Made by a program: the position numbers and the translations under genes
Notes under the pieces: generated by a model
What the model saw: only the letters and a program-made list of their open reading frames with translations
The model's database searches: none
Told to the model about the DNA's origin: nothing
In this document: positions 1-64,000 of the stretch, one piece after another
Layout: the number at the start of each line of letters is the position of its first letter
How positions within the stretch are numbered: the stretch's first letter is position 1
From: Hyaloraphidium curvatum SAG 235-1
Lineage: Eukaryota > Fungi > Monoblepharomycota
Direction: 5' to 3'
Assembly (NCBI GenBank): GCA_025558095.1
Contig: JAIVFI010000014.1
Span: forward strand, 62,001 to 126,000
Length of the DNA stretch: 64,000 bases

Positions 1-403
1 CCGCGCGGCGCTCGCGTGCCACGCGGACCGGCTGCGTTCGTTTTCCTCGGGGGGGGACCCCGCCAGGTTCCTCGGGTTCGAGGCGAGCTTCGGCACCGTG
101 AGGGCGTTCCTGGTCACCTCGCTGACCGTCGGGTTTGCCGTGTTCGGGCTGCTGAGGGGTTTGGGAGTCAGCGTTGTGCTGGCCAGCCATTGCGGGGCGT
201 GAAGTTGGGAGGCCGGCTGTGGATTGGCTTCATTATGGCATCTTGCGATGAGAGGTCTTCGAGTGCAGACCTGCAGTGAGTTGCGTTCGACGAACCGACC
301 CCCGCCCGAATGGATGGTGCGATTTGCCGCCGTGACGCATTCCTACCCGCCTGGCCCGCCCTGGTGGCCCACAAGTCTCCCAAACCCTCCCTGGACCTCC
401 GCC

Positions 404-1664
404 ATGTCCGTCTCCCCCGCCTCGCAGCCTCTCCGCAAGGACGACCGGCTCATTCCGAAGACGGAAGCGTCGACGCCAGCCGGCAAGCGCAACTGGCGCG
501 CGCCGCGCCACCTCCTCGTCCGCCCGACCGTGCTCCCGCCGTGCCTCGCCGACGCCGGCGCCACCGCGACCGACGTGGACAGAATCATCGGCACCGAAAT
601 CTCCGGCATCTCGCTCGCCTCCCTGACGGACGAGCAGGTCCGGGAGGTCGAGAGGCTCGCCGCGGAAAGGGGCGTGCTCTTCTTCAGGGACCAGCGGATG
701 ACGCTCAAGGACCAGGTCGAGCTCGGGAAGCGCTTCGGGACGGGCGAGCTGCACGTGCACCCCAACGCCGTCGGACCGAAGGGGTTCCCGGAGGTCCTGC
801 CCGTCCGCGGGGACCGTTTCGCCAACCGCGTTCCCGGCGAGGCTTGGCACACCGGTACGTGGGCCGCTTGCGATGTCTGCTTGACTTCCGAGCTAATTGC
901 CATTCTTTCTTTTTCTGCTCCCCTTGATCCGTGGGTCCGACACGCCTCGTTCTCCTGGTCGCCGTGTCAGACGTCAGCTGCGACCGCCGCCCCCCGGCCC
1001 TCTCGATCCTCCGCATCGAGCAGGCCCCCCCCATCGGCGGCGACACCATGTGGTGTTCCATGACTGCCCTCTACAAGAAGCTCCCGCGGCAGCTGCGCGC
1101 CAAGCTCGAGGGCCTGACCGCCGTGCACGACTCGCGGACGGCGGGGCACCAGTCCAAGGTCGCCGTGGACGTCAACGGCAAGGAGCCCGGTTTCCCGCGC
1201 CACGTGCACCCGGTGATCAGGAACCATCCCATCACGGGGGAGAGGGCGCTGTACGTCAACTCGGGGTTCACGATGCAGATCCTCGGCGTCCCGGAGGAGG
1301 AGAGCAAGGAGCTGCTGAGGAAGCTGTTCGACATGGTGGCGTACTCGGCAGAATGCCAGGTCCGCTTCAAGTGGACCGACCACTCCGTCGCCATCTGGGT
1401 TTGTTGTCGCAACTCGTTGGACCGCGATCTCGTTGCTCATTCCGCTCCTTTCCTTCCCAGGACAACCGGGTCGTCCAGCACATGGCGACGTGGACGTACT
1501 ACCCCTACACGCGCAACGGCTACCGGGTCACCACGCTGGGCGAGGAGCCGTTCTTCGACCCGTCGCGCGGCCAGCTCGGGAGCACGGAGGGTCTGGAATC
1601 CGAACTGGACGCGCTGGCCGAGGCGGAGGATAAGAGGTGGAAGCAGGCAGAGGCAAAGCTGTGA
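404..1664 (+). CDS. TauD/TfdA family Fe(II)/2-oxoglutarate dioxygenase, copy 1 (3 exons: ~404-854, 971-1398, 1461-1664)
   Basis: Splicing at GT-AG sites yields IGTEISGI..ERGVLFFRDQ, the WHTD (HxD) motif, GGDTMW, HPVIRNHPITGERALYVN and WDNRVVQH..R, all typical of the TauD family. Confidence 0.92.
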
Positions 1665-1863
1665 TTTGGCAACAGAAATCAAGTGTCTTGTTTGTTGTAA
1701 GAGATGATGGTGCTTGACAGTCTCGTGGGCGCGGACAACCTGAAGCGTTTGCTCGGACGGGGTTCGGACTCGAGCGATCGGTGACGTGTCACTAATCCAA
1801 ATCCCCGACTTCGGTCAACGACTCGACTCGTCTCGAGCGCCACTTTCGCGCCCTCTTTGCTAC

Positions 1864-2505
1864 ATGCAGTCCCCTCCGGAGAAACCCCGCGTGCGCGGCC
1901 CCATCCCCGCCAACACGCGGGTCGGGGCCGGGCGGAAGGAGGCCAATGTCGCGTTCAAGCTGGAGGTCCTCGCCGGAGCGGAGACGTCCCCCAGGCACCT
2001 CGAGGCCATGTTCGCGGTCTGCAGCGTCTGCAGCCTTGAAGAATTTCCGGGCAGCGAGCTCCACGCGGCGATAGACGATGCGTGCTGGGCTTGGGCCGAA
2101 AAGCAGCTCATCGCGCTCGGCCTGCGGTGCTTCGGATGCGGGGCCAGATTCCGGCCGGAAGTCGGGAACGTGGGACCCAGCTTCAGTTGGGTCCAGATCG
2201 GGAACGAGCCGGGTGTCGCGCTCGCGCTGTGCTCCATGTTGGCGATCGCGTGCGACGAACCGCTGGGTGCTTGCTTCGAAGCGGGCCGTCGCCACCTAAA
2301 CAAGCTGCACAAGGAGATTCCCATGGATCAGCCTTGCGTCTGCAAGAACCCAAAGTGCCGTGCGCGGGGGGGCAAGTGGGATGTCAAGCGCTGTTCGGGA
2401 TGCAAGATCGCGGAGTACTGTTCGCGCGAGTGCCAGAGGATCCACTGGCCCGCGCATCGCAGTTTGTGCCGGCGGGACGAGGGCACGGCAGAGGCGGCGT
2501 CGTAA
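1864..2505 (+). CDS. MYND-type zinc finger protein (type B, copy 1)
   Basis: C-terminal [34 protein letters not shown] is a canonical MYND finger. Full-length paralog of 26903-27540. Confidence 0.85.
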
Positions 2506-2661
2506 TTGTCCCGGAGGAAAGAGCTTTGTCATTTCTGATTCAATCAATTCGAATGAACGACACTCGAAGCAACAGAACTCCATGCTCCCAAGGCACCCGC
2601 GACTCGTGAGACATCCGCCCTCATCCAACCCTTGCCCGCAGATCACATCGACCCTGCCGCC

Positions 2662-4179
2662 TTACTCCATCCCGAAAAGGCACACCCCGATCCCCCTTTC
2701 GTCCACTTCCGTGCCCCCCATCACCGTCCGCCTGAACGCGCACCTCCTCGAATGATCCCTGTCCTCCAGGATCCCTTTCCCGTCCATCCCCTCCGCCGTC
2801 CCCTTGCCGCCGTCCTTCGGCAGGGCGAACCTCCCGGCGTGCAGCTCGCAGAACGCCGCGGTGCCGCATCCGCCGGGGCACATGAACAAAGGCGCCCAGC
2901 CGGGGTCGTAGTAGCACCCCGATTGCGCACACGAGAGGAGGGGGTGGAACTCGCTGGGAACGGAGTAGGCGACGGTCGCGGGCGGTGCCTGGGAGCCGTG
3001 CCGCGCGCGCCACATGGAGGCGACGTCGCGGTACGGGTGCCGCGCGAGGGGATCCGAGGGGTGCGGGTCGGTGCCGAAGGCCGCGCAGGCGTCGAGGAAA
3101 CCGGCGTCGGCGCGGTGCAGGGCGCCGTTGGGCATGCCGGCGTCGAGCACGGCGGCGCGGCGGACGAGGGCGAGGTTGGCAGGGGTGCGGAGGGAGGGGT
3201 GCGGGGCGAGGTCGAGGAGGGCGAGGGCGAGGAGGGAGCAGGCTTCCTTGGCGGGGGCGTAGCGGAGGTGCGTGGATCCGTGGGGCGCGTGGTCCTGGCC
3301 CTGGACGCCAGCGATCTCGAGCATGCTCCGCAGCAGCCTCAGCATCGCGTGCCCCGCTTCCTCGGTCATGTCGGCGTCGCAGGCCCGCACGACGATCTCG
3401 AGCAGCGCAGAGACGAGGATCTCGAGCCCCGCGCAGTCACAGGCCCCCAACACGGCCCCGGGCGCCTCCGCGGCCTGGTCCAACAGGTTGATGATGCCCG
3501 GCACGGCCTCGGGCCCGCACCAGACCAGGAAACCCCGGTAGACCCCGGCCAGCGCGTCGTCAAACAGCTTTTTCGCCTCGAACCTGCTCATCCTCGCGGC
3601 GAAGCGAGCGGCGGCCTCGGCGTGGAACCTTCCGCAGCCCAGCTTGACGAGCTGCACGGCGGCGTGCATGCCGGCTGCGTAGGCATCGGTGGCGTCGGGA
3701 TCGAGGGCGGGGATCGCGGGGTCGGTGGCCAGCAGCGCGAGGTGCGGGGCGTCGTGGAGGTCGAACTTCGCGCCGTTTGCGCGGTCCATTGCGGCGTCGG
3801 CGGCCGAAGTCCAGCCGGCGGCAAAGAGCGGGCCAAACTTCTCCCGGTACTTTGCGGCGACCGGCGCCACGGCCTTCTTGGCGTAGTCCGAGCGACGTTT
3901 GTCCTCCGCAGTCTTCGCCCGCTCCTCGTCCGCCGCCCACGCGCCGCACCGGTGCAGCTCCGCCGCGGCGCGCGCAAAAAGCTCCTTCTTCGATCCCGTT
4001 TTGTTGACACCGAGCGACGCGCAGAGCTCCTTCAGCGCGGGGAGCTTGAACTTGGCCAACTCCGCGGGGGACGGGCGGGCGTTGGGCGGGGCTGCGGACG
4101 CGCCGCCGCTCGCTTTGCTGGCCGAAGGAGCGGCGGAGCGCGCAGGTGGCACGTTTTCGACATCGCTCGCGGGAGGCAT
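2662..4179 (-). CDS. SAP-domain protein with a degenerate C-terminal MYND-like Cys/His cluster
   Basis: LAKFKLPALKELCASLGVNKTGSKKELFAR matches the SAP motif. C-terminus has CAQSGC..CPGGC..FCELH..HSRRC. 505-aa intronless ORF. Confidence 0.7.
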   Translation of the reverse strand: MPPASDVENVPPARSAAPSASKASGGASAAPPNARPSPAELAKFKLPALKELCASLGVNKTGSKKELFARAAAELHRCGAWAADEERAKTAEDKRRSDYAKKAVAPVAAKYREKFGPLFAAGWTSAADAAMDRANGAKFDLHDAPHLALLATDPAIPALDPDATDAYAAGMHAAVQLVKLGCGRFHAEAAARFAARMSRFEAKKLFDDALAGVYRGFLVWCGPEAVPGIINLLDQAAEAPGAVLGACDCAGLEILVSALLEIVVRACDADMTEEAGHAMLRLLRSMLEIAGVQGQDHAPHGSTHLRYAPAKEACSLLALALLDLAPHPSLRTPANLALVRRAAVLDAGMPNGALHRADAGFLDACAAFGTDPHPSDPLARHPYRDVASMWRARHGSQAPPATVAYSVPSEFHPLLSCAQSGCYYDPGWAPLFMCPGGCGTAAFCELHAGRFALPKDGGKGTAEGMDGKGILEDRDHSRRCAFRRTVMGGTEVDERGIGVCLFGME

Positions 4180-4418
4180 GGAGGCGGAGAGGTGCTGGGA
4201 CGGTGCGAGAGGTTCGGGAATTCGAGACCGAGTCGTGGGAAGTCCAACGGCCGGTTCAAATACTCACAGTCTTCTTCGCTCGGGGAGGCAACTCAACTGG
4301 AAATGAACTTTGCAACGACTGCGAATGTACACTTTTGACCAACGACTCCGACCTCTGCATCAGATGGCTCCTCTACGGCCAGCATTTTTCGACCACCAAC
4401 CTCCACCCATCCCCCGCC

Positions 4419-5604
4419 TCAGATCTTTGCCCTCGCGGCCTTCCACTTCCTGTCCTCCTCCATGGCCAGCGCGTCTAGCTGCGCCTCCAGCGCCTCGGTG
4501 CTCCCCAGCTTGCCCTTCGAGGGATCGAAGAAGGGCTCCTCGCCGAGCGTGGTGACGCGGTACCCGGACCGGGTGTAGGGGAAGTAGGTCCACAGCGCCG
4601 TGTGCTGCGTCACGCGGTTGTCCTGCCACGGGGCGGGCCGTCAGCTTCCAGAGCCGATGTAAATGACAGTGAGGACAACTCACCCAAATGGCGACGCAGT
4701 CGTCGCTCCACTTCCAGCGCACGTGCGCCTCGTTCGAGTAGGCGATCAGGTCAAACAGCTCCTTAAGCAGCTTCGCGCTCTCCTCCTCCGGCACCCCCTC
4801 AATCCGCGAGGTGAACCCCGAGTTGACGTACAGCGCCCGCTCCCCCGTGATGGGGTGCGTCCTGATCACCGGGTGCACGTGCCGCGGGAGCTCGGGCTCC
4901 TTGCCGTTGACGTCCGTCTCCTTGGCCCTGTGGCCCGCCGTGCGGGAGTCGTGCACCGCCGTGAGGCCCTCGAGTCGGGCGCGCGTTTGGCGGGGGAGCT
5001 TCTTGTACAGCGCAGTCATCGAGGCCCACATGGTGTCGCCCCCGACGCGGGGCGCCTGCTCGATACGGAGAATGGAGAGGGCGGGTGGGCGGCGGTCGCA
5101 GCTGACGTCTGGATTTGGGCGGAAGAGTCAGCAAGGCAGCAAAGGCCCATTCGAGGGAGGCCCACCGGTGTGCCACACCTCGCCCGCGACGACGTTCGAG
5201 TTGCGGTCGCCGTACACGGGGAGCACTTCCGGGAACCCCTTGGGCCCCGCGGCGTTGGGGTGCACGTGAAGCTCACCCGTGCCGAACCGCTTCCCCAGCT
5301 CGACGTGCTCCTTCAGGGTCATCTTCTGGTTCCTGAAGAACAGCACGCCCCTCTGGGCGACCAGCGCCTCCACGGCGCGCACCTGCTCGTCGGTCAGGGC
5401 CGCCAGAGCGATGCCGGAGATCTCGGTGCCGATCACGCGGTCCACGTCCGCTGCGGTGGCGCCCGCGTCGGCGAGGCACGGCGGGAGCACCGTCGGCAGC
5501 GCGAGGACGTGCCGCGGGGCGCGCCAGTTGCGCTTGCCGGCCGGCGTGGCGGCCTCGGCCTTGGGGAGGATGCGCTGCTGCAGGCTCTGGACGGTGGCGG
5601 TCAT
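4419..5604 (-). CDS. TauD/TfdA family dioxygenase, copy 2 (3 exons: ~5604-5166, 5108-4684, 4622-4419)
   Basis: Highly similar to copy 1, with the same intron positions and the WHTD, GGDTMW and WDNRVTQH motifs. Confidence 0.92.
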
Positions 5605-5811
5605 GGCGGCGAGGTGGGAGGAGGCGGAAAGTTGGAAGGGAGACTCCGCGATGCCGCCGACCAGGCGTCATCTCCAGCCCCGACGCGTCGGCACAGCCTC
5701 CCTCCTCAACTCCCGCGTCAAGCCCCGACTCCGACATCTGAGCACAGCCGCGACGACAGGAGTGGCGTGGAAGCCGGTAGAATGCATCTGCATTCAAAGC
5801 CTCGTCCTTTG

Positions 5812-5912
5812 GCCGCGCAGCGCTTGAAGCTTTCCCTGTCCCCGCGAGCACCGCAGCTGAGGCTCTTGCAGACGCAAGGCGGAGATGGATGTCGAGCTCC
5901 TCTTCCAGCCTG
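5812..5912 (-). pseudogene. Fragment of a type-B MYND gene (3' part only, 1-nt deletion)
   Basis: Minus strand reads RLEEELDIHL / PCVCKSLSCGARGDRESFKRCA across a frameshift, versus KLEKDIDLHLQPCICKNPRCGVRGDRESFKRCA at ~27340-27435. Confidence 0.8.
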
Positions 5913-5959
5913 TTGATGTTGAAGCTGAGGGTCGCATCGGAGGGTCCGCGACGAGCCCG

Positions 5960-6185
5960 TTCCTCTGGAAGGCGTGCCGCAACGAGAAATGCCGGAGGCC
6001 GTCGCAGACGTTCAAGACCGATCCAGAGGTGCTCAAAGTGCAAGGCACGTGGGGTGCCGCCGCGTTGGGTTCGATCGGCCGAGTCACAGGCGTCCCCCAC
6101 CAGGTCGCGACCTACTGCTCGAAATACTGCCAAAAGGAGGACTGGTCGATGCGCAAGAACTAGTGCTCACCTCCGATCCCGAAAT
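5960..6185 (+). pseudogene. Fragment of a type-A MYND gene (3' part, frameshift and premature stop)
   Basis: Reads WKACRNEKC..QRCSKCK [intron remnant] VATYCSKYCQKEDWSMRKN*CSPPIPK, versus WRPCLYENC..QRCSRCK|VAIYCSKECQKGDWLRHKDHCAPPLPK of the gene at 26077-26771. Confidence 0.8.
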
Positions 6186-6256
6186 CGAAGCCGAAATGAG
6201 CCAGTTCGGCCAGCGTTGGACCATAAACAAAGTCGTGTCGAGAATGAGACCACCGT

Positions 6257-7426
6257 TCATTGGTGAATCATCAGCGTCCTCCTCACGATCACCTTCCTCC
6301 TCCTCCCCCCCTTCCCCGCCTTCTCCTGCTCCTCCCCGATCCTCTCTGCCAGCTCCTGCATCCACTGCCCGTCCGCCAGCACTGGCCAGAACGCCTTCTC
6401 CTTGCCGCGGTCCGCGAGGTACCTCCTCCCATGGTTGGCCATCATCCTCATCGGCGGGTTATCGCTCCCCACCGGCGCGCCGCGGCGGAGGCCCTGCCTC
6501 AACAGGTACGGCACGCGGACCAGCGCGGCGCCGAGGTCGATCTCGTACAGCTTGAACTGCGCCCAGATGGGCCGCGCGGGGCCCTCGCCGACCACGTCCG
6601 GGCCAGGTTCGAACTTCCACCCGCGGGCGGCGGTGACCACGTAGCGCGAGACGAAATCGAACCCGATCAGGTCGGCCGGCCCTTCCTCGCCGCCGTCCAT
6701 CCAGGGGAGCAGCTTCTCCGCGAACGCGGTCGAGTACAGGTTGTCCCCGTTGGTCGTGAGCAGCCAGTCGCAGCCGTAGGGGTTGCGGTCGTTCCCGGGG
6801 CCGAACAGCCGGTCCAGCGCGGCGTCGGTGTAGCCGTACCCGAGGTCCCAGCAGTTGCCGTCCCTGCACTCGACCTTCTTCAGCACGTCGTCCAGCGCGC
6901 GGTGCATGCCGTCCCACACGTCGGCCTCGCCGATGTCGAGCACGCGGACGAGGTCGGGGCAGCCCAGCACGCCGTCGGCGTAGTTCCTGACGGCGGCCTC
7001 GAACGCAGCGCGGTCCGTGTTCGGGTCGGTGACCACGAAAAAGAGGCGGAAGGGCACGGCGCCGTGCGCCATCGACGAGATGAAGGTCGGCATGAACTGC
7101 AATTGGGCCTGGAAGGTGCGCACCACCGCGCAGACGCGGTTCCCCGGCGGGGGGTTCCCCGCCGCAGAGTCCGGCCACGTCCAGTTGCGGCACGCCGGCG
7201 CCCAGTCCCCGGCCCGCGGCGCCCCATTGATCCCAATTGAATTCTGTTGGGAGGAGCGGGCCGCGGCGTCGGGCGCGCCCAGCCCTTCAAGCCCTCCGTT
7301 CGCGTCCCCAACCGCTGCGTTTCCCGCCGGCGCCGCGCACACCGGACACGCGGGCGGCTGCCGCGCCAGCGAGTACACAGCTACCATGGCGGACGCCAGG
7401 ATGCCGCTGAGCATGCCCCACCGCAT
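6257..7426 (-). CDS. Type II membrane glycosyltransferase-like protein (GT-A fold)
   Basis: N-terminal signal anchor (MLSGILASAMVAVY), stem region, then CAVVRT, WLLTTNGDNLY (DxD-equivalent), IDLGAAL, ADG and a terminal LMIHQ. Confidence 0.6.
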   Translation of the reverse strand: MRWGMLSGILASAMVAVYSLARQPPACPVCAAPAGNAAVGDANGGLEGLGAPDAAARSSQQNSIGINGAPRAGDWAPACRNWTWPDSAAGNPPPGNRVCAVVRTFQAQLQFMPTFISSMAHGAVPFRLFFVVTDPNTDRAAFEAAVRNYADGVLGCPDLVRVLDIGEADVWDGMHRALDDVLKKVECRDGNCWDLGYGYTDAALDRLFGPGNDRNPYGCDWLLTTNGDNLYSTAFAEKLLPWMDGGEEGPADLIGFDFVSRYVVTAARGWKFEPGPDVVGEGPARPIWAQFKLYEIDLGAALVRVPYLLRQGLRRGAPVGSDNPPMRMMANHGRRYLADRGKEKAFWPVLADGQWMQELAERIGEEQEKAGKGGRRRKVIVRRTLMIHQ

Positions 7427-7668
7427 CGCGGCGGAGAAGGGGGTGGGTCCGCCCGTCCCTCGTCGTTCGGCGGATCCCTCGGACAACGCGTGGGTTCGAT
7501 GGCGTCGAAAACATTGCTCGCTCGAACGCCGCAACCAGATCAGCGGGATCATCCGAATCTAATCTACTGCAAAGAAACCAGCTCAAGGTCCCGTCGCTCG
7601 CTCGATACCATCGTCACTTCTCGTCGATCCTATCGTACCCGATCTCGCAAGCCCCCACGGCCCCGCCA

Positions 7669-8983
7669 TCACCCCCTCCTCGAGCTCCTCCTCAGGCTCC
7701 TCACCGCCCCCCCGCCCTCATACTGCTCGCCCTCGCCCTCCCCTCCCTCCCCCTGCCCCGCCGATGGCGCCGTCTTTCCCCCCTCCGCCTCCTCCCCGTC
7801 CACCTCCCCCAGCGGCACGATCTCCACCTTGCCGAGCCCCGTGACCAGCAGCCCCTCTTTCTTCTGCGCGCCGCCCCGCCTGCGTCCCCTTCCCCTGCCT
7901 CTTCCGCTGCCCCTCTGCGAGGCGGGGCTTCCTTCCCCGCCCTCGCTGGCCTCGGTCCCCTCCTCCTCCTCCGCCTCCCGCTTCCTCGCCGGCTTCCCGC
8001 GCTTCCTGGCCGGAAGCGGCGGGCCGACGCAGTCCACGCCCTTGCGCACGCACCGCGTGCATTCGGGGTCGGCCGGGGAGCGGTCGCATTCCCCGCCGAT
8101 GCGGGCGCAGCGTTCGCACGCCAGCGTCGCCTTGCCGGCGTCCTTGGCGGGCGCCGCGGGGATCGCGACCTTGGTCGTCGAGGTGTCGGGCGAGGGGGAG
8201 GCGGAGGCGCCGGGGCGGATGGCGGGGGAGGCGATGCTGATCGGCGGCATGGGGGAGGCGGTGGGGGCGGAGGAGGGGTGGTGCGGGCCGGTGCGGAGCG
8301 GGGCGAGCTTGGGGGTCTGCGAAGGCTTGGGGGCGGGGGCGGGGAGGGGCACGTAGGGGTGGGGGAAGGGGAGGGCGGGGTTGTTGTACGGGCCAGAGGC
8401 TGGAATGGGGCGGCGAGTCAGATCTGGCTGCGGGCGGCCGTCGACTGCAGCCCACGCTTGGTGGTCCAGGCGAGAAAGTCGATCTGCACTGGCGCGCCGG
8501 GCATGAACGACGCGAGGTCGACCCTGTGCGCCGTGGTGATGGCCATCTGCGGACGGTGCGAAAACGCGTCACCAGACGCCCCCTCACCCCAACCGGCACA
8601 CCATTTACCCCGGCGGTCAGCTGCACCCACGCCTCGCCCCACTTTTTCCCCGCCACCAGTGTCCGTCCCCACACCTTTCCCGCCCCCTCCCACGCTTCCA
8701 CCGCGACGTCGAACGCCCCGTTCCACACCGACACCCTCAGCCGCACGGTGAGCCCGCCGAACGACGCGGGCCGCGAGAGGAACGAGCTGCCGTGCGGGGC
8801 AAAAGGCGGGAGGAACAGCTGCGCGTGCAGCGGCGCGGGCACCGGCGGGGGGACGGGAGCGGGCGGGAAGCCGAATGGCGCGCCGGGGAAGGGCGGCGGC
8901 ATGAAGGAGTAATCGGGCGCGGTGCCGGCGAGGACCTCGGCGAGGGACGGCAGGCGCGGCGGGGGGGCGGCGGGCGGCTCCAT
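7669..8983 (-). CDS. Pro-rich protein with a Zn(II)2Cys6 cluster in its C-terminal half (3 exons; introns ~8608-8548 and ~8455-8400)
   Basis: ACERCARIGGECDRSPADPECTRCVRKGVDC followed by a basic NLS-like tract. Two GT-AG introns join three ORF segments in frame. Confidence 0.75.
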
Positions 8984-9268
8984 TGCTGTGCGGTGTGAAC
9001 GGTGAGGTGGCCTTCGGGCGGCCGCCGACAAAGATGCTCGGCTTTGTCGGTAGCCCAAACCTGCGCGCATCCACGACGCATAGCATCCATTTCACTTGAT
9101 TCGCACCGGTTTTGTTCGTTCAAATCCGTAGTTGAATCCAACTCAGGGAATCTTCACCTTTGGCTGCGGCAGGGACCCGTCGGGGACCGTGGTCACCACC
9201 AGAAGAGTTAGAAGGCCCCACGTCGCGCGGTCCGCATCGTGGCTGGCCGGAAGCGTGCTGCCTCGGAA

Positions 9269-10162
9269 ATGGCTGCACCTGCTGAGCAGGACGAGCGGAC
9301 TCCGCTCGGCGGGCAGGCGGCCGAACCGGAGCAAAGGGAGACACCGCGCCGCAAGACAGCGTTCATTTCCGGCGCCGCGGGAGGGCTGGGACGCGCCACC
9401 GCCGAGCTGCTCGCGGCGAAAGGCTGGCGGGTGATCGCCGCGGACCGCGACGAGGCGGCGCTGTCCCGGCTGCGCGAACGCGTCGACGTCGACACTCTCG
9501 TCCTGGACGTCGCGGACCCGGCCAGCGTCCAGGCCGCCGCGGAGAAGCTCCGCGCTCTCTCCCCCGGCCTGGACGGCATCGTCAACTTTGCCGGCATCCT
9601 GGCCGTCGGCTCCGTGATCGAGCTGCCCGAGGAAACCCTGCGGCGCATCTTCGAGGTCAACGTGTTCGGGACGTACCGCGTTAACCGGGCGCTGTTCCCG
9701 CTCCTGCTCGAGCGCAAGGGCAGGATCGTCAACATCAGCTCCGAGACGGGGTGGCAGAGCGGGATGCCGTTCAACGGCGCGTACGCAATGACTAAGCACG
9801 CCGTCGAGGCCTACTCGGACTCGCTGCGGAGGGAGCTGCGGATCCTCGGCGTCAGGGTGGTCAAGATCCAGCCCGGTCCGTTCAGGACCGACATGACCGC
9901 GACCATAGGGCCGAATTTCGAGCGGGCTGCCGCGGAATCGCATTACTTCGGTTGCGTGCTGCGCCGCATGCTCCCCCGCGCGGTCGCCGCGGGCGGCAAC
10001 GGCAGCGACCCGCGGATCCTGGCCGAGGCCGTGCTCGAGGCGCTCACGGCGGAGAGCCCGGCGGCGGCCTACTCGGTGCGGCCGGCGTGGGACCGGACGG
10101 TGCTGGACTGGCTGCCCACGCGGCTCGCGGACCACATCCTGCACGAGGTGCTCAAGCTCTGA
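9269..10162 (+). CDS. Classical short-chain dehydrogenase/reductase (17-beta-HSD/RDH-like)
   Basis: SGAAGGLG nucleotide-binding motif, NFAG, catalytic YAMTK (YxxxK) and PGPFRT. Intronless. Confidence 0.92.
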   Translation: MAAPAEQDERTPLGGQAAEPEQRETPRRKTAFISGAAGGLGRATAELLAAKGWRVIAADRDEAALSRLRERVDVDTLVLDVADPASVQAAAEKLRALSPGLDGIVNFAGILAVGSVIELPEETLRRIFEVNVFGTYRVNRALFPLLLERKGRIVNISSETGWQSGMPFNGAYAMTKHAVEAYSDSLRRELRILGVRVVKIQPGPFRTDMTATIGPNFERAAAESHYFGCVLRRMLPRAVAAGGNGSDPRILAEAVLEALTAESPAAAYSVRPAWDRTVLDWLPTRLADHILHEVLKL

Positions 10163-10252
10163 GTGCCCGCCGAGCACGGCTCATCGAGTAATGCGTAAGA
10201 TCTATTCGCCCACACCGCGACCGCGCCCCCACCTGTCCGGTCCTCCGTGCCT

Positions 10253-12002
10253 TCAACCCCTGGTCCACACCTCGACCTCGTCCTGCCACCGGCTCCCGTA
10301 CCTGGGCACCCAATTGCCCGGCAGCCCTCCCGGCCCGCACCGCCTCCACCTCGCCCCGGTCGCCTCGGCCAGCGCCTCCACCAGGGGCCCCATGACCGGC
10401 CGCGGCTTCTTCTCGTCGGGGCCGCGAAACACCTCGTCGGGGATCCGCGCGACCGTGCGGAGCCCGGGGGCGTCGACGTCCGCCAGCGCCCGCTTCTCCG
10501 CCGGGCTCGGCCCGCCAGCGCGGACGCCCCAGAGTCCGAGCTCGCGGAGCTTCGGCCACGACCCCGAGGTGGAGAACGCGCCGGCGAGGACGGGGGGAAG
10601 GGGGGCCGAGGTCACCTTGAGGTCGTTCTTGCTCATGTAGATCGAATCGATGGTGATGTAGAGGCGTTCGAGGGTCTTGCCGGACGCCGCGTGGAACACC
10701 GAGATCAGGTCCCTGAAGTACTGGTTCCGCCCCGTGAGCGGCGGCGCGGCCGGGCCCGAGCCACACCCACCCCATCGATCGTTTCCTGCGAGTTGGGCGG
10801 TGTCGACGGCCGCGTGAAGGTGTAGTTTTCCCCCAGGAGCACGGAGATCACGAGCGTGCGGAGCCTCGGGATGGGTACGATGGGCGCGAGCGAGGCGTCG
10901 ACGGCGCGTTCCCTGCTCCGGTGCGTCTTGAGGCTCCCCAGCTTGAGCCGCTCGAGCTCCGGAAACCAAGTCCCGAGCTTTGCGATCTCCGAGATGTCGA
11001 GGTTCCTTTGTTCCGAAATGACTGGCCGGCATCAGTGTATGGCTACTGGCCGGAACCGGGACCGGCAGACCCACGCGAGAGCCCGGTGATCCTGGAGTAT
11101 CCCTGCGTCCCTCCAGGCCTCAGCTCCGCCCCGGCCCTCGAAATCCTGGCGATGAGCTCGTGCGACATGTCCGCGGACGCGACCTTGTAGTCCTCGAGGC
11201 CGGGATTGAGCTCCAGGACCTTGATCGCGGTCTCGGAGCCGACCTTGGAGTCGAGCCACATGCGGCGGAGGTTCGGCGCGTACGTCTTGGCAGCTTGGAG
11301 GACCGCATGGTCGCTGATTCCGTCCAGCTCGATGTCGACGACGTTGGGCGTGGCCGGGAACAGCCTTCCGGGGGAGCAACCGGTCAGCCAACCGCTTCGG
11401 AGCTCGCACACCAGTCCCACTTTTTGATGTCGTTGCTCGAGAGGCCGTCCATGGACCTGTAGCGCACCTGCCGCACGACGTTCGGATCCAGCGTGCGGTT
11501 GCAGCCGGGCTCGAGGCCAAAGAGCTTCTTGATCCCGGAGGTGGTGAACCCGCCCGAGGGCTTGTAGCCCGAGGCGGAGAAATCGCAGCGTTCCCAGAGC
11601 GTCGGTACCGTGAGCAGCTGGCGCCAGGCGCGGCACACGAGCGCGGCGGCGCGGAGCCTGTCCCGGAACGGAACCAGGGAGAAGACGAGCAGCTGGACCT
11701 CGTTGGGCAGGCCTGCAAAAGCGCCGACGGCCTCGTTGCGCAGATCGACTGCGACCACGTCGACGTTTTGCGGGACCAGCGCGCGGCGGTGCTCGGGCAG
11801 GGCGGCGCGCACGTCTGCGAGCGGGACGGCGCCGTCTCGGATGGCGCGCACAAGCAGCCGCTCGAGCTCCGTCCGCGACAGGCGGTTGACGAGCACCGTC
11901 GCGACCGCATCTTCGTCCCCCACTTCGGCGGCGGCGGCGGCTTTCTTCCGCGGGGCGCGGGCCTTCCTGGGCGGCGGGGCGTCGGAGTCGCCGCGCGCCA
12001 TG
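10253..12002 (-). CDS. F-box protein with LRR-like C-terminus (4 exons; introns ~11420-11365, ~11074-11022 and one near 10770-10720)
   Basis: FAGLPNEVQLLVFSLVPFRDRLRAAALVCRAWRQL is an F-box. Later segments PNLRRMWL, PELERLKL and PKLRELGL are LRR-like. Confidence 0.8.
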
Positions 12003-12166
12003 GCGGAAGAGGCACGCGGTCGGGGGGCTTGAATCGACGAGGCGATAAAACCGGAGCTATTTGGCTCCGGTTGGAGGGCGTTGCCGAGGGCGCCTCTCCT
12101 TCGCGTCTCAGAGGTCCTCAGAGGCGCTACGTTGCATTTCGCGTCGTCGCGTCTCCGCGTCAGCAG

Positions 12167-12463
12167 ATGGAGCCGTACCGCGCGGCCGACGGTGCCTTCG
12201 TCGTCTGCCCGTACTGCGCCGAGCCGCTCGCGGCGCAGACAGAGGCCGCGCGGCTGGCCGCCCACCGCGACCGCGACGGCGGCCGCGCGCCCGTGCCGTG
12301 CGGCACCTGCGCCCTCGACGTGACCCGCGACGCGCCCGTGGAGGAAAGGCGCGTGGAGGGCCGGCCCCGGGTTGCCTGCAGGCACTGCGGCGCCTTGGTG
12401 CTCGCCGACGCGTTCTTCTGCCACCATTGCCGCAAGTGGCAGGCGGAGCCCTTCGAGCGCTGA
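12167..12463 (+). CDS. Small double zinc-ribbon-like protein (98 aa, four CxxC pairs)
   Basis: CPYC, CGTC, CRHC and CHHC motifs, coding-like codon usage, divergent from the F-box gene. Confidence 0.6.
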   Translation: MEPYRAADGAFVVCPYCAEPLAAQTEAARLAAHRDRDGGRAPVPCGTCALDVTRDAPVEERRVEGRPRVACRHCGALVLADAFFCHHCRKWQAEPFER

Positions 12464-12901
12464 TCGCAGCGGTCGAGGAGCATGCGAGCGGCCTGTAACC
12501 GACGTCTGGATCCGACCGAGTTCGCACTTTCTATCGTTGGGCCACCCAGCAGGTGCCCACGGAATACCGAAGAACGGGATACCTGCCGGGCTTAACCAGG
12601 GTGCCTGCGCGGTCTCGTGGTCAGCTGCCGTGCGACTGTGTCGAGAGATCCGTGTCGCCGAGGTGCACGTCGCCCACGTCTACCGTCTTCCTCGCCCGCG
12701 AAAGCAACTTTATCCCGGAGCGGGGTTCTGGGCAGCTCGGCAGGGTCGACGCGGCCTCGACGAGGTCCTCGATGCGGCTGTCTCCCCACGTCGGTCCCAG
12801 TTTTGTGGGCCGCTTGATCGGTGTATCCCTGGTTCTAGATCTGACGTCCGGTCAGATCTCTATCACAGGACGTCCGGTCACAGCTTCCCGGGCGGCTACG
12901 G

Positions 12902-13325
12902 TAGCACCGCCCTGACCCTCGAAGTTGGGAAGGGCACCCATTCGCGAACAAATTGCGCCCCGTCGAGCTGCGCTGGGCGGCAGGGGACCGGCCGGACGTG
13001 TTGGGCGAGCACCTCAAGCCCATTTCTCGCAGTACGGTCGCCGAAAGCTCGCTGCCGAGAGGGGCGATGCGATTTCCCGCAGGCCGCAGCCGGTACCTGA
13101 CGTCAATCAGAACGGCCCGCGAACCGTCCGCTTAGCACCGCCCTGACCCTCGAAGATGGGAAGGGCCGCGTCATCGTGAACAAACTGGGCGGCTTTGAGA
13201 AGCGATGCCTACCCGGAGCCGGCCAGACCTGTTAGGCCAGTGCCTTTGAATCAACCTTCCGAAGATTATCTCCGAGAGCTCGCCGGCGCGAGGGGCGATG
13301 CGATTTTCCGCAGGCCGCAGCCGGG
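12902..13325. repeat. Imperfect tandem duplication with ~230-bp period
   Basis: TAGCACCGCCCTGACCCTCGAAG(T/A)TGGGAAGGGC occurs at ~12902 and ~13133. GAGGGGCGATGCGATTT(C/T)CCGCAGGCCGCAGCCGG occurs at ~13059 and ~13290. Confidence 0.85.
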
Positions 13326-13450
13326 CGGTTTCGGGCGTTTCGGGCGGTTAGCTGTGGTCCCTATAGACGACAGGAAAACTGGCTGGCGTGCGTTGCGCGT
13401 CGAGGGACTCTCCGCTCGCGATCAGCAACCCCACTCAACTTGTCCCCGCG

Positions 13451-14223
13451 ATGCACGCCCTCCTTCTCTTTGCTGCCGCTGTCTTGGCGCTCGCCGGAGC
13501 CGCCGCTGCGAGGCAGGTCGCCCCGTCGCCGCGCCGGGCCCGGCTGACCACCCCTCCGCCGCAACCGATCCCCCACCGCACCCATCTTACGTCGTTGTAC
13601 CCGTCCCCGAACCCGATCCCGCACGGTAGCCCGCTCAAAGGAAGCCCTGAGGCCGCCGGCTCCGCCGTGTTCCGGCGCAGCTGCGCGGACTGCGACCCCG
13701 AGCACTTCTGGTGGGCGGCTACCGCCGGCCCCATCGCGGATGGTCTGACGCTCCCCGCGCCCGCCCCTGCAGTGAGTTCGGCCACCCAGATGCTCCCGCC
13801 GACACCGTCGCCTGCGTTGTGGAAGATCGCCACTCCCTCTACCGCCGCTACGGGGCAAACCCCAATGACCTCTGCGCTTACGACTACGGCTACCCGGGCT
13901 CGAGGAAGTGCAACACGGGCGTCAACTCCTGGGTCGCCTGCGACTGGATCACTGGCCTGCCGGTAGCAGATGGCTCAGATTCGGCGACCGGGCACTGCAA
14001 CGCGGGCTGCTGCCTTCCCCGCGCGTACATCGACTCCTGGTGCAGCTCCGCCGGTCCGGCGTGCAGTCGCGCCGACAAGACGACCGAGATGGCCGTGTTC
14101 ACTTCGTCGCCCCCTCTGGCCTGCGACAGGTCCACCGGGGTCGTGGGGTCGGGCGCGGGGCAGTGCAGGTTTGCGGGTTCGGCTGTGGGACAGATCGGAG
14201 GGTGCTGCGCGACCGCGGCCTGA
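13451..14223 (+). CDS. Small secreted cysteine-rich protein (exon structure uncertain)
   Basis: Signal peptide MHALLLFAAAVLALAGAAAA, and a Cys-rich 3' frame (LCAYDY..CNAGCC..GGCCATAA*) that needs an intron or frameshift to join. Confidence 0.5.
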
Positions 14224-14522
14224 TCCTTCACCTGCGTGTGGCTCGCGGAATTGCCGGTGGTTGGAGCTGCATCGAGTCTCGGTAGTTTTCAGTATTCTAT
14301 CGAGTGCAAGTGCCGAATCGCGTGGATCATAGATGACTTGCATTCCTCAATAGTCCGACAAACCAGATCTACTTACTATAGAAGGATCAAAATTCGCTGC
14401 CGGACCGGCGCTGCCTCGGGGTTGGAACTGCTTCGCACTCACCCATCGGCGTCCCTCATTCGTCTGCGTCGCAAACACCCGTCAGTTGTCCCCCACTCCC
14501 GAATCCGGACGGCGCTCCCGCA

Positions 14523-16061
14523 ATGGCGGAAACTCCCGAAGAAAAGGACGCGCAGCAGCCGCTCAGTGACCTCTTCAGCGCCGCGGAACTGCTCGCGCTG
14601 CTGCCGAGCGCGTCGGATTTGCAGCCTCCTTTGTCGCCCGACATCGCGCCGCTCGTCCCGGGGGAACGCGATCCGGCCGCTGATTTCCGCGCGGAGGACC
14701 CGATGACGCTGGAGCGCCTGCTCAAGGCCCTGGCGCCGCTCCGCGGGCTGCGGTTCCTGGCCGCCGCGCGCGGTTGGCCGCGGCTCAACCGGCTGCCTGT
14801 GTCGCGCACAGTTCTGTACATCCTGCCGGACACCGTCGCGGCACCGTACGCGACGTGGGAGCCCGCGCTGGCCTCGGGCGTGTTCGCCGTGCGGGGTGCC
14901 GCCGTCAGCGTGGCCGCGTTGGCCTTTGGGCGCTTGGTGTACCACCTCATCTTTCTCGTACAGCGCGTCCCGGCGTGGGGCCGGCCGCCGACGGAGGACA
15001 CGAGCCCATTCGCCGGTCTTGCGCGCTGGATCGAGCTTTCGGGGTGGGCGGGTTCAGATGGTGCGGACGCCGAAGCCGCATACAACGGAGGAGGCCGAAC
15101 GGCGCTGCGAGACCTGCTGGCGCACCACGACCACGACCTCTCGTGTCCGTGCAGGCGCTCGTCGTGCGCAGGCCGTCTTCCTCGGATGTCATCGACGATC
15201 CAGGTCGGGCGACAGGTGGTGCTAATGTTGATCCTCAGCCTAGTGCATTGGCTGTTGCCGTGGTGGACGCCAACTGTCTTCCTGGCCGACAGCATCTGGG
15301 TGGTGCCGTGGAAGGCGGTCATTTTCGGGTACCTACCCGTCATTTACTTCGTTCTGCACGTCTCCGTCTCTCTTGAAGGGATCTCCTCCGATGCCGCCCT
15401 GCTTGACCTGGACGGCAGGGTCGAGGCAAGAGCCATATCTTTGACGCTCTCTGAGGCTATCAAATCCATTCTTGTCGAGGAACAAGAGGGGAGGGAAACA
15501 GCATTGGATCCGCCCGAACTTTCTGGATCACCGAGCTCCCGCCAAAGCTTCATTGCATTGCACCAAATGCTGGCTCCCAAGTGGCGCGCGAGGGCCAAGA
15601 TGTGCCAAGAGTACAACTACGCCCGTGCCGTGGCCTTCGCATTCGACCTTGTCGTACTGCTCGTCCTGATGCTGGGTGCCGGCTGTGCGACCGCCTGGGC
15701 CATCGGCTCCATCGCCTCGCACGCCATCGAGATCATTTACGCCCTCTCTACCTTCGCCATGGGAAACACCAGCGTCGCCCGCAACACCTCCCTCTACGGC
15801 CGCGCGGCCTCTGGCGTGCGCCTCGCCTTCGCCGAGCGCCGCCGCGCGGTGCCACCCGACGCGGCCGCGCAGCTCGCCGCCCTCGAGGTATTTGCCCGCG
15901 CCGCAGACGACAACTATGCCAGGCTGTTCGGCGTGCCGGTGACGTTCGGGCTTGTGAGGGGGCTCAGCGTCACTCTGGTGACGATCAGCGTGGGCCTGGT
16001 GGGCATACTCAGGGGGGCGGGGGTACGTGCGACAATGCAGAGCTGGTGTCCGATCGAATAG
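14523..16061 (+). CDS. Multi-pass (~7 TM) membrane protein, gustatory-receptor-like/7TMIC candidate, copy 1
   Basis: 512-aa intronless ORF with about 7 hydrophobic segments, no signal peptide, and C-terminal ARLFGVPVTFGLVRGLSVTLVTISVGLVGILR. The CDS is secure; the family call is inference. Confidence 0.65.
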   Translation: MAETPEEKDAQQPLSDLFSAAELLALLPSASDLQPPLSPDIAPLVPGERDPAADFRAEDPMTLERLLKALAPLRGLRFLAAARGWPRLNRLPVSRTVLYILPDTVAAPYATWEPALASGVFAVRGAAVSVAALAFGRLVYHLIFLVQRVPAWGRPPTEDTSPFAGLARWIELSGWAGSDGADAEAAYNGGGRTALRDLLAHHDHDLSCPCRRSSCAGRLPRMSSTIQVGRQVVLMLILSLVHWLLPWWTPTVFLADSIWVVPWKAVIFGYLPVIYFVLHVSVSLEGISSDAALLDLDGRVEARAISLTLSEAIKSILVEEQEGRETALDPPELSGSPSSRQSFIALHQMLAPKWRARAKMCQEYNYARAVAFAFDLVVLLVLMLGAGCATAWAIGSIASHAIEIIYALSTFAMGNTSVARNTSLYGRAASGVRLAFAERRRAVPPDAAAQLAALEVFARAADDNYARLFGVPVTFGLVRGLSVTLVTISVGLVGILRGAGVRATMQSWCPIE

Positions 16062-16245
16062 TGGCATTGGAATCGGTATTTGGGCGATTGATAGACACGT
16101 CGGGTGTGGTCTTTTCGGCGCCGCCGAAGGTGAAACTGACCTGGCATGGGCTCCATCAGGAGATGGCGCACTCAGCTCCATCCACACCGGGGAGAGCTTG
16201 ACGTTTGGAAAGGCGAGCGGGACCTCAAAGTACGCACCTCTATAA

Positions 16246-17877
16246 ATGATGCCGAAATCCGGGGACTTCTCAGTAGAAGCCCTAGGATCCCTCCCGCACG
16301 CGTCATCCGCTATGGCTCTCCTCTCGCCGTCCGACTTTTTGCTTCTCTTTCCCGCGGAACCGCAGCGCGGCGCGCCCGGCGGCCTCGCCCCGCCTCCCGC
16401 AGACGACCCCGCCGCGCCACTGCGCGCGTCTGAGCCCGTGACGCCCTCCGCGATGCGCCGGGAATTCGCGCCGTACAAACTGCTCAGCGCCGTCCTCGCG
16501 GTGAACACCTTCTTTTTCCCGTGGCTGTCGCGATCCGGCGTGTGGCGTGGCGCGCTTTCTACCTCCTCCTGGGCCATGCTGCTGGCCGCCGTCATCGTCC
16601 TGAACGCGGAGTACTTCCACCTTTTCGAGCTCCGGCAGGTCATCGTCGGCTCCATCGCCGTCCTGTACCCCTGGATCATGGACGTGGCGACCTACGGCTT
16701 CCTCAAAGTTAGGGCGGCTCGGAGCGTGAAGCAGCCTTTCAAGGACATTCTTTCCCCCGGAAACGGGTACTCGGGACCGTCGCCGGACCAGGATGTTTCG
16801 GGCCACCTCTTTTCACCGCTCGTCAGGTGGCTCCAGGCCCTCCGCATTAACGGGGCCGGGCCCGGCGGGGATTCCGGGAAAGGAAGCAAGGCTGCCGGCG
16901 ATGCCTTCGACCCCGAGCAACCCTACGGCACCCACTCGGAGACATCACATCTCCTGCGACACACGGAAGGCGACCCCCTGTGCCCTTGCGCGACGTGTCT
17001 CGGCAACACGCCAACGCTGGCCGCCGTGCTCTGCCTCCTGGACCAATCCCTGTTCACTTTTTTCCCGTTTGTCGCGAGCGCGGCCCTAGGAACTTACACG
17101 CCCTTTGTCGCCTTCGGATCGCAGTTCTGGCTGCTGTGGTGGTGCAAGCTCATCGCCGGCATTTTCTTCCTGTTCCAGACCATGCACTGGATCCCCACGG
17201 GCTTCGGCATGCTGCCGACGGACAGCGTCGCCATGATCCGGCTCACCACCCGACTGCGGAACCGCGCCGTCACAGCTGCGCTCACCGCCCTGGTCGAGGA
17301 CCTCGAGCGGTGCCTGGACGGAAACACCCTTGCCGATCAGAAAGCCCGCGACTTGTACCTCGTGCTGCATTCGCACCTCCGCATTGCCTGGAAACAGCGT
17401 TTCTTGGCTTCCCGCGCGGCCCGCACCGGTTTCGTTCTGGGCGCCGCGAACCAACTCCTTGCGATCTTCCTCAACGTCGTCGCCTGTTCCTGCACCACCG
17501 CCATGCACCTCCTCTACCTCGCCAGCTTCGCCACCCGCGGCCTCGTCGTGAACCTGGCCAACTACGCCCACGCCAACGCCGAGATCGCCCTCGTCGCCTC
17601 GTCGTACCGCGTCGCGCACGTCCGGATCGCGGAGGCGGCCGCGCGCGCCGCGGACGCAGGCAGGGACGTGGCGCCGCTCAAGGGACACCTGCGCGCGCTG
17701 GAGGCGCTGGCGGGAGACGGCGCAGAGTACAGGGAGAAGGTGCTGGGGGTCGCCGTGGACGGGGGTTTCGCGAGGTCGCTCGTGCTGGGGGTTCTGACGC
17801 TCACGGTGGGGCTGTATTCGATCCTGAGGAGCGCGGGGGTGTCGGTGACCATGCAGGTGTTCTGTCCGTCGGGGTGA
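16246..17877 (+). CDS. Multi-pass (~7 TM) membrane protein, gustatory-receptor-like/7TMIC candidate, copy 2
   Basis: 543-aa intronless ORF, paralog of 14523-16061. C-terminal EKVLGVAVDGGFARSLVLGVLTLTVGLYSILRSAGVSVTMQVFCP. Confidence 0.65.
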   Translation: MMPKSGDFSVEALGSLPHASSAMALLSPSDFLLLFPAEPQRGAPGGLAPPPADDPAAPLRASEPVTPSAMRREFAPYKLLSAVLAVNTFFFPWLSRSGVWRGALSTSSWAMLLAAVIVLNAEYFHLFELRQVIVGSIAVLYPWIMDVATYGFLKVRAARSVKQPFKDILSPGNGYSGPSPDQDVSGHLFSPLVRWLQALRINGAGPGGDSGKGSKAAGDAFDPEQPYGTHSETSHLLRHTEGDPLCPCATCLGNTPTLAAVLCLLDQSLFTFFPFVASAALGTYTPFVAFGSQFWLLWWCKLIAGIFFLFQTMHWIPTGFGMLPTDSVAMIRLTTRLRNRAVTAALTALVEDLERCLDGNTLADQKARDLYLVLHSHLRIAWKQRFLASRAARTGFVLGAANQLLAIFLNVVACSCTTAMHLLYLASFATRGLVVNLANYAHANAEIALVASSYRVAHVRIAEAAARAADAGRDVAPLKGHLRALEALAGDGAEYREKVLGVAVDGGFARSLVLGVLTLTVGLYSILRSAGVSVTMQVFCPSG

Positions 17878-18255
17878 GATCTCTGGCGAATCAAAATTTT
17901 GCGCAGGACTCGGCTGTCCGAGACCGAGCGATCCCGGGCCCCGAGCTCCAGTTGTCCGTCGACGTTGTAGGTCCAGTCTGCTGATCAAATGGGCGGGGAG
18001 GCTTTGCTGACGGAGGGACCCGGAAAGAAGATCGCACGCCAGCGTGCGACAGACGGACCCCTCAATGGCATCGTCGGTAGAAAAAGCTTCTGATCAGAGA
18101 GACTCCGGCCTTCTTTTCGCCGATGCTTGTTCTCGCGGGTTCAGCACGGAACGGATCGAGCGATCGCCGTTCACTCCGCGGCGGCTCCAACATACTGCCC
18201 TTGCCTCCCGCTGTTGCCACACCCTCCCCCAGTCGCCCTCCCGCCCGCCGCCACG

Positions 18256-19768
18256 ATGGCGTTCAACGCCACCGCCGCCTCGCCGGCGCTCCTCGACCCG
18301 CCGCTGCACGCGCTCGCCTCGGCGGCGGAGACGCTGCTGCCCGCGGCCGTCCTCGCTCTGGCCGTCAACGGCTCCGCGCTGTACGCCGCCCACGAGACGC
18401 CGTTCAAGTTCGCGCACTTCCAGGGCCCCATACTCAGGAAGCTCGGCGTGCCGCAGGAGTACGTCGACAAGATCTGGGACTTCCCGCCGTGGTTCCGGGA
18501 GGCCTGGACGGCGAACATCGAATGGGCCGTGCGCACCATCGCGTCGTTCCTGCTGCCGTCGGTGTTCGGCGAGGCGACCCGCATGTGGCTGGCCGAGGGG
18601 CTCTTCTACTCGTACGTCATGAAGGTGGTCTTCATCGTCGTGTTCTTCCCGCAGTTCCTCTTCTACCGCGGGTGGGTTGTTCGCCCTTCTATCGCCATCG
18701 GGAGGTCCGCGCTGACTCGGATCTCTTTCCGGCCGGCAGAGCCGACCACTACGGCTACCTGGACCGGTGGAAGACCAACCCGTACCGCGAGAACCCCGAC
18801 AAGGAGACCGAGGCCAAGTACTGGAACGGCCTCTGGCCCTCGGTCCTCTACTCCTTCCCCACCGAGACCTTCATCCTTTGGGCCATCAATTTCGGCCGCG
18901 GGGAGATGGCGCTCTCGGTGCTGCCCTCGTTCGCGGACGTCATGTGCAAGCTGCTGTTCGACCTCTGGCTGGCCGACACGATGTACTTCTGGATGCACTG
19001 GTGGGAGCACCAGCCGGGAATCTACCAGGTTTGTGGTGTGCCGTCGATCGATGGGCGTCGTCGCTGATGGCGTTGTGAGCGCAGAAGGTCCACAAGGCGC
19101 ACCACCAGATCCGGTGGCTCAACGGTGGGTCCCAACCCCTCCCTCCTACCCCTGCGAACCTCTTACACATCCCTGCACCCCCAGTCTATGGATTCTTCTA
19201 TCAGAACAACATAGAACGCTACATGCTCCGCTTCAACTCCTTCGTCGGCAACATGATCATCGCCCACACCTTCGGCCACGACCTCATGACGGCGATCCTG
19301 TCGTCGGCCTTCTTCATCAGCAGCGACATCCACAGTGAGTTTTTCTTCCTGTTTGGCGTTCCGCGGCCCCTGACCTCGTCCTGCAGTCCACACGGGCTAC
19401 ACGGTGCCGTGGATCCCGATGAACTGGATCAACCCGCAGTACTTCCACGACTGTGAGCCACGCCCGCCACGCTCTCCCTCCCCTCGCCATCTTCTCACCG
19501 CCTTCCCCGCCCGCCAGTCCACCACTCCCAGAACCGCGGCAACTACTCCGCCTTCTTCAACATCCCGCCGTTCTCGTGGGACTGGTGGATGGGCACCGAC
19601 AAGAACTGGCGGCGCTTCCGCAAGGCCGGCGGCGAGGTGCGGCTGCACCGCAACACGTGGCCCGGGTTCTACGTCGAGGGGGATCTCGACATCGCGAAGA
19701 AGCAGGCGGCGGAGCAGGCGAAGGAGGACGATGCGGCGGTGGTCGACGGGAAGGGGAAGGACGATTAG
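18256..19768 (+). CDS. Fatty acid hydroxylase/sterol desaturase superfamily protein (Erg3/Erg25-like; ~6 exons)
   Basis: Histidine boxes HWWEH, HKAHH, DIHIHTGY and FHDFHH after splicing, plus NYS..WDWWMGT. Confidence 0.88.
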
Positions 19769-20007
19769 GCGCGCGCGTTGTGTTGCAAGTGCGGTGTAGG
19801 AAGCGCGGGGCGGTATAGTGTCTCGGGGATCATAGAGTCACTCGTTGTCTGTTTTTGGTGACGCGTCCACATAAGGCGGCGTCTGTTCGTAACTACTCTC
19901 TGTAACTCAAGCAATAATCCGCAAAGATCGTATCTACAGACACAGATGTGGAATCAAACTCATGAGCGTCCGAAAAAAGGCGACGACCGGGAAGGCGGGG
20001 CCATCGA

Positions 20008-20712
20008 TCAAAAGTCCAGCGCCCTGCGCAGCTCCTCGCTCCACTCCACCATGCGCTCCACGTCCTTGGCCTCCTTGCGGCTCCACACGGTGGTGAAGGT
20101 GGGCACGAGCCTGCGCCCGGCGTCGTTGGTGAAGTGCACCGCGGACTTTGTCACCCGCAGGGCGGCATCAAGGGGGCCGGCGGCCTCTCCTTCCTGATCT
20201 TGCTGCTGGGCATTGTCGGATTCGCAGGCCTCCTCGCCCCGCGTGTCGCTCGACGATGCGGTGCTGTTCCGCGGGCGGGATTCGTCCGGGGCGTGGTACG
20301 GGCCCATGCTCCACACGTCCTCCTCCTCGGCCCCCTCTGTATCCGACGGCGCGGCCTCGTCGCCCCCGTGCGCGGTCTCGTCGTCGCCGTCGGAGCAGTC
20401 CTCGGCGTGGGGGACTGCGCCTACCAGGGACGTCAGCGCGCCCGCCCACAGCGAGTCGACGGGGATCAGCGCGGCGGCGTCCCCGTCTGCGTACGTCTCC
20501 CGCGGCAGATCGACCGGCCAGAAGAGCGGCTCTGCGGGGAACAGCGCGGCGGCGGAGGGCGACTCGGCCACGGCGAGGGGGATCGGGAGGTGCGGCGGCG
20601 CGTCGTCGGGGCCCGCGGGGCGCCGCCGCCGCTGCCGCGCCCGCCTGAGCCAGTCGCCCACAGCGCGGCGCATCGCTTTGAGGCGGCGGGAGAAGCTCGC
20701 GAGGGGCGCCAT
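20008..20712 (-). CDS. Hypothetical protein (basic N-terminus, acidic disordered centre, conserved C-terminal motif)
   Basis: 234-aa ORF. Its C-terminal RRLVPTFTTVWSRKEAKDVERMVEWSE is shared with the neighbouring gene. Confidence 0.6.
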   Translation of the reverse strand: MAPLASFSRRLKAMRRAVGDWLRRARQRRRRPAGPDDAPPHLPIPLAVAESPSAAALFPAEPLFWPVDLPRETYADGDAAALIPVDSLWAGALTSLVGAVPHAEDCSDGDDETAHGGDEAAPSDTEGAEEEDVWSMGPYHAPDESRPRNSTASSSDTRGEEACESDNAQQQDQEGEAAGPLDAALRVTKSAVHFTNDAGRRLVPTFTTVWSRKEAKDVERMVEWSEELRRALDF

Positions 20713-21077
20713 CGAGGCTGTCAGCGCGAGTCAGCGCGGTGCCGGCCTGTCCCTTGTTACCAGCCCTGCGATCGGGCTCCGATGCGTCCCCTACATGTCC
20801 TTACGCAGTTCGAGGGGCGGCCGGGGCCAGCCAACATCGTCGGAAGAGCGGTATCGAGCTGGACGGGACGGCCGACGGCGTTCCGACGCAGGCCCGAAGG
20901 TGCCATGCATCATTTGGCCGGATTGGGACGCAGGGGGAATGCCAGGCGCCACGCCCAATGGAGAGGGCAACAGGGCGGATCGAAAAGGAGAACGACAAAG
21001 CTGCCTCCGCCAGCGGAAGTTTCCGTTGTACCCGCGGGATCCCAAGCCCGCCCGCACTCCAGGTACCTCCCGGCGTG

Positions 21078-21656
21078 TCAACCCCAGTACCTGGCCCTCT
21101 CCGACCAACCGATGAACCGCACAACATCGCTGGCCTCCTGCCGCCCGAAGATCGCCGCGCTCGACATGGTCCCAACCAGCCGGCGGTCCCGCGCCCGCAG
21201 GTCCATCATCGATTTGGCGTGGCGCACCGCGGGCTCGGTTGTCTCGCCGTCCCCATTGTCGTCCTCCTCCCCTTCCTCCTGGTCGATGTCCTCGTCGAGA
21301 TCGATTGCGGCGACCAGCGTCTCCTCCGACGGCGCGCCGCTCCGGATCCGCGACGGCGTCGGCGTCGGCGCCGGCGCCGGTTCGCCCGCGCCGTCGTCCA
21401 ACGGCCCCTCCCCCGAATCGATGCTGGCCCCGTCATCGCTGGACAGCACCGCCCCCAACACCTCGTCCATGCTCGCCCCCGCCGCGATGGGCACAGGGAG
21501 CACCGGTGCGGGGGGAACCGCGTCCTCTGCAGGCGCGGGCGTTGTCGGATCCGCGGGGGGCGGCGCGGCGGCGGGCCGCGGGGGGCGGGAGGGGCGGAAC
21601 AGGGAGATGAATTTGGTGCGCAGGCCGCCGAGGAGGGTGCGGAGGTCGCGGGGCAT
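21078..21656 (-). CDS. Hypothetical protein, tandem paralog of 20008-20712
   Basis: Starts MPRDLRTLLGGLRTKF; C-terminal RRLVGTMSSAAIFGRQEASDVVRFIGWSE. Confidence 0.6.
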   Translation of the reverse strand: MPRDLRTLLGGLRTKFISLFRPSRPPRPAAAPPPADPTTPAPAEDAVPPAPVLPVPIAAGASMDEVLGAVLSSDDGASIDSGEGPLDDGAGEPAPAPTPTPSRIRSGAPSEETLVAAIDLDEDIDQEEGEEDDNGDGETTEPAVRHAKSMMDLRARDRRLVGTMSSAAIFGRQEASDVVRFIGWSERARYWG

Positions 21657-22180
21657 CGCGGGATGGGGTCGGCTGGACCGCCGACGGTTGGCTGGTGGCG
21701 AACTCTCGGGAAGCGGGAAGCGCTGACGGCGATGACGGGTCGTGAGCGGGCGGATACGTAGCAAGTCAATGGTGTGAAGACAGTTTCAAAGGAAGAAAGG
21801 ATGGCTGGACGTCTTTCTTGCTCGTTCGAGGGGGCGGCGAGGCGGAATCAGTGTCGACCGACACTGCAGAGTTGCAGAACTCGGCCCCTCAAGGAGGCCG
21901 ACTTCCAAGCTGCCTGACCCCGGCTACATTCGAGCTTAGGACGAGCACGTTTGTTCATCAAATCTGGAGCTCAACGCAAGTAGAGGAAGCAGGCGCCTGG
22001 TGGGCGCCTGGCGTCCGATGTCCCGATCGTCGTCAACGGGACCGCCGTCCCGGCAGCACAAACATCGCCATCGCGGGGTTCCGCGGGCTTGTCCCGCCTC
22101 TGCGGCGCCTAGCGTGAGCGCAGCGTTGATTCTTTTGCTTCCGCCGCGGGCCCGTGCGGCGGCGCCGACGTGCCGCCGCA

Positions 22181-25100
22181 ATGCACCGCGGCGCGGGCGG
22201 CGGAGCCTCCGGCGGCAAACCGACGCCCTTCTCGTCGCTCAACACCTTCCAGCGCGGCGCCGCGCCCCCTCCCGGCACCCGCGGCATCGCAACCTCCGCG
22301 CACCGCCGCAAGCACCGGCCCGCCGACGGCGGCAGCGACGGCGACGTCGACTTCGCGGGCATCGACGACGACGCGCTGTGGGCCCTGCAGCCGCCCGAGC
22401 CGCACGAGCGATCGCCGCACGCGTCGCCAAGCAAGCGTGCGAGGCCCATGGTCGACCCCGATTCGCCCTTCATCGCCCGCAACATCTACACCGACGCCGG
22501 GGCACCCCAGAACGACCTCCCGCGGAAGACCGGCGCTGATGCCGCGGGCCCGGCATCTTCGGTCGGCGCGCCGGCCGCACCCGCCGGCAGCTTCCTGTCT
22601 CCTCTCCTTCGCACGCCCATCCAGCAGCTAGAAAGGCTGCAGGTCGACCCCGCACCCCTATCGGCCGCCGACCCCCGCGGCTCCCCCGATGCCGCCGACG
22701 GGCCCTACTCCACCTGCCCCGGATCCCCTGCCACCCCGACCTCGGCCCGCACGCTTGTTGCTCAGCCGCCCGGGACCCCACCCTGCACCTCCCCGACCGC
22801 CAGCCCGACGCAACACACGACGCTGTCGTCGCCGTGCCGTACCTTCGGGCTGCGCGTTCCCAAGCTGGCCACGGAAACCGAGGCCAGGCTGCTCGCTTCC
22901 CCCTCGGGATGGCTGAGGACCTTCGAGGTGCTCCGGCACGTCTCCCCGTCGGGGCCGGTGGCCCCTGACTTGGTCGACGGGGATCCCGCGCTTGTCGCGG
23001 AGCTCTGCTCGTGCCCTCCGAACCACATCGTCTCCATCCTCGATTCCCGCCGCATCGACGCGGACTGCCGGGCCTCTCCCCTCACCCCCGCCCCATCGGA
23101 CGCCTTCGACCCTCCCCCGGACCACGTGATCACCTTCTCGGTCCTCGTCTCGCGCAAAATCTCCGACACCGCCAACCTCCTCGTCTCCCTGCTTCACCCC
23201 TCGGCGGAGCTCCCCACCCGCCTCGAGGCCGAATGGGGCGCCGACGCGGTGCTCTGCCTCTCGCTGGACGAGGGTTCCATCGGCCGCGCCAAGCTGGCGA
23301 TGGTGAAGCCGTCCCTGCGCCGCATCACCATCGCGGGGCGGGAGTTCGGCTTCCTTGTGGCCAAGAAGGACAAGCGGCAGGGCGAGCGGGCATACCTGGT
23401 CCGGCTGCCCGAGGGCACCGGCCCCGAGGACGCCCTGGCGCGGCTGGTCCCCCCGATCCTGGCCAACCACCACATGTCCCTGCCCAAGTACCTCGCCCGC
23501 CTGACCCTGGGCCTCTCCCGCACGCGGCGGTTATCCATCCCGGGCCTCAAGATCAGGGTCGTCGACGATGCGGGGGACGGTCCCCACGTGCTCACGGACG
23601 GGTGCGGGCTCGCGTCGCCGGACGTGCTGCGGCTCGCGCACCCCGATCGCGCCGAGCACCGTGCGCGGGTGCCCTGCGCGGTGCAGGTGCGGATCGGAGG
23701 GGCAAAGGGGATGCTGCTCGAGGCGGCCTGGCTGGAGGAGAGGACGGTGGTGCTGAGGAAGTCGATGGTCAAGTACCTTTACCCCGGCGGCGGGCCGGCG
23801 GGGGAGGGGGAGCACGCGGTGCTGGAGGTGGTCAGGTTCGCGGACGAGGGGTCTGCGTACCTGAATGCGGAGTTTGTTCAGGTGCTGGCGGGGTTGGGGG
23901 TGGCCAAGGAGACTTTTGTTGAGCTGGAGGTGGGATGACTTGGGACGACCGCTCCAGCGTTCGCTAAATGCCCCCATTTGCAGCACGAGGCTGCATCCGA
24001 GACCCTCTCGCACCTCTTCCCCGACCCGCCCGAGCCCCTCAAAACGGCGCGCTTCCTCTTCCGCAGCCTCACCCAGGTGTACGACGACTCGGGCGACCTC
24101 TTCCCCGGCGAGATCCTCCTCCGCCTCATCCTCGCCGGCTTCGACCCCAATGCCGAGCCCTGGGCCCGCGCCAAGCTCGCCGCCTTCGCCCGCTGGGAGG
24201 GCGAGCGGCGCCGCGCGCGAGCCCGCATCCTCGTTGCAAAGGGTGCGTCGGCGATCGCGGTGCCGGACCCGCTGGGCGTGCTGGCGCCGGGGGAGATGTA
24301 CTTCCGCGGCGAAGGCGGGGAGGTGCTCCGCGGGGACGTGCTTTGCATGCGGAACCCGTGCCATCTTCCTTCGGACGTGCAGGTGTACGGGGCGGTGCAC
24401 AAGCCGGAGCTGGCGGGGTACCACAACGTGTGCGTATTTTCTACCGCCGGGCCGGGGCCGGGGATGGCGGCCAGGCTGAGCGGGGGGGACTACGACGGGG
24501 ACGTGGTGACGATGATCTGGGACGACCGCCTCGTGGGCCAGGTGCGGCGGGATCTCTGCGGCGTGCCTGCGGAGCTCCCGGGCGTCGCAGCTGCTTTTGA
24601 GCGCACACCGCCGCCCACCGTCGGCGAGGTGCTCGCATCCGAGGGCATGGAGGGCCTGGCGCAGCGCGCTTGGAAGGCCTACGTGGGCGGCGAGGAGGAC
24701 ATGCTGGGAATGTACACGCGGTGGCACGCGATGGTTGCGGAGCACGAGGGCGTGGCGAGCGAGCGCGCGGTAGAGCTCGCGCAGATGTGCCAGCGGTGAG
24801 CCAGATTGGGTCGAGATCGTTCATCTGCTCACCTGCTTGCGGCTCTGCAGGCTCGTGGACGCGCCCAAGACGGGCGATCGGCTTCTGCCCGAGGCGGAGC
24901 AGCGGCACAGGATGTTTGCCGAGCCCTTGCCCAAGCTCTTCTGGTGGGACCTGCGGCAGGCGAGCAAGTCCAAGGGCAAGACGCCCTCCCGACCCGCCGC
25001 CGCCGTACCGGGCCCGACATCCTTCCTGCACGACCTCGCGGCGGGGCTGGTCCCCATGCCGCCGCTCTTTAAGGAGCGGATGGACGAGCTGCTTCTGCGC

Positions 25101-25652
25101 AAGGCGCCGTTGGACGAGCACCTGCTGGCCCCGCTGGCATCGCTGCCCAGCGATCCAGCCACGCAGCGCGACCTGGAGCTTCTCAAGCGGGCTGTCACGG
25201 CGACATACAAGCGTTACAACTCGTTCTTTGCCCAGCGGTACAACGACGCGCCGCAGACGCCGGGCAAGAGCGAGGGCAGGAAGATCGCCGAGTTCAAGCA
25301 GAGGCTCGAGGCCGACTTCCGCGGCATCGGCACGGAGGGAATGGAGAGCCTGGTGTGGACGTCGGCCGACACGAGGCTCAAGGTGCTGGGCGCCATTGCA
25401 TGTGGGTCCTTCGTCTGCCGTAGCGAGAATCCGCATCTAACTCTCCGATCAGACCAACTCACACGCTCGGCACCACCCGTGCCCGGGAAGCCGGAGGGGT
25501 CCGGCCAGTTCTGCTGGGAGATGGCACTGGACGCACTCTGCCAGATCAAGGCGTACCATGAACACAACGACGGACGGACAGGGCCGCCGCGGTTCCCTTG
25601 GGCGGTGCCGTGGACGATCGCGCGCTTCCTGAGGCTGCGATGGGGGAAGTAG
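22181..25652 (+). CDS. Cellular RNA-dependent RNA polymerase, QDE-1-like (introns ~23930-23983, ~24796-24850, ~25402-25452)
   Basis: TDGCG, AVQVRIGGAKGML, RKSMVK, PDPLGVLAPGE, RNPCHLPSDVQ and catalytic LSGGDYDGD motifs. Confidence 0.93.
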
Positions 25653-26076
25653 GAATAGATATGTGTTTGCTGTTTACTTGGGGTTAGAACGTGCTGGGCA
25701 TGCCAAGAACTCAAGACGACGGTCAATCAATTTCGTCCGCCCATCCATGACGCCGTAGGCACGGCCGGTAGCGTTTCGGCTCCGCACCGAGGAAGGTTCA
25801 CAACTAGTGTGGCTTTGGCGCGGACGACGCGTGGGGCGTCGGTTGTGATTTTTCTTCGCGTGCGGGAGCGAGACGATAGAAGGGGGGCGCCCCACTTCGA
25901 AATCGTCGACAACTCCAACTCGGCCCCGACCTGGAAACATTGATCGATTAGGAACTGACTACTCGACATTTGTATGGAGCACTCCGTCATCCTCTCGCAA
26001 TTCGGGTGAATGTACGACCTTGGCGACGCCCGCAGCGCCTCGCGTCAACTTCGGCTGCGCGGCAACAAAGGGACAA

Positions 26077-26771
26077 CTATTTCGGGAGCGGAGGGGCGCA
26101 ATGGTCCTTGTGCCTCAGCCAGTCGCCCTTCTGGCACTCTTTCGAGCAGTAGATCGCGACCTGTCAGCCAGAAGAGAGCGCAGATCAGGGTTCCCGGTCG
26201 TCGACGTCTCTGGAGCGGCCTAAACCTTGCACCGTGAACATCTCTGGAAATCGGCCGTGGCCTTGATCGTCACCCTGGGGCAGTTTTCATATAGGCACGG
26301 TCGCCAGTGCCCGTCCGACTTGTGCGGCGACGCTACGCTGCCCATGGCCTCTGCCCGCAGCTCCAGGGCCCGCTCGTAGCACCCGTTACCTTTCTGGAGC
26401 TTGCAGGTCGTCCACAGCTTGCGGGTGGCCGTGAGGTCGCCCTTGTTGTCCGCGCCGGGCTCGATGCCGTACGTCACGAGCGCGATGCACGACATCTCGT
26501 CCCCGTAGCCGTGCCTCCCGCAGGCGACGCAAGCCCAACCCCTTGGTCGACGTTCATCGTACAGCGTCTCCAAGGCAGGGAGGAAGTCCGCTTTGGCCGC
26601 CGCGTAGAGCTGCGGGTCACGCCGGGTGGGGTCTCCGATCATGAGTACGTCCTGGGCCGCCTTCGAGACCCAGCCGTATAGCTGGAAGACCTCAGGCTCG
26701 GCGCCGTGCGGCAGGTACACGACGAGCTTGGCTTTGGCTGCGACAACCTGCAGCTTTTGCTGGGCGGGCAT
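26077..26771 (-). CDS. MYND-type zinc finger protein (type A; intron 26225-26161)
   Basis: Spliced C-terminus PCLYENC..FQRCSRCK|VAIYCSKECQKGDWLRHKDHC. Confidence 0.82.
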
Positions 26772-26902
26772 CGGGTTGGAGCAGTGAGCGGTGATAGCGA
26801 CCGATGACGTGTCAAGCAACGCAAGGCCTGCAGGCCATGATTCCGGCGGTCACCGACGACCTTCCTCCGTCTCGTACGCCAACAATCCACGCTCACTGAA
26901 AC

Positions 26903-27540
26903 ATGCAGGTCGCCTTGGAGAAACCCCGCGTGCGCAGTCCCATCGCCGCCAACGCGCGCGTCGGGCGGAAGGAGGCCAAGCTGGCGTTCAAGCTGGAGGT
27001 CCACGCCGGGTCGGAGCAGCTCCCCAGGCGTTTGGAGGCGACGTTTGCCGTCAACAGAGCCTCGTTACCGGAGGAATTTCGTCCCCACCATGAGCTCCAC
27101 GAGGCGATGAAGAAGGAGTGCGGGGCGTGGACCGACGAGCAGCTCGGACCCCTCGACCTGAGGTGCCTCGGATGCTTGGCCCGGTTTCCGCCTGGTTCGG
27201 AGAAGACGGGACCCAACCTCAGCTTTTTGAGCTCGCAAAGGAAGGCGGTGAGGCGACAGCGTTCTGCTGGATGAAGGCGCTCTCCTGCGACGGGCCGGGG
27301 ACCATCTGCTTCGAGGCCAGCCGACGTCTCCTCATGAAGTTGGAGAAGGACATTGACCTCCATCTCCAGCCGTGCATCTGCAAGAACCCCAGATGCGGTG
27401 TTCGTGGGGACAGGGAGAGCTTCAAGCGCTGCGCGGGGTGCAAGCTCGTGGAGTACTGCTCGCGCGAGTGCCAGAAGCTCGACTGGCCCGAGCATCGCAA
27501 GGTGTGCCGACAGGACGCCGAGTCAGCGGACGCAGCGTGA
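26903..27540 (+). CDS. MYND-type zinc finger protein (type B, copy 2), with an apparent frameshift at the T-run ~27224-27228
   Basis: Colinear with 1864-2505 across two reading frames. MYND finger [28 protein letters not shown]. Confidence 0.78.
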
Positions 27541-27644
27541 TTGCTGTCCGCGGGAATGAGAAGATTAGTCGGGGAGCGGCCAGGCGGGCGCAGCCAACGG
27601 TGAGACCGAAGGCATCAAAAGCATCAATTAAATACGAAGCAGAA

Positions 27645-28895
27645 TCACTTGGCCTTCTTCTTGCCGAACAGCCCGCCAAAGAGCCCGCCTCCCTTGCCGG
27701 GCTCATCCTTCTTCTTGGCCACGCCGCCCCCCTTCCGGCCCTTGTACCCGTCAAGGAGCCAGTCTACCTGCCGCTTGTTGAACGCTCCCCGTCTCCGCTT
27801 CCGCACCACGTCGATAGCGTCCAGGGGGTCCAGCCCGGCGTCGATCAGGCTCATGGCCACGAAGAGCGGGGCGCGGCCGATGCCCGAGACGCAGTGCGTG
27901 GCCACGCCGTGCTGGGGAGGGTTGGGCATCGCCGATATACGGTCGACGAGGGCATGCCAGTCGGCCACCACTGATTTTGAGGGGAAAGGGGTGTCAGAAC
28001 GAGGAAGGACGATTCGGCGCGCGACCCACCTTGATCCGAAGGCACGCCGCCGTCTTCGAACTTCATGGTGTCCCACACCTTGATCCCCTCCTTCTCCATG
28101 AGCTGCTTGTTGTAGGCCTTCTCCTCGCAAATCCGCACCACGTCCTGGATCCCGTTCTCCTTCAGGATCGCGACGTACTCGGGCATGAGCGCGTCCGAGG
28201 GGCAGTCCAGGACCAGGAACTTTATGGGCACGGAGGGGTGGGTTATGAGGGAGGAACGGTGGGAGTAGGGGGAGTGGAGGGAGGTCGGGACCTCGAAGGT
28301 CGAGGGGTATTGTGTCCGAGGGTCTCCTGGGGTCGGAGTGGGTATTCGGGACTGGAAAGGAGGCAGTCAGCAACTTGAGGGTCCCAGAAGGAATGAAAAC
28401 AAGAAAGATCCGAGCTCAATGTGAGGATCGACGCTCCAGGTAGGCGACCCTAGTCAAGCGTCCGGCGTCGACTGTCCACGAAACACAGATCTCGCCCGGG
28501 GCGATCTGGCGCCCGCATTCCGCGTTCTTGACGCGACAGATCCCGATTCCGACCCCGAAACCACGTCCGTTGCTGCCCACCTGAGTTATCTTCTGCCTGT
28601 GCGCTTCCGGAGAATGGTCACCCTCCCTGGGCGGGCTCCCCACCGCCAAGGAGTTCCCCGACGCGTTCGATCCGAAGCTCGAGACTTGCGTCACGCCCGG
28701 CGTGGGGATTGGCGCGGTCGGGGAGGGTTCGGTGACCGTCACGGCGGCCGCGGCGGCCTGCGGGTTCGGGGACGGCGAGCGCGTCCGAGCGGCGGCCGAG
28801 GCGCGGTCCCGCCGCCTCCCGAGCGCCGTGGGAGACGGCGTCGACCACCCATCGTCGGCCGGCGGGGGCTTGGACGCCGAGGCCGAGGAGGACAT
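27645..28895 (-). CDS. Protein tyrosine phosphatase type IVA (PRL-like); introns 28580-28352 and ~28030-27972
   Basis: KFLVLDCPSD, VVRICE, FEDG, HCVSGIGRAP, VRKRRRGAFN and a polybasic tail. Confidence 0.88.
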
Positions 28896-29137
28896 GTCCC
28901 TGTCAGCGCCTGTAGCGCAACCTGTAGCGTCGTTTGAGTCAAACAATCATCCCCTTCAGCCCAAAAGCAGGTGGGTATTCGATGGATAGACAAAGCAACT
29001 AAATGGCAAATCCTCTATCTTGTGCCGCAGATCTTTCCGCTGGGACCGGATGCCTTGGCGCGCGTCATCCGCTCCCCACTCACTCGGGAGACAAACACGG
29101 TCGTTTCGTTATTTTCCGGAGCCGTCCGACGGCGAAC

Positions 29138-30708
29138 CTATTGCTTTGCCTTCTTCCATAGCTTTCTTCGCCCTGCCTCACGCGCGTTCCTCCTGAAGAG
29201 CGGTGAAATGGGCGCGCTCTCCACCCTCGTCCCCCGGAACCCGCTGCTCTTCTCGGGGTGAGGGGGTTGCAAAAGCCTTGAGGACATAGGCCAACTGTTC
29301 TCGCCGACCAGCTGCTCCGAAATTGCCCTTGCCGTGTACTTCGGCTGGGCCATCGCGCTATTCGGCCAGGGAAACAAGACCGTTGGGCCGTTCAAGAACC
29401 GCGAACTGACTTTGAAAGCTCATCTCGACTACATCATGTAACTGCCCCTGTCTTCTATTCGCTCTCAGTGCGATTGACTTGCTTCGAACTTTCCAGGATG
29501 GGGACGATCCAAATCGCGCTCTCATCTACGGAGCTTGCCAAGACCACGCCGCCCAAGTTTCTTTGGCCTTTCATCTGGGCCTGCTGGTTCAATCCTTCGG
29601 CCTTCACCTTCGCCGCGATCTGTTGGTGTCCGCCCCGAATCCTTTGCGGCGTCGCTGATGCCTTCTTTCGCAGCCGAGAAGGGACGTGGAGTTTGGGGAA
29701 ACCAGCTCCTTGGCCTCACGACCCTCGTTTCCTTCTCCGTCAAGACGATCTCGTGGACCTACTTTGCCGTCAAGGCTCACCAGGCTGCGCTCTAATCGCA
29801 CGACATTCCTATGTTCAAATTTCAGAGTTATAGACGTCAGAACTGCCCTTTGGCCCCGCGCGACTGTCCGGACCCCCGCCGCGGCCTGAGATTCTCGCTG
29901 GGCGCCCTTGCATACTCGGGAAGCATCACGGGGGCTCGATTCCGGATATACTCGATGGCCGTTTTGGGAGGTTCGACCGGCGCCTTCGGCCGATCGCCCA
30001 GTGGTACGACTCAAAGGCCGTCAGATCTCCGCAAGGGGCCACACGAGATACCCACAGCGTCCGAGGAGGTGGACCTTGAGCGTCTCGAACTCGTGAGGGA
30101 TGTAGGTCCGCGGCAGGAAAGCCTCGGCGCCCAGCACGTCCTGCGACACGTCAACGATCACGAAGTTGTCAGCGGCTTTTGAACGGCCGGTTCCCACCCT
30201 GTTCCACGTCTCCACCCTCTGAATCATCCACGGGTTCGGGACTACGGTGATGGCGACGTCCATTGCCAGCTTCGTCCCCGGCCTTTTCGTGTAGGGGACC
30301 ACGCATTCGAGGAAGAGGCCGACGTGCCCGCCGATCTCACCGGGCATGACGTGCAGGCAAAAGTTCTGTCCGGATCAATGAGCGCGTTTCTCATGTCGAA
30401 CCATGAACCTGGAGCCCACCCATGGCCCTCGGGTCTTGGCGAACCCGGACACAAAGACCGTGTCCGGCGCCTGGGACCGCCATCTCGGAACCCCGACCGA
30501 GAGCGCAAAGTCCGAGTCGTCCCAAGGCGCGATCATCGGGGACCATGCGGGCTCCCCGTACTGCGGGCGGATGGGGGGGACAAAACCAAAGGCGGGAAAC
30601 AGGAAAGGCGCGTTTTCCTGCGTCGCCACCGACTTCCGTTCCTTCAGAACCGTCGGCTCTTCATTGCAATCGAGAGTGTCGTCCGAGGCCGGTTCGACAA
30701 GCATCATC
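29138..30708 (-). CDS. Probable multi-exon hypothetical protein (boundaries poorly resolved)
   Basis: Consecutive minus-strand ORF segments (30375-30708, 30021-30347, 29138-29395) with protein-like composition, divergent from the gene at 30841. No domain recognised. Confidence 0.3.
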
Positions 30709-30840
30709 GAGCTCTCGCTCGTGTGTTGACGCGTTCGTTTGACGGACGCCTCTTGACCAAGCCCCGAGCGGGCGGTGCGCCCTTGCACCTAGCTCGTGGA
30801 CGGAATCAGCACGCGATTCCCGGGGCCTCGGCGCGCCGAA

Positions 30841-32263
30841 ATGTCCTTCCTCCCGCAAGGCTTCGCGCAGCTGGCCGACGATGACCCGTTCTCGGACTCG
30901 CATTCGGTGCCCGACCCTCCATCGCTCCCGCCGCGTCCCGCACCCCCGCCCAAGCCTCCGCACCACCATGCGTCCCCCGCACCGACCGCACACGCGCCTT
31001 CCGCGCCGCCGGCAAATACTGGGCTCGCGGGGAATACCTTCACGATCCACCTCGGCGTGGGCGTGCGGGACATTCCCAAGCTCGACGCGTTCTCCCTGAG
31101 CGACCCGATGGTGGCGGTCTTTGACGCGAGGACCGGGCGGGAGTTCGGGCGGACAGAGACCATCTGGAACGTCAAGTCGGCCGACTTCCAGCAGGAGCTC
31201 AAGGTCACCTACTCGCCGGCACAGAACACGACCCTGAAGTTCGTCGTCGTGGACACGGTGAGCTGATTCAGCCTTGGCTCCTTATGGCGGCTGACGCTCC
31301 CCAGGACGACGAGAAAACGTACGATCTCGCCAAGCAGGACCTGGTTGGAGACGTGCGGGTCGACCTCGAGGGCCTGGTCTTCCAGTCCAACGGAAATTGG
31401 GTCGCCTTCCCCATCATCCACCGCCGTCCAAAGAGGTACCCACGATGATGTTGTTGGCGAGCAACGCCACTGACCTTTTCCCGCCTCTGCCAGCGGCACC
31501 CTCCTCCTCCGCGTCGTGGACATCGTCCCCGGCTCCGACTCCTTCCTCGAAGACTCCCACCAGCGCTACTCCTCCGCCAACCCCGTCCTCGCCCCCCCTC
31601 CCCCCGTCGTCGAGCCGCGCCCGCCCATCGCCTCGGTTCCCGTGCGCGGCAACCTCACCTCGCGCAACTCGTTCGACGAGCGCGCGTCGTCGCGGTTCGC
31701 GCAGGACTGGGAGCGGCGCGACGCCGAGTTCCGGAAGATGCTCGGCAGCAGGGGGTGGCACGAGGTGCCGATCAAGGGGGACGGCGCGTGCTTCTTCCGG
31801 TCCGTGAGCTACCTCATCTTCGGGACCGAGGAGCGGCACGGGGAGCTGCGGGCCAAGACGATGGATTACATCGAGTCGCAGAGGTGGGCCCTCTTTCCTA
31901 CTTGAACCTGGCCGGGCTCACTTTTCAACCCACAGCGACTTCTTCGCGCCCTTCATCCTCGAGCCCCTCCCCGGCTACGTCAAGCGCAAGCGGCAGCCGG
32001 GCGAATACGCCAACAACGTCGAGATCCAGGCCGTCGCGTGCCTGCTGGCTCGCAACGTCGAGGTGTACCGCTACTCGATGGAGCCCGTGACGATCGAGCC
32101 CTTCATCTACGGGGAGGGCGACGCGCCGCCGCCGGCGGACAGGCCGCTGAGGCTGGCGTACAAGCACGAAGTGGTGGGTTGGACAGCAGCTGCGCCCGGA
32201 ACGTTGGTTCCTTACGGGGTTTGTCTGGCGAACTCACAGCACTACAACGCGATCGTGGTGTGA
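30841..32263 (+). CDS. C2 domain + OTU-family deubiquitinase (~5 exons)
   Basis: Copine-like C2 domain (DIPKLDAFSLSDPMV..GRTETI..LKFVVVD), followed by an OTU domain (IKGDGACFFRSVS..YANNVEIQA..LAY..HYNAI). Confidence 0.85.
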
Positions 32264-32447
32264 CCGTTAGATCTCGTAAGCCACCACTGGGGATGATGTG
32301 CGCGGCTCCGGACGGCCGCCAATGTCAGCATGGGACTGTCGAATCGGCAACCAATAGACACTGTCGCCACTCTCTATAAATCTCTCTAGCGAAACGCCAA
32401 AAGGAGGAATCAATCCACATAAATATCCACGGACAGCTCGAGCACCA

Positions 32448-34617
32448 TCACCCCGCAAGCCCCACCGCGCACCGCTGGTACGCCTCCAGCACGTTCCCGA
32501 ACCCCTTCACCTCCTCCCCCGCCCCGCCGGCGTCCAGATCCACGTTCAGCGTGGCCTCGTCCAGCTCCCTCGGCGTCGCCCTCCCCAGCGCCACCATCTT
32601 CCCCGCCACCTCGCGCAGCGGCCGCATCCAGCTGCCTCTTTCGGCGTAGCTCTCGAGGGCGGCGAGGCACGACGCGGCGTCGGCGTCCAGGCGCTCGAGC
32701 ACGCCGGGGGCCGAGGGGCCTGCGGCGATGCGCTTGCGGAAGCCGGCGAGGAGGCAGGCGACGCGGAAGATGATGGAGAGGCGCTTGTACGTGTGGTAAG
32801 AGAGGTGGGGATTGTACCTGAGCCTGCGATCGGCGACCGGTCAGCACGTGACGGCCGGCAGCGCGCCACGGAACCCACCAGTCCGCCAGCAGCCCCGGGA
32901 ACGCGAGCAGCTCGGCCAGCAGCGACGGGAGCGGCTCCTCGGGCCTCGCAAACTCGTCCGCCAGCGCGGCCAGCCTGTCCCCCTCCCCGTCGGGCACCGT
33001 CACGAGCCCCAACGAGCTCCACAGCTCGGCGCGGAGCAGCCACAGGGTCCAGAAGGTGGGCACGCGGTTGAATCCGTAGTGGAAGGAGCCGCTGGCGTCG
33101 GCGACCTCGGCGATGGCTTCGCCGGCGCGGCCGGCGAGGAAGGAGGCGCACAGGCCGGGGGGGAAGGCGGCGCGGACGGCGAGGAGGGCCGAGTCGAGGC
33201 GGGCGCGGCGGGCGAGGAGGTCGGCGATCGCGGGGTCGAGGGGGGTTGGTTGGATTGGCTGGGGAGATGCGGGATCGAGATCGGGGGATTTGGAGGGCAG
33301 CTCGGCGGGGGAGCTCAGGCCCGCGGCGAGGCAGAGGGAGAGAAAAACGTCGACCTCGGCGCGGAGGGTGTCGCAGAGGACGTCGAGGAGCTGGCGGTGC
33401 GAGATCAGGTCCTGCGAGAGGCAGGCCACAGCCGCCTCGCGCTCGGGGTCGCCCGGGGGCATGCGGACCCATGCCACGGCGTCCAACACCGGCGGGGAAG
33501 ATGGCACCGTGCGGGGATCAAAGTCTTCCTCGAAGGATGCAGCCCAAATGCCGGGCATAGGTGGCGCGCGGAGGCCTTCGAGGCGGATCAAGGGGAAGCC
33601 GGAGGCCGTCGACGGGTCCAGCCGCCGACGCACGTCCTTTTCCGATGCTTCGGCCATCAGGAGCGTCCACGCTATGCGCCGTGGCACGTGGGTCCGAATG
33701 AAGACGTCCCGGAGCTGGCGCACCTCGGGAACGGTGAGCTCCATCTCGCGCCAGTCCGGGCCAAAGAGCACGGTCGCCGCGTCTTCAAAGTCCGGGGTCG
33801 CGGCGCACCCGCTGGAGTCCACGATGCCCGTGAGCTGCGCCAGGTAGGCGGCGGCCTTGCGGAGCGGCGCCGTCAGCGAGCTAAGGCCGCGGAAGAGCGC
33901 CCAAATGTAAAGATTGACGACGGCCGCCACGGCCTCGTACTCAGCGGCGCCCGGTCGGGCCAGCAGCGCAGTGAGCTCGTCGCGGGCGGTGCGGAACAGT
34001 GCCCGCTCCCATGTGTCCCTGTCGTGGCCCTTCTCGGCGCCAGGGATATGCAATGCTGGATCGCAGTATGGCGCCATGAGCAGCATCGAGCACACGAGCA
34101 GGAGCGGCTTGTCGCTCCGGCGGTCGAACTGCACGCGGTGCAGCATCTGGATCGTCAGGTCGGCGGTGTAGAAATAGCAGTCCACTGCGATGTTTACGAC
34201 CTCCTGGTGGGGGAGCGTGGCACGGGTGGCTACGGGCAGCGGGATCCACAGGGCCGAGGGCTTGGGCGAGAACGGCGACGACGGCAGCACCGAGGGCAGC
34301 GCCTCGGGGTCCGAGAGTATCGTCGTGGCCGGGCCGGCGAGCAGCCGCCGCTCCGTGTCCGCCGGTGACTCGTCGGGAGGGACGCCCGGCGGCTCCTCCG
34401 CCCTGCCCCCCGCGTGTGGCCCGACCCGTCCCACGTCCTCGTAGTCCGGTGCGTCCCCCGCGTAGCCGCACAGCGGTGCGCGGCCGCCGGCCCGGCACCT
34501 GCCGCACGCCGGCCGACCCCCGTCGCAGAACAGCCCCGCTCCGGAGCACACGCGGCACGCCGGCCCCCGCCGGCCAAACACCCGCTGCGCCGCCGGCACG
34601 AACCCCGCCGGAGCCAT
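32448..34617 (-). CDS. Zn(II)2Cys6 fungal transcription factor (intron ~32880-32818)
   Basis: ACRVCSGAGLFCDGGRPACGRCRAGGRAPLCGY, plus a middle-homology-like region (VDCYF..MLHRVQF, RRIAW). Confidence 0.85.
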
Positions 34618-35924
34618 CGCGCGTCGCCACGGTGCGGAGCGCGGGATGTTGGGGCCGATATGTGGCACTGCGCACGGCCCGCGTCAGCCCCCAAGGCCCT
34701 CGCCAGCCACCGGATCGCGGAACCACAACCATGTGCTGCGCGTGCATATGCGGCGGCATCCAGCGGCGGCATCCAGCGGCGGTCCCGCTAGATGTCGTGC
34801 TGGCCGATGTGCTGCGGCCGGGCGGGTGCCCCCGAGCGCCGGCAAGGCAGGCGAGGATGGGTCCTTCCGGCCGTGATGCCTTGCCGCCGGCCACTCCCCC
34901 ATGAGGATGCCATCGGCGATCTGATCGCAGGCAGCGCGCAACTGCACAATGTGCGGTCCTCCATATCCTGGATTCGGGTCCGATCGGCGAGGGACGCGGT
35001 TCTGGCCATGTCACGGCTGAAAGGTTTGGCCGGAGTTCCTGGGTTCTGGTGCCTCCAAGGTTGCGAGCGACGGAACGGGTTCTCCGGACGTAATTCCGCC
35101 CCCGAACAGCGACTAGCTCCGGAAGCGAGTGTTCCGGCTCGTCGAACTGCCCTGTCCGCCGTCTGCCGCGGCCCGCGGCCCGGCCCCTCCCGGCCTTCCG
35201 CGCAGGCGGTGCCACCAGATATCACCCCGGCGCCACCAAAGTGGGACGTACTTAGGCAGCTGCCTAAAGATCGTGGGGTGGGCTCTCCGGTCGGCGAGGC
35301 ACGCCGGGCCGTTGCGTCGAATGCGAGTGAGTCCCCAAGAACGAGGCGCAATCGACCCCGCGCATAGCTAGTCAATTCGCGCCCGCTGTCTTTTCAATCA
35401 TGACGCTTGAGGTCGTGCTGTAGTAGCGGCACGACGTGGCCGGGGCGGTTGCTCCTCGGTTGATTGGAAGCCCACTCGCCTCGGTGGCCCGCCTCAAATC
35501 ATCTGGGACTCGGGAACCATTAAGACCAGCAGCAATGATACGTCCTTTGAGTTCGAAAATGGATTGCAATGTCGGACCACGGAGTGCAAGTGGTTATTCA
35601 GCGGAACGTCTTTCGGTTGTTGTTGGGCCGGCGAGGCCGTTAGTGGGCCGCAAAAGTGAAGAAGGCCTGCCCGCTGTGCGCGTTCGATTGCTATTCCGGC
35701 GTTTCTGAACTGATCCGGCTCGGCTTCGGGCTTCCTTTGGGACCTCTGGCCGACCGGGCGAAGTGTGGCGAAGCGCACAGCACAGCGGCCGATCGAAGCT
35801 TCCGCCGAGCCCCACCTCCGAAATCCCGGAACCCCGCCCCGCCGGTATAAGAAACCGGCGCCGCAAAATGGGCCCGCAGCACCACCCGAACCAAAGCAAA
35901 CACCACCGCCCCAAACCGACCGAA

Positions 35925-36269
35925 ATGTCTTCCGCCGACGTCCCCCTCGTCGTCCTCACCCCCGCCACCCTCACCCTCCGCGCGCCCGCACGGGAGCACA
36001 TCGAGGCCTCCATCGGCGGGCCCATCTCCACGATGGAGCGCGAGCGCCGTGCATCGGCCGCCGCCTCCTCGGACGCTTCCCGCTCCTCGTCCAAGAGGAG
36101 CTTCGCCTCGTCGGTCTCGTCGGCCTTCTCCAACGCGAGCAGGAAGGTCAAGAAGGGCCTCAAGAAGACGGGCGACGCGATCTTGGACTCGATTGCCGCG
36201 CCGTACCGGTACCTCGAGGACCTGAGCCCCGAAGAGGCATCTCGAGTGGGCTATTATTCGGCGTTCTAA
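35925..36269 (+). CDS. Small Ser/Lys-rich hypothetical protein, copy 1
   Basis: 114 aa with coding-like codon usage; clear paralog at 39622-39984. Confidence 0.6.
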   Translation: MSSADVPLVVLTPATLTLRAPAREHIEASIGGPISTMERERRASAAASSDASRSSSKRSFASSVSSAFSNASRKVKKGLKKTGDAILDSIAAPYRYLEDLSPEEASRVGYYSAF

Positions 36270-36749
36270 GGCCCGACGGATGCCAAAGGACATGAGCTGA
36301 GCTGTGGTCAGGGTGGAGAGGGGATACCGAGCTTCGTCGCAGTGTGTAAAGCTCAGAAAGACTGAAGACCATTCTGTTACGTCTCCCGCCCCGATTCATA
36401 TTCATTCCACGATCAAGCAGCAAGTCCACGACTGCGCGCGCTGCATGCCTGCGTTACCCTGGTCCCCGGCGATCCTTGCCGACTCCCGTCTTCATCCATG
36501 TGGCATTTTCCAACCGCTTTGGGATAAAACGTTCGGGCCGGGTGCGCCTATGGCGATGTGTGGCGCGCGAGTGACCCTCGCCACTCACCCGGCCAGCGCT
36601 TGCCACACGGGCAATTCCGCCAGCTCCCCAGCGCTCCTCCAGAGCTCACCGTGACCGCGGCGTGCCGCAAGTGAGACCGCAAAGTGCGTTGCGCTGGCCG
36701 CGGGCGCGGAGGCCGTGTTCTGACGCAGCTCGGGCGATGTCTCCCAGGG

Positions 36750-38910
36750 ATGGTCGCCGCACTCTCGCGCCCCGAGCTCTCCGCCGCCGACGACGCGACC
36801 ATCGACGATGCCGTGCAGCACGCCGATCCTATGGTCCTCCGCGGCCTGCTCTACCAGCTGACGGCCGACCCCGACGTCGAGAACACCAAGACTCGCACGA
36901 TGTTTGCGCTGTACAACAACATCGAGGTCGTCGAGGACAAGGACGTCCCGCTGCTCCGCGAGAAGGCCGCCGCGTACCTCAAGAAGCTCCGCGACTCGGG
37001 CACCCCCGAGGTCGACATCGGCCCGCGCGAGCGCCTGCCGAGGAGCCTCGAGCTGCTCCTGGGCCGCGAGCTCAAGGGCGAGTTCCTGCAGCACCACCTG
37101 GACGAGCTCGCCCTGGACCCCGAAGTGCGGGCGCTGCACTGGAAGGAGGAGCCGGATCCGGCCAGGCTGAAGGAGTTCAACGTCGTTGTAGTCGGCTCGG
37201 GGATGGGAGGACTGAACGCGATGATCCAGCTGCGCAAGGCGGGGTTCCCGTTCACGGTGCTTGAGAAGAACGACAAGTGGGTATCATCTCCGCATGTGCT
37301 TCTTGCCGAGCTTTGCTGATCTTGTCTTGGCCTTTCTTGTTTTTGTAGCGTGGGCGGGACATGGTACGAGAACCGCTACCCGGGAGCCCGCGTCGACACT
37401 CCGAGCCGGTCCTACACCCACGTCTTCGGCGTCGACTTCCCCTACCCGAACCCGTTCTGCGGGTGGACCGAGAACGTCAAATAGTGGGCGTCTGTTGCGC
37501 AGGCGATGCCGAGCTTTGGTGACCCCGCCGTTCCCGCCACTTTTCGCCAGCTTCAACTGGGTTGCGGACAAGTACGACCTTCGCAAGCACGTGCAGTTCA
37601 ACACCGAGGTCAAGAAGCTCGTGTGGGACGACAACACGGACCAATGGGTGATCGACGCCGTCGGCCCCGAGGGCCCGATCAAGCTGCGCGCGCGCGCCGT
37701 GATCACCTCGGTCGGCTTCCTCAACCGCCCCAACATGCCCGAGATCCCCGGCATGGAGACCTTTGCCGGCCGGTCGTGGCACACGGCCAGGTGGCCCAAG
37801 GACTTTGACCACGCGGGCAAGAAGATGATTGTGATCGGGACCGGGGCTACTGGCTACCAGCTGATTCCCGAGGTCGCCCTCACGGCCGCCAAGCTCACGG
37901 TGTTCCAGCGCACGCCGCAGTGGCTGCTCCCCACGCCGGGGTACCGCTCCCCCTTCCCGCCCCAGGTCAACTGGCTCGACCGCAACATGCCCTTCCACAC
38001 CAACTTCATGCGCGCCAAGGAGGCGACCCTGGACGCCCTGTACCACATCTCCGAGATCGACCCCAACTTTGAGGACGAGCACGCGGTGAACCCACTCGGC
38101 AAGCAGGCCCGCGAGAACTGCATCGCCTTCCTCGAGAAGAAGCTCGGCGACCCGGAGCTCGTCAAGAAGATGACCCCCGCGCACCCGATCTGGTCTGCGC
38201 GCGGCGTCGTGGTTGACTCGGAGTACAGCGTCGCGGACGCCATCAAGCGCGACAACGTGGAGCTGGTCACGTGCGGGATCGACCGGATCGTGCCCGAGGG
38301 CGTCGTGGACAAGGACGGCGTGATGCACGACGCCGACGCCATCGTCTACGCCACCGGGTTCCACGCCACGGAATGTGAGAGCTCGCCGCGGATCGCATTC
38401 CTGAGGTCCCGAGCTGACCGCACTTCGGCACCTCGCTGTTTCTCCTCAGACCTCTACCCCATGACCATCATCGGCCGCAACGGGCAGAAGCTCGAGGATC
38501 TGTGGAAGAAGGAGGGCGCGAGGGCGTATCTGGGCTGCATGGTCTACGGGTTCCCCAACCTCTGGAGCATCTACGGGCCCAACACCAACGGCGGCCTCCA
38601 GGTGGCCACGTTCCACGAGAGGACGGCCCAGTACGCGCTGCAGTGCATGGAGGAGCTGGTGCGCACCGGAGCCCGCTCGATGGAGGTCAAGCCCGAGGCG
38701 TTCTGGAGGTACAACAGGCTCGTGGATGCTCGGAACAAGAAGAAGTGCTGGTCGGACAAGCGTGCATCAAAGGGCCAGAACTACTACCATAGCAAAATCG
38801 ACGGGGACTGGGATTCCGGGAGGTCGGCGGTCATGTGCCCGTTCAACACGGAGGAGATGTCGGGTTTCCTGCGCAAGCCGGACTTCAACGACATGGAGAT
38901 TGTCGCCTAG
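36750..38910 (+). CDS. Type I Baeyer-Villiger monooxygenase, 4-hydroxyacetophenone monooxygenase-like (introns 37277-37348, 37484-37550, 38375-38449)
   Basis: GSGMGG, GGTWYENRYPGARVD, BVMO fingerprint FAGRSWHTARWP, GTGATG, ATGF and YGPNT, plus the long N-terminal extension characteristic of HAPMO. Confidence 0.92.
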
Positions 38911-38940
38911 GAGCTCGGCGGTGGGGGCGAGGTGCGAGAG

Positions 38941-39068
38941 GTGCGCAGGGAAGAGTGCCGGGAGTGGTTAGAGTTGGGATCGCTGCGGGGGCGTGCGGTG
39001 GTCGGGGTGGAGGCGGGAGCGGTGCGCAGGGAAGAGTGCCGGGGCCGGTCAGAGTTCGGATCTTTGCA
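38941..39068. repeat. Short imperfect direct repeat (~50 bp, two copies ~81 bp apart) in the 3' flank of the BVMO
   Basis: GTGCGCAGGGAAGAGTGCCGGG..GGT.AGAGTT.GGATC at ~38941 and ~39022. Confidence 0.8.
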
Positions 39069-39621
39069 GCGATGACGATGAAGTTTTGGACAGTCGGCTA
39101 CAGTAGGAATACGAATCAGCGCATTTCGATCATGTGGGCAGTTTGGCGACCCGCTTCGGTCTCGGGCTTCCGTGGGGTGGACCCGCGGACCCTCCACCTC
39201 GTTGCATTTCCCCTTCCCTATCGCGTATGCGCTGCGGCATGGGAGCCGAGTGCGCTGGTACTTCATCTTTTTCTATTGGCTTCGCCGGCTGGGCCGAACG
39301 GCCGCCGTGAAGGGTCCGGCTCCGGTGCGGAGAATTGTGTGCTGTGGGGCACAGCCTTCGAACGAACGTTTCGACCAAGCCTCCCAAGCGGCGGAGGTTT
39401 GGCGCAGCGCAGCAGCCCCCCGATCGATCAATGCATTTCATCGAGCTCGTCCTGGCGGAGGGATGAGGCGCGGCACAACAGCCCGCCGAACATTCCCGCC
39501 GAGCCCTTCGTTGGAAACTACTCGCACGTCAAAAGACACGGTGCCGCCAATGGTCCTGACACAGGTCCCACATTATACCATTATACCACTATACCTCAAT
39601 ACCTCCCGCGACGCTCCCATC

Positions 39622-39984
39622 ATGCTTTTCCGCTACGAAGCTGCCGTGTCTCGCCGTGGCGTCCGCGTCGTCACAATCACCCCTGCCGCCCTCACCCTCC
39701 GAGAGCTTGACGAGTTCATCGACGGCCCCATTCCCACGATGGAGCCCGACCGCCGCGAGACGGCCTCCTCGTCGGACGCCTCGCGCACTTTGAAGAAGAG
39801 CTTCGCCTCCTCGGTCTTGTCGGCCTTGCCCGCCGCGAGCAAGAAGGTCCGGAAGGGCCTCAAGAAGACGGGGAAAGTGATCATGGCCTCGTTTGCCGTA
39901 CCGTCTCGGGACGCGATCCCCGTGGAGGCACCGAAGGTCTCCAAAGACCGCCGGCCGCGTGGCGACGAATGCCACAGGACCTAA
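39622..39984 (+). CDS. Small Ser/Lys-rich hypothetical protein, copy 2 (possibly decaying)
   Basis: TPAALTLR..IDGPIPTME..SSDASR..KSFASSV.SA..ASKKVRKGLKKTG aligns with 35925-36269; the C-terminus diverges. Confidence 0.5.
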   Translation: MLFRYEAAVSRRGVRVVTITPAALTLRELDEFIDGPIPTMEPDRRETASSSDASRTLKKSFASSVLSALPAASKKVRKGLKKTGKVIMASFAVPSRDAIPVEAPKVSKDRRPRGDECHRT

Positions 39985-40123
39985 CCGGGCTCGAGAGAGA
40001 TAGAGGGTACCGCACGAAAGACCTTCTTCGCATTGCATTGCATCAAAACAAAAGAACCAAATCTGTTTTGCACTCGAAAGTCTGCTGCCGGAGCCAGTCC
40101 AGTCCATCCACAAGCTGCCATGT

Positions 40124-41224
40124 TTACGAGCTCCTCGACTGCCTGCGCTGCGTCGGCGGAGAATGCATCCACTCGTCCGACGGTACCGACGGCATGATCT
40201 GCACAGGGGCGGGCGAGGAGGGGACAGAGCCCCACGGAGCAGATCCCAGGCCGGAGGAGGCGGTGAAGAAGCTCGACGCGCCAGTGCGGTCCGATGCGTC
40301 CGTTGCCTCACGGTCCGCCTGAATGCCTTGGAAACGTCCGAGCTCCGGAGGCGCCGACCGCGACGCGACGCTCTCGAGCGTATGCAAGAAGAGCGAGCTC
40401 GTCTCGACGACCTTGGCTTCGGCCAAGTGCGCCGGGATGTGCTCCACCGTCGACGCCGCCACGGGATCCACCCCTTCCGCTTCCGCGGGCTCGTCCATGC
40501 CGAGGGCAAGGTCCTTGTGCCTGCGCAGGTACTCATCGATGATACCCGTGGTCGGAGTGGGGTCGGCGCTCGTGGCGTCCACATCCGGCATCGCTGACGC
40601 CTCGGGCTTTTCGGCCGCGTCCTCGAATACGTCCGCGTTTCCGTCTGCAGCGAGCTCGAACTCCTCTCCAACACGCGGCTCCGATTCCGAAAGGCTTTTC
40701 TTCGGGGCCTGGATCGCGGATTCGTAGGATCTCTGCTCCTCCAACACCACCCGTTCGGCCAGCTCGATGGTGTTCCGCAAGGCGGCCGTCTTGGTCCTCA
40801 GCCGGTCCCTTTCCCCGACCTTCTCGTCCGTCCTGCTCTGCTGCCTCTCCTCCTCCCTCTCGCAGCTGGCCATGTCCCGCTCGGCGAGCATGAGCGCCCT
40901 CGCCTTGGCCTCGAGAAGCCTCCTCTTGTCCTCCACCACCCGCTTCGACTCGTCCACCGCCCGGCGGCGCCTGTCCTCCTCGCGGCGTGCGTGGCGGCTC
41001 CCGCTCGCTTCGGCCGCCTGCTCGTTTTGGGCGCGGGCCATGTCGCGGAGGAGGGCTTCGAGCTCGTAACGAATCTGGAACACCCTCGGGTCCGAGAACG
41101 GGTCGCGGGGAGGCGGGCGCGGGCACTCGAGCTCGTAGGTTCCGTTGTAGGCCATGTCGTAGTAGCTTTCGTGGCGCTGCGGGGGACTGCGGCTGCGACC
41201 GCCGCCGACGTTCGAGTGGTGCAT
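40124..41224 (-). CDS. Coiled-coil hypothetical protein
   Basis: 366-aa ORF with a long E/R/K-rich helical region and a disordered tail. Confidence 0.6.
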   Translation of the reverse strand: MHHSNVGGGRSRSPPQRHESYYDMAYNGTYELECPRPPPRDPFSDPRVFQIRYELEALLRDMARAQNEQAAEASGSRHARREEDRRRRAVDESKRVVEDKRRLLEAKARALMLAERDMASCEREEERQQSRTDEKVGERDRLRTKTAALRNTIELAERVVLEEQRSYESAIQAPKKSLSESEPRVGEEFELAADGNADVFEDAAEKPEASAMPDVDATSADPTPTTGIIDEYLRRHKDLALGMDEPAEAEGVDPVAASTVEHIPAHLAEAKVVETSSLFLHTLESVASRSAPPELGRFQGIQADREATDASDRTGASSFFTASSGLGSAPWGSVPSSPAPVQIMPSVPSDEWMHSPPTQRRQSRSS

Positions 41225-41342
41225 GGTTGCTTTTGATCGCTGATGTCAGCGGTCCGCGGCATCACACACCAACAGATTCAGAATTACACGGAGCTCCTCT
41301 TCGTGCTTCGCCCGTGACATATCGACCGCAAAACTACCATGT

Positions 41343-43033
41343 CTACCATCCGTCGAGCAGCACCTCCCCGACCTTGTCCCTCCACTCCTGCGTCCAGTTC
41401 GTCGGCGCCATCCTCCACCTCCGCTCGTACCCCTTCCCGCCCACCAGCCTCGCCACGATTGAATACACCTCCGTGTTTCTCATCCCCCCGGAGATCCTGC
41501 TCCCCGCCTTGACGCCCGGCCCGTTGACGGCGAAGAAGGCCCGCATGTCCGGGTGGTCCGGCGCAAACCCGTGCGTGCCCCGGATCCACTTTCCCCTGCC
41601 CTCGCCGGTGCTCTTGATCACGAACGTCCAGCCGTCCACGGGCAGCGCGACGATGGGCGAGATGCGGCCCGAGTCGGAGTAGTGCCACTGGTCGGGAATC
41701 TCCTCCTTGAGCCAGACGCGCCACTTGCCGGCCGCGGGCCCGCTGTCCGAGGCGTTCTTCAGGCGCTCGTAGATGCCCTGCGTGTCGGACGCGTTCCGCG
41801 GCTGGATGAAGGCGATGGGGCTGTGTGTGATGACCTCGGCCAGGGACAGATCCAAGAAGTCGTCCAGCGCGATCGTCGTGTTGTCCTCGATCTGCGCCAT
41901 GCCGTGGTCCGAGAGCACGACAAAGGTGATTCCCGGCACGGCGGCCCGCGCGCGGGAGACGAGGTCGCCGACGGCCTTGTCGACGGCGCGGAGGGTGTCG
42001 TTCATCTGCGGCGCGTAGGGACCGTACCCGTGGCCGGTGGCGTCCACGTCGCCGATGTAGAGCATGGTGAGCTGCGGGCGGCCGGTGCGCGTTTCGGGCA
42101 GGGACAGCCATTCCACGACCTGGTCCACCTTGCGCGCGGCGGACCAGTTCGGGTCGAAATCGATCAGGTGCGTCGGCACGGTGTTGTTGGGACCGTGCGG
42201 AGCCATGGATCCCGGGAACATGACCGAGCCGGTGGTGACGCCATTGTACTCGAGCGTGGTCCAGATCTGAAACAAAGATTCGTTGTAAGTGTTGCGCTGG
42301 CGCGTCCGGTGCTGGAACTCACGGGCTCACCCAACCAGTACCTCGAATCACGCGCCGGACCGTGGTCAAACTTGCCCACCGTCGATCCCCCGTTGCCGTC
42401 CGGCTCCGCGACGTCCGGCGCATGGAATACATTGTTGACGATACCGTGCCAGATGGGCCAGAGCCCCGTCGCGATCGAGTAGTGGTTCGGGAAAGTGACC
42501 GAGGGGAAAACGGGGAGCATGTATTCAGCGAGAGCGCCCCCGTTGGCCAGAGAATGCAGGTTCGGGGTCACGTCCGGGGTCAGGTACGACGGGCGGAAGC
42601 CGTCCAGGGAAACGACCACGACCGTCGAAGTCCGCGGCGGTGGAGGAGGCGGGGCCGAAGGGAGAAGCAGATAGACGGCCACCATAATGAATGCCGTAGC
42701 TGCTGCCCCGATAAGCGTCCAATTCAGCGCGGCCTTCCGCGTGCCGGGTGCCCCGAAGCCGCCCGGCGGGGCGGCGTCGTAGCCCCGGAAGGGGTTCCCC
42801 GAGCGCCCGGTTTCCGCGGCATCGAGCAGGGCGTCGTCGTCCGCGTCGATGTCGATCGCGTCGTCGAAGTCCGAGTCCGTGGAGAAGCGGCTCATGGCGT
42901 GGTACGAAGGATTCCGGCCGTGGGCCGGTTTCGCGGCCGCCGGCGCGCCGTTGGACCCCGCCGCTCCACCGTCGGCCCCAGCACGCCGCGTATCCGGCGA
43001 AGCCCGCCCGTCGACGGGCGACGGAGAGCTCAT
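41343..43033 (-). CDS. Ectonucleotide pyrophosphatase/phosphodiesterase (NPP family), type II membrane protein (intron 42322-42267)
   Basis: TM anchor, SLDGFR, catalytic TFPNHYSIATG, DATGHGYGP, SDHGM and GTHGF. Confidence 0.93.
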
Positions 43034-43262
43034 GGCCTTGCGTTGCGCGAGATGCTTCCAGTTCAGTTGTCCTTAGCACGTTTCGTAACCCCAGCTCCAG
43101 CTTAGCGCCCGCTGCTACCGGAATCCGCGGCCCGCACTTTTGCCGCCGCAGGCATCTCCACCTACCGACTTCCGCGACCGTCGGCCTCGGTAGAGGCCTT
43201 CAGCTCGCACCCGACGGTCATCTGCCTTCCTCTCCCGCGCCTGCCGTGGTCCATAGCCTCCA

Positions 43263-44241
43263 ATGTTCACCGGCATCGTCGAGAAGCTCGGCCGCGTGCT
43301 GAGCGTCTCGGAGCTCGATACATCCGCATCGGGCGGCGGGGGTTTCTCAATTGTCATCGGGGACCTCGGAAACTTGCTGGAGGATGTGCACTTGGGGGAC
43401 AGCATCTGCTGCAACGGTACTGGACACCTGTGAAGCTGTACAAAGAGGACGCTGATCCTGATCTCGGCCCCGTACCAGGCGTCTGCCTTACGGTGACTGA
43501 GTTTGACGAGAAACGGACGTTCTTCAAGGTCAACTGCACGGCGGAAACCATCCGGAAGACTAATCTCGGTGGGTATCGGTCAGGAGCGGCGTGGGAAGTC
43601 GAATCGAGACACCGGCATTCGGAAGAGGGCTACAAACAACTCTCTGAGCCTGCTTTTGGGCCAGGAATGGCCGATTTAGCTGCGAACAAGCTCGCTCTCG
43701 GCTTTGGTGTCGCTACGTGTGTGCAGGACTGACGCTTTCCACAGGTGCTCTGAAGGCCGACTCGCCCATCAACCTGGAGCGCGCCATGACGGCCTCCACC
43801 CGCTTCGGCGGCCACATGGTGGAGGGCCACGTCGACACCATGTGCCGGATCGCCTCTATCGTCCCGGACCCCCCGAACTCGTTCCTCTACACCTTCAAGG
43901 TGCTAGACATCGCCGGCTCGGACGTCACGCCCAAGACGGCGTTCAATTACGTCGTTCCCAAGGGCTACGTCGCCATCGACGGCACGAGCCTGACGGTCGT
44001 GGACACGGACCCCGCGCAGGGTACCTTCCGGGTGATGCTGATCCCGCACACGCTTGCGTCGGTGGTGCTGGGCAAGGCAAAGGCCGGGGACGCGGTCAAC
44101 CTCGAAGTGGACATCATGGGGAAGTACGTCGAGAGGATAGCGAAGGGCATCCTCGAGAACGAGCAGGGCGGGCTGTTGGAAAACGTGGTTCGGCGGGTCG
44201 TGAAAGAAGAGGTCGAGAAGGCGCTGAAGGGCAAGTTGTAG
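43263..44241 (+). CDS. RIB5: Riboflavin synthase (exons 43263-43416, 43479-43568, 43745-44241)
   Basis: Invariant N-terminal MFTGIVE, GDSICCNGVCLTV, NLERAM, GGHMVEGHVD, KGYVAIDGTSLTV and NLEVD. Confidence 0.95.
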
Positions 44242-44278
44242 AAAGGCCTTTGTTTCCATTATGAGCTCTGGATGATAT

Positions 44279-45385
44279 TCAAGCCCGGCGCTCCAGGATC
44301 CAGAGCTTTTCCACCCCGCCCTCGTACGGCTCGATGTCCACAACCTTCTGGACCCGCCAAGACCTCTGGAGCTCGTCGAAGAAGACGTCGTTGGCATTCG
44401 CTCCGCCACGGGGTTCGCCGACGTAGAAAAGAAGCCGGCCGGCATAGGCCTTTAGCGCCTCTGCCGCCAGCTTGGTCGGAGGCGGGTAAACCAAGAGGAG
44501 CGTCCGATCCGGATTCTTCGGAATGAGATCGTGCGTTCCTCTGATCACGTACGTCACCGGCGCGGCATTGGGATCGTCCTTGGGAATGTCCGAATAATCG
44601 TCGACGGCGAGCACGTCAACCCCGGCCTTCCGGAGCGCGAGTGCCCAGTGTCCCCTTCCGGCACCGATCTCGATGACCTTTTTCGCCAGCGACTTCAAAG
44701 CCGCGACGGCGGAATCGGTCGGCTTGGTGCACCCGAACGTGTCCAGGTAGACGCCGCGCAGAGCAGGCGTCGAGTTGGGGCCGTAGATCAGCGCGTGGGT
44801 CTTGCTCTCCGTCTCCGAAAGCAGCGCGGCCAGCGCCTCCTCCAGCTCCCTGTACTGCTTCGAATTGGGCGCCACGGATTTCATCGCTCCGGCGAGCTTG
44901 TGGTACAGATCGCGCTGGGTCATGAGGAGCTCGCGGAGCTGGTTCTCGGCGTCCTCGCGCCTCTTCAGGAGACGGAGGAATTCGTCCGACGGATTCCAGG
45001 GCGTTTCCGAGCTTCCGCCGCGGCCCTCCGCATGCACCACGTTCTCGTTGAGGAAGAGCAGAGACAGGGCGATCGAAGCACCGATGGCAGCCGCGAGAGC
45101 ACGACCGTTCTTAGGCGCCAACGGAATGCCGTTCGCATTGCTGGCTCCCGTGGCAAAAGAACGCTGCGTCGGCCCCACAGCGCGTAGAATCGGCATATTG
45201 CCAGAAGCAACCGAGGCAGAAACGAAGCTCCGGCATGTCTCCAGGCGATTCAAGGCGATTCGACAGACGCGATCCTGGGCGACAGTGGACCCGATGCCGG
45301 CTGTTTCCGCGGTGGCAGAGGGCCGGAAAGACATCCGCGGGACACTGCATCTCCACATCGCCGAAGAGCTCCGCAGCGCGGCCAT
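44279..45385 (-). CDS. Class I SAM-dependent methyltransferase-like protein, probably mitochondrial
   Basis: R/S-rich presequence-like N-terminus, one TM segment, a coiled coil, motif I VIEIGAGRGHW, and LLLVYPPP, YVGE. Confidence 0.72.
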   Translation of the reverse strand: MAALRSSSAMWRCSVPRMSFRPSATAETAGIGSTVAQDRVCRIALNRLETCRSFVSASVASGNMPILRAVGPTQRSFATGASNANGIPLAPKNGRALAAAIGASIALSLLFLNENVVHAEGRGGSSETPWNPSDEFLRLLKRREDAENQLRELLMTQRDLYHKLAGAMKSVAPNSKQYRELEEALAALLSETESKTHALIYGPNSTPALRGVYLDTFGCTKPTDSAVAALKSLAKKVIEIGAGRGHWALALRKAGVDVLAVDDYSDIPKDDPNAAPVTYVIRGTHDLIPKNPDRTLLLVYPPPTKLAAEALKAYAGRLLFYVGEPRGGANANDVFFDELQRSWRVQKVVDIEPYEGGVEKLWILERRA

Positions 45386-45520
45386 TGTGACGCGAAAGGG
45401 CGGCAGCGAAGGTTTTTCTACGCGCGCTGTCAAGCGGGCCAAAGCAGGAGGTTGCTCGGGGAACGCATCACGCATCAATCCGAGCTTCATGACGACGAAG
45501 GCCAAAGATTCTGTCTATAT

Positions 45521-47098
45521 CTAAAGACGAGCCTCGACAATCTCTCCCGGCTCGCCGGGGAATCGTTCCAACAGCGCCCGCCGCAAGCTGGCTATATCGC
45601 CATCGTCCAGACCAAGAATGTCCTTGTAGTAGCCCTCGAGATTGGCACCGTACTTGAGCCGAAGCTGCCTGATCGTCAGGAGCATCGCAATTGGCCTGAG
45701 CAAGGGTGAGCGGAGTCAGCACAAGTTGCCGCAAGGTCGCCCAGTCCAACCCACTTGGTGCTCCGCATGTTCTCCCACATCTGCCTTCCCTTGCTCTCCC
45801 ACTCGTCCTCCTTGAGCCCCAGAATGGGCTTGCCGACGTTCTCCATCCATTCCTTCCCCTTCTCCTCGGGATCGTGTCCTTCGAGAAGCAGGATCTCCGA
45901 AGCCGCGTAGTCCCTCGCCACGAGGTCGTCCGGCACGCCAAGGAACGAGAGGATCAGGCACGCAAGTATGCCCGTGCGGTCCTTGCCGGCGGTGCAGTGC
46001 ATGAGCCAGTTGGGAGGAGCAGTCGAGAAGGCTGGCGGGAGGAGGAACCTAGAAACAATGCGGGACAGCACCGAGCTGGCACGGACCGCCATCGGGGGGT
46101 AGACTTCCGAGAAGCCGGTTGGGCCAGTGGACTGCAAGCGCAATGTCGGCAATAAGCAGGTGCCTCTTTGGGTCGACTCGAGTGACTTACGTATAAGCCG
46201 AATCGCTGCGCCAGCGCGTCGGGGGAGTAATCCTCTTTAGCGTTCACCGGCGTGTGGTACCGGATCAGCTTGCCACCTGCGGCAAGCTTCTCGGGTATGC
46301 TGTAGGGCTTCTTTTCCAGCTCCATGTCGGAACGAAGGTCGTGCACGTGGCTGATACCGAGTACCCAGTGAAGATGATGAAGCGAGGACTCCGGTGCCTG
46401 TGAGATGCTGCAAGTAGGTTCCAACGTCAGTGGTGCTCCTAAAGACCACTAGACGTCCTCAAACTCACTCTCCACTGCGGAACATAATCCCGCGCCGGAC
46501 TCGCTTCCCGTCGCGCGTTGGGTACCCTCCAAAGTCGCGGATGTTCGCGATTCCGTCCACCTCGACGACATTGTAGGCTCCGTACAGGCGGCTCCAGCTG
46601 GAAAAGAGGCGTCAGCATTATGACGCCTTGGAAAGCACGTGTGACCGACATGTCAAGTCCCATCGTCGCCTCCTGAAGCCACTTGGAGATAGCCCTGCAG
46701 CTCTCCTCTTCGGAAAGCTTGCCAGAAACCGTGCACGCCGCAACGTCGGCGTTGACGAGCCTCACACGGAGCTCTGCGTCCTTGGCGGACTCGTCGGAGA
46801 TGACAACGGCGAATCGGATCGGCGACGGCCGCTTGCACACTGGCACGAGCATGTCGGCAGGCACAACAAGTCCGGCAGGAGGAAAAGGCAAGGACGAAAG
46901 GGCCGCTCGGAGAGTGTCGGGCGCCTTTGCCGCCGACGAGAGATCGACAAAGGCGAAGTCCTGCGCCGCGACCGACAGCGCCCGCGGCGACAATGCGGTG
47001 GCCACGGCGATGATGAGTAGCTCTCGTCCAGTGACCGCATCGTAGAATGTAGAAGGATACGGCACCTCCTCGCCGCGAATGAAGACGTGGGGCGCCAT
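45521..47098 (-). CDS. Tyrosine phosphatase family protein (PtpB/Y_phosphatase3-like) with an extra N-terminal domain; multi-exon
   Basis: NIRDFGGY, DLRS, P-loop HCTAGKDRTG and LGVPDDLVARDY. Confidence 0.85.
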
Positions 47099-47222
47099 CT
47101 CGGTTGCGCGGGAAAACGAGTGCCGAAAGGGATCGCGTGTCTTGTGAAGCGTCGAACGTTCGGACCGAAGAGCTGGGATTCCGGCCTCCAGCAAGGCCGC
47201 GAAGCACTTCGGAATCGCCGCG

Positions 47223-48407
47223 ATGGACTGGTTCGGAGAGAAGAAGGAGCGGAAAGGGCCTGCCCCCGTGGAGACGCCGCTGCCGCGTCTCCCTCACAAC
47301 AACATACACTTCCGGCTCCCGGTGGCAGGAGAGACGTTGGACTGCTTGTTCTACCCTGCTCCGGACTACTTCCACCCCCAGACCCCGGGGCCGCGGTTCT
47401 GCTACGTGTTCGGCCACGGCGGTGCCGACCACCAGCGGGCGAAATGGGTCCGGGAGCTGTGCCATCGCGTTGTTGCGGCGCAAGAAGGTTATCCCGGAAT
47501 ATCTGTCGCGACGCTGGACTTCTTGGGAAACGGGGAGAGCACGGGTAGCACGGTAGGTTCTTTCGACAATCGCCACTGTACTGTTCTGATCTGTCGCTCC
47601 TTTCATGTTCTGGACAATGCCGACCACATTCAACCACCATTCTCCTGTCTTTAGACCTATTCCAACCACGAGGCCGAGTCGCACCACTACCACGCGCTGA
47701 TCGCGGCCATCACCGACCCCAACCAGGCCACTCGCCCCATCCCTCATGCCGTGACGGTCCTTGCTTTGGGCGGCCACTCGAAAGGAGGAATTGCGGCCCT
47801 GTTCCATGCCGTCAACTATCCGAACGACACCCCGGACTGCATTCTCAACGCCAGCCCGTTGTTCTTCCAGCAGGGGAATCCCGCGAACAAGAACTTCTTT
47901 CGGAAGGGCCTTTGGGAGGAAATCAAGCGGACGGGAAAGAAGACCACGTCCAAGTATCGACATCTGGGAAAGTTGCACGATTAGTTGGGTTCTGCTGTTG
48001 CTTCGCGGAGTCATTGCCAACCTCGATCGCAGCTACATCACGGCGGAGGACATTGCGATCAGAGAAAAGATGGACGTTGCCGCGCTGACCGAGCAGGTCT
48101 GCAAGGTCAAGCCCGACATTCATCTCGTGACCATTACCGGGTCTGACGACCTCATCGCTCCCCCGGTGGTGAGTTTGGGTTTGGCACTTTCTGTGAGAGT
48201 GCTAAGTCGACATGTCGCCCGTAGGACATGGAGCACTACGCTAAGTACATGCCGCCCGGTCGCGCGGAGCTCTTTGTTATCCCGGATGTCGGCCATCAGT
48301 TCAAGGCCGGGCACGAAGTCGAGATGCTCGCGGGCCACATGCGAACGGGGCTCACAGATGCCAAGGAACGGTGGTTGCAGAAGCACGGAAAGCTCGCGAT
48401 GCTGTAG
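47223..48407 (+). CDS. Alpha/beta hydrolase (4 exons)
   Basis: HGG oxyanion motif, DFLGNGES, nucleophile elbow GHSKG, acid in GSDD and His in VGHQF. Confidence 0.82.
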
Positions 48408-48565
48408 CAATCACAGAAATGAATCTCGCTGGTTTCGGATGTGCTGTTTGGTTCTTCGGGGCGCCAAGACCGAACTTCCCTCCGCGACGGCGGGCTCTCG
48501 GCGGTACGTACGTCACAGAAGCGCCCCTTCAAATGCCGGCCCCGGGCAACCGACCTGGGACCGTA

Positions 48566-49794
48566 ATGGTCCTACGCTGGGTCCCAATAGCGGCGCTGCT
48601 CGCCGTTGCGGCCTACGTCGTCTTCGGCGGCCTTCTTTTGGAGCCTGTTAGGGACGTTGTGCCCGACGCGTCCGAGAACGCGAAAGCCGCCCCGGTCCCC
48701 CGGCCTCCGCCCCAGCCGACGGTACACGACGCGTTCAGGGGGGACCCGCCTCATTATGGCGTGTACGGAAAGATGGTGAACGAGGGGGATTTCGACACGT
48801 CCTGGTTCGCCGAGACGGAGGTGTGGAACGGAGACCGAAAGAGGCGTCACAGGAAGCAGTGGGAGCTGGCCTGTCAGTATCTCGCGAGGATTTCTTTCCA
48901 TGACTCTTACGTCGCTGTGCAGATATCAACTACATCGTCAACCAGTTGAATTTGGGCCAGTTCGGCAAGAGGGCGCTGGTCTTTGCCGTTGGAAAGGAAG
49001 CTCTTCCCTCGGTGCTCGCGTGTACCATGGGAGTCTCCGTGCTGGCGACCGACTTTGATCCGAGGAGCGCTGCTCAGACCGGGTGGACGGCGACCAACCA
49101 ATGGTCCGGCAAGAAGGACGATCTGTTCAGGGCGGACATATGCAGCAACCGTACCATCTTCGACTCGCGCGTGGAGTACCGCACCGCGGATATGAATCAC
49201 ATTGATCCTTCGCTCCATGGGAAGTTTGATCTGGTTTGGAGCACTTGCTCGGTCGGTGGGTGCTCGCTATCGATGGCCCTATTTATTTCTCCGCGCTCAA
49301 TCACTAGCGATTCGCAGAGCACGTCGGCTCCATCCTCCTCGGGCAGCGCTTCCTCATGAATACCATGGATCTTTTGCGACCCGGCGGCATCAGCATCCAC
49401 ACCGTTGGTGAGTTCTTCTCGCGGGGATGGCTTTCCTTTGCTAAAGCCTCGACAGAGTTCACGCTCTCTGACCTCGAAGACACTGTTGAAGAAGGCCCAA
49501 CCGTTCTATGGCGCAAGAAGTAAGTTTCACGCTTGACTTGCAGATCGATGATTGAAACGCCATGTCTGCCTCAGGGACATCGAGGCAGCGAACGCGGCGC
49601 TGACCGCCCTCGGTCACCATCCCTTCCCGATTTCGTGGGCTGCGGGCACGGGACCGCTGGATTCTGCCCCGGATGCGCCGCCGTACAAGCAGTCGAACCA
49701 TCTGAAGCTTTACCACGAGGACCGTGGGCGTCGTTGGATCATGACGAGCTTCGCCATGATCACGAGGAGAGGAGGGAACGAGCGGCAGCAGTAG
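48566..49794 (+). CDS. Signal-anchored class I SAM-dependent methyltransferase (multi-exon)
   Basis: N-terminal TM segment, then HRKQWE, FAVGKE, VLATD, ADMN, FDLVWSTCS-IEHVG and LLRPGG. Confidence 0.75.
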
Positions 49795-49930
49795 TTCAGC
49801 AGTAGTTGATCTTCTTTGTCTTGAACTGATTCATTGAACATCTTGACATCTTGCGTGAAGGCGAGAGAGTGAGAAAAGGACGCGCGGCGGCACTGTTTAC
49901 TGCCGCACGACGACAAGGTTGTCGTCTCCC

Positions 49931-51622
49931 ATGCTCCCGGGCTATGACCCAACCGTGAGCCCCTCGGAAATAATGCTCAAGGATGTCCGTCAGGATCCGC
50001 ATCCGCAGGAGGATCCGCCCCCCCTGGGTGCTACGACATCGGAGAAAGAACCTTCTACGCTTCCGGAAGCTCGACCGTCGGACAACGCTGGGGCTCTGCA
50101 AGCGGCGACTCCGAGCGCGGAAACTCAATCGTCGGGCAACGAAGTGCCGGTGGCGCTTGGAGAACCGGTCGCTCCACGAGATGCGGGGAGCTTTCTCGCC
50201 CGCTTGCCGACGTTGGACTTCCGGACAGTGCCAAAGCTCACCAGAGGGGGGGGCATCTCGAGACCGCTCGTTCTGCTCCTCGGGCTGGCAAGCCTCATCG
50301 AAGTCTCCAATCTCTACGTCTCGCAACCTCTCCTGAACGACTTCGTTGAGTATTTCAACACCTCCAAGGCCTCCGCGTCCTCCCTCGTGGCGCTGTCCCA
50401 GGCCGGCTACTGCATCGGTCTTTTCCTCATTACGCCGCTCGGAGATGCCATGCCGAGGCGTCTCTTGGTCATCTCTCTCACCGCGCTTTGCTCCGTTCTC
50501 ACGGTCCTCTGTGCCCTCGCTCCCAGCATGGTTGCGCTCCAGATCCTCCACTTGCTTCTCGGACTTTTCACCGTTGTGCCGCAGATTGCCATTCCTACCG
50601 TGGCGGATGTCTCCGAAAAGGGATCCATGGCACGTAACGTCGGCTTGGTCGTGGGATGTACGCTCATTGGCACGCTCTACGGACGGGTCGTCGCCGGCCT
50701 CATTGCCAACGCGCTCGGATGGCGGGCGGTCTTCTATGTTTCGACGGGATCGCAAGTGCTCATCCTCATCCTCCTCTTTTTCTTCTTTCCACAAATCCCG
50801 GCGGCCGACAGCGGACTATCCTATCCCCAACTGCTTCTTTCGTGCCTGAAGCTCGCTCGCAGCGTCGTCGTGCTCCAACAGAGTTTCTCCATCGCTTTCT
50901 TCTGCTACATAGCCATGACCAGCTTCTGGGTCACGTCGGTCTTCCTCATGGGGTCTCCCGTGTACGATTTGCCGGTCTCGACGATCGGACTGCTTGGTCT
51001 CGCTGGAATCGGCGGCATCCTCGCCGCCCCCATCGCGGGCTACCTCCCTTTCGATCCGCACACGACAATCATTCTGGGGATCTCGACGCAGACCCTTTCT
51101 TGGACGCTGGCACTCGCTGCCGGGACAAGGAACGTCGCGGTGCTCTTCGTATGCGCTTTCATCATGGACTTGGGTCGGCAGCTCCAGCAGGTCTCGAACC
51201 AGTTGCGCATTTACGGCGCGTTGCCGGGGCACAAGTCCCGTGCAAACTCGGTCTACATGCTCCTTGCGTACATGGGTACCTTCGTCGGGACTGCCCTGGG
51301 AACGTTTGCGTACGACCAAGCTGGCTGGAACGCGGCCGGCGCCGTTGGTTTGGTCGCTCTTGGAGCTGCGGCTGTGGGTTGGGCGTGGGTTTCCAGGGAC
51401 GGGGCGATCTGGTATGATCGTTTCCGCAAATCGCGACGCATTCAATACGAAGGAAAGGACGAAGTCGTGGCGCTGGAGGATGGTCCAGTAAACGAGGTGA
51501 AGTTGGGAGCCGAGATTTCGGTCGGGATGGCAGGAGAAGAGCAGGATTCCGGATCGGATGTTACCGTCGAGGGCGGAAACCCCAAAGGAGAGACTATCAG
51601 CAAGGTGGATGACGAGAAGTAG
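49931..51622 (+). CDS. MFS transporter (YnfM-like)
   Basis: About 12 TM segments, NLYVSQPLL, motif A PLGDAMPRR, GWRAVF and SRANSVYM. Intronless. Confidence 0.9.
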   Translation: MLPGYDPTVSPSEIMLKDVRQDPHPQEDPPPLGATTSEKEPSTLPEARPSDNAGALQAATPSAETQSSGNEVPVALGEPVAPRDAGSFLARLPTLDFRTVPKLTRGGGISRPLVLLLGLASLIEVSNLYVSQPLLNDFVEYFNTSKASASSLVALSQAGYCIGLFLITPLGDAMPRRLLVISLTALCSVLTVLCALAPSMVALQILHLLLGLFTVVPQIAIPTVADVSEKGSMARNVGLVVGCTLIGTLYGRVVAGLIANALGWRAVFYVSTGSQVLILILLFFFFPQIPAADSGLSYPQLLLSCLKLARSVVVLQQSFSIAFFCYIAMTSFWVTSVFLMGSPVYDLPVSTIGLLGLAGIGGILAAPIAGYLPFDPHTTIILGISTQTLSWTLALAAGTRNVAVLFVCAFIMDLGRQLQQVSNQLRIYGALPGHKSRANSVYMLLAYMGTFVGTALGTFAYDQAGWNAAGAVGLVALGAAAVGWAWVSRDGAIWYDRFRKSRRIQYEGKDEVVALEDGPVNEVKLGAEISVGMAGEEQDSGSDVTVEGGNPKGETISKVDDEK

Positions 51623-51668
51623 CTTTGTCGTGTTCAAGATCTCTCACAAGGTGGTGAAAGAGCAAATG

Positions 51669-53592
51669 CTACCGGAAATGCCCGAACGTGCCTTCGTCGT
51701 CCTCTTCATCGTCCTCCAGGCCCTCGACTTGTGTTGGGGATTCAGAATCGCCGTCCACGGCGCCCACCGTTTCAATGGCGCGGCTTCCATTGGGCTCTTC
51801 AGCGCCCGTCCACGCCGTTTTCTGTTCCGTCTCTGCCTCGGAATCAGACTCCTCGTCATCCGCAGCAGCCGCAATGCTCCTCCGCCTGGCAGGCATCGTC
51901 TTCCTCGGCGAGCTGGTTGGCGAAGCGCCACCGAAGGCTTGCTCCCATCCCCAGGTCCTGGCGTCCTTTCCCTCGTCCGGGCAGACGCACGGAACCGGCC
52001 AGTCTCCCGCCCGCAGCCGCACTTCGTCGCCTGGCCAAAGTGGCACCCGCTTGCGCGAGTCGAAGCTGGCCCAGGCCGGCGCACGCGCTTCTTTGGGCAC
52101 AATGAGCCGCAAATCGGCCACCTCCGGCAGGATAAAGGGCCGGAGGGTGAGTTCGTGCGGCGCGATGGGCGTGCAGAGGATCCCGCCGACGTCCGGGTGG
52201 ACGATGGAGCCTCCAGCAGAGAGGGAGTAGGCCGTGGAACCCGTTGGTGTGGCGATCACGATGCCGTCCGCCTGGATGAGGGTGCTGCGCTCCGACAAGT
52301 CCTCCGTGGAGACGCGAAGTTCGAGCAGGGAAAGGTAAGGGCTGGGTCCGCGGTCAATGATGAGCTCGTTGAGGATGTGGTAGGTGGTGCCGCTGTCGTC
52401 CTGGGAGTCTCTCGCTTGCAGCAAGCCGGCAGAGTACGAGGCCTTGGAGACCGAGCGCGGCGGCGGGGCGGTGCCGTCTGCTCCAGAAGAAGAGCTCGCG
52501 CCGCTGGAACCCAGCGGCGGTATCATCCCCGGGATTCCCCGCTTGAACATCTCCAAGGTGTCTCCGCAGCGAACGATGGTGCAAGCGAAGCGAGTGCGGA
52601 ACAGGATCCGGTAGCCCGAATTCTTCTGCACATCGCGGCATGCCAACGACAGCTTCCGATCCCCGATGCTCAGCTTTTCCGGCGGCGCCTGCGCGAGGCC
52701 AAAGATCCGCGTCAAGGTGGCCTGGTAGTTCCTCCAGAGGTGCGTGGCGATGACGCCGTGCGAGCGGCCACCCAGTCCCACCCCTTCCGTTTTGTTCTTG
52801 CTGACGTCGGTCCGGAAGGCGAGCATGGGCGGCATTTCGCCCTGGAAGGCCCAGGCAGCGCGGAGGGCCGTACCGTCTCCGCCGATGCTTACGAGAAGAT
52901 CGGCAGGCGCGGAAAGAAGAGGAAGAATAGGCTGCGAAGTCGGGAAAGGGAGAATGCTCGCGTGGCTACCGTCCGGCAAGAGGTGCGTAACATGAGGGTA
53001 GAGAGTCGATGGTACGTGGCTAGAAGCGGTTGCTCGGTGAGTCCGAAGGCAGTGTCGGGGCCATCGAGCCTTACATGTCGACGTCCTTGATGTGTCCGAT
53101 CAACCAAATGACTAAGTCGCTGACCTGTCCCATGTTCCGAAGCCCGGCGACGACCACGACGCGCTTCCGACCTCCGGCACCCTCGTTCAGGTCCACCTCC
53201 GCCATCTTGATCTCCCTCGCGATCTCGCGGAGCTCCAGCTGGGTATGCGAGAGTGAGACGGATGTCGACGGCCGCCTGTCCACCGGCGGCGTCATGGAAA
53301 GGGCCGTGAGGGCGAGCTGCGAGAAGGGGTCCTCGTTCGACGACGTGGTCCTGGACCGCACGTGCGGCCCCGTGAAAAAGTCCCGGGCTCCATCGCGCTC
53401 GCCGACGTTCGGGCTCAACGATTCCAACCGCTTGAGCAGCGATTCGGAGGATACGAGCGACGAGGAGTTGGTGCGGTTTCGGCCGAGGGAGAGGGAGTTG
53501 AGGGAAAGGGGGGCGGAACTCGCGGGGACGCGAGACGCGGCCTGCGACGCGTCTCCCGGCGTCTCCGTTGGAGTAGGAGCGTCCGATTCCAT
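51669..53592 (-). CDS. NAD(H) kinase (intron 53074-53020)
   Basis: GGDGT, ILNE, ADGIVIATPTGSTAYSLSAGG and TPIAPHELTLRP. Confidence 0.92.
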
Positions 53593-53803
53593 TTCCAGAT
53601 GTCTAACGCCGCCTCATGTGGGTTTGAAGATCCCCCTCGGCACTCTGAGGACCGAATCGGCTCCAAGGGATCTCGCGCCGCCACCGCCGATGGAGCCACG
53701 GAGTCTCGTCAGCTCCCTCGGGCGGTCGAAGGACTGCTTGTTAGGTCGAGAAGAACGTAGTATAGGGCGTGTTTCCGGGGGATTCGGTGGCTCAGAGGGT
53801 TCG

Positions 53804-54754
53804 ATGGCCTCGGAATCGCCTCCTTCCGGAGACCTCGTGGAGTTGGAGCACGATGGACTCGCCGTCTTCCATACAGCAACACGCGGAGACCTTTCCGTGC
53901 CTCCGATTCTCTTCATGCCTTACCCCCACGCCTTGGAGACGTCGACGTCCTTGCGTGTGCGCGACATCCTCCGTCACCTGTTGAAACCTGAGCACGGAGA
54001 AAGGCTGGCGTTCACATTCGACCCCCCCGGAGCGGGCCTCTCGAAGCGTCCCATGCGATTGTCCATGGAGGAGATGGTCGAGTGCGCGGACGAGGCGTTC
54101 GGCGTCGTTTGCCGGGCACTGGATGCGGACTGGCCCGATACAGACGTTTTCGGGCACAGCATGTCGGCCCTGGCCGCCCTCGCCTTTTCCATCGAAGGCC
54201 GGACCCGCGTGAGGAGGATGGTTCTCGTGGGACCGGCCGGACCTGCCGGGAGGACGTACATGAATGCGAACGGAGCCCTCTGGAACTCGTCCCATCCGGA
54301 CTTTTTCGGGCTGGCCTGGCGAGGCATGGTTGCAAAGTACATCTGGCCTTCAAAGGCGACGACAGATCATCTCATGGGATACATTGCGGAGCGGTCGTTC
54401 TTCGATCTAGCAAAGGCGCCGCCGCGGACTCCGTGGTCTTGGGCCGATCTTCTCGTTCGTCATCCCAATCCGCGCGCCACATCTTGGTCTTCCGTCGCCA
54501 TCAACTTGGATTATTCGGATCGCCTCGCTTCCTGCAGGGCGCGCGAGGTGCTTTGCCTGAACGGCGCCCACGATCCCCAGACGCCCGTGGAATGCGCGGA
54601 GGCCATCGTCGATGGGCTAGGTAGCAGAGCCAAGCTGGTCGTCTTTAAGAACTCAGGGCATTCGCCTTTTCTCGAAGAGCCCGCGACGTTCTGGGAAGCC
54701 GTTGATGGTTTCTTGAACAGCGGTAGCGCCGAAGGAATCCCGCGACCAAAATGA
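53804..54754 (+). CDS. Alpha/beta hydrolase (proline iminopeptidase-like)
   Basis: FDPPGAGLS, nucleophile GHSMS, GAHDPQTP and SGHSPFLEEP. The ORF extension upstream of 53804 is antisense to the NAD kinase and is not counted. Confidence 0.82.
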   Translation: MASESPPSGDLVELEHDGLAVFHTATRGDLSVPPILFMPYPHALETSTSLRVRDILRHLLKPEHGERLAFTFDPPGAGLSKRPMRLSMEEMVECADEAFGVVCRALDADWPDTDVFGHSMSALAALAFSIEGRTRVRRMVLVGPAGPAGRTYMNANGALWNSSHPDFFGLAWRGMVAKYIWPSKATTDHLMGYIAERSFFDLAKAPPRTPWSWADLLVRHPNPRATSWSSVAINLDYSDRLASCRAREVLCLNGAHDPQTPVECAEAIVDGLGSRAKLVVFKNSGHSPFLEEPATFWEAVDGFLNSGSAEGIPRPK

Positions 54755-55049
54755 GTTCCCCTCTGTAAAGCATTGATTTCAACTCCGAATGAATCAGCAG
54801 TTCTTGCTGTAGTGGAATTCTCTTTCTCAGGACCGTCCAACCGCTCGATGGGTGAGGTCATCGTTCCTCGGTGAATCACCTCACGCCCCATCTTCAACAA
54901 CCAACATGCGCTCCTTGGGAGGGGTAGTGGGAGGGGGAGAGTGACCCCTCCCACTCCTCGCTGTTCATCCTCTTTCTCCTCGTAGCCATTGTCGGAGTAA
55001 GGTACCCGCTCGCTTCGCAGTGCATCGGGCGCGCTCGCTGAGACCCCAC

Positions 55050-56374
55050 ATGGCGCAGACGTCCGCTCCGACGCCGACCGCGTCCGCCATCCCGACCACC
55101 ACCGCCGGCGTGATGAACTTCAGCACGTTCAACAACCTGCAGTTCGTGAGCAAACCTTTTCTTCGCGGGCGTGTGGTCGCAGGTCCTCGAGCTTCCACGG
55201 CGTCCGCAGATGGAACTGGGCGGGGTGCCGGCGTTCGGGGTCAGCTTCTGGGGCTTCATCGAGACATTCCTGCACTCGCCCGTCGAACTTGCCATCCGGA
55301 AGGTCGTGCAGGTAACTTTTTTGGCCTTGCAGAGCGCTCGGTGTCGTCCACCGGCCCATCTGATTGCGATCACTTCCAGGCGAGCGGCGCACCTCCCCCG
55401 CTCCCCTACGGCCTGCAATCCGGCAGCGCCTGGGGCATAAATGCGACCACCATGCGAGTCGTATACGCCGGGGATGGGAACATCGACGCCGTGGGCTTCG
55501 CGGCTTCGGCGCATCCCAGCATTCGCTGATCAAAATGGGCGCTGCAGAACTTCACCGTGACGGGACAGACTCCCTACGGCCCACGCATGGCGGAAGATTT
55601 CGTTGGCTTTTCGCAGGGTGTGCCGGCTTTCAACGGGACGGTGGATTTCGTACCGGTGCGGCAGGGAATCGATGCAGCCGAGGCTGCAAGGTGTGCCCCA
55701 GCCGCGATCGAGCTATCAGGTGCTGACGGGGAATGCTTCGCAGGCTTCCGGCATCGGGACAAGTCGGCGTCGTCAACCGCACGCAGCTCGCCACATCCTA
55801 CGTGAGCTTGGCGGCCCCGAGCGTGCTTGCCAGTACGTGCGTCGATCTTCGGCTCCGCAGATTCTTCAAGGCACTGCCGGAGGCTTCGGCAACTTCACGG
55901 GCGTCTCGTGGCTGGCGGTGTCGCCGGCCAACGGCGTGATCGACAACGGTACCATCATCTGGACCCAGAGCATCAGGGTGAGTGAGCCTCGCACAGTGCG
56001 CGAGCATCCACTCATGATCCGTTTCTTCGAACCGACATCTAGCCCTCTTCCGGATCGGGCGTCGAGACCTACACGCAGACCGGCACTCCCGCATCCCAGT
56101 CCGGTTTTCCAGGTTCAGCACCGAGTTCTCCGGCTCCGCAGTCGGCACCGGAAGGGTTGAATACTTGCTCCGCCGGCGTCCGCCAATCCCAACACATCAG
56201 AACTACACCGTCGTTGCGACCACGCCGGATGGGCCCATCAACAACGGCACCTACACCGTCAGGGTGTTTGGGGAGAGCCAGCAGGGGCGGATCACAGCCT
56301 GGCCCGTCAGGTACGCGATGCGGCTGCTACAGGATCAGCCCAGGAGGAAGACCTGGCTGCTTTACATGATGTGA
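55050..56374 (+). CDS. Intron-rich hypothetical glycoprotein (ends uncertain)
   Basis: At least 7 short exons bounded by splice sites. The joined frames carry many NxS/T sequons (NFS, NAT, NFT, NGT, NRT, NYT). Confidence 0.45.
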
Positions 56375-56597
56375 GCTGGTGCGCGGAGGTGTCTTTCGTC
56401 TCGTACATCCCTGGATGAGATATCAATAGCAACAGCGGTCTTCGGCACCGTGGCAGTTGGGCCTTTCGTCCCACCACTCCCTCGTTTTCGTCGGACGTGC
56501 CTGGCGCGCGTTCCGCGGGCTCTACTCCCCGTTCCAGACTCTCTGCTCCTCTGGCCCCGGTCTCGCCGGCCCCGCCGCGCCGCGCCTGAGCCGCCCG

Positions 56598-58437
56598 ATG
56601 CTCGGCGGGTCCGCGAAGATGGCCGCGGCGGACGACGACATGGAGGTCGAGGGGCTCTTCTCCGCCGGCCCCGCGCCCGACTCGGAGCCGCCCGGGCCCG
56701 AACCCGCAGCCGACGCCGTCGCCCGCTTCCGCGGGGAGGGAAAGAGGTGGGCGACGCGCGCCGGCACGCCGACCGTCTGACGCGCCGCAGCCTGCTCGAG
56801 CCGCCCGGGCCCGACTCCGCGCGCGCGAAACCGCTCGTGCGGCCGACCGCCGAGTGCAAGACGCTCGGCGACAGGATGGTGGTCGCAGACCGCGGCTACA
56901 GCCAGCAGTACGCGGGCATGTACTTCATACGGCTGGCGCTGCTGCGGAAACGCGTCGTGAATGCCGCACAGGCCAAGTGGAAGGATCTTCCGGGTGCGTT
57001 CGTTCTGCCTCGCCATAGCGCCCTCGAATCTGACTGGACGGGACGACAGGAGGGAGGAAGCCCGAGTACGTCCAACGCGTCCTCGACATCCAGCCCAACA
57101 TGCTCTGTTTCGTGGTCGGTACCGTCTATATGGACATGCCGGAAAAGCCCAACATTCTCGACGAGGTCACGGCTGAGGTTTGTTTGCCCACTTCCTGGCC
57201 ACTTTCTCCATTCACTCCTCGCCGTCCCAGCACTACGTCGTTGCCCCGCCCCCCCGCGAAAAGTACCTCTCGGACCGCGACGTCGCGACGCTCGAGGACG
57301 AAAGCGGCCGCGTGACGCTCAACCCCGAATCCACCGCTCTCATGCGCAAGGAGGGCCTCGTCACGGGCGTCGTCTGCGGGCTGCTGGGCCGCGAGGGCGA
57401 CAAGGGCGAGTTCGAGGTGGTCGACGTGTGCTTCCCCGAATGGGAAGCCGGCGACGGGGTACCGCGCGGCGTGCCGGGGCGCGGGGAGAGGTGGATCGCG
57501 CTGGTTTCGGGGCTCAACGTGGCCCGCGCGGGCCCGCTGGTGCGCGCGGAGATGCTGTGCGATTTCCTCGCGGGCGGGCTCGGGGTGGGCGCGGACCAGC
57601 AGGCGGCGGCAAAGATCGTGAGGACGGTGGTGGCGGGCAACTCGGTCGGCAGGCCGCCGGCGCTCTTTTCGGGCCTCTCCATGTCGTCCTCGGACGCCTC
57701 GCAGCTCGGGCGGACCAAGCGCACCGCCGCGCAGGCGGCAGCGGAGGAGGCCAACAACCCGCTCAGGATCCTGGACGCGCTGCTGGATTCGCTGGCGGCC
57801 AACATGGAGATCGACGTGATGCCTGGGGAGCGCGACCCGGCCACGTACAGCTGGCCTCAGCAGCCGATCCTCCCCGCGCTGCTCCCGAAGACGACGCGGT
57901 ACTCGGAAACCGTCATGCTGCGCACCAACCCGTACGAGTGTGAGGTCGAAGGCTGCAGGTGGGTCTCTTCTCGTTGCCGCCGCTATGCTCTTCCTCTGTC
58001 TCATGTTCTTTGCCCAGGATCCTCGGCACGTCGGGCCAGAACATCGACGATATCTTCAAGTACGTCGAGACCGAGGATCGCCTCCGCATCGCCGAAAACA
58101 CCATGGACTGGGCCAACATCGCCCCCACCGCCCCCGACACCCTATGTGTGTCTTTTTGTCGCTCCCGCCCCGCAGGATGTTGACCGCCCCTGCAGTCTCG
58201 TACCCATTCAAGTCCATCGACCCCTTCGTCCTCCAGAACCTCCCGGACCTCTACTTCGTCGGCAACCAGCCCGCCTTTGCCACCTCGGTGTGGAAGGGCC
58301 GCACCCGCGTCGTGCTCGTGCCCGACTTTTCCAAAACGGGCGAGATCGTCCTCGTCGAGGTCGGCGGGCGCGGCAAGGTCGGCGAGTGCTGCGTGGTGCG
58401 GATCGGGACGGCGGGTTTCGGGGACGGGGAGGAATGA
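56598..58437 (+). CDS. POL31: DNA polymerase delta small subunit (Pol31/Cdc1/POLD2); multi-exon
   Basis: YSQQYAGMYFIRL, LEDESGRV, MPGERDP, PQQP, TNPY, GTSGQNIDDI, APTAPDTL, DPFVL and YFVGNQ. Confidence 0.93.
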
Positions 58438-58522
58438 CCATGCCGGCTTGGGAGCCGGACGTCTTGGGATACCACGCAGCGCACAAGCACCCTGTACATT
58501 CCGCAACGCGACCCAATGGGCA

Positions 58523-60358
58523 TCAGAGATACCCTAACCTGGTTTCCGCCCACGAGGAGAGCACCTCCAGCGCGCCACCGCCGAGCCCGCCGACGATCGC
58601 CGCGAGAACCACGGTCCCTGCCGACAGGGGCATGAACGAGTCCCTGGCTTCGGTCCAGGTCCACAGCGGGAGCGAGGGCTGGTACGGCAGCGTGAAGGCG
58701 AGGGCGGCGAAGGTGGCGGCGACGGCGAACCTGCATGCCGGGCGGAGGTACCTCGCCGCGGTGCGCCTCCATCCTTTCACGCCCTGCACACGCCCCGGGA
58801 GGACCAGCATAGCCAGGAGACCCCACAAGATCGCCCATCCCAGTAAGATCGCACACCGGAGGTCCGGCACCGTGGCCGCCAGCGACGCCGTGCCCTGCGC
58901 CGCCAGGGGCGGCGCGGCGAGCCCGTACCGCCTGCTGCTCTCGATCGGCATCCCCGGCGGTGGCTGGGAGAGGTACCGCTCGATGGCGATGACGGCGCCG
59001 GGCACGGGGGCGCGGGGCATCTGGGACAGGCGGAGGAGGGCGGAGCAGGTGAAGGAGAGGGCGAGGTGCGCGGCGAGGTGCCACGAGGCCGGGAGGGCGG
59101 AGCGGAGGATGGGGAGGGAGGACACAATGGGCAGGAAGGAGAGGAGAAGAAGGAGGGCGAGGTAGTAGGAGTAGAGGGAGTAGTCGACGGTTGGTTGGTG
59201 CGCGGGGGTGGAGGCGGCGACAATCTCCAAGGCCGCGAACAGGAAGCCGAGCAGCTCTCTGCGGGCAGGAAGCCCCATGGCAGGCGGGTTATCGGCTGGC
59301 GACGGCTCGCCCAGCGTAGATGTGCCGAACGTCTTCAGCCACAGGGCCACCTTTGGCGGCACGACGCTCGAACCCGGCTTGGCCTCGGTCGGCGAGATGA
59401 CCGACCTGCGCGGCCTCGCCTCCAGAACCCTGCCGAGATCCCCTGCCAGGACGCGCACGACCTCCCACGATGCCGCAAACCACCACAGTCCCCCGCTGAG
59501 CTGCGGATTGCCGGCGTCGACGACCCCGGCGAACCCGTAGGCAAAGCATCCCATCGCGAGCAGCCCCACCTCCCACGCGCGCGAAGGTTCCGACCTCTGC
59601 ACGGCCACGAAGCCAAGCTCGACGCAGGCAAGCAACCGCGCGACGACGAGCATGAGGCAGAACGGGGAGGTGGTCGAGGACCGCTCGACAGGGTGCAGGG
59701 CGAAAGGAGAGGCCTGCCCGAAGCCCAGGGCGAGCGCCGGCAGGGCAAACATGCGCATTGCCGAACCCAGAAGAAGGACGGCTGCTGCCAATCGTGGCTT
59801 TTTCCCGGGTGCCAGTCGCAGGTCCGCGGCAGGCAGGCAGCATGAGTAGGTCGTCCAGACCGGTGCCGCGACGAGGAAGAAGCGGCCAATGTCGTTGCGG
59901 GCCACGCCGTTGAGAACGAGGGTCTGCCCGGCGCGGATCAGGGCGTGCGCAAACAACGCTGCGTTCAGCAGCTCGAAGGCGGTCTCCCAAGGTGCTGGCC
60001 TGGTTGGGTCCCGGGCCGCGCTCGCGTCCAGCGCCGACCCGCCGTCCACAGCGTGTGTGCCGCCCATCTCGGGTCCTTCTCCGGCCACCCGCCTTTCGCC
60101 CGACGCACTGGACGCGGCAGTCGTGTCGTCCGAGACCCCCGACGGGGGCGTTGGCAGCAGCTCGCCGGCCCGCTCGTTCGGCCTCAGCGACGCCCCCGTC
60201 CTCGGCGCCGGGGTGTTTTCGGGCACCGCGTCGTCGGCGGTGATTGTCAACGACAGGTGCGACGCCTGCTTGCGCCGCATGGCCGTCGTCCGGAAGGTCT
60301 CGACGTCTCGGGGCGGGTCGGGGCGCGGTTCGGGCGGAGAGCCCGACACGCGGTCCAT
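58523..60358 (-). CDS. Polytopic membrane protein, possibly LtrA (low temperature requirement A)-like
   Basis: 611-aa ORF with about 10-12 hydrophobic segments. PWETAFEL resembles the LtrA N-terminal W-E-L-F motif, which is weak evidence. Confidence 0.5.
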   Translation of the reverse strand: MDRVSGSPPEPRPDPPRDVETFRTTAMRRKQASHLSLTITADDAVPENTPAPRTGASLRPNERAGELLPTPPSGVSDDTTAASSASGERRVAGEGPEMGGTHAVDGGSALDASAARDPTRPAPWETAFELLNAALFAHALIRAGQTLVLNGVARNDIGRFFLVAAPVWTTYSCCLPAADLRLAPGKKPRLAAAVLLLGSAMRMFALPALALGFGQASPFALHPVERSSTTSPFCLMLVVARLLACVELGFVAVQRSEPSRAWEVGLLAMGCFAYGFAGVVDAGNPQLSGGLWWFAASWEVVRVLAGDLGRVLEARPRRSVISPTEAKPGSSVVPPKVALWLKTFGTSTLGEPSPADNPPAMGLPARRELLGFLFAALEIVAASTPAHQPTVDYSLYSYYLALLLLLSFLPIVSSLPILRSALPASWHLAAHLALSFTCSALLRLSQMPRAPVPGAVIAIERYLSQPPPGMPIESSRRYGLAAPPLAAQGTASLAATVPDLRCAILLGWAILWGLLAMLVLPGRVQGVKGWRRTAARYLRPACRFAVAATFAALAFTLPYQPSLPLWTWTEARDSFMPLSAGTVVLAAIVGGLGGGALEVLSSWAETRLGYL

Positions 60359-60642
60359 CCCCGGATTGCGCCGCCGGAACGCCCGGCTGCCGTCACGGAA
60401 ATGTCCGAAAACACAGAAACACGGGCTTCGACCGGGCTTTGGTGGTCAGAAGGGAGACTGCGCTGACCGAATTTGACCCCTTCGAGTTGTTTGCTCGTGG
60501 CGGCCTCGCCACCAAATCGACGCGACGGCAGGAAGCGAAATTTCTGACTGGATCCTGCAAAGGCGCCTTCAAAATCTGCTCTTTCTATCGTCACATTGCT
60601 CTACTGCGCGGCGTCCCGAGCGAAGGTCGCCCGCGGCGCGGA

Positions 60643-61906
60643 ATGGCCACCTTGGGACTCTCGCCCCTCGCCCATCGGCTCTTTCGGGAACCCTCGACGG
60701 ATTCGGTTCTCGTCGCGGCCGCTTTCGGAGATGTCGAGACGCTGAAGGTCGTCGTCAAGGAGCGGCGTCTGAGGAACGAAGATCTCGAAACCATCTGTGT
60801 CGAAGTGGACAGGCCGAGCCGGCTCGAGCTCGACGATGGCGGCAGTGCCGTCCATGCGGCCACTCTCGCGGCGGCGGGCGATCACCTGGACTTTCTCCAG
60901 TATTGGATTTCCCAAAAGTATCCTTTCCATTTCGGGGAGGCTCTTCAGGAGGCTCTCTTCTGTGCTGCGCCACGCACTCTCGCTTACCTTCTTCGGCATG
61001 GGAACTTTAAGGGCAATGAGCGCGATGCTTACCTGTTGTCGGTGGCGATGTTGTCGCATCACGAAAGGAATGTTCCGAGGACTAGGCTCACCGAGTGCTT
61101 CCGGTTGATCCACGAGCACTTCGGCATGCAGTTTTCGCCGTGCGTCGCGCGAAGAGCAACAATGTCTAGCCATATGCTACTGCGACCTTGTCATTGCCTG
61201 CCCCGACGTCTCCGACGACGCGTACGAGATTTTGCGCGATTCGATGGTCCACGGCCCGACGTGGGATACCCGCAGCCAGGACTTGCAATACCTTTTGGAT
61301 TTTGAAGAAGCCGGCGGCCCCGTCCTTGCTCCGCGGCGATACCTGCGCCTCCTCGACGACTTCTTCCCCGATTCGGAGAAGCAGGAGACTCTCCTTTCCG
61401 AACACCACACCACGATCCTCGAGCGGTGGCGGCATCTCGGTCTTTTGCGCCGCCTCCTCTCCTTCCCGAGCCTCGCCAGCGCCGACCACGACCTCCTGGC
61501 CCGCATCCTCGTCGTTTCCGAAGAAGTTGTCGCTTTCGAAAATTCGGCCTCTGAAGCTTTCAAGAAGCACGTCTTCCGCTCCGCGGACCTCGTATCGAAG
61601 CGGCTCGCTGCTGGAGGCGGATCCCTCGTGCTGGCCGTTGCTGTCCGCGCGGCAACCACCAACCCGCTCAGGGGCGCCCGCGGCCTGGTCAGGCTCCTGC
61701 TCTACCGCGGTGCTGGCTCCAATCACCCCTTGCTGAGGGAGGCCGTGGAGGAACACGAGTACAGTGGTTTCGTGGATGATGCCGTGGACGCGGCCAGGTG
61801 GAGGAAGAGGGTCGGGCGGGCGCGCATGGGCGGGCTGCCGGCCGAGGTCAAGGAGAGGATCGCGCTGCTGGCGTGGGAGGGGATGCTGTGCGAAGATGAT
61901 GCGTAG
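60643..61906 (+). CDS. Ankyrin-repeat-like helical protein (frameshift or short intron near 61135)
   Basis: AAAFGDVETLKVVV, AAAGDHLDFLQYWI and GLVRLLLYRGA are ankyrin-like segments, spread over two consecutive frames. Confidence 0.55.
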
Positions 61907-61934
61907 AGTGATGTACGGCAATGAAGCCTCGTAT

Positions 61935-62888
61935 TCACGCCTGCGTCGGAATCGGGCACGAGCTCCCGTCGGGGCTCCAGTATGCGATGATCGCATACCC
62001 CCCGTTCCCGCCGTTCCCCTCCCCCCCGCCCAGCCCGGCGCCCGTGGGCAGCTGCGTCGTGTTGGTGGGCCCGAAGCTCCTCGCGCCGCGGCAGCTGGTG
62101 GCCTTGGCGCATCCCGCTCCGTTCCCGCCGTCCGACCCGCCCGTGCTGCCGGTACCCCCGCCTCCGCCGCCGTATCCGCCGCCGTTGCCGCCGTGGCCCA
62201 GCGGGCCGGTGCTACCCGAGTTCCCTTTCCCGCCGTGCCCGCCGCCCTGCCCGATCGTCTCTCCGTCACCGCCCGCCCCGGCGGTCCCTGATGAGCCGTG
62301 CCCGCCGCCGTTGCCCCCCGTCTTGGGTCCGTTGGATTCGCCGCCGCCGCCCCCCGAGGCGGAAAGCCCGGCGCCCCCGCCTCCGTAGGCACCCGCGCCG
62401 CCCGCCCCGGCGCCCTTGGAGTTCTTGTAGTCCGTCGAATCGGAGCCGGAACCGCCTCCTCCCCCGACGTAGACCTGCAGCGTGGCACCTGCCGGCATCT
62501 CGACCATACGCCACGCCTTGGGCATGGCGTTGTAACCGACCCCGCGCTGCGCGGTCTGAAGGTTCCCCACGGCCTGCCCGCCGTGCCCGCCGGGGGAGTA
62601 CAGCCTAAGTCCCGTAGAAAGCTGCAGCGCCGTTGACCCTCCGCCTCCTCCGCGGCCGACCTTGGGGTCGTCCTCCTTGTAATATCCCGGCACGGATATG
62701 CCGGCATTGCAGCCGCCGCCACCGCCGCCCACGAGAGAGACGTTGGCGACGATGGTAGAAGGGAGCGTGATGTCGATGGTGGAGACGATGTTGGCGACGC
62801 AGAGCTTCTGCGCGGAGGCGGGGGATGGTCCGAGGAAAGCTGCCGTGCCCGCGAGCAGCGCAGACAGGAGAAGCCGGGATCCTCGCAT
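61935..62888 (-). CDS. Secreted glycine-rich-domain protein
   Basis: Signal peptide MRGSRLLLSALLAGTAAFLGPSPASA, then SLVGGGGGG, VYVGGGG, GGxGG repeats and terminal GGNGGYAIIAY. Confidence 0.8.
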   Translation of the reverse strand: MRGSRLLLSALLAGTAAFLGPSPASAQKLCVANIVSTIDITLPSTIVANVSLVGGGGGGCNAGISVPGYYKEDDPKVGRGGGGGSTALQLSTGLRLYSPGGHGGQAVGNLQTAQRGVGYNAMPKAWRMVEMPAGATLQVYVGGGGGSGSDSTDYKNSKGAGAGGAGAYGGGGAGLSASGGGGGESNGPKTGGNGGGHGSSGTAGAGGDGETIGQGGGHGGKGNSGSTGPLGHGGNGGGYGGGGGGTGSTGGSDGGNGAGCAKATSCRGARSFGPTNTTQLPTGAGLGGGEGNGGNGGYAIIAYWSPDGSSCPIPTQA

Positions 62889-63131
62889 TTGTTTGACGTT
62901 GGATGTTGTTGTTGGTTTCAAGCTCGAGGGCGATGCGCTGTTCGGGGCCCCCGATTTATGGAGGCGAGCGGTGATTTTCGCGGCGGAATGTTCCCTGCAC
63001 AGCCCCAGCCCATCGCAAGAATTACCGCTCGCCAGAATCCCTGTCGCCAGAATCGGTTCAGAACTATAAGTGCCCCGCCCCGGCGATCGGATCAAGCCCA
63101 ATCTCCGAATTCTGAGCTTTCGGCTTCAACA

Positions 63132-64000
63132 ATGCGAAACCGCCCTGCTTTCTACGCCGCGCTGCTCGCCTGCGCCGGCCTTGCGCACGCCGCGCCCATC
63201 AACCTCGAACCCCGCCAGACCCAGCCCCTCACCTGCGTCTCGGCCTTTGTCTCCGCCGCGAGCTTCGCCGTCCCCGCCGAGCTCAACGCCACCTCGTTCA
63301 CTGCCAGTCTCATCGGGGGGGCGGGCGGCGCCGGTGGCGCCTACGGAGCTGGCGGGGGCGGCGGTTCTTCGGCAATCGTCTTCATGTACGCCAACGGAAC
63401 TGCCGGCCGAGTTTATGCCGCCGGCGGAAACGGCGGCGACGCATGCGTTTCCTCCTACTGCCAACGCCATCTCCCCACCCCCGGCCTGAGGACCTCGGTC
63501 GCGGGGCTGGCCCTGCTGCCCGGAAGCACCGTCACCGTGACGGTGGGAGGGGGAGGTGGGGGCGGTGCAGGCGGCGACAACGGCAACAACACGTACTGCG
63601 ACCCCTACTATGCCCAGTATGACTGCTTCTACCAGGGGGGCGGCGGCGCCGCGGGGGCGTACGGCGGAAGCGGGGGCGACGCGGTGGACACGCAGCACGG
63701 CGGATCGGGCGGCGAGTCGCACGGCGCCGAGACCGGCGGCCCGGGCGCGGGCAAGGCGCAGGGGGGAACTGCGGCGGCGGGCGGGATGGGCGCCCCGCTG
63801 CCTGACATGTCGTACAACCCCTACGCAAACACCGGCGCGATGGGAGCGCAGGGCGCGATCGGACTCGCAGGTGGCGCGGGGCTGGCGTACGTTTCGCAGG
63901 CGGGTGCCGGGGGCGGCTTCGGCGGGGGCGGGTCCGGAGGAGACGACATGTACGCCTACGGGCAGTGCACGGGCGGGAGCGACGGCGGCGACGGCGAGGG
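63132..64000 (+). CDS. Secreted glycine-rich-domain protein, paralog of 61935-62888; runs off the window end and is absent from the ORF track
   Basis: Open frame from ATG 63132: MRNRPAFYAALLACAGLAHA (signal peptide), SLIGGAGGAGG, GGGGSSAI, AAGGNGG, TVTVGGGGGGG. Confidence 0.8.
   Translation, partial: MRNRPAFYAALLACAGLAHAAPINLEPRQTQPLTCVSAFVSAASFAVPAELNATSFTASLIGGAGGAGGAYGAGGGGGSSAIVFMYANGTAGRVYAAGGNGGDACVSSYCQRHLPTPGLRTSVAGLALLPGSTVTVTVGGGGGGGAGGDNGNNTYCDPYYAQYDCFYQGGGGAAGAYGGSGGDAVDTQHGGSGGESHGAETGGPGAGKAQGGTAAAGGMGAPLPDMSYNPYANTGAMGAQGAIGLAGGAGLAYVSQAGAGGGFGGGGSGGDDMYAYGQCTGGSDGGDGE

Follow-up and report, generated by a model that had tools for sequence, protein, structure and literature searches.

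A huge repertoire of seven-transmembrane ion channel (7TMIC) chemoreceptors is known only in animals; the families reported from plants and protists have 1-12 members, and the GRLs reported from fungi are single genes, in Spizellomyces. Plants have 4-12 DUF3537/GRL genes, and among fungi GRLs are known in the zoosporic lineages, with one gene per Spizellomyces species (Benton et al. 2020). 7TMICs have also been reported in Chytridiomycota and Blastocladiomycota (Himmel, Moi and Benton 2023). The superfamily has been defined by its structure (Himmel et al. 2023; Butterwick et al. 2018), and a peak of conservation in TM7b has been reported for its members (Himmel et al.). In the literature searched, nothing was found that links Hyaloraphidium with receptors of the insect odorant and gustatory type (ORs/GRs).

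The window considered here, a stretch of 64,000 nucleotides, comes from Hyaloraphidium curvatum, a monoblepharid fungus without a flagellum, and the original prediction was right in placing the gene pair in a fungus. A bacterial origin of the window was dismissed because of its spliced introns, a QDE-1-type RdRP and a eukaryotic SSU rRNA. Two open reading frames on the same strand, 184 bp apart and with 0 stops, are the subject of this analysis:

14523..16061, plus strand: p1, 512 aa, without introns, from the 7TMIC-fold family of Hyaloraphidium
16246..17877, plus strand: p2, 543 aa, without introns, paralogous to p1 but divergent

These coordinates are exactly those originally given for the pair, and the description of p1 and p2 as adjacent, co-oriented, intact and very divergent paralogs is borne out by a BLASTP identity of 27% across 378 aa (E 4e-26). 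Their origin by tandem duplication, which had also been proposed, is unsupported. In a tree of 125 family members, a clade of five with good support unites p1 with copies from other contigs, at up to 62% identity, and p2 sits on an isolated long branch, a placement that rules out a recent tandem duplication.

Both genes are apparently transcribed. Run X1 behaves as RNA, with five introns spliced from the next gene downstream, and this spliced neighbour backs a label of "RNA" that is otherwise a guess. Its contigs cover both genes and are unspliced, in line with the earlier statement that the genes are intronless:

14864-15820 and 15872-16038: X1 contigs on p1, unspliced
16387-17584 and 17731-17895: X1 contigs on p2, unspliced

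No X1 contig lies on the intergenic bins. Transcript depth on p1 and p2 is low, at ~10-21 versus 1240 on the neighbouring gene.

The predicted structures provide the main evidence on what these proteins are. AlphaFold2 monomer models made without templates are confident for both p1 (pLDDT 91.2, pTM 0.91) and p2 (pLDDT 85.9, pTM 0.86), with the proviso that AF2 may lean toward folds already seen. When p1 was compared with 48,161 solved chains by VIA-align, the best 8 matches were all insect ORs/GRs, with 293-342 residues aligned, 81-92% of each chain covered and Z 9.0-12.4, in a range (below ~13) that can occur between unrelated helical proteins. The rows that followed were short helical bundles with 142-231 residues aligned and Z <=8.8. 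For p2, seven OR/GR chains were found in the top 20 and were the sole matches there of more than 300 residues. Foldseek gave ORs/GRs as the top 12 matches of p1 and the top 6 of p2, with a probability of up to 0.93; rows for an ABC exporter, a MATE protein and complex I were rejected at TM 0.1-0.17 and probability <=0.25. The full-length solved matches were exclusively insect ORs/GRs (Orco, MhOR5, AaegOR10, AgamOR28, BmGr9 and DmGr43a/Gr64a), and the predicted shape fits these channels better than any other solved protein. In the ESM Atlas, the best named match was a cluster of plant DUF3537 (PF12056), aligned along 362 residues with TM 0.51/0.61. A cnidarian cluster reached 0.49/0.64, and the matches of p2 there included DUF3537 as well as unnamed cnidarian and echinoderm clusters. 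The original prediction had proposed a comparison with the structures of Orco, MhOR5 and BmGr9, and had named a GPCR, MFS or bestrophin match as an outcome that would speak against it. No such match appeared, nor was any other contrary outcome that had been named beforehand seen, each of these refuting tests having been run in some form.

The models show the seven-helix, OR-like packing that characterizes the superfamily. Regions of the models, delimited by DSSP, are as follows:

15306..15836, plus strand: p1 TM4, TM5 and TM6, residues 262-438 (helices 262-285 and 291-321, 339-386, 391-438)
17137..17655, plus strand: p2 TM4, TM5 and TM6, residues 298-470 (helices 298-321 and 328-357, 370-414, 419-470)
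15855..16058, plus strand: p1 split last helix and tail (TM7a 445-464, linker, TM7b 475-498, C509-P)
17671..17874, plus strand: p2 split last helix and tail (TM7a 476-495, linker, TM7b 506-529, C540-P)

In p1, the long helices of TM4-TM6 run past the membrane into the predicted cytosol as a bundle resembling the anchor domain, with a conserved C388 in the TM5-TM6 loop and N415; the corresponding bundle of long helices in p2 has C416 and N444. TM4 is kinked in the models (262-321 in p1, 298-357 in p2). Taken alone, the TM4-TM6 bundle also resembles four-helix bundles such as syntaxin Habc. The long amphipathic extensions that had been noticed after TM4 and TM6 appear as long DSSP helices whose predicted cytosolic parts are rich in Lys and Arg. 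Across 125 members, the K+R fraction is 0.13-0.17 in these extensions and in the 7a-7b linker versus 0.016-0.029 in EL2, EL3 and the C-tail, and from this bias an extracellular C-terminus is well supported for the family. By helix count the N-terminus would then lie inside, provided that the TM0 helix is not itself membrane-spanning. This helix precedes TM1 (74-82 in p1, 78-96 in p2) and is where the structural alignments begin; it may be the re-entrant TM0 of the superfamily. The expected topology of seven TM helices with the N-terminus inside stands as seven TM helices plus an N-terminal TM0-like helix with the C-terminus outside, and its N-in part is conditional on TM0. Kyte-Doolittle profiles agree with the reported count of about seven hydrophobic segments (seven in each protein) and with the lack of a signal peptide, no signal-like N-terminal segment being seen. 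The outside loops are predicted to be shorter than the intracellular ones; in p2 they measure 4 (EL1), 16 (EL2) and 4 residues (EL3) versus 94 for the TM2-TM3 loop (IL1), and p1 is alike.

Conservation in the family is concentrated near the C-terminus. It reaches 0.56 in the 7a-7b linker, 0.59 in TM7b and 0.51 in the C-tail versus 0.24-0.41 in the other helices, and the most variable part of the family is TM1-TM3. The last helix had been described as the most conserved part; TM7b is indeed the best conserved helix, but EL3, with its four residues, is higher (0.68) and is the sole part above it. The sequence motifs that had been read from the pair were found again. The motif [RK]-h-h-G-h-x-h-[TD]-x-G-h-x-R...GL..ILR marks the last helix of both proteins, and an A-x-x-N motif closes TM6 as FAMGN in p1 (A412..N415) and YAHAN in p2 (A441..N444), with the Asn kept in 124 of 125 members.

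Further motifs appear to be particular to the family. Its N-terminus is longer by ~60-75 residues, among which a motif of the EWLALLP type is conserved, and there are exactly five conserved Cys, which fall into two groups. Three of them belong to a His/Cys3 motif in the long TM2-TM3 loop:

15123..15167, plus strand: p1 His/Cys3 motif, H201-x6-C208-x-C210-x4-C215
16960..16998, plus strand: p2 His/Cys3 motif, H239-x6-C246-x-C248-x2-C251

The four residues are invariant in 125/125 members, and both the charge bias and the order of the helices put the loop on the inside. The motif is probably a metal (zinc) site in intracellular loop 1. The second group is predicted to lie outside. The Cys of the tail Cys-Pro (C509 in p1 numbering) is kept in 121/125 members, and short strands are predicted in p1 in the tail (502-504) and in the TM5-TM6 loop (388-390). 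This conserved pair probably staples the C-tail to the TM5-TM6 loop as a candidate disulfide.

The pair had been predicted to belong to a lineage-expanded family, and this is strongly borne out. A profile of 34 members matched 467 protein clusters at E<=1e-3 and 292 at E<=1e-30 among 1.84 billion searched; 17 of 20 matches that were looked up were "hypothetical proteins" of H. curvatum. A search of the fungus's own 31.9-Mb genome found 87-88 places per query gene, and these counts are lower bounds, given that ~80 of 660-680 first-look candidates per gene were scored. By a hand count from both lists there are at least ~130 distinct loci. The family comprises several hundred members, so far seen only in the Hyaloraphidium lineage, with a median pairwise identity of 30%. 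Such a size differs from that of the known fungal GRLs.

Taken together, these results suggest that p1 and p2 are probably 7TMIC-fold proteins of an expanded family that would, by analogy with the insect receptors, work as ligand-gated sensory channels. The likeness includes the TM0-like helix followed by seven TM helices, the outside C-terminus, the short outer loops, the long TM4-TM6, the split TM7 with its peak in TM7b, and a large, fast-diverging and partly clustered gene repertoire. In contrast to the insect receptors, the host is a fungus rather than an animal, sequence similarity is undetectable, and the family has a much longer IL1 of 70-95 residues with an invariant His/Cys3, an outside Cys pair and the EWLALLP-type N-terminus. 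In the proposed mechanism, each subunit would have the fold described above (a TM0-like helix, seven TM helices, N-in/C-out, very short outside loops, a TM4-TM6 anchor bundle and a split TM7a/TM7b). The subunits would assemble into tetramers through the anchor bundle, as in the solved insect receptors, with the highly conserved TM7b lining a cation pore in the center of the tetramer. This pore would be gated from a ligand pocket built of the variable outer half of TM1-TM4 and TM6, which would make the family an extensive set of sensory channels under ligand control. Of the original interpretation as chemoreceptor channels, the fold and the expansion are supported; homology, ligand gating and a chemosensory role are what we infer from them. 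A more specific version is offered tentatively, as something that may well prove too bold: ~400 ligand-gated 7TMIC channels, divergent, intact, expressed and each with a cytosolic His/Cys3 zinc module, would serve the fungus for chemosensing or for telling self from non-self, as a system that arose from the same ancient fold as the insect receptors and in parallel with them.

Another possibility is that the family has the 7TMIC fold and ancestry but that its members are not chemoreceptors. They might instead be PHTF-like Class-B 7TMICs, which share the core fold and whose first intracellular loop is enlarged (Himmel, Moi and Benton 2023), or might serve internal membranes as channels or scaffolds. 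Their role would be in housekeeping, development or self/non-self recognition, the expansion having occurred for reasons other than the sensing of external chemicals. This is unlikely but deserves serious weight. Since a flagellum is reported to be missing in H. curvatum, a chemotactic use is not obvious; moreover, the extracellular loops show conservation instead of variability, and in the surveyed literature no ligand has been demonstrated for any 7TMIC outside insects. However, several hundred intact copies at ~30% identity, with variable TM1-TM3 and a conserved TM7b, form the pattern of a receptor repertoire, unlike that of housekeeping proteins. Furthermore, the solved structures that match best belong to Class A (ORs/GRs), the Atlas search led to DUF3537, and no PHTF structure is among the matches listed. 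IL1, at 72-94 residues in p1 and p2 (~70-95 overall), is longer than in ORs/GRs yet far shorter than the word "long" need imply, and no match to the PHTF domain in Pfam was found among the 34 members.

It could also be argued that the proteins are a lineage-specific helical membrane family that has come to look like ORs/GRs by convergence, in which case they would not be homologs of 7TMICs and would not necessarily be channels. Sequence searches speak in its favor. Pfam gave 0 matches at E<=10 for p1, p2 and all 34 aligned members, 7tm_6 (PF02949) included; the family profile found nothing at E<=10 among PDB sequences, and no OR/GR chain; and the HMMs of DUF3537 and 7tm_7 (PF08395) found nothing in the whole H. 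curvatum genome. The GR TM7 motif (TY...QF) is absent from the family. Because of the lack of HMM matches, p1 and p2 are not filed in 7tm_7, 7tm_6 or DUF3537; they stand outside these Pfam families, and the claim made here goes no further than superfamily and fold. A word-index protein search returned nothing for p2 and a single H. curvatum fragment for the family alignment; this index was swamped by composition, and its blanks mean little. In a language-model atlas search, recognition was low, and DUF3537 (rank 23, 0.89) came behind a TMEM39 cluster and unnamed ciliate clusters, at 0.93; the TMEM39 lead had no backing from Pfam or from the structural atlas search. The structural scores themselves are moderate (Z 9-12.4, under the caution line of ~13 for helical proteins; rmsd 5-6 Å; Foldseek E 0.03-1; query TM 0.25-0.5). 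Against this, three structural methods and two libraries converge on one superfamily, every full-length match is a 7TMIC, with a core of ~370 residues in the same helix order, and all six architectural hallmarks of Himmel et al. are present or compatible. In addition, the 7TMIC families already known share ~15% sequence identity, which is itself in the twilight zone (Himmel et al.). Convergence is regarded as improbable.

Finally, the idea that these genes are a decaying or selfish multicopy element, made of retroposed copies without cellular function, would suit intronless copies scattered over nearly all contigs of an intron-rich genome, internal stops (few, at six places in one gene's list and one in the other's) and the absence of the exact p1 and p2 ORFs from the protein collection, but it is highly implausible and already largely refuted, given full-length open frames without internal stops at >90% of the ~130 loci despite the low identity, motifs invariant in every one of the 125 members, coevolution sufficient for a pLDDT of 91, coverage of p1 and p2 in X1, related genes retained in a second species, and no transposon domain found in Pfam among the 34 members.

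The reading of p1 and p2 as members of an expanded family of 7TMIC-fold sensory channels points to a very large, undescribed fungal repertoire. If it is true, H. curvatum would have a very large number of 7TMICs for an organism other than an animal, and mass expansion of the fold would not be special to animals. Screens of structures tied to UniProt or the AlphaFold DB may have missed the largest non-animal 7TMIC family. A His/Cys3 zinc module has no description for the 7TMIC superfamily in the surveyed literature, and together with the outside Cys pair it offers testable additions to the structure. A unicellular, culturable system with hundreds of natural variants would be available for studying gating and ligand choice. 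The finding would also prompt one to ask what this fungus, which is planktonic and non-motile and has a genome of 32 Mb, senses with such channels.

The adjacent, co-oriented pair of open reading frames singled out by the original prediction, called p1 and p2 here, is stop-free in both members. The features of the window are as follows:

14523-16061, + strand: p1, 512 aa
16246-17877, + strand: p2, 543 aa
18450-20300, start near 18123: gene downstream of p2
22154-23935: QDE-1-type RNA-dependent RNA polymerase (RdRP), PF05183, E 5.5e-34
37261-38907: flavin-monooxygenase-like ORF, PF00743
53030-54751: alpha/beta-hydrolase ORF, PF12697

Neither ORF pieces of the downstream gene nor most remaining long ORFs of the window have a Pfam match. 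The window (C14:62001-126000 of a 31.9-Mb assembly with 55 contigs and ~65% G+C) is eukaryotic, given the SSU_rRNA_eukarya genes of the genome, the RdRP, and the spliced introns downstream of p2. On contig C1, five full-length SSU rRNA genes (34318-36115, 81263-83060, 112954-114751, 180912-182709, and 260152-261949) lie on one strand, spaced 32-79 kb apart. Usually, rDNA forms a tight tandem array with a spacing of ~10 kb, which suggests that the arrangement on C1 is unusual or an assembly effect. The host, identified as Hyaloraphidium curvatum by the names of family members, is an atypical fungus without a flagellum, placed in Monoblepharidomycota (PMC8371127).

The sequencing run X1 has the character of RNA from this organism itself, since its contigs lack five GT..AG introns of 52-68 nt in the downstream gene (18671-18738, 19026-19081, 19124-19183, 19335-19386, and 19453-19517) and show zero base differences; at a contig depth of 1240, this gene is very highly expressed. 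Unspliced X1 contigs cover p1 (14864-15820, depth 10; 15872-16038) and p2 (16387-17584, depth 21; 17731-17895), as expected of genes predicted to be intronless, and the intergenic bins 16173-16369 and 17946-18339 have no X1 coverage. These results support low-level transcription of p1 and p2 as intronless units, with a possible contribution from DNA carry-over; the contigs carry no information on strand or transcript ends. One X1 contig matches the window only from 14574 on, within the N-terminal coding region of p1, and is preceded by 255 unrelated letters; it may be chimeric, derive from a paralog, or reflect the use of another 5' end. In a low-depth DNA run (X2, ~5-7x), single-base indels relative to the window occur at 16293, 17871, 18049, and 19989, two of them inside p2 (at codon 16 and two codons ahead of the stop). 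Errors in the contigs or variation between strains could account for them; X1 contigs, where covering, do not differ from the window.

At 27% identity over 378 residues (BLASTP, E 4e-26), p1 and p2 are, by sequence, real though distant paralogs, as divergent as had been proposed. In a Kyte-Doolittle scan, each has the seven hydrophobic segments anticipated, and neither start resembles a signal peptide. The motif at the end of TM6 (FAMGN in p1, YAHAN in p2), the last-helix motif [RK]-h-h-G-h-x-h-[TD]-x-G-h-x-R...GL..ILR, and a terminal Cys-Pro are present in both proteins and recur across the family, which comprises p1, p2, and other H. curvatum membrane-protein paralogs. Models were made by AlphaFold2 without templates, using paralog alignments alone as input (p2, 34 sequences, pLDDT 85.9, pTM 0.86; p1, 125 sequences, pLDDT 91.2, pTM 0.91).

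Elements of the p1 and p2 models (residues, boundaries by DSSP; IL1, first intracellular loop)
TM0-like N-terminal helix: p1 74-82; p2 78-96
TM1: p1 92-117; p2 98-124
TM2: p1 123-146; p2 129-160
IL1: p1 147-218; p2 161-254
TM3: p1 219-244; p2 255-281
TM4 (kinked): p1 262-321; p2 298-357
TM5: p1 339-386; p2 370-414
TM6: p1 391-438; p2 419-470
TM7a: p1 445-464; p2 476-495
TM7b: p1 475-498; p2 506-529

The last helix is split in both models, and the long extensions claimed after TM4 and TM6 are seen in TM4-6, which span 45-60 residues and extend into the predicted cytosol; predicted outside loops have only 4-16 residues. In the 125 members, K+R residues make up a small fraction of the parts predicted to lie outside (EL2 0.029, EL3 0.016, C-tail 0.027) and a larger one of the cytosolic parts (TM4 0.165, TM5 0.107, TM6 0.130, 7a-7b linker 0.166); the positive-inside rule thus places the C-terminus outside and IL1 inside. 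Conservation peaks in EL3 (0.68), followed by TM7b (0.59), the 7a-7b linker (0.56), and then the C-tail (0.51), and is lowest in TM1-TM3 (0.24-0.28), so that of the parts compared only EL3 exceeds TM7b, the second half of the last helix, where conservation had been said to concentrate. The same pattern, with a conserved pore and anchor and a variable N-terminal half, has been reported for the seven-transmembrane ion channel (7TMIC) superfamily by Himmel et al. When IL1 and the first 60-75 residues are set aside, a core of ~370 residues remains, equal in size to an insect odorant or gustatory receptor (OR/GR). The GR TM7 motif is absent from the family.

Other motifs are specific to the family. 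Almost no variation is seen in an N-terminal EWLALLP-type motif or in Asn415, which sits where TM6 ends on the cytosolic side. Exactly five Cys columns are conserved in the 125 members. H201, C208, C210, and C215 (p1 numbering), present in 125/125, belong to IL1, which is predicted to be cytosolic, and form a candidate metal site, probably for zinc. C388, in the TM5-TM6 loop, is found in 124/125 and C509, of the C-terminal Cys-Pro, in 121/125; the sole member without C388 has no C509 either. Short strands occur in this loop and in the tail of both models, and a putative C388-C509 disulfide would staple the tail to EL3. The length of IL1 and the non-motile host are the grounds for the main rival explanation, in which the 7TMIC fold is kept but the role is non-chemosensory or Class-B, PHTF-like; this is a possible, if doubtful, reading.

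Sequence searches did not link the family to a known one. No Pfam match at E<=10 was found for any of 34 members, and a search of PDB sequences with their profile was likewise empty at E<=10; in the whole H. curvatum genome, HMMs of DUF3537 and 7tm_7 found nothing, and a word-index protein search was uninformative. Foldseek against the PDB gave no match reaching E<=1e-3 for p1 or p2, and insect gustatory/odorant receptors (Gr43a, BmGr9, AgamOR28, Gr64a, AaegOR10, Orco/OR5; probability <=0.93, E 0.03-0.8) fill rows 1-12 for p1 and 1-6 for p2. VIA-align, a method independent of Foldseek, was run against 48,161 representative chains. For p1, the best eight are all ORs/GRs (Z 12.4 for AaegOR10, MhOR5, and ApisOR5; 11.1 for BmGr9 and AgamOR28; 10.9 for Gr43a; 10.6 for Orco; 9.0 for Gr64a), each aligned over 293-342 residues (81-92% of the chain, rmsd 4.9-6.4 A). 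The next rows (Z <=8.8) are helical bundles of the syntaxin, STAT, and MSP1 types, matching 142-231 residues, mostly on the cytosolic bundle. For p2, the same receptors (Z 9.2-11.9) are the sole matches of >300 residues.

ESM Atlas shape matches of p2 (TM-score by query/match; residues)
Cnidarian unnamed cluster: 0.49/0.64; 347
Plant DUF3537 cluster: 0.51/0.61; 362
Echinoderm unnamed cluster: 0.45/0.56; 339
Chlorophyte membrane protein cluster: 0.52/0.33; 399

These scores are moderate, and VIA-align warns that unrelated helical proteins can give Z below ~13. Convergence of an unrelated helical family on a 7TMIC-like shape is nonetheless judged improbable; the case for the predicted fold rests on specificity, in that all matches over the full length are 7TMICs and the agreement extends over three methods and two libraries.

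The lineage expansion that had been proposed is borne out. Searches of the assembly with p1 and p2 each match 87-88 places, which are lower bounds because scoring covered ~80 of the 658-684 first-look candidates per query; with ~32 loci in common (compared by eye), at least ~130 distinct loci lie on nearly all contigs. An internal stop interrupts seven of the places matched, and it is very unlikely that the family is a decaying or selfish element. A profile of the 34 members (median pairwise identity 30%, range 22-61%), scored against 1.84 billion representative proteins, matches 467 at E<=1e-3, of which 419 reach E<=1e-10 and 292 reach E<=1e-30. The range outside the Hyaloraphidium lineage was judged from the best 150 of the 467, many of them 100% identical to ORFs from the H. 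curvatum genome. Seventeen of 20 matches looked up are single-member H. curvatum clusters, named "hypothetical protein DFJ74DRAFT_...", two come from the Logan assembly of run SRR26194948, and one from a JGI metagenome; this split overstates the foreign share, since an unusual amino-acid composition was one reason for picking the second ten. Neither p1 nor p2 is present in the protein collection as an exact sequence; p1 may be represented there by the cluster of its 62%-identical paralog, and p2 seems to lack an annotation or to have a different gene model.

In the contigs of SRR26194948, G+C is 54% and an enolase gene is spliced. The PC-esterase encoded there shares 77% identity with the H. 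curvatum protein and only 27-30% with the next best, from plants, indicating that the organism is a Hyaloraphidium relative and that the family is older than H. curvatum itself. Its family members (L043 10001-11569, L044 2163-3800, and L045, all pieces extracted from these contigs) retain the His/Cys, Asn, and C-terminal Cys-Pro motifs at only ~30% identity to sampled H. curvatum copies. A recent tandem duplication as the origin of the p1/p2 pair is not borne out, since in a FastTree tree of 125 members p1 falls, with good support, into a clade of five that includes copies on contigs C6, C30, C5, and C15, and p2 is a long isolated branch. Other co-oriented neighbouring pairs exist, e.g., on C39, C22, and C6.

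The only fungal GRLs listed by Benton et al. 2020 are one in each of two Spizellomyces species, and "Fungi" in the survey of Himmel et al. 2023 means Chytridiomycota and Blastocladiomycota only. In the literature library searched, no paper joins Hyaloraphidium with gustatory receptors, and among the 7TMIC papers listed from 2023 on, no title or abstract mentions a fungal expansion. The family would thus be a hugely expanded, strongly divergent new variant within a known superfamily and not a novel type of protein. If they work like the insect receptors of known structure, p1/p2-type subunits would join into tetramers through the TM4-6/TM7a bundle and surround a cation pore whose wall is formed by TM7b. 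This pore would be gated by a ligand bound in a pocket that lies in the outer, variable half of the helices, and the several hundred copies would together serve chemical sensing.
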